DNA from: the human T2T-CHM13v2.0 reference genome, Homo sapiens
Length of the DNA: 64,000 nucleotides
Assembly (NCBI RefSeq): GCF_009914755.1
Contig: NC_060931.1
Reading direction: 5' to 3' (one strand)
Both the position numbers and the translations under genes were made by a program. Shown here one piece after another: positions 1 to 64,000 of the stretch (the first letter of the stretch is position 1; each line of letters opens with the position of its first letter). The notes under the pieces are model-generated. The model saw only the letters and a program-made list of their open reading frames with translations. It was not told the origin of the DNA and did not search any database.

Positions 1-580
1 CCAGCATCAATTCCCTCAGGACACCTTCATCCTCTTAGTCATATCCAATTTCCTTATTTATAGCTATTAATTTGCCTTTACTAAGTGCCTTTGGCCACAC
101 ATGGAGAGTCTCTCAAGTGGCAGCAGCATCAATGTTTTTACCTTCAGTTACTTCTGTAACTCCACTTATGTTTGACTTGAGTTTCACTTCCAGTGTTAAA
201 TTATTTCTCATTTCTTGCCTGCACTTTCATCTTTGTTGTCCAATTTCTTCTTTGGATTACCAATTTTTGAAAAACATCTTGTGAATTTATCATTGTGAGA
301 CAGGGAGGCAACAAAAGTACATGGTTTGTTGCCTGTGCCTAAAGTGAATAACAGATTCACAGTGACCAATTACAGACAGACTATGAAAGAAGGGATGTGA
401 TGGGTCACCAACTAGAAAGCAAATTTGTTATGTATGTCGTGATTTGTAGATTGAGCAGCTAGCAGTGAAATTTGTATTTATGCAGTTTAAGTATTTTATA
501 TACTTTTAGTTAATATATTAATAAATTATGTTGTTGGGGGACTGGTGTGAATTAATTTTACTATGGTAAAGTGAAGACTG
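1..580 (-). mobile_element. MER82-like TcMar-Tigger DNA transposon fragment
   Basis: The reverse complement has the Tigger-derived ...CAACAAAGATGAAAGTGCAG...CTGGAAGTGAAA... segment and a terminus CAGTCTTCACTTTAC ending at 580. Confidence 0.55.
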
Positions 581-852
581 TCAGTAATTTAAAACTTCAT
601 TTGTTTGCCAAACTTTCAAATGATGTCTGAATACCTTAACGTGTGAAAGAAGCTACTTTCAAAACATGGAAAGTTGAGTTTTTACCCTTGGAAGTCACAT
701 ATGAAAAACAAAGAGGGATTTTGCTTTCTTAATGTCATTCCCTGTGAGACAGACAGCAGTAGATATTTAGTCATAGCCATAGCCTAAGTTTAAGAAAACA
801 AAATGTTATAATTGTGTAGTTATATGCTTGAATTTACTAATCAGGATTATCT

Positions 853-995
853 CAATGGTCTCAAACTCGATCATGTATTAGAATCACCATGAGGGCTCAT
901 TAAAGGGCCAGATTGCTGGCCCTACCCTCAGAGTCTGGGGTACTAGCTGAGAATTTGCATGTCTAACGAGTTCTTAGGTGAAGCTGATGCTGCAG
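853..995. mobile_element. MER5A (hAT-Charlie)
   Basis: TCTCAAACT...AGAATCACC...CAGATTGCTGG...GAGAATTTGCATGTCTAAC...GCTGATGCTGC pattern. Confidence 0.7.
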
Positions 996-1099
996 AGCCA
1001 CCAACTTAAACACAATCAGAAGAGTATTCCATGGGGAGAGAGAAGAGAATCCACAGATCGTAATCTAGGAAAATCATAGACACTGAATCAAAGAAATTA

Positions 1100-1220
1100 G
1101 TGGGATCTTAGAGATCTTTTAGTGTAGGTCCCTCGTTTTACAAATGAAGAAATAGAAGCCTGAAAAATTCAGGTGATTTAATACAAAATCAGCCAGTTGT
1201 AGAGGCTGGTCTAGAACATA
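1100..1220. mobile_element. MIR-family SINE fragment
   Basis: Core-like TTTTACAAATGAAGAAATAGAAGCC. Confidence 0.5.
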
Positions 1221-1383
1221 GAATCTATTATATTCCAACAAATTCTAGAAGACTGCTAGTGCCATAGTAGGTCGTATTTTCAATAGATACATGCCAAATA
1301 CATTACACACACACAAAATGGCTCTCAAACTTTAGTGTGTCTGAAAGTAGTTCTGTGGCCTTGCTAAAAATTAACATTCTTAA

Positions 1384-1552
1384 GCTGGGCACTGTGGTGT
1401 ATGCCTATAGTCTCAGCTACTCGGAACGTGGAGAAAGAAGGACCGCCTAAGCCCAGGAGTGAATTCCTGGGCTCAAGCTGTAGTGTGCAATGATTATGCC
1501 TGTGAATAGCAACTGCACTCCAGCCTGGGCAGCACAGCGAGACCCTGTCTCT

Positions 1553-1585
<33 letters not shown>

Positions 1586-1588
1586 TAT
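1384..1588 (+). mobile_element. FAM Alu monomer with A-tail and (TA)n, inserted in a MER5-like fragment
   Basis: FAM-diagnostic GCCTGTGAATAGC(A)ACTGCACTCCAGCC; poly-A followed by (TA)n; degenerate TSD AAATTAAC(A/C)TTC(T/C)TAAG on both sides. Confidence 0.8.
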
Positions 1589-3779
1589 AAATTAACCTTC
1601 CTAAGCCCTCATCTAAAAATTCTGATTCATAGATAAAGTATGGGGCACTTTAAGACCACAGCCCCATGAGATTCTAAAGAACAGGTAAATTGTTCTTTAA
1701 GAGACAATGTTCTACGATTGTGTAAGCTGATGTTTTAAGCCAAATAATCTACACACAGAAAATAACAAAACGCCAACTTTAAAAAAAATTTTTTTGCAAA
1801 ATACTTTCACAGGCTATGATAATTCCCTCCAAAGATCCAGTAAGGTCAGTGAGGCAACTGTCACACTCCCTTTTTGAAGAAATCTTGGAGAAGTCTCCAT
1901 TCTGGGAACCTCCTCCTTCTCATCCATGGAAAGGGTAATAATACTAAAATGGATCTCACAGAATTGTTTAGAGTATAAAATGGGATGAGATATAGGAAGG
2001 CAATTTGTGAATAGTAAAATATTACATGGATGTTAGCTGTTAATGGAAAGCCAAAACAGAGTATGAATTGTTTCAGAGTATGAAACAGAGTATGAAATAT
2101 CAATTGGGTTATCTGCAGATAAAAGAGTTTTAATTGTACTGTAATAGGCTCATCCTGCAGTAGCTTCCTGATTTGTCAAAGGAAACAGATAAGGCAGAGC
2201 TTCAGTGAAATTGCAAGATTTTACCCTCCCAGGCCCCAAATTATCTGGACCAGGAATTGCTGACTAAATCTGAATCTGGAACAACATTAAATATAATATG
2301 CCCTGTGTTAAATGGCTTTCTTAGAAAAGATCTTGTCTGATCTCTGTCCCCAGGACATTTCCTGTCTCTTCTGGCTGATAATTAAATTAATTAAATTGGG
2401 GATTGGAAACCAGACAATATTTACTTCCTGAGCATTCTTTTCTTTTAGCAAAGCTGAAAAAATAATTTTAAAGGAAGAAAACTGAAAATGATCCATTTAC
2501 CACTGATTCTGCCCTCCCTAGGAAGAAGGATGCCTGGAGTGGGATAAAGAAAATATAGAAAAGGAAGGGAGTGTCTTCACATCCCAGCAGGGCACATGGA
2601 GGAGGAGGAGGAGGTGCTGACTATGGACAGCAAGAAGCAACATCACCATCACAAAACACCCACCCAGGGCAGGGGCCCTTTCAACAAGGAGCATAAGAGA
2701 CTGTTTCTGCCTCTGATGGAAGCCCAGCATTTTGTTTTTCTCCACATATTTTAATCAATATTTACCAAGCCATAACAATCTGGCTTTCACTGTCACCCTA
2801 GGGTTGAGTTTCATGAGTAACTACCTTTTCCACTGGCTGCAGAAATAATGACTCCATGTATGATTGGCAGAAGGTCATTCATTTGAGCATAGGAAAACAA
2901 GCAGTTTCAAGAAAAGAGCTGGCATCTCTGCATGAGTGAATCAGTGCACATCTAAAATGCAGTTACTGAAATTATAGACGCCTCTCCTCGGCCAATTGGC
3001 CTCCTTTGGAAGATATGGCCTCACACCATTCCATGTGCATGTGAAATGTCTAGACGTGATTATAGAGTTTTCTTGAGAGCTGATGCATCCAAGGAACATT
3101 TAAAGTAAGAAGCAAAGTAATGAAAAACGTTTCTCAGAAAATAAAAATTGTTAATATGGTCTTACCACATTTTCTAATGAAAGCATGTTGTGAATGCTCA
3201 GGAAGAAGAAGGTACAGTAATGGGACTAGAAATCTGCAGCTTGGATGGGAGCCCAGTCACCAATTACCAAGTGCTACAAGCCTGAGGCTACTTCTCATTG
3301 AAAGGGCCTCCCAGGCATTGAGGGTGTCCACAGTTCAGTGAGACCTCAGAAGCCTGCACGTAGTTCATGCTCAGTTCTTAGGATAATCCTGTCTCTCCAC
3401 AATTCCTTCAGGCTTGCAACACTCTCTTACCCCAAATCAGCTCTTCCCCTACATTTCCCCTTTCTATCAATGGCACTAGAATTCTCCCAAATTGATCAAT
3501 GTCAACATCTCATTGTTTACTCACCCTTCATGTACTCACCTCCCATTATAATGTCTAGATTACAGATAGCCTTTATTTTACCTCACGGCATGTCCATAAA
3601 GAATCTGTCTTAACTACCTACTTACACCAAGGCATCAGCAATTCATTTATTTATTCATTCATCTGTTATTGTATGAAGTATTGGCTAAGAGATCTATAGT
3701 GAAGTGGGGAGAGATAGTCATTTAAAGTAACTGTCATATAAGAATGAGTAAGCATTCACACCGTTGCTTCCACCAGAAC

Positions 3780-4110
3780 TCACACTTTCTTCTTTATATT
3801 TTTCCATCTTTAAACACAAGTTAGGAGACACTACCTCCTGGAAGCCTCCCCTGAATCCACCCTCAGCTGACTAAAATGTCTCTCCAATGGGCTTTTACAA
3901 GTGCATATCTAGTTCATTGCACTGAAATTTCACTGATTAGCTATTCATGTGCCTGCCTGCTCCCCCCAATTAGACTGTCCTATTCAAAAACAGGGACTGT
4001 GTCATATTCATCTCTGTATTCCTGATACTTAACATAGAGCCCAGCTCATTGTGTGCATTGCATATTTTTAAATGAACACATGAATGAATGAATGAATGAA
4101 TGAATGAATG
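3780..4110 (+). mobile_element. L2 3' end with (TGAA)n tail
   Basis: TAGACTGT...CAGGGACTGTGTC...TTCATCTCTGTATTCC...CATAG followed by (TGAA)n at ~4081-4110. Confidence 0.65.
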
Positions 4111-4682
4111 ACTATAAAAGGAAACCATAGAAAGTTGTGAAACAGAGAAAGGGGTAAGTAATCATTTTAACTAGGAGAATAAAGGTAAAATTTTCACGGA
4201 CGTGACGGTATTTAAGCAAACCATTGAAGTATGCACAGGATTTCCAGAATGTAAAAGGATCAAGGGGTAGGGTAAGGGTTGGTACACAAAGCATTACGTT
4301 TTCAAACCTAACTGATTCTCTCCACCTCTGATCTGTTACTTCTTTAAAAATGATATTTTTATGCCTTACTTTTACCAATTCTTTTCTTCTCTGTTGTGGA
4401 GAACCTTCAGTGATTCCTTACAATCTAACTTGATATAATTCAGGCAGCTTAGCTTTCACTTGAAGCGTCTTGCTATCACTCCTAACATTTTTTTTCTAAC
4501 CGTTGCTTCCACTCTTGGCCACTCACTCTCTGCACAAATCAGGCCCCTCTGTTTTCTGTCTCTGAGGTCTTGCCTGGGATCATCTCTTTGGCTTTCCTCT
4601 TTCTTCATGTGTTACCTGGGATGCTTTCCCCATATCTTTCTGCCATACACAATGCCACCCTGCCTTTGAAAATCCTACCCTT

Positions 4683-4786
4683 TCCCAGAACTTTGGGATG
4701 TGACGGGAGGAGGATCACTTGAAGCCAGGAGTTCAAGACCCGCCTGGGCAATATAGCAAGACCCCATCTCTAAAAGAAAAAGAAAA
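4683..4786 (+). mobile_element. 5'-truncated Alu left monomer (FLAM-like)
   Basis: GGATCACTTGAAGCCAGGAGTTCAAGACC...GACCCCATCTCT and an A-rich tail; TSD GAAAATCCTA(C/T)CCT at 4668-4681 and 4787-4800. Confidence 0.8.
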
Positions 4787-6139
4787 GAAAATCCTATCCT
4801 TTACATGCAGCCACCCTTTTCCACTCCAGACCAGAATGTCTTCCTTCTCTGAAAAAAAACCACTAAACCACTCTTTTATCATTTCATTTTACATTTGATT
4901 TTCCAGCTCTAAGTCTGCTTTGTCCCCTTTTATGAGGATGAAACTAAGATGCCTACAGGCCAGGATCATGGACAGTGTCTTGTTGGAACATGCCCAGTGT
5001 CTCAGATATTCTATTGATTAAAAATCCTTGACAACTGAAGCAGCCCTCTAAGGATATATGAGAGGTTCTTGACTTCAGGCGGACACCTTGTTATTCAGCT
5101 ACTGGATGATGGGTGTGGGTACTTGCAGTAGATTTAATATTTAATTCAGTGAGAAGAAATAAAAATTATATTATCAGTTTGGTAAGGAAATCACTAACTA
5201 TATTATAAAATAAAAATGTCTTACTTCCCTGTTTCAGCTGTAGAATTACAGTTACAGTTATTTTAACTTCTTCCATGCTGCCAGATTAAAGACCCTTTTA
5301 AAAATTTTTACTGTGTGACTAGCCCTTTAAGATAGATCACTGCTTTTACCCTAGCTCTTGTAATCCTGGGGTTCCTTCATGCTTTGCAGCTTTCTAGGTT
5401 TTGCCTCTTGTCAAACTACATCAATACCAGTCTCAAACCTGAATCATAAAAGACATTTTAGAGAAATAGAGGCTCAAGGCTCATGTAAAGGAATGACCTA
5501 TCACTCACAACAGGCTGCAGGGCATGGAGAATCCATCACCTAACCTTTCCCAGCCTCTGTTCATCTGTGTCCCACTGTTGGATGTCCAAGCTTGACAGTG
5601 AATGCTTTCCAATGGGAAACTGTAGCAGGATTTTTTTCCCATCCTTTGGTCCCTATTGTATGTTCAGCTGCACTGGAGCTAGCTGCTAATCAAAGCCAGA
5701 GACTCTCAACACAAACAAACCCGGCACTGTGGCCTCCCCAAGGGATAGAACACAGCAATCCAACAAACAATTTAGTCAGGTGATGGCAGGCTGGAGAAAC
5801 AGATTGAGCAGCTCCTAGACACCCTCCTGCTTGTACTCCCAGCGGTCCCTTTCCTCAGCACAGGCATGTTGAAACACCATGCCAGGCCAACTGGTGTTTG
5901 AGAAAACAATGGGAATTAAACAATGGGCAATCATATGCAATCAAGGAGGGTAATCTAACAGCAACATTCCTTATCCAAGACACGGTAATCTCTTGATCAT
6001 AAGGAGGTAGAAATAAGTGACATAATATGAAGAAATATTCCTGGATACTGGCTAGAGGGAAGAAAGGAATCATGAACCAGAATATCTTCAAATACTCACT
6101 GGACCCTTGACATTGAATAGGGGAATGGAGGTAGAAGAG

Positions 6140-6390
6140 TATGACGTTTAAGAATTTTGTGGTTAGAAATATTTGGACTACACCCTCAGTTCTATTTTTT
6201 ACTAGCTTTTGATCTTGGACAAGTTACTTCTGAGATACATTTCCCTCATTTAGGAAGAAAAATAGTCTTTACCCCATAGGGCTGTTGGGAGCATTTAACC
6301 CAGCACTGAATGTAAAGTTCTAGTATTGAACTGTCCACTGTATAGAAAGCACTCAATAAGTATCAGCTATTATGACAGTATTATTAATGC
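6140..6390 (+). mobile_element. MIR
   Basis: TTACTAGCT..TGATCTTGGACAAGTTACTT...TTTCCCTCAT...GCACTCAATAAGTATCAGCTATTAT. Confidence 0.65.
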
Positions 6391-7145
6391 TGGTGAATTG
6401 TGCTCAGAAATTTTAAATGATGAGAAATAATAAGAACAGAAAGCAAGGCCTTCAGCTTCTAGAACTAGTTGGTGATAAGGGAGCAAGTCTCCTTGCTCTT
6501 GGTAGTTCCTAGGAGCAACGTTTTAGAGGTGCTGGCAGGTCTTGATTTTGACTTATTGCCATGGGTCCTCAAAACACAGCAAGGGAAGTTAGGGACGCCA
6601 CTGTCCAGGGTGAAGGTAGAGGACAAGGTATGGCTTCAGACAACAGCAGGAGCTTGGCTCCAGGTACCTGAGCACTGATGAGGGAACCATCATCTAAGTA
6701 CAAAGGACAGAGCAGAAGAAAAAAGCAGGAGATGCCAAAGAAAATGATTACTCATGTCACAATTTTGCACTAGGGCAGCCAGTTAATATTAATTCTTGCC
6801 AGAGTTTCTGAAGGTCCAGACATGGGACAAGAGAGGAATAGAAAGTAGTAAAATGTTACTCCAATTCTATGCAACAATAAGCATGGATTGAGTACTATCT
6901 GCAACTGGCATATAGTGGGTACTCCATCATTTTCAGGAATATCCATACTCAATGCATATTCAGGAAGTGGTAAAGTGAAAGACCTAGACACAATCGTAGG
7001 AACAATGAGGTTCAGCAACAAGAAACATAGCCAGTGAAACTCAAAATTAATATAGTGACTTCCTTTAAGTATAAAAGACAGTAATGCAAGATTAGCAATT
7101 CAAGTAGCTTCTTATGGAAACCTCCACATGAAAATAATGCCAGTT

Positions 7146-7434
7146 GGTCGGGTGCAGTGGCTCACACCTGTAATCCCAGCACTTTGGGAGGCTGAGGTGG
7201 GTGGATCACCTGAGGTCAGGAGTTCAAGATCAGCCTGGCCAACATGGTGAAACCCCGTCTTTACTAAAAATACAAAAATTAGCTAGGTGTGGTAACATGG
7301 GCCTGTAATCCCAGCTGCTTGGGAGACTGAGGCAAGAGAAATGTTGAACTCAGGAGGTGGAGGTTGCAGTGAGCTGAAATCGTGCCACTGCACTCCAGCC
7401 TGGGCAACACAGCAAGACCCTGTCTCAAAAAAAA
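7146..7434 (+). mobile_element. AluS (Sx/Sz-like), full length
   Basis: Dimeric Alu with GGATCACCTGAGGTCAGGAGTTC, the central A-rich linker and a short A tail. Confidence 0.95.
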
Positions 7435-7510
7435 TGAAGAAGATGGAGAAGGAGAAAGAGAAGGAGGAAGAGGAGGAGGAGGAGAAGGAGAAGGAGAAGA
7501 AGAAGAAGAG
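7435..7510 (+). repeat. GA-rich simple repeat (GAG/AAG) grown from the Alu tail
   Basis: GAGAAGGAGAAAGAGAAGGAGGAAGAGGAGGAGGAGGAGAAG... Confidence 0.9.
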
Positions 7511-10101
7511 ACATACCCAACCTAAACTTTTTTCTGAACTGAAACAGAATGTTGAACATCACACATTACAGCAAATAGCAATCAAGGCAGAAAGCCAGCC
7601 CCCAAATCTAGAAGGCACATGTGCAGCAAAGCCCTGGCTGAAGGAACCCTGGTGTGCTCCAGCCCACAAAAAGCACACTTTAGTCTCCTGCTTTTATGAT
7701 CCACCACTAAAGGTGGGGAGGACATGAATGAAAACAATGCGTTAGACGGTAGAAAGGTTTATGGAAGAGTTGGCTTCAGGGACCAGATTGTCCAACTCCA
7801 GGTTCTGCACCCAAGATTCCTCAGGCCCTGTTTTGGGAAGGAACTCTTCACTAGAACAGCAGATATTGCTTTGTCTTGAAACACTCCCTCTGAGAAAAAC
7901 AAGAAGAGGACCAGGTTTGCTCCACAGAGCTGGAGTGATTTCATGGGACTTTTATGGCAAGAGGCACCTGGAGCCGAGGAGATGTGGAAAACAAAGTAGG
8001 CAAATCCACCCTAGAGGAATCTCCTTAGGATACACCATGACAGCCAGATGGGCCATAAGGACCCTATGGCATGCTCAATACTTCCTTTTTAGTGGCAGAA
8101 GCCTCAATGCTATCTAATAGAATTTTATGTGAGGTCTGAAGTTCCTCTGTCCAGGAATGGGGCTTCTATCTATGGGATTCTTGGATGTTTTCTCTAAAGC
8201 CTCAGTTCAAGTCCAATGCTGTTTCTTTTGTCGTATTGGTCTTGCTGCCTTTGACATAAAGGGCTTCCATTTAACATCTTGTGAAAGAATGTCACTGGAT
8301 GAGACATTAGAAACCCACAGAGTCAGCCTGCTTTTAGGAAATGTGGATCTGTCTGTTTAGAGAGAAATTGGTAGAAATCCACATCTACCCCCTTATTCCT
8401 GCTGAACTGCTTCTAATCTGCTTCTCCAAATCAAATTCATTTATTACAGCCTTGAAGTACATCTTCAAATCCCCAGATATCACGTATCAGAAGGCAAACT
8501 GTAATTCCCTAACCATCAGACTAAAGCCGCAATTTAAAAAGGCTAAAAATCACTTCAGGCCAAAGTTGGTGGGAATCCCAATACTGGCACAGATACTAAA
8601 CGCATTTGACTTTCACTCCTCCTCTGCGATCGGGAATGTGGTGGTCAAACCCAAATTTGATCTGACTCACTTTAAACTCGAGCCAGTTGTTCACTAGTCA
8701 TTCCAAAAACTAACAGAGCAAATAACTCCCTGAAGGATGCCAAGCCCTGGAGCGACACGCATCAAAGAGGTTTGCTGATCTTGCAGTTTACCCACCTGCA
8801 GTGCATCAGGCCCACTCCCTTGGGCCTCACAGCAACTCCAAAGCTTCTCAGGCTCTTGAGAGGAGCTAAGGGGTTAGATCCAACCTGGGTGGGACCAGGC
8901 AGCTGTGTCTTCCCTGGGGAGACTTTTACCCTTAGATATATGGAAGGGTCCTTTAGGGCAAGAAAGAAAGACCTTGTGTACTCAGCTTGACCTTTAACTG
9001 GCACACACTGAGTTCTCCAGGATTATTTGTTCCCATCTAAACAGCACATCTGCAAGGACAAAGACTTTTATTTGTTTGTTTGCTTTATGAGATGTTTGTT
9101 TGCTTGCATTTTCCCAGTGCTGGCTCTTTTATGAGCATTCATAACATTAATTTACTTAGCATTTTTTATGATTCTAATTTACCCATACCAAGCTAAATAA
9201 ATTGAATTTCCATCTTAATTGGCTCATTTGGTAGAATCAAGTGCATATGTTAATATGTGCATAGCTGTTAAAACATATTGCATGCATCAGTAACACTGTT
9301 AAAAAGCAGGACACCCAATTACGCATCTACCTATTTTTAAAAGTTACATCAGAAAAACCGTAAAGGTATATCAGGGTGCTAACAGTGGTGCCTATTTCAA
9401 GAATTGTAAGTAAGTTTTCTTTTCTATAAAATTTGAATATCTTGTACCACGAACATGTATTTTTCTAGAATGGGAAAAATAATGTGTTTCTTCAGGTACA
9501 TTTGTGTTTTCCTAATAAGAAACATCATAATGGAAAAAAAAACAATATTTCATTATTTTTCACATGGTTAAAATTAATCAAACTTTTCACACATTTGACC
9601 TGCATTGAGCTATATTTGAGATTCTGCATATTCCCAGAAACATTATTCAATAATGAAATGTATATTGTAAATAAGAAAAAATAATGGGAAGAAAGGCTTT
9701 ATTTTATTGTTTCAAGATTTAAGCATAGACACCGGTTAAAAATAATCTAATAACCTACCTGTTTTCTCTCCTCTAGCAGCTTCTGGCTGGCTCATTTGAA
9801 TTCCCTGGAACATATCTAAAGAAATACATTGCACAGAGAGGGCAATTTTTTTTGTAATAAATATTTTTTGAGGAGCTGACTTGACCCTTGAAATCCAGTT
9901 CTTTCAAGACCAAAGTATGTTTTTTAAGCCAACAATCTGATGTTCATAAGCTCACAAATTAAGGCCACCATATGTTAAAACCTCAGAGATAATTCTGCTA
10001 CTGGGCACAATGACCCCACGGCTAGGTCTTGAAAAAAGCCATATTCACATCAAATAAGAAAGCCATTATGAAAACACTGTTCTAAAGTTTTACATGGTTT
10101 C

Positions 10102-10520
10102 TGCTATAGTTTGGATGTTTGTCCCCACCAAACCTTATGTTGAAATTTGATTTCCCAGTGTTGGAGGTGGTGCCAGATGGGAAGAGTTTGGGTCATGGGA
10201 GTAGATTCCCTCATGAGTAGATTAATGCCCTCCCTGGTGGGTTTTGGGAGGGTGGGTAAGTGAGTTCCCACTCTTAGCTCCCCCAGGAGCTGATTGTTAA
10301 AAAGAGTCTGGTACCTTCCTGTCTTTCTTGCTTCCTCTCTTTCTGTGTGATGCCTGCTCCCTTTCACCTTCCACCATGAGTGGATGCCATCTGAGGCCTT
10401 CACTAGATGCCCAATCTGGAAACTTTCAGCCAGCAGAATCATGAGCCAAATAAACTTTTTTCTTTACACAGAACCCAGCCTCAGGTATTCCTTTATAGCA
10501 ACACAAAACAGACTAAGATA
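10102..10520 (+). mobile_element. MST-family (MSTB-like) MaLR solo LTR
   Basis: Starts TGCTATAGTTTGGATGTTTGTCCCC, ends ATAGCAACACAAAACAGACTAAGATA, internal AATAAA; 5-bp TSD GTTTC/GCTTC. Confidence 0.85.
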
Positions 10521-10747
10521 GCTTCTATTTGTTCTAGCCTGAGTGAAGATTTTCTGTGTTACCTAAGACTGTTACCACAATATGTTCCTTATTAATTAAA
10601 TCTGGACTCTGAAGCAAAAAGCCCTGGCTGTTTCTCTGGGCAGCCCCACCGTCTTCAAGGAAGTCACAAAGATGGATGATTCCTGGTCTAGTTCCATTAT
10701 GGTATGGAAGGAAAGAGTCTAATGCAGTTATAGACGTTAAAATGTGA

Positions 10748-12354
<1,607 letters not shown>

Positions 12355-12740
12355 GAATGAAGTTTTCTAAACACTTTTCATTAGCTTTTAAAGCAAATGA
12401 AGAAGGCAACATTTGGATCACTTACACCCTCTCCGAGAAAGACCCCAGCAGAAGCACTGGTAAGGAGGCCCAAGTGCAACATCTGGCCAGGGGCTTTTTA
12501 CACTTAAGGGAACTTCAGTGAAGTCAATAGCAAATCAGGTGGTGTCTGCAATTTTCTTTCATAAATAATCATACATTGTAAATATTATTTGGTCACAAAG
12601 ATGTAAGTTTTAGAAGCTTTTGCATATAACATATTGACAATGATCCTCATCATTTTTATTAAGCTATGGACATCATGACTGGAGCATTCTGATTTGTCTC
12701 CTGTTCCCTCAAGTTTGTTGAATTAAACTGTTGTGGCTTG

Positions 12741-12888
12741 CTACTCAAAGAGAGGTCGCCAAGCTAGCAGTACTGCAGTCACCTGGGAGCTTGGCAGAAA
12801 AGCAGACTCTGAGATTTCATTGGAGACCTACTGAATTTTGGCAAAGACCCTGGGTGACTGGTATGAACATGAAAGTTTGAGAAGCACA
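12741..12888. mobile_element. MER5A-like fragment
   Basis: CTACTCAAAG...TCACCTGGGAGCTTG.CAGAAA.GCAGA...AAAGTTTGAGAAGCAC. Confidence 0.6.
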
Positions 12889-13279
12889 GTTATCCAGCTA
12901 TCATGTAAATGAACTGCTGTTAGCCAATTACTAAGGCTTATATTTAGTGAGAATAACCAATTAAAAAATGTGACATGTAGCTTTTAAGACACTTCAGAAG
13001 GAAATATAACATAATCTGAGGTAAAAGAAAGCATGCCTGTTTCAGTTCAGCCTCATTTAAGATGTCTTCTCGCTTTTTTTTTTTTTTAGTATGACTCATT
13101 TCTTTTTCTTCATTCCTGTCGCACATCTTACCTCCTCCTCACTTTGTGAGTCAAACTTACCTTCAAGCAACTTAGGCAATCTCTGTGTGTCCTGAGAAAA
13201 TGACAATGACAATAGCAGGATTGGGAAACCAGAAAGGCAGAACTTGCCCCACTGACTTTATTAAGTTCAGTTCATGTTC

Positions 13280-13500
13280 AGTATAACAGTTTAGAGCTTA
13301 CAGATGTTGCGTCGTGACCATTGACATTTACCACCAACCTATGAGGTTGGCAAAACAAGTAACATCATCATCATTTCCCACTTAGAGCTAAAAAACCTAA
13401 GATTTCAGAAGATTCAGTGGCACATCCAGCAGCCCATACCAAACAACAGGCGGACTGTGGTGAGATGCTGGTTCCTGACTCCAAACCTTAACTCCTTCCC
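13280..13500 (-). mobile_element. MIR fragment
   Basis: CAACCTATGAGGTTGG...CATTTCCCA...CTAAGATTTCAGAAGATT; degenerate. Confidence 0.45.
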
Positions 13501-13939
13501 TGGACTGAAGCCTCTATCAGCAGGGGTCAGAGAGAATGTGGTTATGAGCATCACTAAGGTCAGCAATAAAGTGCCTGTCTCTTGGATTGGGAGTCTTCTG
13601 TATGCAAAATGCTCTCCTATACCTTATGGGAAGGGATAAGGTCAAAGAGTCTGCATCGGAGACTTTGCCTGCCCAACCCCCAGGCCTTGAGCATGATCAC
13701 ATGCTCCGTATGTTTTCTTCCAGAAGAAAGGATTTTCAATCTGCATTTAGAGAGAAGGAAGAAAATGGTATGAGCATGTGGAGGGGCGAGGCCTTTCAAG
13801 AAGCATGGAATTCCACCTAGGATTTTGCTTGTATGTTTGTTGCAGATGCCAAGTGGGCATGAGAAAGAAAAGCAATTCAGAAGGGGGAAGAAGTGAGGAC
13901 TTGCATCTGGTGCTGCTTCACCATGATCATCATTTTCAC

Positions 13940-14150
13940 CATCCTGCTCAAACACTCCCAGCAATCAGACTCTATGTTCAGTACTTCACATTGATTTTCT
14001 CAATTACTACTCAGACGTCAATCCTGGAAGGTAGGTATGTGCTCCCATGTTAGAGAAGAAAACACTGAAGTAAGAAAGACCACAATATTTGCTCACGGTC
14101 ACAGAGCTACTAAGAAGTGCAGTGGTTTATACCTCTGTATTTTGGACCTT
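13940..14150 (-). mobile_element. MIR fragment
   Basis: ATCCTGGAAGGTAGGTA...CCCATGTTAGAGAAGAAAACACTGAAG...TTGCTCACGGTCACAGAGCTA. Confidence 0.6.
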
Positions 14151-14439
14151 GGAGCTCAAATATTGAGCGATTAAGGCTACTGTTTCTAATGTTTCATCCG
14201 TATCCACATGCCCTGTCGTATGTCCAGGGTCCTTGATTCCACCTCTTAAATCAGAACTGCTGAAGATGGGCTCCAGGCAGCTGGAACCTACACATGACGC
14301 TAGTTAATCTGATAAACATTGAAGACAGGGAACTGCTGCTGTAGGTTATTTGACCTCTAACTGTACATACATTGGATTTGGGGTTTGACATGAGAGACAA
14401 ATGGGAGATAAAATCTATTTATTAGCCTAAGAAAGAGAT

Positions 14440-14670
14440 GGCATTATATTACAGAGGAATAAACTCAAACTAGGAATTTTAAGACTTTTGTTTTCATATC
14501 TGTATGTCATTGAATATGGCCCCCTTAACTTCTCTAAGCCTGCATTTCTGTATCAATTTTTTAAAAATCCCACTCAATCTACCTGAGTAGAGTTACAAAA
14601 ATATGATGAAAAAATAAATGTGAAACATTTTTAAAAAAAGGCCTTATAGCTACATAGAAGTTATAATGAA
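14440..14670 (+). mobile_element. MIR fragment
   Basis: CTTAACTTCTCTAAGCCTGCATTTC...TCTACCT...AGAGTT...AAATGTGAAA. Confidence 0.5.
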
Positions 14671-17600
14671 AATAATGCTTCAAATTACTAGCTTTGTCAC
14701 TTTGAATAATATGGTTTGTTAAAGAAGAGGTAAGTAAGGTTTTCTCCATTCTGGAGGTAGTCTTGAATCGGCAACTATGAAAAGTTTAAAATTATCAAGG
14801 TGAAATATGATTAGGAAGACACTGTAGAGAACCAGCAAGCCTATATGACATTTGGAATGAAGGGAGTGAAGGAAAGAGAGTGGGAGAAGTTTCTGGAGGT
14901 TCAAAGTTGAGAATGGGAATGCTTGGGCTTAAACAGGAAATTGGCACCAGGTTGTTTGGTAAGGCAAGGGGATTAGGCATAGAACACAGATGGTCAAGGT
15001 GGGTGGAACAACATGGGCAAAGAGAATGAATGGCATTTAGAGCTGCCTATTTTCTCACTCATTTGCCATCTTCAATGGTTCTATGCTAAATATGCTAGGG
15101 TTCTTGAGAGAATGAGAGACAGCCCTTGCCTTAATAGGGTGCACAGGTTGGATGGGGTGGGGCTGGTGTCAAATGGTGAGAAAGGAGGAGCTGAAGTCAC
15201 TATAAGGGGTGATGGGGAGACTTCGAAGACAAGGGAAGAAATATAGCTCCACCTAGAGGGGGCATTTGCCTTGGAAAACCTTTGGTGCCTTCAATTTCCG
15301 ACTCAAGATTTCACCCAAATTCCACAGCTGAAGTACAAGGATTTGCCTTCTTTCCCTTCATGTATATGTTTTCATTAAAGGACACTCTTCTCTTCTGGTA
15401 TAAATTTTCCTGAAAAGGACATCTACAGGGAGTGCCATGTCTTAAAAATTATATTGATTCTAAATAAACTCAGTCTGAATTCTTAAGTTGTCACTTCCAA
15501 TAATTTGTTTCTGCTACGTTATGTGGCAAATGTGAAATGAAAACACGAAGGAATCAGGAGTTCAATTTCCCTTCCAGAATAAACAGCATTAAAGGAACAA
15601 ACAGACATAATGCTTTTGAAATAGACGTTGCGTACCATTTAGCCTTTTGTGAGCTCCACTTTCCTTTTTCTCATAAAAATGTGATCCCTTTGTCATTGGA
15701 ACTGCTTAGGGCAACAATTGTACATATCTTCCTCTAACCTGTGTTGTAGTAATTAGTGTTTTAATGTTCTTACATATATATTGAGTAGATCATTAGCTGC
15801 TTGAAGACATATTTATTTGTCCTGTTTCCCTCATCACACTACCTACCATATAGTATGTCAGTCACTATGCGTAAAAGTCTGGTAGGGATAAAAATAAAAT
15901 AACAAGAAGTCCTTTACTTCAATCTCCTCCTCCAAATAGAATTGTGCCTGAATGATTTCCTTCAGTATTCATTGAAAAAATATTAAAAATGTGAGTCCAG
16001 AGCTCATTAGAGAGAATCTTCCTTCAATTCTCTTCAGATCTGAGAATTTTCCTTGTGAAGGAGTTAAAGCTCAAAGAAGAGTTGTGACAATACTAAAGCA
16101 TTTGGAGAGGAGAGAGGAAGGCGGGAAACTGAAATATTTGGAAATAAATGTACACATTTGGAAGACAAGAAAAAAAAAAGCAAAACAAAACATGAAAAAA
16201 GGAGTGCCCAAAGAAATTAGGAAAACATTAAGACAATAACATATCAAGGAGGTTACAGTATGAGATAATCATAAAATGTTGGGATTAGCAATCTGTGACT
16301 TTTAAAGCATCTTTTCCAGAGATGGGTGAGGGTATAATGGATTTTAATTGAGATCTCCTTTAAATACATTTCTAATAAAGAATTTCACAAGTTCACACCA
16401 CGTACCAAACACAAAGTATTAGATATTGTGAAACCATAGAGATAGACACCATGTTCTATTTCTTAAACATGCTACATTGTCCAGCACAATGTAGTATTAG
16501 GCATCCAACATACGTACAATAAATATTGTTAAATTGGCTGGCCATAGGAGCAAGAAAAATTGTATTGTTGGAGTAGGACCCCGAGACGATGTGATGGACA
16601 TGAGTAACTCCAGCTGCGCCTCTACATTGATGTTGGGAAACTGAGAAGAGAATGAGGTCAACATTGCAGTGATGAAAATGTTGCCTGACCCTTAGGCAGG
16701 GTCTTGAATCAAAAAAAAAAAAAAAAAAAAAAAATGGGGGAAAAATGCCATTGAATCAGTAGAGAGGGCACTGGTGTTGAAAACATCAGCTAGGAAGGTC
16801 CAAGCTTCCAAGAATGCCAACATATGGGCAGGCATTCCTGGTACATCCGTACATAGAGAAATGTATGCCATCATAGCAAGAGGGAATTGGGCAAGACGTT
16901 CTGGGACCTGTTGGGTGGGAAATAGTGGCAACCAAATTAATGGAGAAATGAGAGAAAAGAAGGAGAAATAGGTAAATGTAAAAGCAGGAAGAAAAGGGAG
17001 CAAAGGGTTAGAGACAATGCTATTTGTGTTTTAAAATTATGTTTTAGCTTTTGCTAAGAGCAATTCTTAGAATTAAGAGCCCAATTATCAGTTACTATGA
17101 GTCACTTTTTTCAAGATTAATATACAGCGCTTGATTTTTTGTTACACTATGTGTGAAGTTGAAAAAAATCTAAGACTTCTATTTTTAGAAAACTGGATAT
17201 GATTTTTTTCTGTTTGAGATATCACTTTATCTCAACCCACTCTGAAAAAATGGTTCAATAAATAAAGCCTAGAAAAATGAATTAAATTTTATCCCTAAAA
17301 ATATCTCAAACATGAAGGAGTCATTGTATTCCTTGTCCACCCTGAAGAAATAGAGATTTGTGGTGAATGTGATCTACATAATTAAGTCCACAATATTCCC
17401 ATATTTATAATACCCTCTGACAGTGTTCCATCATAGCTACCCTTTTAAGATACTGTTTTAATTTCTTATTTACTAAATGCCAAAATAGAAAGAAAAAGAG
17501 GTTTGTTATATTTTACAATCTAGAAATATTGTAATGACACCATGAAAACTATGCCGCACACTAGACTGGCTTGAAGTGGATGGAAAAATAGCCCAGTGGG

Positions 17601-19662
17601 TGGAAACTTGAATTGTCCATAAACATCAGAAGGAAAAACAACTTTCCACGAGGCCATGGCCCAAATTCCACTTAAGCCAATTGACTCTGGATGGAAAAAA
17701 GCAAGCCCAGCTCATAAAAAGAAGGTTCATATCTGAGTATCATCTTACTTCGCCTCCCACAGCAGTGACATGACCTTGTGCCAGAAGGAGGCAAAAACTC
17801 TTCGACTATTCATTTAGAACAGAAGCCAGAGCTAAAAACATTCCTCACCCTTATGGAGAAGCCCAACTCAACATCACTAGCAAAGCTATGGAACAAAGGC
17901 CATTGGAGAGCTCCCACTCAGCCTCATGCTCCAGAGAAAAGCACATCTCAAACTGGGCTGAGGTGCACTCAGGTGTGGAGGATGTTTGCACTCATCACAT
18001 TGGGTGGTCTCAGTCTGGACACCTCCTTCCTGAGAGAAGTCAAGAACAACTCCCCATATCATTATGCCGCCATATTAAAAAGCATAATTCTTTAGAGAAC
18101 TGGAATTTGTATTCTGAATTCTGACTTCAGGCCCTCAATCTATTGTTAATTTATCACACCATTTTCAACGAGCCGGGTAAACTCGATTTTGTGGGAAATT
18201 TTTGAATAGTAATTAAAAACACCACATCACAAATAGGAATATGGTCAGAATTCATGTGAGAATGCCATGTAAGTGAGAAAGCAAAAATATCTTCAAAGGA
18301 AAAATAAAATATTTAAAGTTAAAATATTTGATATCTAAGATTGATTTTACTAAAAAAAGTGATTCAACTATCTGGGGATCTTATTTCTCTCTGTTGTTTT
18401 CAACAACTAGGCTTTTATGAAATTTTAAACCAGGCCATTGGCTTGACTGAAATTTTTTTAAAAAATGAAAATGCTCATTAAAAAGAAATGTAGATCTTGT
18501 TATGTGTTGCTATATGTGAAGCCCAAATAAGGCATAAGGAAAATATCAATAAATTAATACGTTTATTAAACCAAATCTCATGATCTCATGGAAAGGGGTC
18601 TAAAAAAACAGAGAATTATATATAATACATATAATACATTAGACTATAAATATAGTTAGGTATACCTTATTACTCTAATTATCTATAATATCTCATTTAA
18701 AGTCAGATAATTAAAAAGTCATGTATCTAATAGTACTTTTATTTATCTCAAGCTCTAGCTTTGAGAACATAATGCATTTGCATCCAGAAGCAAACAGCTG
18801 GAACACAGCACCTAATGCTGTTATATGTGGCTTCAGGTGGGAGTTCCTTATAGTGGCTTTTCACTAAATGCAGAAAAAGATGTCCTAAAGGGAACCAGTG
18901 AGCAGTGGCAGAAAAAAGATCACCTTCTATTTATTTAAAGTACAATTAGAGAACTTAAGGCCCAAGTTTCTTAAAGCACAAAAGAATGGCATTAGAGTTT
19001 TTTTTAAATAATATAATTTTTTAAAATCTCATCTTCTCATTTAAATGAAAAAGTACAAATATTGCCAGTCTGAAATAACTCATGTCCCAAAGGAAGAAAA
19101 AAATATTCATTCTAATTTCCTCTGAATTTAACTGGACTATATTTTTTAAACGACTTGGCCTTTAAAGTGCATAATTTACTTAAAAGGAAACATAATGAAG
19201 ATGGAAAATACAGCTTTATTTTCTGTGTTGGGAGACTTCTCTTTTGTTTCATTGTCATTAACTTTCAATATTTCTACATATCAATGCATTCCCGGATAAT
19301 TAAGGGGCTAAAATGGGCCCTGCTGTTTCATCAATTCCACATTTGCCTAGGATCATAAAATGTTTCATTATGTTATTAGTCCAGAGCTCTTTTTGGTGAT
19401 TTCTAAATCTCCTCCCAGACCCCTCTCTCTAGCACACACACAAGCACATGCACACGCACACACACACATCACCCCTTTCTCAAGCTGCTAAAGCAAAATG
19501 CCTGATAACTCTTAAAATGAGAGATGCTCAAGGACCGCAGCTTTAATATTTTCTCCTCTTAGCACCCCTACCCCTCCTATTTTCTGAATGTGTCCCCAAA
19601 CTTACAAAGCAGCTCTTAACAGACACAAGGGTGAGTTAACACTAGAGTGTATATAAACTGCA

Positions 19663-19698
19663 TGTGTGTGTTCCTGTGTGTGTGTGTGTGTGTGTGTG
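19663..19698. repeat. (TG)n microsatellite ~0.9 kb inside PTN intron 1; (CA)-rich tract at 19433-19468
   Basis: Seen directly. Confidence 0.9.
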
Positions 19699-20589
19699 TT
19701 GTGTCACATTATGTCATGGAGAAAGGGGTGTGTGTGTATGGAGAGGAGAGAGGAGGTTTCACTTTCCATCTATTAAGAAAGGAGTTGAATACATTCCTCT
19801 CAAAAAATGTTTTCTTAACTTATTAGAAACAACAACTCAGAAACTCTAAATATCTAGTAAATTAGTAACAAATATATCCTAAATTTATGTGGGTCAAATT
19901 AAAAGTTTAAGGGTCTATGTACTGGGCAGTTCTTTAAATTTGCATTCAAATGAGAGATGGGACTCCAGGTGTGTCTTCTAAACTTTGGACCTAACCATTT
20001 CTGGAACCATTCCTGGGCTGTCAGGTGGGAAGACGGGTGCCAGTAGTTCCGTGAGAGACGTTTCATGTCAGCTAGCACTGGGAGGAACAAGCCCCCACAG
20101 CTTACCTAGAAATGCCAGCTAAGAGTCATGGGCTGACAGGCTCTGGGGCAATCAGAGAATCAGAGAGAGGCTGGGAAAATGAGAGCTGCTTGTTCAGGCT
20201 GCCTTACTTTCTTTGCACCTACCCAGCCAGAGACACACCTACTAAAGCTCCAGGTTTTACAAAAAGCAAAGATGCACTCTCCAGCCCACCCTGTCTTGCT
20301 CTCCAGCTGGTAGCTGGAACACGGTCCAAATACATGCTTAACATCACAAAAACTTCTTTCCTTTCACTTACCTAAGCACACCCGAACTAACCTAACCTGA
20401 AACCCCAAAAATATGCCTCCCTTGGCCTCTGGAGCAAGTCAGTTTTGAAAGCAGTCCTATCAGCAAAGACACCAGGCAGCCTCTCTCACCCCTACCACCA
20501 TCATCTGCTGGCACCCAGAAAAGTGGCACAGGGTGAAGGCAAACTCGATCGAAGAGCCCTCCGAGAAATCGTACGTTCCTCTCACTTAC

Positions 20590-20884
20590 TTTGAGTTGGA
20601 AACGTCCTCTCTGGCGCTCAGTCTGCCTTTGTTGCAAGGGGCGAGGTTGCTACCGCTGAGTCCAGGTACCCGGCTCGCTGCAGCTCCTGCTTGGGCCGCT
20701 GCTGCTCTCCCCGCCTTCTGGACGGATGACTCACTGGTCTCTTTCTTCCCCTCTCTCCACTTTGGATTTTCCTCTGCTCTGGGGCTCTCTTGGCGGGATT
20801 TTTGGACTGGAAGGCGGGGAACCTGATCCTGCCTTTGACTCAATTACGCCCTGACAGGGAGGGAACGGAAGGGAAATGGAGAAT
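20590..20884 (-). other. PTN: PTN (pleiotrophin) untranslated exon 1 (5'UTR)
   Basis: The reverse complement (ATTCTCCATTTCCCTTCCGTTCCC...GCAGGAGCTGCAGCGAGCCGGGTACC...GAGAGGACGTTTCCAACTCAAA) matches my recollection of the human PTN mRNA 5'UTR. It ends at a consensus donor AAA|GTAAGT (ACTTAC at 20584-20589) and is GC/CpG-richer than its flanks. The 5' end is approximate: Inr-like CCATTCT at ~20884, and longer cDNAs reach ~20950. Confidence 0.93.
20727..20842. promoter_or_regulatory. Two perfect AP-1 sites inside PTN exon 1
   Basis: TGACTCA at 20727-20733 and 20836-20842, with an E2F-like TTGGCGGGA at 20790-20798 between them. Motif matches only. Confidence 0.5.
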
Positions 20885-21150
20885 GGGAGGGATGAGAGGA
20901 GCGGGCCAGGAGGACGAAGGCTGGGCGAGGGAGGGAGAGCGCTTTGCACTCGAGAGCTGATTGGGAAGCTTATTAAAAGCAGAATACTCCAGGGGCAGTC
21001 TCTCCCTGCGGAGCAAGAAAACGGATTTGAACCAAGAGGCCATGAGATGGTACCTTGTTTTGTTTTTAGCAGAGACGAAACACAACATTTCTTTTCCAAA
21101 CTCCACCCATGATCTATTCTTCAGATGAGTGCAAAGCCACTTTGCCAAAT
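20885..21150 (-). promoter_or_regulatory. PTN: PTN proximal promoter with CCAAT box and no canonical TATA
   Basis: ATTGG at 20960-20964 (CCAAT on minus) ~75 bp upstream of the Inr-like site, followed by an AT-rich TTTTAATAAG element (minus) at ~20969-20978; pyrimidine-rich tract around the start. Confidence 0.8.
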
Positions 21151-23028
21151 AGGATATTTTAAATGGACAATTGATGGCATTTTAGGTTACATTTTTGGCC
21201 CCCCACAATCCTTTAATGATATTCAGAATGGAAAAGCACTCTCTTCAAACCAGCCTCTTCTTCCACCCACGAAAGCCCTCTCTAAACACAGAGACAGTAA
21301 GGTGTCAGTCACATCTCACCTGCAAAGCACAAAATGTACAAAGTACTTTTTCTCAATTGTCACAAAGAGTGACAGACGTCTCAAAGTTCCCAATTAAGTG
21401 CTACTTACCTTTAGGGAGAGCTCTTTCCTTTTTTGGTTTCCTTGGTGCCTTTAGCAACCTATTTAGTAACATGCCTTTGACACCCAAGAATTTAGAGGAT
21501 TCGTCAAAGTAGCTCAAACTCTGAGGTTTGTAAAACTTGGAGGCTGGGCTTTGCGTCTCTGGAATTGTCATTTCATTCAATACAGGAAAGACGCTAAGGC
21601 AATGCATAGGTAAATATTTATGATAAAGATGAGATAAAAGTATTGTGTAAAAGGATTAAGATGTATTATACAAATTCACCCAAACATTTTCGAAATGTAA
21701 ATTTCGAGATTTTCTGCCACTTATCAGCTTTTCCTGCTCCGTGGCTAGCTCCTTTTACCTACTTTTACCTTTACTGGTCAGCTTATCATTTGATGGCGTC
21801 CTTCCCAAATTGGTTGTAAAATAGACCACATTTTTCATAATTCTGAGGTTACATCCCTTCATTTCAATTTGACAAATATTTATTAAGCAATTTGTTTACT
21901 TAGAACTATCCTTAAATCCCCAAATTAGAAGCATTGTCTTGTGGCAAGTAGTTTTTAGGGACTTGGGGCTCTTCTATTGACAGCTACCTGTAGAAATGTC
22001 CCTTGGAGAAGTTGACTGGAGCCAGACGTGGCTCTACAAACTCAATCAAGCAGTCAATCAAGCTTTTCAAAAGGAAAGGCATCAGAGATGCACTTACACA
22101 CCTACAATTTATCCCCCTTCCCAAACTCTTCATATACATACCACATACAATTCTCAAATGAAATAACTAAATAAGGAAGCTGTGTTCCTTTCTCCTACAC
22201 ACAGGCTTCAGGTTACCTGTTTTCCTTTTGTGATTCCACTTCTGTGTGAAGCAAGCAGTGCTTGTTTTAATCAGATTTCACCTGTATAAAGTGTGGAGAA
22301 ACGCACATTAGCATTTTTTTTTGGCATTTTTCCCAGTCCCTTTACCAAAAAAGATATCTCAGCATTCTATTAACACTCCATAGGGGCAAAGTTTCTAAGG
22401 CATTGAACAAAGAGCTATCCATTTTCTTTCTGTTCTTCAGCTTTATGTTAACATATACAAATGTAACATACAGCTAGCTACCAGTTAGGTGAACAATGCT
22501 GGCTTGATTGAGGTGTTCTCTATAGGGCTGATAAAGTAAGCATGAGATTCCCATGATTTCTACTCAATTACATATGTTACACCAAAAATATCACCCTTTA
22601 TTCAGATGGGTATATACTAAAATTGTATACATCAGTGATTATCAATTGGGAGCAGTTTTGCCCTCCAGGAAAAGGGAATAATGTCTGGAGATAGTCTTGG
22701 TTGTCGCAACTTGGTGGAAGGGGTTGCTCTGGATCTAGTGGGTAGAAGCCGGGGATGCTGTAAAACATCATACAATGCATAGGACAGCCTTTGTTACCAG
22801 AAAGCGGTCCCGGTCCAGACCCCAAGAGAGGGTTCTTGGATCTCAGTTGCAAGAAAGAATTCAGGGCAAGTTCATAGAGTAAAGTGAAAGCAAGTTAATT
22901 AGAGAGGTAAAGGAATAAAGAATAGCTAGCTACTCCATAGGCAAAGCAGCCCCAGTGGCTTCTGGCTGTCCATCTGTTTGGTCATTTCCTGATTGTATGC
23001 TAAACAAGGGGTAGGTTATTCATGAATT

Positions 23029-23058
23029 TTCCTGGAAAGGGGTTGGCAGCTCCCGGAA
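23029..23058. promoter_or_regulatory. GAS (STAT1) element pair in MER41B: one intact, one with a mismatch
   Basis: TTCCTGGAA at 23029-23037 fits TTCNNNGAA; CTCCCGGAA at 23050-23058 has one mismatch. Confidence 0.7.
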
Positions 23059-23082
23059 CTGAGGGTTCTTCCCCTTTTTAGA

Positions 23083-23102
23083 CCATATATGGTAACTTCC
23101 TG
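23083..23102 (-). promoter_or_regulatory. CArG box plus ETS site (serum-response-element architecture) in MER41B
   Basis: CCATATATGG at 23083-23092 fits CC(A/T)6GG; ACTTCCTG at 23095-23102 (CAGGAAGT on minus) is 2 bp away. Confidence 0.6.
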
Positions 23103-23829
23103 ACACTGCCATGGCATTTGTAAACTGTCCTGTGCTGGTAGGAGTGACTTTTGGCATGCTAATGTGTTATAATTAGCATGTAATGAGCAGTGAGGACGAC
23201 CAGAGATCACTCTCGTGGCCATCTTTGTTTTGGTGGGTTTTGGACGCCTTCTTTACAACAAGCTGTTTTATCAGCAAGTTCCTTATGACCTGTATCTTGT
23301 GGCAATCTCCTATCTCATCCTGTGACTTAGAATGCCTAACTTCCTGGGAATGAAGCCCAGTAGGTCTCAGCCTTATTTTACCCAGCACCTATTCAAGATG
23401 GAGTCGCTCTGGTTTAACCGCCTCTGACACCTCCACAACAAAGAATTATTTGGCCCAAAATGTTAACAGGGCTGAGGTTAAGAAAACCTAATGTTATTCA
23501 CCATGGTATTTTAAAAATGCAAAGACGGATTAAAGAGAGTTTTTTTTTTAATAAATAGAAATTTATGAGATTGAGATTAGTCATAATTTAATTCAATCCA
23601 GCATTTTCATCAAAGTTGAAGTAGAATGTTTTTTAATACACAGTGAAATACTCAGTTTCAAATCCGAACTTCATCCTACGGCATAGTCAGGGGTCTGTTG
23701 ATTCCAGAGTCCAAGTTATTTCATTCATTAGGCTAATATTCTTTAAGCACTTAAGTCTTTAGCTTGATAGAGCTATGAAGAAAAACTGTTGACAGTCCCT
23801 ACTCTCAGATAGCCTATGTTGTTGTTCTT

Positions 23830-24106
23830 TCTTTCTTCTGAGATGGAGTTTCACTCTTGTTGCCCAGGCTGGAGTGCAATGGCGTGATCTCGGCTCACCC
23901 AGGTTCAAGCAATTTTCCTGCTACAGCCTCCTGAGTAGCTGGGATTACAGGCATGCACCACCACACCTGGCTAATTTTGTATTTTTAGTAGAGATGGGGT
24001 TTCTCCATGTTGGTTTGGCTGGTCTCGAACTCCCGACCTCAGGTGATCCACCCACCTCAGCCTCGCAAACTGCTGGGATTACAGGCGTGAGCCACCGCGT
24101 CCGGCC
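23830..24106 (-). mobile_element. AluSp/Sq-like with a small internal deletion
   Basis: GAGTTTCACTCTTGTTGCCCAGG; lacks TGCAACCTCCGCCT near 23898; perfect 16-bp TSD CTATGTTGTTGTTCTT at 23814-23829 and 24107-24122. Confidence 0.93.
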
Positions 24107-24139
24107 CTATGTTGTTGTTCTTAATTAGTCAATTAAAAT

Positions 24140-24600
24140 TCTTTAATAGATGTGATAAGTAACATGAAAAAAATAAGGCAATGATGGAAGATAAAGTGTC
24201 AATGTGGGGGAGAAAAGTCTCCTTGGGATGATATTTGACAGAAGACTTAAAAGAATTGAGGATGCTGGCCAAGTAAATATTTGGGGGAAGAGCCTGTAGG
24301 CAAAGGCATCAACAAAGGCAAAGACTCTGAGGTCTGACCTTGCCCCAAGTTTTTTGGGGAAGAAAAGGAGGTCACCATGGCAGGAACTCAGTGAGAGGCA
24401 TTAAGGGAAGCAATGGGCCAGATCACCTAAGACCTTTGTCCACTGTAAGGAATTTCATTTTTGCTCTGAATGAAGTGGGAAGCCATGAAGAGTGACTAAA
24501 CCTGACTCTGGTTTAAAACGTCCTCTCTGCTATGCTGAATAGAGCACAGGAGGATGAGGGTGGAAGCAGAGAGCCCAGTAGGAGGCTACTGCACTAACCC
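24140..24600 (-). mobile_element. L2 fragment
   Basis: GATATTTGA.AGAAGACTTAAA...CAAAGGCAAAGACTCTGAGG...TGGGAAGCCATGAAGAG...CCAGTAGGAGGCTACTGCA. Confidence 0.7.
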
Positions 24601-26350
24601 ACTCCCCAAAAGTCTTCCCCTTCTTCCTGTTTCTTGTGCAAAATAATTAACTCCAAACTTGCCCTTTAGCACTTTCTCTGCCCACACAAGCTCCTGTCAG
24701 CAGTGACTTTGGCTTGCTAATGTCAGTTCTCAGCCTCTCCAGGTGTAATGAACATGCCCCTTGCATGAGTGTTACCAGGCCAAAATATAACTATGCAAGG
24801 TGATTTGAAATCACAGAAATTATAACATCTCCTAAGGGTATTTTGAAAATGAGGCTGCTGATTTTGCAGTGGCAAATGCAAGGAGAAGTGTGATCAGCAT
24901 GAAGTTTAAAAAGGTGAAGGAACCTGATGAAAAATTTGTCAGCTTGTCTCTTGGATTGCCTACTTGACAGGATGTTTAGAGTCTTGATTACCACTCTAGG
25001 TTCTTTAATATCCCTAGAATGTAAAAGGACAATTCATCAAACTTTCACAGCGTTCTAGAAGCCCCATTAATACATCTCTCTCCCCCTCTCTGAAATATTT
25101 GAAAGGTGATAAAAACAAATCTTTTACTTTGTTTTTTACTGCTGTGACAAGATTACAAATTTTACTTCTATCTTAGATATATTTTATAATAATTATGATA
25201 TTTTATTAAAAAACATAAAGCAAATAAAAATGGCTTAGAAATTTTAGAAATTTATCTCACAAACAACACAAATTGATAAAGTCAATGCTTCCAAGTCTTC
25301 AAGAACTGAAGTCTTTCTATCTTTTGACTCTGCATTTTCAAATTTGCAGCCCAATGCTCTTCAATATGGTTTCAAGGAGCTCCAATCATATTTGGCTTTA
25401 AAGATTTAAAATAGACCCAAATTCTAGTGCAGAATAGGTCAGCTTCTCTAGTCACATAGCCATACAGACTATTTCAGCACGAGGAAGAGGCAAACAGAAT
25501 TTGGGAAGCAAACAATGCCTGCTACAATTTCTCCCTAAAAAGTTATAAATTTTGACTTTATCAGTGTCTTATGCATCTAAGCAGCTTGACTTAAGACCCT
25601 CAATCTTGTAAAGAGAACTTCTAAAATCAAGGTTCTGAAAGAGCAGGTCTTGGACAATGACCTCACTCAGACTTACACAGAAAATTAGATCTGAAATATC
25701 AAAAGAAGTTTGATCACACATTACAAGAAAACAAAATATACAGAGCAAAATATAAAATGAACATAGATGCAAAAGTCTTTAACAAATATCGCATCAATGC
25801 AATTAATGTATAAAAAGTATAATACTGTGCATCATATTAGATATTTATTTCAGGAAAGCAAGTTAGGTTTTACATGTAAAAAATAAAATTCATATTTACA
25901 GATTAAGCAGGGGGAAAAGAGAATACATTAATATATATACGAAAAGCATCTGACAGAATTCAACATCCATTCATAATTTAAAATTCATCAACTTAAGAAT
26001 ATGAATGACTACTCTTGTTCTGATAAGAGATATCCACAGAAAGCTAAAGGATACTTTCCACCTAAAATCAAGAAAAAGCCAAGAATGGCCACTCTTACCA
26101 CTTTTATTCGATATTGCATGAGAAATCTTAGCCAATAAAATAAGTCCAGAAAAAGAAAAAAAATGAGAAGGAGGGGCACAGTTGGCTTTATTTTCAGATA
26201 ACTTGAGTATATACATAGACATTGATCAAAAATGCACAGAAAATCTTCTAGAACTAATTTATGACTCTACATGGATACAAGTTAATATTATAAAGATCAA
26301 TTTTATTTCTATTTCTAACGATGAACAATTATCAAAAGTATGAAATATTT

Positions 26351-26637
26351 GGTGGCTTATGCCTGTAATCCCAGCACTTTGGGAGGCCAAGGTGGGCGGA
26401 TCACGAGATCAAGAGATCGAGACCATCCTGGCCAACATGGTGAAACCCCGTCTGTACTAAAAATACAAAAATTAGCTGGGCGTGGTGGCACCTGCTTATA
26501 GTCCCAGCTATTCGGGAAGCTGAGGCAGGAGAATCGGTTGAACCTGGGAGGCGGAGGTTTCAGTGAGCCGAGATTGTGCCACTGCACTCTAGCCTGGTGA
26601 CAGAGTGAGGCTGTGTCTCAAAAAAAAAAAAAAAAAA
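26351..26637 (+). mobile_element. AluSc-like, slightly 5'-truncated
   Basis: GGATCACGAG.TCAAGAGATCGAGACCATCCTGGCCAAC, GCCTGGTGACAGAG and a poly-A tail. Confidence 0.93.
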
Positions 26638-27354
26638 GAAAGACAGAAAGAAATACTTAGGGATAACTTTAGCAAAATATTTTCAAGCCTTATTCATTGA
26701 AAACCACAGAACATTTCTGAGATAACTTATAGAACACCTAAATAGAGAGATTCATCATGTTCAGCAATTTGAAAATTTAAGATTGTTATGACATACATTC
26801 TTTGTATATTTATCTATAGATTAAATATCATTAAAGCCAAATTCCAATAAGTGCCTTTATAGAAATTGACAACCTGAAACCAAAATTTATATGGAAGTGC
26901 AAAGGACATAGACTAGGCAAACCATTTTTGAAATAAAAAAGCCAGAGGACTCTACTTGGTCTCACTATAAACCTACAATGATCAAGATTATTGTACAGTA
27001 CTGGCATAAAGATAGACTTATAGAACAACGGGAAACAATGGTCAGTTCACAAATAGAATCAAACATTTTTCAATGGGGAAAGGACAGGTTGTCCAGCAAA
27101 TAATGCTGAAAGAACTGGATATCAATATGGAAAGACATAAACTCTGAGATCATAGAAAAAAATTAACTCAAAATGAATTAAAGGCCTAAACATAAAAGCA
27201 AATGCTATAACATTTCTACAATATAATAAGAGAAAATCTTTGTTATTTTGGGGTAGGCAAAGATTTCTTAGCTAGCATGTAAAAAGTACAAACTGTTAGT
27301 AAAATACTGATAAATTAAAATTTTGCTCTTTGAAAGCCATCATTAAACATAATA

Positions 27355-27654
27355 GGCCAGGCACAGTGGTTCATGCCTGTAATCCCAGCACTCTGGGAGT
27401 CCAAGGTGGGAAGATCGCTTGAGGCTGAGAATTGGAGACCAGCCTGGGCAACACAGTGAGACCTCATCTCTACAAAAAAATAATTTTCTGAAAAAATTAG
27501 CTGGGTGTTGTGGTACATGCCTGTAGTCCAAGCTGCTAGGAAGGGTGAGGTGGAAGGGTCAGTTGAGCCAAGGAGTTCGAAGCTGTACTGAGCTATGATC
27601 ACACCACTGCACTCCAATCTGAGGGACAAAGCAAAACCTCGTGTCAAAAAAAAA
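27355..27654 (+). mobile_element. AluJ
   Basis: GATCGCTTGAG..., TTGAGCC.AGGAGTTCGAAGCTG..TGAGCTATGATC; highly diverged. Confidence 0.92.
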
Positions 27655-28587
27655 TACATTAATTCATTAATAATCATAATAAGGCAATCCAGAGAATGCA
27701 AATATTCTCATAATACATGTCTGACAAAGATAACCCAATAATCAGAAACCAATCAATCCAACAAAAAATAGGCAAAAGATCTCAATAGACACTTTGCAAA
27801 AGAAAATATGTAAATGCCAATAAGCATATGAGAAATGCATTCCTTCATTTGCCCTGTCAAAGAAAAGCAAACTAAAACCTCAATGAGCTGCCACCTACAC
27901 ACCTACTCAAAGAGCTAAAATTAAAAGGACTGGAAATCCCAAGTGTTGGTAGGAATGTAAAATAGTACAGCCACTTTGGAAAACCCTTTGACAGCTTCTT
28001 ATAAACTAAACATGCACCTACCATATGATTAGATTTTCCTAGAGATATTAGACTATTCACTCTTAGGTATTTGCTCTAGAGAAATATGTGTCCCAAACAG
28101 AGGTTTGTACATAGATGCCCATAGCATCTTTATTCATAATAGTTCCAAATTAGAAATCCATCAATTGATGAATATATTATTAAAATTTAGTAGAGCCATT
28201 CAATGAGATATTATTCATCAATAAAAGGGTAACCTACTGATAAATGAAAAAATACGGATTAACTTCAAAAACACTGCACAGAGAAAAACAAGCCAGAGAC
28301 TTATGAGCATATACTGTATATGTTGATTTCATTATATGAATTTCTAGAGAAAGCAAACCTAATGGTTTGCACTGGCAAAACATAGATCAGTGGTTGCCTG
28401 GGACAGTAAGCTGGGGAGGGGGAGAGAAATTGATAGAACTACCAAATATTCTACTAATGTGGTGACTACATGGAATATACACTTGTCAAAAGTCATCAAA
28501 CTGTACACTTAGAATGGGTGTATTTTATTATGTATAACTAAAATTCCTGACTGTATCTCAATAAAATTTATTTAAGAAATAAAATAA

Positions 28588-28730
28588 GCTGGACACTATG
28601 GCCCAAGACTGTAGTCCCAGCCACTGGGGATGCCGAGGTAGGATTGCTTGAGTCCGCGTGTTTAAGGCCAGCCTGGGCAACATAGCAAGACCCTGTCTCT
28701 AAAAAACTAAAAAATAAAATAAAATAAAAT
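28588..28730 (+). mobile_element. FLAM-type Alu monomer
   Basis: CTGTAGTCCCAGC...GGATTGCTTGAG...CCAGCCTGGGCAACATAGCAAGACCCTGTCTCT and an (AAAAT)n tail. Confidence 0.8.
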
Positions 28731-28734
28731 TGAC

Positions 28735-28950
28735 TGTGTAGTCAGATTGGCTGATTTCAAAGCCTAGGCCTTTCACTTACACTATCTGTGTGACTTTTGG
28801 TATGTTACTTAACCCCTCTGTGCCTTGGGTTAACATTTGTAAAATAAGGATAATAACATTCCTTGTCCCATAAGTTTGCTAAAAATTAAACATTTAACAT
28901 GTTTATAATGCTGCTTGGTAATTAATAAATACTGTATTGTCACTTATCAA
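28735..28950 (+). mobile_element. MIR
   Basis: CACTTAC.CTATCTGTGTGACTTT...GTTACTTAACCCCTCTGTGCCT...TGTAAAATAAGGATAATAA. Confidence 0.75.
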
Positions 28951-30189
28951 ATTAAGAAGAATTTTTAAAAATACCACATTAAATTCTGGGCCAGATACTG
29001 CATTAAGTTGGAACTTCATTCATGTGAGAAAAAAAAAAAAAAGTATGTTGTGAAGTAACAAATCCTTTAAACATACATTCTGTTAGGGAAAATTTGAATC
29101 CAGAGACTTTCAAAAGTAGTTTCTTCATTTTAAGAAATCGATTTTATTTGTTCATTTCTCAAAGTGGATTCTGAACTCCTATTGTTAACAGATATTCAAT
29201 TGGTATCAACCAGGAAGGATGTCTGCAGTGTTTAAGTGCCTGGCCAGTCAGCCCTCTGAGATTCTGCTTCAGGACTAGCTCATCCAGGACAGCATGTGCT
29301 CTGTCCTCAAAGAGAGTACATACATGGCTCTAGTGACAAATGCATATGAGTTTACAGTGACAGGTTGTTTTCTTGGTCCAAAAGAAAAAGCTTCAAAGTA
29401 AAGATTAGGGAAAATGAAAGAAGACTCAATAGAAATGGAAGAGTTTATACTGGGTTTTGAAAAATGAGTTTAGAAAAAACGTGATGAGTGGAGTCAGAGA
29501 TGTCTATTATTCTAGACTAGGAAGCCCCAGAAGTCCAGGAGGAGTTCTGGAAATGGTTCATAGAACATTTTGGCTGAAGCAAACGGATCAGATCAAGAAG
29601 CAAACGTGAGATGGGGTGAAGTTTACCTTGCGGCAGATCTTGAATTTTGTTTTATTATGGACATTGCAGTGACTTGGGAGTGTTCCAATACAGACTGACA
29701 CAATGCAGGTTCTATTTAGGAAGATTAATTTGGCAGATGTACAAAGCATGGAGTCAGCCTAAAAGAAAAGAAATCTATTAAGAACCTGTCCGTCTTTCTT
29801 TCAAAAATATAAACATTTATATCGTTAGGCAGAATTTACTTGAAAGGCATTATCTAAAATTTGGCCTTTACTAATGCACATGTTTTTTGTACAATCTCCA
29901 GTGCATTATTTCTCATAGCCAGGTAACTCTCCCCAGTGGCCTCGGTACACAACATGCTTTTTCAGGCCTCATAGGTTCTTGCTATTTTCCATACCTATAA
30001 GGGCTTTCCTGATCTGCTACATGTACGTAAACGCTACCCTTTAGTCAAGTTCTCCCTAAACTATAAAGCCTTTCTAGGGTTACTTGGCCACACTGAGCTG
30101 CCCAGTATGGCACTACCTCTCTCAGAGCTCACTCTTTATTTAAAAAAACAAACAGTGAGTTGTCCTTTGAAAGGCATACAGATACAAGA

Positions 30190-30330
30190 ATCTGGAGTTA
30201 AAAATCAGCTGAAGTAGGATTCCCTTGATCTGCTGTTGAGTTGTTTTCTGACTTTGGATAAATCACTAATGGCTCTTGACCTTCATTTTCTTATCTCTAA
30301 AATATGACAAGACTGGCAATATTTAAAATT
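30190..30330 (+). mobile_element. MIR fragment
   Basis: TGACTTTGGATAAATCACTAA...CTTCATTTTCTTATCTCTAAAAT. Confidence 0.55.
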
Positions 30331-33067
30331 CCTGCTGTTCTGAGTATGAAACTAGACACTTTATTACAATTTTAGGAACTTAGAAGCCCTTAAAGATACA
30401 GTCGCAGGAACACACCCCGTTAAATATTGACATCTTCAAGTACTACAACAACACTGCCTTCTCTGAATAACGTAAATTTTGCAGTCTTTCACATACATTT
30501 TATCATTTAATGCACATCATGAGCCCTGTAAGGTTAGATATCAGTATTCCTACTACATAGCTGAAGAAGCTGAAGTTTAATCCTCTAATGAAGAGGGTGA
30601 CAACTTTTCATCAGGGCATTTACGCAGGATCTAAGGGTTCTTCTCTCCCTCTTTCCCGCTACCTCTCAGCTGGTTCCAGAAAATGGGAGTATTTTGTACC
30701 TGGAATTAGCTGATTTCTCACTAATGGCAATTCTGTAATATAATGAAAAGGAGCAAGGTTATCTACCTATATTCAATTTAGACCTTATTTAAAGCATTAA
30801 TATTTCTATTTTTATATAAATTGATTTTTAAGGGAATTAGGCAAAGAGATGAAAGCTTGGTCACTGTGTTGTGATGTATTGGAGCTCTGTGGTTTATTTT
30901 TAGATCAGTTGCTATTTAGGAATTCATGTTCTTCGTTTTATTTTGGAAATTACTTTCAGTTTCTGAGCATAAATATCTCAGACATGATTATTATTATTCA
31001 AGACCAAAGTTTATCCTATGGAACTCAGCAGAGCATTTTCTAAGACTCAAGCAGAATGTGGCTCTAGGGCATATTATCACTGATGGGTTTTGCAAAGCAT
31101 ACGCCACATACATGCACACAAATACACAATTACACACGCACATGTAAAGGAAAGACATGAAGGAAAGTTATCAACAAATGATATATATGGCTTTTTCCAA
31201 AGAGTACACACACACACCCACACACATAAAGACACACACACACATATCTAGGAATTGAAGAAAATGTGCCCACAAATTATGTTCACCAAATTGTTCTTTG
31301 AGATGAAATTTCAAAATAGTCACTAGTTCATTAGGGAGGGTGAAAGAGGAGAAAGGAAGAGAGAGGGAGAAATAAAAAGAAGCCGTAAGATACCGAATAC
31401 CTTGTTTATCCAAGGTTAACTTACAGTATCTTATATCTTTAGGGCACTTCTCCTTTCAAGGACATAACATACTATCAACTTCCTGGTAAATGTGCACAAC
31501 AAAATACATACAGATGTTGGATAGCTGAGTTGGAAATGGACATTTTCTTCTTTCTCTTGGGGTACAAGAGCTCAGAGTTTGCAGCAACTTCTGCTTCTGC
31601 ACCCCCTTGTCCCCAGCCTGCATGGGGTGGCGCGGGGTGGGGGTGGGTGTTGGGTTGTAAATGAAAAGGGAGATTCTGTGACTAATATCAATGAGACAAA
31701 GAAATGAAAGCACTCTAATCCCTGGGCCAGGTGCCAGCCATCCCACTGTATGAGGCCATTGGCCAGAAATCCCACTGTATGCTGGGCCCCAAGCCAACCA
31801 GAATTGGATACAATGAGTTTCGCAGCCACCTTTTCAGAGCTGACAGCAAATGTCGGGGCACCAACACCCTTTGATAAGAGTTCCAACTTTCTCACTAACA
31901 TTTCTACCCCATAATAATAAAGCTTTTTTATTTATAAACAGTACTCTCTTGAAGATTGCTTAGTGCTTTTAGAGACATAAATTCATTCATCTCAGTACTT
32001 ATAGTGAGACAAGGTGGGGCTGGTGGCCAAGACAGGGAAATCAATATTCTCTTCCTGTTTTGAGAGAGAGAGAGAAAAAAAACACATTACTTTATGCAAC
32101 AGTTCATTCTATTATTGAAGTTTCTAGACAAAAGTCTCACATGAATATTCTTCCTTAAATTAAATGTGTTTGTAATGAGCTAACCAAACCTTGCTGTGTG
32201 ATTCCTAATGAGTTGTTTACTTAAAATGTCTTCTCTCCTCTTAAGACTGGGTTTTTTTGAAAGGCCAAACACATACACAAACCAGTTAATACTGGCACCC
32301 CTCCTTGAACTTTCTGGCTGTTTCAGATTTAAATATTGATTTCTTTCTCTCACTCTCCATGTCTCCCCATAATGGCAGCAGCTGCTAGGAAGTTGGGAAT
32401 TTCTTACCAGGAAAGCACCCAAGAGAATGTGAACACCATTAAAATATTTCTTACCTTTTACTTTATTGTTTTTCTCTAAAGCCCTTGAGTAGCTAGCTGA
32501 GTATTGGGTAACCAAGAAAGGCTGTTCCTTCACTGGGGAAACATTGGATCTGATTTCCATTAGAGATGCTGAATTATTTAGTGGTAATTGAGTGCCCCAA
32601 TCAGTTGCTTTCTGAGTGGTTACCTTTCAGTGTCCATTCACATTCAGTTTGTATTGAGGCTTTCTTCTCCTGAAAACAGAGCATGCACAATTTGCAACTT
32701 GTTTATTTTAATTCTGAATAGTTTGAAAAAAGCTTTCCAAGAATTGAGGTGAATATAGTACATATCCAGTATGCAATGTGAGGCTTAGTATATTGAAAAT
32801 TAAAAGTATTGTAAATACCTCATTTAATTACAACCTGTTCTCATGTCTAAATCTTGTCATAATATATTCTGGCATATAATTTTCAGATTTTTGCATTTTT
32901 TTCAAACTGCAAATGAATAATAATTGTTATAAGAAGCTACATTCTTAGCGCTCACATTACCTTACTGACTAATTGGTTTATATTGAATGGATTGACATCT
33001 TCAACTGACACAGATGGAGATTACAGTGGAAATCTAGATAAGAAAATGAAAGGATGACCTGAAAGAA

Positions 33068-33069
<2 letters not shown>

Positions 33070-33101
<32 letters not shown>
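33070..33101. repeat. (TA)n microsatellite
   Basis: Seen directly. Confidence 0.95.
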
Positions 33102-33104
<3 letters not shown>

Positions 33105-33624
33105 TATATGTACACACACTATCTTAGAATATGTGTGAAAAAGTAATCAAAACTGAAACAAGACAACTAACTCCTCATAGATATGCCATTTTTTTCATTA
33201 TATAACATGCATAGCAAGAGATTGTAGGGGATGAATCTGAAAAGATAAGCATGGACAACCTTGCCAGTATTATTAAGAAAGTTGACTTAATTTTATGTTT
33301 ATAGGAATGCTTTGATATCTTTAAGCCAGAGAATACTATATATCAGATTTGCATTTGTAAAATGTCGCATTCTGGCTGTATTGCGTAGATAGAGTAGAAG
33401 GAAAAGATGAAGCCTGGATGAAGCAGAGCAAGTGAGCCCCAAAATTGGGGCTTAGCCTGAGAGGGTTCTTGGCTTCACCCAGGAAAAAAACTCAGGGGCT
33501 AGCCAGTGGTGAGAGAAAGCCACTCTTATTGAACCAGTGCTGCTCCTTGTGGAGCAGGGACATAGGCAGTGTGCCCAGAGTCTACAGCATGTGGGCCATT
33601 GGTGGCTCTATTTATACCCACTTT

Positions 33625-35723
33625 ATTTTATTGTACTTTATTTTATTTTATTATTTTATATTATTTCATTTTATTTTATTTTATTTGTTTCAGGATACAT
33701 GTGCAGGACATGCAGGTTTGTTACATAGGTAAGTGTGTGCCATGGTGGTTTGTCACACCTATCAACCCATCACCTAGGTATTAAGCCCCACATGCATTAG
33801 CTATTTATCTTGATGCTCCCCCTCCTCCCACCACCTGGACAGGCCCCCAGTGTGTGTTGTTTCCCTCCCTGCATCCAGGTGTTCTCATTGTTCAGTTCCC
33901 ACTTATAAGTGAGAATATGTGGTGCTTGGTTTTCTGTTCCTGTGTTAGTTTTCTGAGGATAATGGCTTTCAGCTCCATCCATGTCTCTCCAAAGGACATA
34001 ATCTCATTCCTTTTTATGGCTGCCTAGTATTACATGGTATATATGTACCATATTTTCTTTATTCAGTCTATCATTGATGGCCATTTGGGTTGATTCCATA
34101 TCTTTATAATTGAATGATTTATATTTCTTTGGGCATATACCCAGTAATAGGATTGCTGGGTTGAATGGTATTTCTGGTTCTAGATCTTTGAGGAACCACC
34201 GCACTGTCTCCTGCAATGGTTGAGCTAATTTTCATTCCCACTAACAGTGTAAAAGTGTTCCTATTTCTCCACAGCCTCACCAGCATGTTTTATTTCTTGA
34301 CATTTTAATGTCACCATTATGACTGGTGTGAGATGGTTTCTCATTGTGGTTTTGATTTGCATTTCTCTAATGATCAGTGATGTTGAGGATTTTTTCATGT
34401 TTGTTGGCCACATAAACGTCTTCTTTTGAGAAGTATCTGTTCATGTCCTTTGCTCACTTTGGTTGTTTGGGTTTTTTCTTGTAAATTTGTTTAAGTTTCT
34501 TGTAGATTCTGGATATTAGACCTTTGTCAGATGTATAGATTGCAAAAATTTTCTCCCATTCCATAGGTTGTTTGTTGACTCTGATGATAGTTTCTTTTGC
34601 TGTGCAGAAGCCCTTTAGTTTACTTAGATCCCATTTCTCAATCTTTGCTTTCATTGCAATTGTTTTTGATGTTTTTGTCATGAAATCTTTGCCCATGCCT
34701 ATGTACTGAATGGTATTGCCTAGATTTTCTTCTAGGGTTTTTATCGTTTGGGGTTTTACATTTAAGTCTTTAATCCATCTTGAGTTAATTTTTGTATAAG
34801 GTGTAAGGAATTCAGTTTTCTGCATATGGCTAGCCAGTTTTCACAGCATCATTTATTAAATAGGGAATCATTTCTCCATTGCTTGCTTTGGTCAGGTTTG
34901 TCAAAGATCAGATGGTGTAGATGTGTGGTCTTATTTCTGAGATCTCTATTCTGTTCCATTGGTCAATGTGTCTGTTTTGGTATCAGTACCATGTTGTTTT
35001 GGTTACTGAAGCCTTGTAGTATAGTTTGAAGTCAGGTAGCATGATGCCCCCAGCTTTGTTCTTTTTGCTTAGGATTGTCTTGGCTATACAGGCTCTTTTT
35101 TGGTTCCATATTAATTTTAAAGTAGTATTTTTCTAATTCTGTGAAGAATAACAATGGTAGTTTAATGGGAATAGTATTGATTCCATGAATTACTTTGGCA
35201 ATATGGCCATTTCCATGATATTAATTCTTCCTATCCATGGGCATGTTATGTTTTTCCATTTGTTTTTGTCCTCTCTTACTTCTTTGAGCAGTGGTTTGTA
35301 GTTCTTGAAGAGGTCCTTCACATCCCTTGTTAGCTGTATTCCTAGGTATTTTCTTCTTTTTGTAGCAATTGTGATTAGGAGTTTATTCATGATTTGGCTC
35401 TCTGCTCATCAATTGTTGGTGTATAGGAATGCATGTGATTTTTGCACATTGATTACTTTGCTGAAGTTACTTATCAGCTTAAGGAGCTTTTGGGCTGAGA
35501 CAATGCAGTTTTCTAGATACAGGATCATGTCATCTGTAAGCAGAGACAGTTTGATTTGCTCTCTTCTTGTTTGAATACCTTTCTTTCTTTCTCTTGTCTG
35601 ATTGCCTCTGCCAGAAGTTCCAATACTATGTTGAACAGGAGTGGTGAGAGAGGGCATGCTTGTCTTGTGCCCGTTTCAAAGGGGAATGCTTCCAGCTTTT
35701 GCCCATTCAGTATGATATTGGCT
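33625..35723 (-). mobile_element. 5'-truncated L1PA7/8-like LINE-1 inserted in the 3' LTR
   Basis: (TTTTA)n tail on the plus strand, an L1PA 3'UTR and fragmented ORF2 ORFs (34454-34825, 35190-35390, 35409-35657); degenerate TSD ending TAT(A/T)CCCACTTT on both sides. Confidence 0.92.
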
Positions 35724-36070
35724 ATAGTATTCCCACTTTTAATCAAATGTCAATTAAGGTGCAGGTTATTCAGAACTTTCTGGAAAAGGGACAGAGAGTT
35801 TCCAGAACCATATAAGATAACTTCCAGGCCATTGCCATGGTCCACAGCCATGGCATTTGTAAACTGTCATGGTGCCTGTAAGAGTATCTTTATGCTATCG
35901 ACCAGTGGGGCAACTAGAGGTTGCTTTCATTGCCATTTGCTGGTTTTGGCTGGGTTCTTCACTGCATCTGTTTTGACCAGAATTTTCTTCAATCAGCAGG
36001 GTATTGGCTAGAAAACAAGTCCTGCTAGCCTTCTATCTCATCCCTCCCCTTAGAAATTACACACTCTTCC

Positions 36071-36520
36071 TTAATCTTTAGGAGGTTTCAGAAGAACAGA
36101 GGTCCATCTTCTGTAAATGCTTCTTGCTGATTTCATGGGCAAAGGCCCTCCTAGGTTGGAGGAGCAACAATTCCTGGATACCTGATCTAAGGGGTCCAAA
36201 AGCATAATGTTTTCATTTTCCAGGTCAGAAGATGGGATGGGTTCGAAACATTTTGCCAGCTTTGTCTTTACATGGAATTGTTGTAACCTGGAAGACACCA
36301 ACTTTACAAAGAGGTTAAACAAGCAAGGGCCAAAAATTAGTAGCAACACAACAGATAACAAAGGTCCTAGGAAAGGTCAAAACCAGGTAAGACTTGGAAA
36401 GGCCATTTTGATAGCTGACCAGATATAGTTGGGATCAGTGCCCTGGTTATATCTATGTATCCAGGTAGCTTGTTCATCATTTTTTGAATGGTAATCTCCA
36501 TTTGTTCAGAGTTATTAATA
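36071..36520 (-). pseudogene. ERV env remnant (TM anchor and cytoplasmic tail)
   Basis: ORF 36071-36361 contains LLLIFGPCLFNLFVKLVSSRLQQF, the gamma-type env membrane-anchor motif; the PPT AGGGGAGGGA (36050-36041) abuts the 3' LTR. Confidence 0.85.
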
Positions 36521-36549
36521 TAGGTCATGGTCCTTCTCTTGAACTTGGG

Positions 36550-36790
36550 GGACTCATAAGAAACAGGATTAATCCTGAACAGGTGTACCTAGCTAGTGAT
36601 TCTCTGAAGTTTAACAGCATTAGGGATGTTTAACAATACCTAACATAGGCTATTCCATTTTAGTTGTAATTGATCCTCAGGAAATCCTTCTTTCCAGGTT
36701 TTTATTGGGACTAGATCTCCTGGTTGAGCAGGGGAGCTAATCTTTTCCTTTGTGGTAAAGGGCAACTCAATTTCCATACTCTTGGAAGGC
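36550..36790 (-). pseudogene. ERV pol remnant (integrase C-terminal domain only)
   Basis: Manual translation QPGDLVPIKTWKEGFPEDQLQLKWNSLC*VLLNIPNAVKLQRITS*VHLFRI resembles the gammaretroviral IN C-terminal domain; it contains stops. Confidence 0.75.
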
Positions 36791-37859
36791 CTTTTGAACT
36801 TGGCCTAAATTCCAATGGAAGGCATAGTTAGGAATGTCCAACCCTGTTTCTTGCCATAGCCTGAATTAATTTTTCAGGTTTCTTATAGCCAATTAAATGT
36901 TTTAGGCCAGACAGGAATGGAGGCAGGCAGGCACTAATTTACCCTTAAAATGGCTTTAAGCAATATAAGTAAAAAACCAACAGCCAAAACTAAAGTTACA
37001 CATTATGAAAAAACAAGAGTATAGAATCAAGTTATACTGGAGGAAAACTTTGCTTTTATAGACCTCCAAGACAAAATATTTTAGCATCAGGACATAACAA
37101 CCATTAGAACTGGAGAAGAATAAATTACAAAGACTGATGAAAAAGCTGAAGACAGTTGTTTTAGGCCTTCACAAAAGGAAAAAAATGCTAAAAATAGTGA
37201 GACACGACAGTTGAATTTCTGAGATATGAATCTGAGAAATGTAAAAAAAGAATAGGTTGTAGTATTGAAAAGCAAAATTTCTTGAAATTTTATTAACAGC
37301 AAATCTATACCTTAAGAAAACCTTATTTTAACATAGCAGACCATCTTCTAGAAAGATTATTTTAAACAATTGCCTTTGAATGACAGCCAACTTAATCATA
37401 CACAAAATTCCTTCATAAATCCCCCATCATGAACCTCATCATGACTTACACAGACCATCTACAACATGCTTGAACTTTCTGACTAGTCCTATACCACCTC
37501 TTTTATAAATAACCAGTCACTTTACTGTAGGACAATAATTTATCTTACAAGATCCTTTCTCATACAACATTCTTTTACATTTATATCATCCTTTACCAAA
37601 AATATACCTTCATATCCTTATCTTTCTTCATATATCTCTTGCCTACTTACTAGTTAATTTCTACCTTATTTCATAAGTCACCTTCTCATGTCCATAATTT
37701 TAATTAACCTTTAAGTACTTTTAAGTTGGGCAAAAACAGTCTTTCACAAAAAGAGCACATTGTAACTTAGTATTTTTACCTGCCACACTAAGGGTTGCGC
37801 AAGGTTCCTCTGTAGAGATGGTAAGGTGTCTAATGGGAGTCATGGGGGATATTGGGCTG

Positions 37860-40090
37860 TTTAAATCCTCTGCAAATGATGGGTTTGGGTAACCAAGGCT
37901 CCCTTTGGAAACTGGGGCAGTCCCTTTTCCAATGGCCCTCGTGTTTACAGAAGATATATTGATTCTGGCTCAAGGGCTTATGGATTAGGGGTTCTTATCT
38001 GAACATTCTAGACATCTATCTTGGGACACTTACTTGGACTGAGTAATCCTGAGCTGTCTGGGGGCCTAAAACAGTCACTAACAATTGTGCTTTTGGCTAT
38101 TTCTTTTGATTTTCTCCTCTTCCTCTGCTCTGTTCTTATTGTAAATTATAATGCCCATGTTTAAGAGTTGGCTCATAGGAATTTGAGGTCCCAATTCTGC
38201 CTTTTATGTCTTCTTCCTAATGTCAGAGGCAGATTGAGTATAAAATGCATACACAGGAGAGTTTGCCATTCTTGGGAGTCTGTTTCTGTATATTTCCTGA
38301 ATGCCTCAACCAAATGGCCTTGAAATATAGCAGGAATTTTAGCCTTTCTCTGAGTTACTTCTTTAATCTTGTCATGATTAACTGGCTTAACTACATGCTT
38401 TTTCATATCTTTTATTAAGCAAGTTACCATGTGATTTTTGCATTTGAGATCTTGGGAAGCCCTCTGGTAATTCCACTGAGGGTCCATATCTGGAACTGTA
38501 TCTCCTTCCACATGATAACTAGCATGGTCTAGGTTATGTGTGGCCACTCCATCTGCATATTTTTGGACAGTACTCAGATCCATCTGTTTCTTATCTGTGG
38601 TATAGCAGGTGCACAATAATTTTTGCAAATCATGTGAAATTAAGTCAGAAGACATAGTCAACTCAACAAACTCCTCAATGAACTTCCCTGGATCCTCCAA
38701 AAACTGGCCAAATTTCTCCTTGCATAAAGCCAAATCACACATAGAAAAAGACACATGTACTGTGATTGACTGTCCCTCCCATCTCTATCAGCTACCTCCC
38801 ACAATGGACACAGGTTTGATTTTAGGGGCTGATATAGGGGTACCCTCCTGTTGGTACTGGTAGGGCTTACTTCCTTGGGCAGTGAGAGGTATAGGCTGGG
38901 GCTAGTTGGATAAGGGGGAGAGGTGCCTGATGACCTTGTGGTGGAATCCTGCACTAGAGAACTGGTGGGCCTCCCCTTAGAATTGGGAGACTGAGGAGGC
39001 TCCAGGGGAGCATGGGACATCTAGGGGGAATAACTAGGAGGGGTCACCTAGGTGCAGCTTCTTGCTGTCTGAAAGTAACATGAGCCAAACACATCCTACA
39101 GTTGTCTGGTAAAGGGCCATAGAAGCCATTACATAAGGGATCCCTCCCCATTTTCCTTCCTTTTTATATAATAAGTCCAATTGTAAAATAGTGTTATGAC
39201 ATAAAGAGCCATTTTTGGATCTAATTTCTTGGTTTCCCAATGTTCATTGAACCCAAATGGTGTCACAGTAGAAAATGAGTTTGTTTTCTTTTAATCCTTC
39301 TGTATTGGTCCATTCTCATGTTGCTATAAAGAAATGTCTGAGACTGGGTAATTTATAAAGGAAAGAGCTTTAACTGACTCACAATTCCGCATGGCTAAGG
39401 AGGCCTCAGGAAACTTACAATCACGGCAAAAAAAGAAGGAAACACGTCCTTCTTCACATGATGGCAGGAAGGAGAAGTGTTGAACAGAAGGGGAAAAGCC
39501 CCTTATAAAATCATCGGATCTCGTGAGAACTCTCTCACTATCATGAGAACAGCCTGGAGGTAACCACCCCCATGATTCAATTACTTCCCACCAGGTCCCT
39601 TCCACGACATGTGGGGATTATGGGAACTACAATTCAAGATGAGATATGAGTGGTGCATTAGTCTGTTTTCAGGCTGCTAATGAAGACATATCTAAGACTG
39701 AGTAATTTATAAAGAAAAGGAGGTTTAAAGGACTCACAGTTCCACATGGCTGGGGAGGCCTCACAATCATGGTGGAAGGTAAAGGAGGAGTGAAGGCACA
39801 TCTTACATGGTGGCAGGCAAGAGAGGAATGAAAGCTAAGCAAAAGGGGAAACCCCTTATAAAACCATCAGATCTTATGAGAACTCACTCACTATCTTGAG
39901 AACAGTATGTGGGAAACCACCCCCATGATTCAATTATCTCCACCTGGTCTCGCCCTTGACACATGGGGATTATTATAATTCAAGGTGAAATTTTGGTGGG
40001 GACAAAGAGCAAACCATATCACCTTCTAATTTAAATTTGCTCCAGTTGTCTATAAGGCACCCTAGTGGTGGGTCCTTCAGGATGTTCACT
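37860..40090 (-). pseudogene. ERV gag remnant (MA, CA, NC), interrupted by MaLR LTRs
   Basis: MA-like PLGCLIDNWSKFKLEG|LKENKLIFYCDTIWVQ reads across the 39301-40021 insertion. ORF 38173-38754 is gamma-type CA (FSMCDLALCKEKFGQFLEDPGKFIEEF...VPDMDPQWNYQ). A degenerate zinc knuckle NQYIFCKHEGHWKRDCP lies at ~37912-37965. Confidence 0.88.
39301..40021 (-). mobile_element. Two tandem THE1/MST-type MaLR LTRs (39301-39653 and 39654-40021) inside gag
   Basis: Two successive TG(T/C)ATT(G/A)GTC...GAGAACTC.CTCACTATC...CCCCCATGATTCAATTA units; perfect 5-bp TSD CCTTC at 39296-39300 and 40022-40026. Confidence 0.9.
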
Positions 40091-41334
40091 GTTGTTTCTT
40101 GGTCTGACAAGCATCTCTACTAGACACAGAAGTTTTTTAAGTCTAATAAGAGGAAAAATAAATGAGCTCTCATCATTTTTCATTTCAGATTCCCACTTCC
40201 TGCAGAGAAGGTGTAAATATAGATAACAAAGCATTAAGAAAGTGGATTATGAAATATGATTGGGAAGTAGGATACTACTGTGTTCTCCATGAAATATGGC
40301 AAAAGAAGTATTTTCATTAACCAAAACATAGAAGGAAAAGGGAAAATGCAGTGGCAGGATTAAGCATTTTGGATTTTAGGGCAGTAAACAGAAAAAAGCA
40401 AGAATAAAAATTATCCTAGAGTGGGTATCCTCAAACCCACAATGCCTCCCTCAAGTAGGTCTCCAACTCAAAATGCCAAAAACTCCAGAGCATGTACAAG
40501 GTGGCCAACAGTGAAGGTAGGCCTTTAACCCACAATCCTGAAGTGGGCCTCTAACCCACAATCCTAGAGTGAACACTCTCACAATCAAGTATCCTGTCTT
40601 AAACAACTGTCCAAACACAGGAGCAGGGAACCACACCAAAAACTGGAAACAAAACATATATTTCAGGGTGGAAAATAAAATAGCTGATAAAAAAGTAAAA
40701 TGGCATTAGAGGAGAAATGACCAATTGTCATAGCTGATTAGTTGTCCTTCTGTCCAGGGCCCCCAAATGGCAGGTGACTTCAAATTGATTACCTAGTCAA
40801 AGGCCTTATTTCCTGCTCACCCAATATTGAAGGAGGGGCAGAGGGGTCACTCACTAATCCACATGAGCCAAAATGGCTCTAAGCAGTCTCCAGTGTGGAG
40901 CTCAGGTGAAAGTCTCCTCCTCAGGTTTCCTTGGCTTGGACAGGCTTGGCTGCTGTGAGGGGATCGGGGCATGGTCCTGTGATCAGCTGGCCAGAGTGTT
41001 GAGTATGATATGAGGCAGCACTGTGACCACTTGCCTGTTCACTCTGCTCTGCTGCCACCACCTGCCAGGGAAGACAATGGCTCTGAGAGAAGCCTTTGGT
41101 TAACATTACAGCTCTGCATCTACAGCTTCTGTGTTAGAGCTCTGCAGCTTCGATCATCTGCCTTGCCATCTTTTGCCAGCCACTCGCTATCTCATCGTCT
41201 GTTGCTCGCTACTCATTGCCTCACAGATCACTGGTCTTACCGTCTTGTCTCCTTCCTTATTGCCAGCTGCTGATCGCTGTCTCACCATCTCACCAATCAC
41301 CAATAGCTGTCTTGCCACCTTGCCATCTTGTCTC

Positions 41335-41352
41335 ATCCCTTCATTGTCACCA
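41335..41352 (-). other. Primer-binding site, tRNA-Arg-like
   Basis: TGGTGACAATGAAGGGAT, 3 nt after the 5' LTR, against recalled TGGCGACCACGAAGGGAC (14/18; mismatches mostly C>T). Confidence 0.6.
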
Positions 41353-41355
41353 TGA

Positions 41356-42138
<783 letters not shown>

Positions 42139-42460
42139 TGGGTGCCAGTTGAAATAATCCAGGTGGGAAATGATGGGGATCTAAATAAGTAAACCAGAAA
42201 TGTTGACAGAGGGACAACAGAGGAGAGAGAAAACAACTGATAAGAAACAGTGAATGATTGTCTATGAGTGCTGAAAGAGCAAAATTATCAAGAATAACCC
42301 CCTATGACTCCAGCTTTGTGATTGATGGTGCCAACCTTTGAGCCAGGAAACAGAATTGAAATATTAGAAATGAGTCTACTTTTAGAAATGTTGAGTTCAG
42401 ATGTTTGCGTGAGATCCAAGTTGAGAATGTAGTATTTAAGAAAAATTTAGAAGTATATAC
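42139..42460 (-). mobile_element. L2 fragment continuing 33230-33418 across the provirus
   Basis: ATAATCCAGGTGGGAAATGATGG...TCAAGAATAACCCC...TTTTAGAAATGTTGAGTT.AGATGTTTG. Confidence 0.6.
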
Positions 42461-43904
42461 CATGACACATATTGACAATTTTATATTCAACTTTTATGTG
42501 TGTTTTCAATGAATAATCCAAAACTATGAACCAATTTATTTAATCAGCCCATTTATAATGCCTCTCTAAATTAATTTATACTAGAAGCTCCAAACTCCAT
42601 AATAAAAATCTTTCCAAACTAGAGTTTGCCATATTAAATGGGGTGTCTTTTGATGTGTCTATTCTATATCCAAAGTGAAAAAGAGAAACTTTGCTAATGG
42701 CTAATTCTTTAATTTCTCCCCCACTCTGAGAAGTAACCAAATTTTGGTGGTCTCTTACATCAAAGTGTACTAGAGAAAAGGGAAGCCATGTCTTTGTTAA
42801 CCAAAAAATCTTCTTAAGTGATGAAGTTGATAGCTTAACTAATCCTTGTTCCCACCCCAGTCACTCTCCACTCTTACCACTCACACTGTACATGCCCTTC
42901 TCTAAACCATTTTAATAATCTTCCTAATGAATATTTAGTTAGCATGCAAGCAGATTTTTTCTATTGCCGAAGGCCAGCAATCTCAGTTTCTCAAAAATCT
43001 GTTTTTTTGTTTTTTTGTTTTTTTTTTGTGGAGAGGGGAAGTTACTGATATTTGTTTTACATACTTCTGTCAGTTTCTTTTCAGTGCTGTTTTTTGTTTT
43101 GTTTTGTTTTGGCCCTGTGTTTATATGTGTGAGAAGATCAATGGTGCCCTAACTTCTGTTCCATTTTCACACCCCCACTGAAATCTCCCCTACCTAGCTA
43201 CTTGAAATTTCTCTGGAATTGTTTTTACATACGTAGGGCTGGATACCTGCCTCCAGCTAATTTATACCCCCATCATGGACCCTTCTCTCCACTTCCCTTA
43301 TACTAATTTGGTCTCATCCTAAGTAGGTGAGTGAGAGAGAGGTAAAAAGACTGCAATGATTGCTTCTAAAGCATTTGAAAACTACTCAGAAAAAAATGTG
43401 GCACTAATGGGAGTTTTGTCAAGAAAGAGAAAATTAGTACATTTAAGAAGCAAATAAAGGCTTCCTAGAAAACTGGAAAAAAATACTATTTGATATAAAG
43501 AAAATGACTATAAAAATTGAACATTTATTTTGCAATTAATTCAAGGTATATAATAACAACAGGGTACAATCATTGTAATCTCCCAGGCATGGGGGTTAGC
43601 AATTTAAAAATATCACATGTAATTCTCACAATAATCCTATGATGTAAATGACTCTGATTATTACTAACTTTCAGTTGAGGTCAAACAGCCAGAAGCAGTC
43701 AAGCTGGAGTTTGAGCCCAATAGACCCAGAATGTACTCCAGTTCTTTTTAGTTATCTTCCCAATTTTTTTATTACATGTTTGCCACATCATATAACATTT
43801 TGATCTGTGGGAAATAAATCATCGTGTTTATTTGCCTTTTGAAACAGAAAAAAGTCATGAAGGAATTCAGATGATAAGTTTCATTTTAAAATGTGACCTC
43901 CACT

Positions 43905-44330
43905 TTTAGAAATAGTTAGAAATGCTTTCAGCTTCAAATCAAAGAAAAACCTAGTTAACAATGGTGCCTCATATAGCAAGACTTTGGAAATAAGTGGTCG
44001 CGGCATTGGTTCAGTGTCTCAAAGATTTCCCAGCCTATTTGGTGTCGGTTCCTTGCTGTTCTGTTCCTTATGGTTTCATGATGGCTGCATCTCAGGAGAC
44101 AGTATTAAGAGTGCTCCTTCTTGGGTACCTCTTTCTAATGGAAAAAAGGAGAAATCCTCCCAAAAGCTCCTAGGAGACCCTCTTTCCATATGTGACCTGA
44201 CCCGGAAGGAAAGTTGAATAAACTAAAGAGAGAAATTTTTTCAGTCTCTGTAATGAAAGCCAGGCAAATGAAATGGGGCTGGAGAAGCCAAGGCTTTGGG
44301 GCAGCCAACGAACACATCTGCTACAGTGAT
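43905..44330 (-). mobile_element. Old MLT1-type MaLR LTR remnant
   Basis: GTTAGAAATGCTTTCAGCT...AAAGAAAAACC...ATGGCTGCA; very diverged. Confidence 0.4.
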
Positions 44331-44744
44331 TGCATGGCACATACAGATTTTCCTGCCTTTAATAGGACGAACAAATTGTAATTACATGATGATCTCTTCC
44401 CAAAAAACCAAACAGTCTTTGGTACCAACTTTCCTTTTTTGGTTTTTTTACTTAACGCTGAATTTCAGTACTTCCTCTGTATTGAGTTTCAGCAATTTCA
44501 TTTTTTAATAAAAAGCTGCCGTGATGGAAAAGTTGTTATTTTACTATTCATTTTCATCAGATCACTTCATTGCTTCTGCCTGTGCTGACATTCTTAAAAC
44601 AGTCCTATTCTTTCCATTTTATTTTCTATTGCAGTCTCTTCCTTTAGAGTTTTTGGGTTGATGTTCCCATATAAATTCAGAATTTCTTCTCAAGATCTAT
44701 TGATCACTAATTCATGTACACTGAACTTGACTATGTATTCTGAT

Positions 44745-45085
44745 CAGGGATCCCCAAGCCCTGGGCCATAGATGGCCCGGGTACTGGTCCATGGCCTATT
44801 AGGAATCAGGCCGCAGAGCAGGAGGTGAGCAGCTAGCGAGATTACTGCCTGAGCTCTGCCTCCTGTAAGATCAGTGGTGGCATTCCATTCTCATAGGAAT
44901 GCAAACCCTTTTTTGAGCTGCACATGCAAGGGATCTAGGTTGTGCACTCCTTATGAGAATCTAATGCCTGATGATCTGAGGTGGAGCAGTTTTATCCCAA
45001 AACCATCCCCTGCACCTTGCCAGTCCATGGAAAAATTGTTCTCCACGGCACCAGTCTCTGGTGCCCAAACAGTTAGGGATCACTG
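44745..45085 (+). mobile_element. MER1B (hAT-Charlie)
   Basis: CAGGGATCCCCAAGCCCTGGGCC...TTATGAGAATCTAATGCCTGATGATCTGAGGTGG...GTTAGGGATCACTG with terminal inverted repeats. Confidence 0.88.
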
Positions 45086-45422
45086 TTTTAGATAACAACG
45101 TTTTTATTTCTTTGGCTCAATAAGGTAAAATTAGTAGGTGAGAAATATACTATTTCAAGCACTTTTTCATCATAATGTTTAGAAGAGGAACTTACTAAGA
45201 GCACAAGATGTATTCCCAATAAGTCATATCAATGTCTCATTCAGCCACATGTTTTATCTCTGATAATGGCACGTGAGCTGTGTGTGATGAAATGTTATTA
45301 AAGATGGGATGTATGTTTTAAAAGCTTCATTTTTCCTGAACAGCCAATGCTATAGCTCTTGTTGATGAATTTTTAAAACCCCAATTGTACTAATTCACAT
45401 TTCTTTTGGACTTCAAGGTTGG

Positions 45423-45796
45423 TGTATTAGTCATTTCTCATGCTGTTAATAAAGACATACTTGAGACTGGATAATTTATAATGAGGTTTAATTGACTCAC
45501 AGTTCAGCATGGCTGGGGAGGCCTCAGGAAGCTTTACAATCATGCTGGAAGGCAAAGGGAAGAAAGGCAACTTCTTCACTAGGTGGCAGGAAGGAGACCT
45601 GCTGAGCAAAAGGGGAAAAGCCCCTTTTAAAACCATCAGATCTCATGAGAACTCACTCACTATCACAAGAACAGCATTGGGGTAACTGCCCCCATGATTC
45701 TCTTACCTCACACCAGGTCCCTCCCACGACATGTGGGGATTATGAGAACTACAATCCAAGGTGAGATTAGGATGGAGACACAGCCAAATCATATCA
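45423..45796 (-). mobile_element. THE1D-like MaLR solo LTR
   Basis: TGTATTAGTCATTTCTCATGCTG...GACTCACAGTTCAGCATGGCTGGGGAGGCCTCAGGAA...CAGCCAAATCATATCA. Confidence 0.88.
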
Positions 45797-45989
45797 ATTG
45801 AGGAGATTTAGTGAACCACATGTAATGTCAACCTGTGGACTGCATCATTCTAGAAGTCTCCACAATAGACACCACAATTTCCAACATAAGATTTATCAGT
45901 AATAAAGGTAATATTTTGGGTTCTTATTTGCTTTGTCTTGTTTTATTTTTATTCATTTATTCATTCATTCATTTTTAATTTCTCAACTG

Positions 45990-46270
45990 GCAGAGAAATT
46001 GAGCAGTAAGGTGGTGGGTTATTTACTTGGTCCTTCTTGAACACCATTAATAAACAGCTTACAAACATAATTCCTTCTCTTTCACACCATAACTATTTGA
46101 CTCTATACAAGCTACTTAAATTTTAAGTCTTGGTGTCTTCATCTATAGAGTGGAGTTTTTGATAGCTTCTTACCATGGAAGGTCACTGTGAAGATTAATA
46201 ATGAGAAAATACGTGTAATATATAGTTAGTGCACATCACAAAATATAAAAGACACTCAATAAGTGGTCAT
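45990..46270 (+). mobile_element. MIR fragment
   Basis: CAAGCTACTTAA...CTTCATCTATAGAGTGGAG...GTGAAGATTAA..ATGAGA...CACTCAATAAGTGG. Confidence 0.55.
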
Positions 46271-48013
46271 CTTTTTCTGTTCTTTGTATCGCAAGTTGAA
46301 TTTTAAATGTCATACCATTAGTATAAACAGGATGGTGTCATTATCTGAGAATAATTGGAACCTATAAAATATCTGCATATATAAGGGGCCAAAATTTCAT
46401 TGTAAGTTGAGCATTTCTATATTGAGGAACAAAACTAAAATATTTTATATTATTTATCAAATTTAGATTTTAACTACAAATAAACATTGATTATTAACAC
46501 AAAGAATAAATCAAGCATTATTTTTTACATTTGCATTTCTGTTTATCCAACAAAATTATATGAGACATTATGCCCCATTTCACATTTTAATTCTGCAGCA
46601 TGGTTATATTTCTAATTATATATAACTCATTAATTTTTCAAAATTTCCTCAATTCTTTGCTATTCAGATTATTCTCATATCCAGAGACTACCCATCATTG
46701 TCCTCTATCTTTTTAAAAGTCCATGATTTGTCTCCATAGCTGACTTTTCTTGTATTATATTGGGTTGTTAGGGCATTAGAGCATTCAAAAAATTAGCTAG
46801 AGACTGATCAATAAGATCTTGATTGGTTGAGGATGGGTATTTGTGCCAGGAATAGAAGGCTCTTTGAAAGGAAACTAATTTTATTAGCCATATGCTCAAA
46901 AGTGAATGGTGCTAGGTCATGGCAACTTTTGATTCTTGATTTTATGCATCTTTTCAACTACAGGGATTTGGATAATGATGACTTCAGTAACTAGAATATT
47001 ACTGGTTAGCTACGTTAATAGTAAATTTGATAAAATATGTCATAAACTGTTTTTTTAACCTCAAAGCTATATCACAAGAAAGGACATAGAATATAAAATA
47101 ACTTTTAGTACTTTAACCTCAAATTTGTGATTTTTTTGACCCCCCACAGTTAGAGGTTTTTCAGGCTGACATACCTGGGATTTAGAAACTCACAAATAAC
47201 CCCTGTGGTCCCTCCTTCCCAAGAGTCTAAAGTAGCTCTCCATTAGGAGCCTGAAACTCCTTCAAGTCATTAAGTGATTGATTTTCTATCAAAACAGAAT
47301 GAAGGAGTGAGGAAGGAAGGAAGATAAACAGGGAAGAAAGGAGGGTAGAGGAGAGAGAAAGATAAAGGGAGAAGAAAAAACATAAGCTGGAATCTAAGTG
47401 CTCTGAAAAAAATGAGACTGCAGCTCCCTAAGTCATCATCAAGACTTGAAGCAGAACCCTTGAATCAGAGAATATTCAGATGAAATACTCTGTTTTAGGG
47501 AGAAGCTACTGATACAGTTGTTGCTTCGATGAGGAGAGAAAGTAGATGGAGCCATTATCCTACTGATATATTTTCAGTCCTTCCCCTCACCCTTTTCCTC
47601 TCAAAGACCTTATTATCAGCATATACTATATGCTCTGATGTGGATATAATCATGGATCTGATGGCTTTAGATGAACATTAGAAGAAAAAGTACAATAATG
47701 ATAATAAATTAATTCATACTAACTTAGCATTTACTATGTTCCAGATGTTGTTCATCATGATCTACTTCCATGAAAGTGTTAGAGACCGCTAGAGTCAAAA
47801 TAAAGCAGATACTGGCAGGAATGATTAGACTTAAATTCTATTTCTAGCTTAACTTTTCTGGACTCTAGTTTTTCTCTTTTGTTTGTTTTTGGTCTTTTAA
47901 TTTTCAAAATGGGAACTTTCGCAATGCAGAATGAATTGTCTGACTAACATAAACGAAGGGATCACAAGTAGTCAAGTCTATTGGGCTGTCTCTTTTCAGA
48001 CATTGAGAATCTC

Positions 48014-48425
48014 ATTCAATTATCTATTGCTATTATAAATCACCGAAAACTTGGTGGCTTTATAATTCGGTATTTATTTGTTCATGATTCTGCAGTTCGG
48101 ACAGGGCTTGTCAGGGCAGTTCTACTCTGCTACATGCTAGGACTGGGATATTCAAGATGGCTTCTTCAACCACCTATCTGAAGATGCCATCACTAGAATG
48201 GCTGAAACAGATGCAGGCTGGCTGGGCATCTTTTCCTGCATGACTCCCCTTGTGGCTAGCTTGGGCTTTCTCATCATGGTGCTGGGTTATAAGAAGGCAC
48301 ATACCCAAAGGACAGGCCCCAGTGACAAGCAAAAGGGACAAACCAAAGTCAGTGTGAGGGGACTATACAGGACATTAATATCAAGGGGCAGAATTCACTG
48401 GAGGCATAAAATAAGAGTCAACCAG
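48014..48425 (-). mobile_element. MLT1-type MaLR LTR remnant
   Basis: TATCTATTGCT..ATAAATCACC.AAAACTTGGTGGCTT...CATGATTCTGCAG...TTCAAGATGGCTTCTTC. Confidence 0.6.
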
Positions 48426-49899
48426 AGACACCTGTTTGGGGTTTCTAGTTCAAACAATTTATATCACTGAGTACACTAAACCAGCTTATGACCCAGGCAA
48501 CTACAGCCTGTTTAGTCCTTTGAAAATAAAAATTACAACAGAGCTAATAAATCTCTGAGAAATCAATTTTTCTTGAGTGGACTTCTTAAATCAAATGACT
48601 AGCACTACTGTGGAACACTCTGATGAAATTTAGTATTGTCCATTCAACCTTAACTCCCTACTTCTTTTTATACAAGATAAATAGAATGAAAGATATGAGT
48701 TGAGTTTGGTTTATGGTTAGAAGATTTCATTCTTTCAGTATAAGCATTCTCTTGACATCCTAAATAATCATTTCACATTTGGCGATTAAGTGTGTACTTT
48801 TTAACAGGGGCAACTGCCAAAGGAGTTGAGAATCTCACTCTTAATGGCCTCTGTTGGAGGAATGATGTTGTCATTGGCAGACAGAACAGCTGAAACCTCT
48901 CCCTACAGTCAGCCAACAGCTCACTGAGCCAGCACAAGCTGCTGCCATTGATTTTTCTGTACAGGTAATTGAAAACTGCCATAAGAGCCTGTATTTCATA
49001 CCCATCATCAGTGACAATGGAAAGGCCTTAGTCCATGTAAATATATTATAGTCCTCATTTAAAACTTCAGCTTGGCGCTAAGGAGGCATTTTTCTTTCTG
49101 TGGAAGTACAAGGAAACTAAATTCAGATGAGATGGGCCAAATGCAATTCCAGAGCTGAGATGAAAAGTTATGGATAGAGGAAATGTAAAGATAGGTTTCC
49201 AGTACTGTGACAAGACAGGAACTGAAACTGAGCCCTATGGGATATCTGGAGTACCTACAGAATATCACTACAACTTGAATATTGTCAGAGGCTTTAATGT
49301 TATAAAACAATCTTCAAAAGTTTGGCTCTAGGCCATCTGAGTTTAGAAATCTGATGATTCTCAGAAGAATGAAGATAGTTTTAAAACAGGCAAATTTAGA
49401 ATAAGAAAGCTATTCAGAGACTTGAAAACTAAATAGTCAATATGGGATGTGTGTCCCTGCATTTTGAAAGAGACAGCACAGTGGTTTCTTTTTAAAGCAA
49501 TGAAGTCCACAGACTGACATAATATGAAACTAGGTTTAGGACAAGCTGACGTTTTTTTCTTCTATTTTCATTTCAAACTTTTGGTTATATTTATTCCACA
49601 TTTTCTCTCAATGTAAGTTTTCAGGATTGTACCTTATTTATTACTGTCAAAATCTATACATCTTTCATTTTGAAGGCATTTTTACAAGATAGAGGGGAAA
49701 GAAAGGACTGAGGCAAACTGTAGGTTAGGATTTCATAGTCAGAATAAAAAGAATAGGTAAACTGACTAAGACATCCAAGACAAAAGCATTCAGGCTCCTC
49801 TTCTTTCACCCGTCCGCTTCCACAGCATAAAGAACAGTGCTCTAGAAATATCATAAGGCTTTCAACAATGTAGTCATCTCCAGCATATTTCCACAGCTA

Positions 49900-50090
49900 C
49901 AATTTATCAGACATTTACTATGAGCTCAGCATTGTTCTCAGTATTTTTCCAGCTAATATTTCATTTCATGTCCACAACAACTTCATTTGGTTGGTGTTAT
50001 TGTTTTCTATATTCCAGATGAGGAAACCGAAGCTCAGAAAGAAAAAGAATGTTTCAAGACCAAGGTCACCCAGTTTGTAATAGCAGTGTA
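49900..50090 (-). mobile_element. MIR
   Basis: CATTTACTATGAGC.CAGCATTGTTCT...CAGATGAGGAAACCGAAGCTCAGA...CCAAGGTCACCCAG. Confidence 0.75.
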
Positions 50091-50848
50091 GGTCTGTCCA
50101 AACTGATTCAGAAAATGCCAAGCAGAAAAGAAACCCCGCTATCTAATTAGACTGATCAGAGAAGGGGAAACTCCTTTCCTCCTATCATTATCATATCCTC
50201 AATGTAGTTGTAACATGTAACAGTTATTAAGCATCTGTGTTCCGTGTAAATTCTGGTCCTTTCCATCTGTATGTAACTGAGCTCATTATTTTTAAGCCTT
50301 TGAAGTGATCGCCTATAGAATCAACGAACTAGCAACATGGGGCTGACTCTGGTGATCTCTGAAAATGAGCACACACAAAACAATTCTCAAGGAGATTGCA
50401 GTCTACAAGGGCTGTGGGCTTTAACCCTTGCAGACTGTGGATATATTATTTTTTAATTTTGCATTTTGTAATACCAACCAATTATGAATGCTATGAAAAA
50501 TATCATCCAAACAATACACTTTGAGGGGTGGTATTAGTGGAGATTTCCAATGTGAGGTCCTTGAATATAGATAATTTTGAAGCTTTTCCCTTCTTTATAG
50601 TGAGTCGTCTATTAAAAGATCCCCTTCAAAGAATTCCACCACTTGAGAGAAGGGAGGGTTCCTGAGACAATTAATCTTACATTCTTATTGTGCACATAAG
50701 GCAATTTGGGTCCAAGCAAAGGAAGAAACACGTCCAGCTTCTCAGAAGCAGAGCTGGGATTGGAATTCAGGTCTCCTCTGGCTCAGTGTATTCTCTTTTA
50801 CCAGAAATATCTCTTTCATTTATCTTAATAGTGCCTTTGGGTGGAATC

Positions 50849-50966
50849 CAAAGCATTTGAACATGGCATTATGATACAAGTTGCAGATGAGGAGTCCCTG
50901 GGCTTTGCAAAGCATTTGAAAATGGCATTATGATACAAGTTGCAGATGAGGAGTCCCTGGGCTTTG
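50849..50966. repeat. 59-bp tandem duplication (2 copies, 1 mismatch)
   Basis: CAAAGCATTTGAA(C/A)ATGGCATTATGATACAAGTTGCAGATGAGGAGTCCCTGGGCTTTG at 50849-50907 and 50908-50966. Confidence 0.97.
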
Positions 50967-51199
50967 GTAAAGTCCCCCGATCACTAGCTGGCTGAGTAGT
51001 CTTGGGAAATGTTTTAATCTTTTTAAATCACAGTCTTCTCCTCTGTAAAGTGAAGTTGTTCAACTGATTTTTATAATCATTTTGCTTCGTAACATGTGGC
51101 TCTTCGATTTTAATCCGTTATATTTGTGAGTTAACTTCTACTTTTCACAAAGCACATGGGCCCTCTTTTCCTTCATTAAAATTCTCTGGATTGCTAATA

Positions 51200-51820
51200 A
51201 AAATGATGTTGAAACCAGACAAACTCTAAGGACAAAATAGACATTTTCAGACATGTAAGAACTCAGAAAATTTATTTCCCTAGTGCCTAGTTTTAAGAAG
51301 TAATTTATGGCTATACTCCAGCAAATCAAGAAGCTAAGAAATATGTGAGTCAAGAAGTGATAAGAAAATCCTAGGGTGATAAGTATACAGCAAGTCTATG
51401 AAACAATTCATCAAAATTAGAACAAGACAGTGCTTTCAGAAGAAAGAATGGAATCAACTCCAAAAATAAACAGGAAGCTAAATGATATTAGTTGCATGTT
51501 GAAAAACATGTTTGCATATATGTGTTTTTTATCATTTAACAAGAACAAAGAGACAATAACAAACACCCAGAGGAAAAAAGTCATAAAAACATTATCAAAG
51601 AGTTCAAATATAAAGCAAACTAAAATGTGGTATAACTTAGAGCAATTAAAAAATCTAAGAGAAATTATTTGACCTGGAAGATAGGAATATTGCATGTCCT
51701 TTGCATTGGGGTCATGGCCTTTAAATATTTCAGAAAAAAAGATGCAATCTTAGCACACTACTTAGCTCTGCAGCATATATTATTAACATGCCATGCTAAT
51801 GAAATTTCATGTTCTTGATT
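51200..51820 (+). mobile_element. Old L1M/HAL1-like fragment (end of ORF1 region)
   Basis: AGGACAAAATAGACATTTTCAGACATG.AAGAACTCAGAAAATTTATTTCC...TACTCCAGCAAA. Confidence 0.45.
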
Positions 51821-51950
51821 TTCAACTCAGCATTTCCTCATTTTCTCTTCTCCCTTCTGCACAGTTTCTATTCATTATATTATTTGTTACGGTTGTAAAA
51901 TTTTAATCTATTTGGCAGCAATATTAAAAGTTCTACACGTTGTCACTTTC

Positions 51951-52248
51951 TTTATTTTTTTTTTTTTGATGGAGTTTCACTGTTGTTGCCCAGGCTGGAG
52001 GGCAGTGGCGCAAACTTGGCTCACTGCAACCTACGCCACCTGGGTTCAAGTGATTCTCCTGCCTAAGCCTCCCGAGTAGCTGGGATTACAGGCGCCCACC
52101 ACCACGCCCGGCTAATTTTTGTATTTTTAGTAGAGACAGGTTTTCATCACGTTGGCCAGGCTGCTCTCCAACTCCTGACCTCAGGTGATCCACCCGCTTT
52201 GGCCTCCCAAAGTACTGGGATTACAGGTGTGAGCCACTGCGCCCAGCC
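51951..52248 (-). mobile_element. AluSq/Sp-like
   Basis: Poly-T, GAGTTTCACTGTTGTTGCCCAGG and a full dimer ending GCGCCCAGCC. Confidence 0.94.
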
Positions 52249-52672
52249 CTACTTTTTTTTAACTCTAAGAGTAAGATTCACATAAAACCTTTGTAGTGAT
52301 TGCTTCTGTGAACAGAGAGTCGGGAGGAAATGTGACGCAGAAATTGTAATGACTGCTTAATAAGTAAAAGTCTGTGAGTGCTTGCAGATTGTAGGGCTGT
52401 AAATGAAGTAGCACAAAAGGAATTAAATAATGAAGAAACAAACAGGAGTAAGCCGGCATCACATAATATCAAAGTAGGGAGAAGTGAGTATGTGCAAGGC
52501 TTCATTCATAGGTTTCTCTTCCCTCTTTTTTTTTTTTTTCTGAGTCTTTACCAACAATATTTTGAATTATACTGATCTTAAAATCAGATTTTTTTTTTTT
52601 TTTTACTAGAAGTAGGCTAACACTTTTAAATGGTCTACTGAACCATTTCATTTGCATTTCTTTGTTTTAGGG

Positions 52673-52859
52673 CAGTGGTTCTCAAACTTCAGAGTGCATC
52701 AGAATCACCTGGAAGACTTGTTGCAACACAGATTGCTGGGGCTCACTTCCAGAGTATCTAATTCAGCAGGTCTAGAATAGGACCAGAGAATCTACATTTC
52801 TAATAATTCCCAGAAGATGCTGATACTGCTGGTCCCAGGAACTCATTTTAAAATCTCTG
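52673..52859. mobile_element. MER5A, full length
   Basis: CAGTGGTTCTCAAACTT...CATCAGAATCACCTGGA...GATGCTGATACTGCTGGTCC...; flanks TTTTAGGG/ACCTAGGG resemble an 8-bp hAT TSD. Confidence 0.88.
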
Positions 52860-53125
52860 ACCTAGGGAATGCCTGGGTGGCTTAATCACATTCTGCTAAA
52901 TGGAAGTTTCTGGATGATTCCCGTCTCTAAAAGACTGGGCTACATTAACCTAAAATAAACCAGTTTAAAATTTAAATCCTAATATGACTCTGACATTTGA
53001 AAGAGAAAAATTCTTCAAGCTTCAAGTTTCCATAGCCCTTCAGTAACTGTTGGGCAGTCAGGTTTCATGGAGAGATCCAGTAGCACTGAGTATAGTTGAT
53101 GACCTTTCATATTTGGTTGCATTTC

Positions 53126-53166
53126 TGTGTGTGTGTGTGTGTGTGTGTGCGTGTGTGCGTGTGTGC
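53126..53166. repeat. (TG)n/(TGCG) microsatellite
   Basis: Seen directly. Confidence 0.92.
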
Positions 53167-54149
53167 GAGTGCATGTACGTAAGCGCCCATATGGGTATAT
53201 ACTTATAGATACATGAACATAAATAATATATAAATGTGTATGTGCACACATACACTATATAAACATTTGTTTTTGCTGATCTATTCTTTATTCCTTTGCA
53301 ACTTAAAAAGCTCAAGACTTTGTAAAAATGTGATCTAAATATTCTTGAGAAGAAAATATGAGAAAAGTCATTATTCTACCTAAATAATTTTTACTTCCTT
53401 TTGGAAGCTTTAGAAACTTTAGCTAAGGACATATACTTTTTAATTTTAGGTGGGGGCCCTAAAATTACTGTTCTTTCTCTAAGCACCCACAATCTGGAGT
53501 TTGGGTCTGCATTTTGGGAGAGGTAATTTATTGCATATTTTACATTCTCAAGTCATTTCCCTAACAGAATCCTTAAAGATATCTGAATCAGACTTTCTGT
53601 ATGATTTTTGAGGATAATAGTGCATCACTGATTTCAAATCCTGACCATATGGATACAAAGGAAAATCTCACGAAGCATGAATTTTGCTGTAATCCAAGAA
53701 AAATCATTAACTATGTGAAGATCCATTTAAAGAGAAACATTCTTCTTCTCATAAGAGTTTTTTAAAGATGATTTTGTCCTTTGATTTTGATCCTAGAATT
53801 AAACTTTGCATGAGTTATTTTTAAATGAAGAAACAGATCCCAAACTTCTCTGCACTCTTAATAAATGGACAGTTATATTTATTTTCTGGTATTTAAGTTT
53901 AGAAATGTGATGGCCAGCTGTTCTTCTCAAATCTGAGCTGCATTATGGTTTGATGAGGGATAACACTTATTCTTTATTTGAACTTTGCTGCTTGCTTGTA
54001 TGAGGGTTGAAAACCTGTTCTAGGATTGCTGTTAAGGCAGACTGTGGTTTACAAACTTATCAAGAAAAGATGTTTCTGTTTCATAAACCAAAGCCATCTC
54101 TAATGTGGGTAATGACAATACATTTATTGTATTTTAATACAAAGTCTAT

Positions 54150-56000
54150 TGATTTTTTTAAAACAAGTTTATGGAGGTATAATCGACATTCAAAAAATCT
54201 GCACATAATAAAGGGTAAAATTAATTAGTTTGTATATATTTATAACCCATGAAACTATCAAAATTAACATAATGAGTAATAACTTAATTTCAATAGTATT
54301 CAAACACTCTACTTCTATCATCTGTGTCCTTCTCCCTTTATATTGTTATTGTCACATATTACATATTTATACATTGTGTGGTCATTACAGATTCATAATT
54401 ATTGTTTTATGCATTTGCCTTTTAAATCACATAGGAAAAAAAAGAGGAGTTATAAACCCAAAGTACAATGATATTAGCTTTTGTACTTATCTATGTATTT
54501 ACTTTTACTAGTGTTCTTTGTTTCTTCATACAGCTTTGAATTACTGTTGGTTGTTCTTGAATTTCAGCCTGCAGGACTGCCTTTAGGATTTCTTGTAGGG
54601 TAAGTGTACTGGTAACAAAACCTCTTAGCTTTTGTGCATCTGGTACTGTCTTAATATCTCCCTCTTTCTTAAAGGATACAGTAATTTTGCCAGATATAAA
54701 TTTCTTGGTTGACAGGCTTTTGGTTGTTGTTTCCCCAGCACTTTATCATCCTGTTGCCTTCTGGACTCCATGATTTCTGATGAGAAATCAGCTGTTAATC
54801 TCATTAAAGATCCTTTGTACATGAAAAGTCATTTTTGTTGTTGTTGTTTTCAAGACTGTCTACATAATTTGACTACAATATGTCTTGGTGTCAATCTCTT
54901 TGAGTCCATCTTGCTTGATGTTTGTTGAGCCATTTTGATGTATATGTCCATGTCTTTCATCAAATTTGAGGAGTTTTGAGCCATTACATCTTCAAATATA
55001 TTTTTCTCCTCTTTTCTCTCCCTCTATTCTCCTTCTGGGACTCCCATGATGCAAATTTTGGTAAGTTTGATGCCATCTCACTGGTTCCTCAGATTTTGTT
55101 CATTTTTCTCTTTCTGCTGCTCAGACTGGATAACTTCCATTGTCTCATCTTCAAGTTTTCTGATTATTTCCTCTGCCTTCCTGCCAAAATCTTCCATTGC
55201 ACCCCTCTAGTGAAATTTTCATTTCAGCTATTGTGCTTTTCTGCTTCAGAATTTCTACTTGGTTCCTTTTTAAAATTTATTTTTCTTTATTGACATTCCC
55301 TAATTGTTCATACATTGTTCTGACAATTTACTTCTTTTGTTGATGGTTTTCTTTAGTCACTGAGCATATTTAAGACAGCTGACATCTATCACTAATAAAT
55401 TTTAATATCTGAACTTCCTCAGGGATAGTGTCAAATTCTTTTTTTCCCTGTGAATAATCCACATTTTCTTATTTTTTAAAATTTATCATTTTCTCTTCTT
55501 TTTAAGGCTAATTAAGTGAAGAAGTGAAAGTTTGTTTCTTTTTATGCTTTTCGATTTTATTGTTGTTGCAAACTGGACATTTTCAGTAATGTAAAGTGGT
55601 AACTCTGGAAATCAGATTTTCCTCATCCTCAGAAGCTATTTTTTTGCTTGTTGCAAGCTGTATTAATCTGTTTGTATGATGAACTTTCCAAACTATTTTT
55701 GCAAAGTCTGTATTCCTTAGGGTGTGGTAACTGAAGTCCCATTGTCCTTTGTCTCTGCAATCAGCCTGTGGTCTGAAAGAGGTTCCTGCATATCCCAAAT
55801 TTCAGTAGGCTCTCTCTTCCTCAATCACTCCCCCAGTTGCTGTGTCTGATTAGGTCCCAGAGTTCTGGAATAGCTGATTCTTGTCATTTGTCCCCCAGGT
55901 TACAGGTTGTTTCAGTAGAGAAATGAAACCCTGGAGGATTCCACTTGGCCATTTTCCATGATGACACATTCCATCAGTCAGTGTTTTTTTTAACAACCTT
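54150..56000 (-). mobile_element. Old L1M 5' region (ORF1 remnant)
   Basis: ORF 54625-54822 (YKGSLMRLTADFSSEIMESRRQ...CQPRNLYLAKL) is degenerate L1 ORF1p; T-rich plus strand. Confidence 0.8.
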
Positions 56001-56069
56001 TGCACTGATGGCTGGATTTTTCTTGGGAACTGTCCCTTAATCAATGGGACCTCTCAGCTTCTCCACTTG

Positions 56070-58000
56070 CAGAGCTATAGGATGTATCTTCAACTTATCA
56101 TGGTCTACCTTCAAGTAATATTATGCCACTTCATGAATAGTATAAGAATCTTACAGTTACATACTTCTATTTCTCCCCTCCATTCTTTTATGCTACTATT
56201 GTCATATATTTTACTTTAAAATTCCACATATCATCAATATTTTAAAAGTCATTTATTAAAAATATAACAATAAGAAAATATATGTATATATTTATTCAAA
56301 TACTTATAATGTTCATTGCTCCTCATTCCTTTATGTAGATATGTGTTTTCATATGGTAACAGTTTTCTTCTGTCTGAAGGACTTTCATTAACATTTCTTA
56401 TAGTTCAGGTCTATAGTTCAGGTCTGCGCCTGCCACCGCGCCTGGCTAAACTCTTTCAGCTTTTATATATCTGTAAAGGTTTTTATTTCCCATTTATTTT
56501 TATAGATAGTTTTGTTGCTAAAGAATTATAGCTTTATAGCATTTTTTTCTTTTAGTACCTTAAAGATGTGCTCCGTTTTCTTTTTGCTTTCATTATTTGT
56601 GATAAGGAATCTACTGGTATTCTTATTTTTATTCATGTGTTTTTTCCTCTGGTTTTTAATAAGATTTTTTTTTGCAGTGGTTTTGGCTGATTACAGGGTA
56701 TTTTTATCTAGTTTTCTTCATGTTTCTTGTGTTTTGAGTTTGTTAAGCTTATTGAATTTGTATAGTTTTTTTTTTTAAAGTAAAAGTGCTAAAATTCCTA
56801 GAAATTATTTTTTCGAATTGTTTTCATATCCTCCCTCTCTCTTCTTTCCTTTTAGGACTCTCATTACTTGTATATTAAAATAATTGAAGTTGTCCCGCAT
56901 TCTACTAATGCATTTTTTTCATAGTTAGAAACCCTTTCCTTTCCCATGTTTCATTTTGGATATTTTCTATTGGTACATCTTTGTTTACTGATCTTTTCTT
57001 CTGTAGCGTCCAAATCTGCTCTTAATCTTTAGCAGTGTATTTTAAATCTCAGATAATGTAATTATGTCTAGAAATTTCATTTGGGTCTCTTTTATATTTT
57101 TCATGTCTTTAACTCTTTGAACATCTGGAATATAAATAACTATTTGAATATTTTGGAAATGCGAACATCTATGTCAATTCTGGGTTAGTTTCAGATGGCT
57201 AATTTTTTCCTTTTGTCATATTTTCCTGCTTCTTTGCATGCCTGTACATTGGATGTCAAATGTTGTGAATGTTTCTTTTTGCATGCTAGGTGAATTTATA
57301 TTCCTCTGTATCCTTGGGCTTTGTTTAGAGATAAGATTCAATTATTTGGAAACAATTTTGTCTTTTCAGCTCTTGCTTTTATGATTAGGCAGTCTTAGGG
57401 CAACATTTAGTCTACGGTTAATTACTCCTCATAGGTGAGTCAAGACCCAATTCAGTGCCTCACGAATTATGAGGTTTTTCAGTGTGATGAGTGGTAACAG
57501 GCACAATTCTCAGTCCTTTGTGAGCACTGGACACTGTCCCTTAGATCATTTTGGATGGCTCTTTCTCCAGTCTCAAGTAGTTTCTTCACATACGTAAACT
57601 GCTCAGTACTTTATTGAATACTTAAGAGGAAGTAGCTGCAGATTTGTGGGATTACTTTTCTGTATGGTTCTCCCCTCTGTGATACTCATCTCTTGTAAGC
57701 TCTAGCTGCCTCTATTTCCCAAACTTTCAGCTCTGTCTCAACTCAGGAACTTCTTAGGAATTCCTAAATTAGCACTCCCTGAATCACTATCTGGAAACTC
57801 TCTGAAGTCTATAAAATGAAGAGATTAAAGGGCTTATATCATTTGCTTTCCATCTCTCAGGAATCACTGCCTTTTTTGCCCCCGCCAAGGTCCTGTGTCT
57901 TAACAATCATTGTTTTATATATACATGTTTTAGGTTTTTTTAAAAAAAATCTGGTGGGAGGGCGAATCTGGCCTGTTAGTCCATTTTGGAAGCAGAAGTC
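56070..58000 (-). mobile_element. Second old L1M 5'/ORF1 fragment
   Basis: TTCTGTCTGAAGGACTTTCATTAACATTTCTTATAG...TGATAAGGAATCTACTG...; T-rich antisense L1M signature. Confidence 0.7.
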
Positions 58001-58146
58001 TTAATTTTTTTTTAAATTCCTACCTTATCAGGGACCCCATTTAGTCTCTGCCTGCTCTAATAGTCAACTCTTTCTTTACCTCCTGATTTTGAAAGTCTAA
58101 CTTAACTTTAGTTAAAAATAGCATTCACACCAACTACTTATAGGAT

Positions 58147-58196
58147 CCAGAAAAAATAAACAAATGAACTACATTTCTTCATTTTTATTCTGTACA
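58147..58196 (-). terminator. Cleavage/polyadenylation site
   Basis: On the minus strand: TGTA (in TGTACA, 58191-58196), then AATAAA (TTTATT at 58184-58189), then ~20 nt later a U/GU-rich downstream element TTTGTTTATTTTTTC (~58164-58150). Confidence 0.75.
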
Positions 58197-60301
58197 TTTC
58201 CACACAATTCACAATACAGAAAAAGTGTCCAAAAAGTAACTGTAACTAGTCAATTTCTTTTTCAGAGATTAGTTCAGTCTCCCAAATTAACTCCATTGAA
58301 AATCTCTGTAGCGCAACACAGTGATCAAGATACTTTATATAAATAGGAAATGCAAGAAAATTAGGGAAAAATACTTTATGACTTTGTTACAAAAAACTTC
58401 ATTCTTCCCTTTCCCATCCCACCCCCCACCCCCCCACCCACCCTCCCTCCACTTCGTATTATCTGAATCCTCCTTTACCTGGAAATAAAACTTTAATCTT
58501 TCTACTGCCACAGCTGCTACTTGTTTATGGATTCCACCTGCCAGCTGGCAGCTTTGCAAAAGCATGGCTCTGGGATGTGATAGGGCAGAATCAGAAATCA
58601 TGAAAAAGCCCTTTATAATGTGACTGCAACTCTTCATACAGATGTAGCCTTTGCGAGTGGAATACCCACAGCCAAGGGTACCCTGGATGCCTGGGAACGT
58701 TTTCCCACTCAGAAATCAAATTAAATCAAATATATTCATTCTTTTAGAACCGAGATTGTCCTCTATTCCTTAGTTTTTCACAAGAATGGTTTTCCTCAGT
58801 TTCAGTCAGTGGTGGTCTGTATAATATTCAGATTCATGGTTGCCCACTTAACTATTGGTAATTTTAAAAAACAGCCAAGCTAACCTTTGCTGAGACTATT
58901 TTGGCCCCTGACTTTTCAAAGATGTGTTTTGCAAAATATTCTGTTGTGTTAGAATATTTTGTCTATGAGAGTTCTAAATCTCCTTCCCCAGGATGGCAAG
59001 AATCCAAACTTTCCCAACTTATAATCGGTAAGTCAGGGAGAGCATCAAAGTTCTACTTGCATTGGAAATTATGCTTGTATGTAATTAGAGTCTCAATCCA
59101 ACCAATGATGGGTGGGGAGAGTGGCGAATAAAAATTCTTTGATCTCCAGAAGATCAGGAGATCAGGAGCCATTTGGTTGCATATAGAAGGTACAACAAAT
59201 ATCAAGGCTAGATGGTATCTTAAAAGTGATAAATCTCACCAACACCTATAAATTTGAAATTACCTATAAATTTGAAACAAAAAATAGGGTAAACTGACAG
59301 GACTATCCTATCTGTATGTGTGTGTTTTATAAGTGAAGAGTAAAGACAATTTGTAAACATATATCTATCATTTTTAAGAGGAAAATGTATATTTAAACCC
59401 AAAATAACAAGGTCACAGTCTCTGAATTTTTAAGTGAATATATTGAGATTTGTGGGAAAAAACCCTAAATATTCCTTATTTTTTTCAAACTTTATCAGGG
59501 ACCAGAACAAGTTTGTGGACAGGCATAATGTATTATAAGAGGTTGGACAAACTCCTTCCAAAAACCACCTCGTCCTTTGGAAAGCTCCATTAAAAAGTTC
59601 TTCTATTAGCTGACCCTACTTCCCCCAAGTTCCACACACAATCTAATTCTTCTATGCTGCATAAACTGAAATTTTCACAACTAATACCCCTTGAAGCCAC
59701 TTTGAACAAATTTAATCTTTCTGTATGTTTCCTGAGTTTGATTTTCAATATCTGCTAACACTATCAGTTGTTTGAGATTACCATGAGAATTTGTGTTACT
59801 ACTAGGGTCTTCTTATTGTACTACTTTTGAGAATCTTTTTTCCTTTCCTCACAACTCTGCCCCTCTTTTATGCCCCCAAACCAGAGGCAAGAAGTAGAAC
59901 AAGAAAGAAGGTGGAGTAGAAGCAGGTCTTTTCTGCAAGACTCTGGATATGGATTCATTTCTTAAAATTACCTCAAGTGACTTCCTCCCTCACCCAGTCA
60001 ACCTGAAATCTAGGAACTCAAGCTGTATTACAGAATTAAGGGATGATGGGCAATTAAAACTGTAATCCACCTAGACAGAAATATGACAGAAACATTAGTC
60101 TACTGATATGGGGTTAAGTCTTGTTTCATGACACAAAGTTATAGAAAGTGCCTCCATGCCTCTGTATTGGCAGAGGATATAGAATTTCCCACCCTCTTCT
60201 CCAGTCCTGACTCTACATCCCAAACAACAAATGGGTAGTAAGTAGGGGAAAGAACACTAAATCCTTTGTTTTCACTTTGACTCCTGAATCTGTGACCTTT
60301 T

Positions 60302-60460
60302 TGCTTTAGTAGAAACATATCTTTTTTAGGAGATTTGGGAATTGGCTAACAATTGGCAAAATTGCTAGCCAATTTCCAAATCTCCTAAATTGGCTAACAA
60401 TTGGCAAAAATGCTAGCCAATTCCCAAATCTCCTAAAAAAGATATGTTTCTACTAAAGCA
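60302..60460. repeat. Perfect 47-bp inverted repeat overlapping a 48-bp tandem duplication
   Basis: 60302-60348 is the exact reverse complement of 60414-60460; 60341-60388 and 60389-60436 are direct copies with 2 mismatches. Confidence 0.97.
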
Positions 60461-63400
60461 TAGGTGTGTTTGTGTAAGCAAGGCAACTTTTTAGGGTCAT
60501 GAAATCCCCGCTGCTAAGTGATTTGGGATATATTTGCAATGATGGAAGCTTTTTTAAAAAATGCCTTCATTGCTATCTAGTTGGCAGGAACCTGGGGGAA
60601 AAAAATAGGCTCAAATTGAGTTCTGTTCCAGTCTAAAATTATAGACATTTAAACCAAGAAAATCTCACAGAGTTTTTCTAGTCCAAGATCTCTCACAATT
60701 AAAGATATGCCTTTGATCTCTGAGTTAGTTGTTCAATCTTCACTTAACTACTAGAAGAAACAGTGATAACAACTTCACTGTTTTTCAGAAAGCCCAAACT
60801 GTTTTTCTGGATGCAATGTTTAGGAAAAATAAATCCTTATAAGTAATAAAGCTAACTCCTTTTCATGTGTTACTGCTCTTTTCTTTCCTTATTTTATTCT
60901 ACAAATCATCTTCCCTGCAGAATTTGAAACTAACAGTCCTACTTAACCTAACTCCTCTACATATTCTTATTCCTAATCCAATTTTGTCTTCTTTCCAGAT
61001 CAAACATCCTCCTTCTACATATTCACCAATCTGCCCATAAATGTCCCTTGTAAAGTATGAGATTCTGAACTGAAGGACATTTCAAGCCTGTTTGTTTTTC
61101 TCTACTTCAAATATGCCGGAATTTCCCATAGGTGTATTAAACCTCTATGTATATGACTATGTATTATCATAACACTTAGCTTGCATACCCACCCATAAAC
61201 TTAGAGCAATAGAGTCTTGGATGTCAGGGCCATTTTTAACATTTTTTGTTGCAGCATTCAGAAATTATATCATCCTAATAGTGACTTCAAAGGAAGAAAA
61301 ATAGGACTAACATTTTTTAAATGCTGAGAATCACAAATAAGTTAAAGAAGCCATTAACGCTCACTGTTAATTTCTTCTCTTGAAATCCACCCTGGTATGC
61401 AAACATTAGACTTTTCTTTGCTTGAACTATGTACAAGCTGACGAGCCTCTCTCCGACAGCAAAAACTCTGACTTTTTGATTTCACATTCTCCCTTATTTC
61501 TAACTCATTCTTTCCGTGGAAACTTAGGTAAACATTTTTTTTTTTTCATGGAGGCATCTTCTATATTATGGAAATCTGAACAATTGATATAAAACATCCT
61601 TGAAGGCAATGATGGAAAATGACTTACTTAGAAAACATGTTAATATGTAATTTCTAAAGACCCAGTTCTGGCTGCAGCACTATCATTTGCTATATGAATC
61701 TGCACAGGCTGAATTCACTGCTCTGAGATTCAGTGCATTCATCTAAAATGTATTATATGCATTATTCACCTCGTTGGGGTTGTTTTGAACCCCAACTGAA
61801 GCTCAAACATGTCAATACATCATAACGCTAAAGCACTTTTTAATTCTTGAAACTGTTCTTAACAAACAGTATAGATTTGAGTTGTTTATACTGTCATAGA
61901 GTGAAAACTATATGTGTGTTTCACTAAAGGTCTGAGGGAAAAGATAATTTCAGTATTTCCCACTATCAAAGCCTCCCATTTCAGAAGGCATTTGGCTCAA
62001 AATATTGAAATTTCAAAAGTTGGGTGAAAACTTGGATCACTATTTTCTTATTTCCATGGGTAGGACCTCCCTTGTGGTTGCCACGCTGGTGGCAGAAGCC
62101 AAAGAGTTTTCCATGATTGCCTTTCATGTACATTTACTTGGCTCCCAAATACCTTACAGGCAGAATTTTCTTCTGTGGTTATACTAGATTACACTTAACT
62201 CTTAGAATATCAAACCACAGCACTTTTTTATATTGGATGGACAGTAAGACAGATTTCTAATAGAATTTTACTTGACAATGACTAAGAATACTGATCAAAA
62301 TTTATAAGCTTCCAGAAGTATTTTTAATTAAATTACACCTTTTAGTATGTTTTCTTTTGACTAGCTCTTAAATTCATGCTTAGTTTAAAATTTTTTAAAT
62401 GATAACTAACGGCCATTCCCCTAGATATTTTTAAAATTCTCAGTTATAAAGCAAAGATTAACAAATCAAAAATCAAGATTTTCATGAGTTTTTAAAATAA
62501 AATCCTGCCATTCAACAAAGCCATTAAAAAATATCTTTTGAAAAATCACAGCATCTAATTTTAGCCCCCTCAAATCACATATTCCTAATCACAACACCCC
62601 TCAGAGTGGTCAGGTATCCTCTGTTTAAATGCTAACAGAGGCTGAAAGTTTATAACTGTGATATCCACTCCACTATTACATATTATTTGTACTTCATCTT
62701 CTTTATATTTAGTCAAAACCCACTGAAAACTCTGCTTATTTTTCCTAGTTCTATCCTGAGAGCTAGAATAAATCAGTCTTAGCTTTCATTTTAATAGTGT
62801 TTCTAAGTCTTGTTTTAAAATCTTAGTTTCAGATACATTTTTAGAAATCTACTATGACTCCAGTAAAATGGAAATGCAAAATATTATTCTCTTCCTACTT
62901 ATGTTTTCATTGAACCAAAACATTGCTGGCTAATGAGTGGCTGGTACAATAAAGCCTTGGTTGAATTTCCAGCCCATGCTGGACACCCTGGGGTTCTCCT
63001 GCACTGCACTTATCACATTGGAATTTGTCTTTTCTTCTAGATGCCAGCTTCATGAAATCAAGAGTTTTGTCTATTACATTCATTGTTATATCCTTAGTAT
63101 GATGCCTGCCTCAGAGTGACAAATATTTTTCAAATAATGATTAAATACATGCACTTATGATTGATTCATGGACATATGATTACATGCATAACTGAATACA
63201 TATGTAAATAGACTCTGGAGTCTATGCATTATGAAGATACCATTCAATTTTCACGTTTCTATTTTAAAATCCATGCTACAAGAGCCTAAGAATTATTTTT
63301 CTGCTTTCTTTCTGGGACCTGGTCAGTAAATCTCAGTGTCCTGGGAGAGGAGGTTGTCCAAGGGCATGACTCTTTTCTTGGTTCTTATTTTCAGGTTTCT

Positions 63401-63689
63401 CATTAAGCTGTGAGGAGACAGTGTAAAACCAAAGATGGCCCTCAGCAGTGTAAAATCTATAACCTAGTCCTCCAGGTGCCGTCAAAGAGGCATGTGGCTT
63501 ACATTGTTGAATGAGGAAGCAGCAGCCGTGATTGTGTACCCTCATGGGACTAAGACAGATATTTGCTAAACCTGATAGATTTTCAGAATCATGCTTGCCA
63601 TAATTCTATAAGATGATCAAGGTCAGTGGACATCCATGTGTCCTTTGAGTAAAAGGTATACTTGTCCCAGAGGGTAATTTCATTTTGAT

Positions 63690-64000
63690 GTATTTTGAGC
63701 ATAATATCTGGGGAAGATTTTTGCAACTGCGTGACAAAATTATTGACAGTAGTAGGCAGAAAGTTCAGGGACAGGACTGCCGCTATGGCCCAAAACTTAG
63801 AGAGACAAGAGATAATGGATGACTGGGGACACAGAAAAGGGTAGGGTCCAAGTCGATCTGACAGACCTGGCAGAGAAGGACCTGTAGGACTTCTAATCAG
63901 CTGAGTATGAGATTCAGAGTGAAAGGAGTTGAGAGATTCAAAGGTGGTTCAATTAAGATGCAGGCAGAAGCCATTTTATATTAAATAAGTGTTAAAGATT
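63690..64000 (-). mobile_element. L2 fragment
   Basis: GGGGAAGATTTTTGCAA...GATAATGGATGACTGG...AGAAGGACCTGTAGGACTT...GAGTTGAGAGATT; degenerate. Confidence 0.4.

What the first reader, a model, noticed from the sequence alone, without database searches (positions are those of the whole stretch)
22792..23429. A MER41B LTR may supply the interferon-gamma response element of PTN
Seen: a complete MER41B solo LTR 1.9-2.5 kb upstream of PTN exon 1, with an intact GAS TTCCTGGAA (23029-23037) and a 1-mismatch partner (23050-23058). Established: MER41B LTRs are primate-specific STAT1-bound, IFNG-inducible enhancers, AIM2 being the classic case. Recalled and unverified: PTN was reported to be IFNG/JAK/STAT1-induced in macrophages through a GAS near -2086 to -2078. 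Counting from a start at 20951, that interval falls exactly on 23037-23029. Inference: PTN's interferon inducibility is an ERV-donated primate innovation. It would be a second retroviral co-option at PTN besides the known placental HERV-E promoter. I do not know whether this link has been published.
Basis: partly seen in the sequence, partly recalled or inferred. Interest (0 to 1): 0.8.

Follow-up and report, generated by a model that had tools for sequence, protein, structure and literature searches.

The report
Retroviral LTR with STAT1 site upstream PTN
A complete relic of an ancient retrovirus sits about 2 kb upstream of the human growth-factor gene PTN and carries the only perfect interferon-gamma (STAT1) binding motif in that region, so it is probably the gene's reported interferon switch, one more case of a known kind.

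Summary
Window 22792-23429 is a full-length 638-bp solo LTR. The genome holds thousands of candidate copies, with TG...CA ends and 4-bp flank duplications. It keeps the 43-bp segment that a review says separates MER41B from MER41A. TTCCTGGAA at 23029-23037 is the only perfect TTCNNNGAA between 17072 and 26693. Its one-mismatch partner lies 21 bp downstream. Both sit where the family carries its tandem GAS pair, so the LTR brought the motif in.

Li et al. 2010 and Chuong et al. 2016 are not held. The position -2086 to -2078, and the species of the promoter tested, therefore stay recalled. The geometry fits. A TATA-like box at 20978-20969 on the minus strand makes a start near 20951 plausible, and that places the motif at -2078 to -2086. 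From the RefSeq start at 20884 it lies at -2145 to -2153. No tool here could test STAT1 binding, an effect on PTN, or absence from mouse.

None of the 8 held papers that name both MER41 and PTN or pleiotrophin links the two. My reading is a probable, unreported new member of the known MER41B interferon-enhancer class. It is moderately interesting and not surprising.

The parts
22792..23429 (+). Complete 638-bp solo LTR of the MER41B type, antisense to PTN (T2T chr7:138654792-138655429)
   Evidence: 29 of 39 other scored copies align 1-638 at 81-85% identity. TG...CA ends and no second copy in the window; it keeps the 43-bp segment that 2 of 60 other copies lack.
22788..22791 (.). Left copy of the 4-bp target-site duplication (CCTT)
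   Evidence: The right copy, 23430-23433, reads CCTC (3 of 4). Among 36 end-to-end copies, 17 have a perfect and 14 a 3-of-4 duplication.
23430..23433 (.). Right copy of the target-site duplication (CCTC)
23029..23037 (.). Perfect palindromic GAS, TTCCTGGAA (LTR positions 238-246)
   Evidence: the only TTCNNNGAA between 17072 and 26693. The same aligned place is a perfect GAS in 38 of 58 other copies that keep the segment.
23050..23058 (.). Degenerate partner GAS, CTCCCGGAA, one mismatch (LTR positions 259-267), 21 bp downstream of the first
   Evidence: The same aligned place is a perfect GAS in 43 of 58 other copies.
20969..20978 (-). TATA-like box TTTTAATAAG of the PTN core promoter, with an inferred start near 20950/20951
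   Evidence: It lies inside the RefSeq protein_binding_site 20964-20983 given with the finding. The start is inferred from spacing and was not measured.
20590..20884 (-). PTN exon 1 (NM_002825.7), non-coding
   Evidence: Annotation supplied with the finding. The sequence was read.

Best explanation
Window 22792-23429 is a complete solo LTR of an ancient gammaretrovirus-like ERV, of the MER41B type. It is inserted antisense 1.9-2.5 kb upstream of PTN exon 1. At the place where its family carries a tandem STAT1 (GAS) module, it has one perfect palindromic site and a one-mismatch partner 21 bp away.

Most likely it acts as an interferon-gamma-inducible enhancer of PTN. IFNG activates JAK1/2. Phosphorylated STAT1 dimers bind the perfect GAS, possibly helped by the weak partner. 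Transcription from the TATA-type PTN promoter about 2.1 kb away then rises. It is most probably the same GAS that Li et al. 2010 reported as essential for IFNG-regulated PTN promoter activity.

Shown here: the LTR identity, the motif, its inheritance from the family, and the geometry. Inferred: STAT1 occupancy, the effect on PTN, identity with the published site, and restriction to primates.
For: LTR identity:
- Thousands of first-look candidates and full-length alignments at 81-85% identity.
- TG...CA ends in 36 of 36 end-to-end copies. The 4-bp duplication is perfect in 17 of 36 and 3 of 4 in 14 of 36. The PTN copy has CCTT/CCTC.

B type:
- The PTN copy and 58 of 60 other copies keep LTR positions 234-276.
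- L051 lacks exactly 43 columns there and L064 lacks 37. This matches the review's statement that MER41A lost the STAT1 motif through a 43-bp deletion (PMC9963469, passages).

Inheritance of the motif:
- Perfect GAS at site 1 in 38 of 58 copies, at site 2 in 43 of 58, at both in 25 of 58, at neither in 2 of 58.
- The AIM2-proximal element has the same pair at the same 21-bp spacing and aligns to LTR positions 236-324.

Uniqueness and geometry:
- It is the only perfect TTCNNNGAA between 17072 and 26693.
- The TATA-like box at 20978-20969 puts a start near 20950/20951. From there the GAS is at -2078 to -2086 (arithmetic).

Literature:
- The title of Li et al. 2010, seen in two reference lists, says IFN-gamma/JAK/STAT1 signalling is critical for PTN expression in macrophages.
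Against: - The key paper could not be read. The numbers -2086 and -2078 are recalled, and no listed paper holds them together with pleiotrophin. Whether the reporter was the human or the mouse promoter is unknown to me.
The RefSeq start 20884 gives -2145 to -2153.
- The GAS pattern alone is at chance frequency in the window.
- Only one of the two sites is perfect here, whereas both are perfect at AIM2.
- From recall of Chuong 2016, which I could not see, only a minority of MER41B copies bind STAT1.
- The longer RefSeq promoter feature, 20678-22842, stops 187 bp short of the GAS. At least one curated promoter fragment therefore works without it.
- The named MER41B copy at AIM2 shares only about 90 bp with this copy (72% over 89 bp, E 7e-5). 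It is a poor anchor for the subfamily name.
- No ChIP, chromatin or expression data could be consulted.
Confidence: 0.55

Rival explanations
1. Inert relic. The LTR is one of thousands of decaying copies that happen to keep a GAS. STAT1 does not bind it in chromatin, or binds without effect. The IFNG response of PTN runs through another element or indirectly, for example through IRF1 or NF-kB. The published GAS is in another sequence, for example the mouse promoter.
For: Most copies keep at least one perfect GAS (56 of 58), so keeping one says nothing about selection at this locus. The motif alone is at chance frequency. The published position and species are unverified. A RefSeq promoter feature ends at 22842 without the GAS.
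Against: If the recalled position is right and refers to the human gene, only this site fits: there is one perfect GAS in 9.6 kb. At about 1 GAS per 2 kb, the chance of an unrelated one falling within the roughly 70-bp range of plausible starts is a few percent (my estimate).
Confidence: 0.25
2. Site turnover rather than innovation. The LTR GAS is functional in humans, but IFNG inducibility of PTN is older than the insertion. Mouse Ptn responds too, through a different element, so the LTR replaced or duplicated an ancestral input.
For: Nothing here shows that the mouse lacks the response. From recall only, the same laboratory also worked with mouse macrophage lines. The review cited lists several inflammatory cytokines that induce PTN, which suggests broad inflammatory control.
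Against: No data here on either side. MER41 is described as primate-specific and as a source of primate-specific interferon responses.
Confidence: 0.15
3. The LTR is a regulatory element in a different setting, for example a trophoblast or haematopoietic enhancer. MER41B copies are enriched among those. It would not be the interferon switch of PTN.
For: MER41B is among the ERV families with enhancer marks in human trophoblast stem cells. It is also enriched in K562/HeLa-S3 enhancer regions. PTN is expressed in trophoblast.
Against: The held supplementary tables of Frost et al. 2023 list only the LTR2B promoter for PTN. There was 1 occurrence of PTN in the 4 searched files, and one PDF could not be read. 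Nothing ties this particular copy to trophoblast activity.
Confidence: 0.05

Closest known systems
MER41.AIM2, the MER41B LTR upstream of AIM2 (Chuong, Elde and Feschotte 2016, known here only through reviews)
   Same: Both have a tandem GAS pair at 21-bp spacing at the homologous LTR place. Both lie upstream of, and antisense to, a gene reported as IFNG-induced. The proposed mechanism is the same: STAT1 binds an LTR-borne GAS.
   Different: The AIM2 element shares only about 90 bp with the full-length copies and has both sites perfect. It lies 220 bp from the start according to the review, against about 2.1 kb here. It was deleted by CRISPR with loss of induction, which has not been done here. 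The PTN copy is a complete 638-bp LTR with one perfect and one degenerate site.
HERV-E.PTN / LTR2B placental promoter of PTN (Schulte et al. 1996, cited)
   Same: It is also an ERV-derived regulatory element co-opted at the same gene.
   Different: It belongs to a different family (LTR2B/HERV-E). It lies in an intron at hg38 chr7:137268352-137268846, outside this window. It acts as a trophoblast-specific promoter giving chimeric transcripts, not as an upstream inducible enhancer.
MER41A LTRs
   Same: Per the review they are nearly identical in sequence. Two such copies appeared among the 60 relatives (L051, L064).
   Different: They lack the 43-bp segment with the GAS pair. The PTN copy keeps it.

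Membership tests
MER41B LTR (ERV1, primate) | Dispersed repeat with thousands of copies and a unit of about 630-640 bp | tested here: met
   There were 4189 and 3170 first-look candidates, with 40 scored each time. 29 of 39 other places align 1-638. PMC4419796 lists 2,852 MER41B copies, classed as Primates (table passage).
MER41B LTR (ERV1, primate) | LTR hallmarks: TG...CA ends and a 4-bp target-site duplication | tested here: met
   The PTN copy has TG...CA ends and CCTT/CCTC flanks. Among 36 end-to-end copies, 36 have TG...CA, 17 a perfect duplication and 14 a 3-of-4 duplication.
MER41B LTR (ERV1, primate) | Keeps the 43-bp segment with the STAT1 motif that MER41A lacks | tested here: met
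   The criterion comes from review PMC9963469. The PTN copy keeps LTR positions 234-276. L051 lacks exactly 43 columns there and L064 lacks 37.
MER41B LTR (ERV1, primate) | Best match to the curated MER41B model rather than MER41C, D, E or G (Dfam/Repbase) | not testable with these tools
   No repeat library is on hand. My impression that it matches MER41B is recall only.
MER41B LTR (ERV1, primate) | Homology to a copy named MER41B in print (MER41.AIM2) | tested here: inconclusive
   Only 89 bp align at 72% identity, E 7e-5, over the GAS module. Only 158214336-158214425 of the AIM2 upstream region matches any of the fetched copies.
MER41B LTR (ERV1, primate) | Present only in primates, with an empty orthologous site in mouse | not testable with these tools
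   No other mammalian genome is held. The median substitution distance to other copies is 0.16 (JC 0.18). This gives 41-90 My depending on the rate assumed, compatible with the review's 45-60 My.
IFNG-inducible, STAT1-bound MER41B enhancer (Chuong type) | Intact GAS at the family's motif place | tested here: met
   Site 1 is perfect and site 2 has one mismatch.
IFNG-inducible, STAT1-bound MER41B enhancer (Chuong type) | STAT1 occupancy and gain of active chromatin after IFNG | not testable with these tools
   No ChIP-seq or ATAC data are available here.
IFNG-inducible, STAT1-bound MER41B enhancer (Chuong type) | The neighbouring gene is induced by IFNG | tested here: inconclusive
   I saw only the title of Li et al. 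2010 and one review sentence. The paper itself is not held, so the species and cell type were not seen.
IFNG-inducible, STAT1-bound MER41B enhancer (Chuong type) | Loss of induction when the element or its motif is removed | not tested
   This needs a bench experiment. The recalled reporter mutagenesis of Li et al. 2010 could not be checked.

The most novel reading that the evidence does not exclude
The interferon-gamma inducibility of human PTN in macrophages exists only because a MER41B LTR landed 2 kb upstream in an anthropoid ancestor. The functional GAS mapped in 2010 would then be retroviral DNA that nobody recognised as such. PTN would carry two independent ERV co-options: an LTR2B/HERV-E promoter for trophoblast and a MER41B enhancer for inflamed macrophages. 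Mouse models would lack the IFNG-PTN link in plaque angiogenesis.
Probability: 0.3. Interest if true: 0.55.

Novelty: new member of a known kind. Interest (0 to 1): 0.4.

Why it matters
If confirmed, a promoter element mapped functionally years before the MER41 work would be re-read as ERV-derived. That would add a growth and angiogenesis factor to a list made mostly of immune genes. It would also warn that mouse models may not reproduce IFNG control of PTN in atherosclerotic plaques or tumours. PTN would become a rare gene with two separate retroviral regulatory donations. It does not change the general picture: MER41B copies as IFNG-inducible STAT1 enhancers are established, and hundreds of such copies lie near genes.

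Tried and rejected
- Reading the two key papers failed. Li et al. 2010 was not held by DOI, PMC id or PubMed id, and Chuong et al. 2016 was not held. A PTN review under a PMC id I recalled was not held.
- Searches for a secondary quotation of the GAS position found nothing useful. Passages read in PMC7795262, PMC6160751 and PMC12719510 were irrelevant.
- Using the AIM2 element as a named MER41B reference gave only a 90-bp match, so I dropped it as a subfamily anchor.
- I considered an IRF/ISRE site in the LTR (TAAAGTGAAA, 22880-22889) and gave it no weight. None of 50 copies has a perfect GAAANNGAAA there. The one-mismatch pattern is very common in the window, with 252 matches.
- The supplements of Frost et al. 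2023 list only the LTR2B promoter for PTN.
- I built no multiple alignment, consensus or profile of the LTR copies, because they are proviral sequence. All comparisons were pairwise to the PTN copy.

Full report
WHAT IS THERE

TTCCTGGAA lies at 23029-23037 and CTCCCGGAA, one mismatch from the GAS pattern, at 23050-23058, 21 bp start to start.

As a bare pattern, TTCNNNGAA is not enriched in the window: 32 matches against 29.06 expected, and 31 of 100 shuffles reach 32. It is, however, the only perfect match between 17072 and 26693. That is the only one within 3.8 kb downstream and 5.8 kb upstream of the RefSeq start of PTN.

THE ELEMENT IS A COMPLETE SOLO LTR

A search of the window's own assembly with 22792-23429 gave 4189 first-look candidates, of which 40 were scored. 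Of the 39 places other than the query itself, 29 align from base 1 to base 638. All 39 cover at least 23-623, at 81-85% identity.

I fetched 37 of those 39 copies. A second search with the 3' half (23110-23429) gave 3170 candidates, 40 scored, and 30 loci were kept. It added 23 further distinct copies, for 60 in all.

The ends and flanks fit a retroviral integration followed by solo-LTR formation:
- The PTN copy starts TG and ends CA, and is flanked by CCTT on the left and CCTC on the right.
- Among the 36 other copies that align end to end, all 36 have TG...CA.
- The four bases on either side are identical in 17 of those copies and match at 3 of 4 in 14.
- No second copy lies in the 64-kb window. 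Only two partial matches of 49-72 bp occur, at 35843-35891 and 41623-41694.

The median substitution distance to the other copies is 0.16 (Jukes-Cantor 0.18). On a star tree this gives 41-90 My depending on the rate assumed. That is compatible with the 45-60 My a review gives for MER41 (PMC9963469, passages).

WHICH FAMILY

No repeat library is available, so the name MER41B cannot be tested directly. One criterion from print can be. The review states that MER41A and MER41B are nearly identical, except that MER41A lost the STAT1 motif through a 43-bp deletion.

Among the 60 relatives, L051 lacks exactly 43 alignment columns over LTR positions 234-276 and L064 lacks 37. The other 58, and the PTN copy, keep the segment. 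By that criterion the PTN copy is of the B type.

The set is biased, because these are the copies most like the PTN copy. The share of deleted copies therefore says nothing about the genome as a whole.

A comparison with the one copy named in print was weak. I located AIM2 through its HIN-domain exons and fetched 20 kb upstream. There I found TTCTGGGAA and, 21 bp further, TTCCCGGAA at C1:158214339 and 158214360. These align to LTR positions 236-324 of the PTN copy at only 72% over 89 bp, E 7e-5. Only 158214336-158214425 matches any fetched copy (19 HSPs). The AIM2 element thus shares the GAS module and its spacing, but little else that pairwise BLAST can detect.

THE GAS PAIR CAME WITH THE LTR

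Among the 58 other copies that keep the segment, I looked at the places aligned to the two PTN sites:

| Perfect TTCNNNGAA at | Copies (of 58) |
|---|---|
| First site | 38 |
| Second site | 43 |
| Both sites | 25 |
| Neither site | 2 |

The PTN copy, with one perfect and one degenerate site, is of the commonest kind. Keeping a site is thus no sign of selection at this locus. It does show that the motif is retroviral in origin and not a chance local match.

GEOMETRY RELATIVE TO PTN

The LTR lies 1908-2545 bp upstream of the RefSeq exon 1 end (20884) and is antisense to PTN. On the minus strand a TATA-like TTTTAATAAG occupies 20978-20969. This is inside a RefSeq protein-binding feature, 20964-20983.

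A start at 20950/20951 would lie 25-28 nt downstream of that box, which is the usual spacing. From 20951 the GAS is at -2078 to -2086. From 20884 it is at -2145 to -2153.

The longer RefSeq promoter feature (20678-22842) ends 51 bp into the LTR and does not include the GAS.

THE LITERATURE LINK

Li et al. 2010 (FASEB J 24:810) is not held. [quoted passage not shown] I also saw one review sentence saying that IFN-beta and IFN-gamma stimulate PTN in monocytes and tumour cells.

No listed paper holds pleiotrophin together with both numbers. I do not know whether the reporter was human or mouse.

If the recalled numbers are right and refer to the human gene, this must be the site, because it is the only perfect GAS in 9.6 kb. 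At about one GAS per 2 kb, an unrelated site would fall within the roughly 70-bp range of plausible starts only a few percent of the time. I put the identity at about 0.8.

IS THE LINK IN PRINT?

Three searches covered the question:
- MER41 + pleiotrophin: 5 papers.
- MER41B + PTN as whole words: 3 held, 2 listed.
- MER41 + PTN: 7 held, 6 listed.

Together they give 8 distinct works. I read the matching passages in all 8.

PTN appears there only in three roles: as the gene with the placental HERV-E/LTR2B promoter, as overlapping an intronic HARLEQUIN element, or in a reference title. MER41 appears separately in each. None links the two.

The search covers open-access full text and bioRxiv only. 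The main texts and supplementary tables of Chuong 2016 and of Schmid and Bucher 2010, which might list this copy, could not be seen.

MECHANISM AND VERDICT

The best-supported reading is that the LTR is an IFNG-inducible enhancer of PTN of the Chuong type. STAT1 dimers would bind the perfect GAS, perhaps with help from the weak partner 21 bp away.

The steps shown here are the LTR identity, the motif, its inheritance and the geometry. STAT1 binding, the effect on PTN and primate restriction are inferred.

The 'primate innovation' step is the weakest. It fails if mouse macrophages also induce Ptn with IFNG. This is a probable new member of a well-known class, a neat re-reading of an older promoter study and not a surprise.

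Noticed in passing
L021, G000:C1:158214336-158214425 (upstream of AIM2): The AIM2-proximal element carries two perfect GAS sites 21 bp apart. It shares only about 90 bp with 60 full-length MER41-type copies by pairwise BLAST (72-76% over 68-93 bp). The textbook MER41.AIM2 enhancer therefore looks like a short or very diverged fragment rather than a full LTR.
   Followed up: partly
window 19757-19766, minus strand: A perfect GAAAGTGAAA (IRF/ISRE-like core) lies in PTN intron 1, about 1.1 kb downstream of the RefSeq start, on the PTN strand. It is one of the perfect GAAANNGAAA matches in the window and could be an alternative interferon input. It was not examined further.
   Followed up: no
window 21427-21436: The RefSeq 'transcriptional_cis_regulatory_region' reads CCTTTTTTGG, a CArG-box (serum response element) pattern. 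This fits the serum and PDGF responsiveness of PTN mentioned in the review read.
   Followed up: no
window 35843-35891 and 41623-41694: Two short stretches match LTR positions 291-360 at 79-84% identity. They may be fragments of related LTRs or of another repeat sharing that segment.
   Followed up: no
window 22792-23429: NCBI's soft-mask list supplied with the finding does not include this 638-bp LTR, although the genome holds thousands of candidate copies. The mask used for this assembly misses medium-copy LTRs.
   Followed up: partly
L051 (G000:C7:146509745 region) and L064 (G000:C2:135351619 region): These two copies have a gap of 43 and 37 columns exactly over the tandem GAS module. They are otherwise full length (1-638, 75-77% identity), matching the MER41A-type deletion described in print.
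   Followed up: yes
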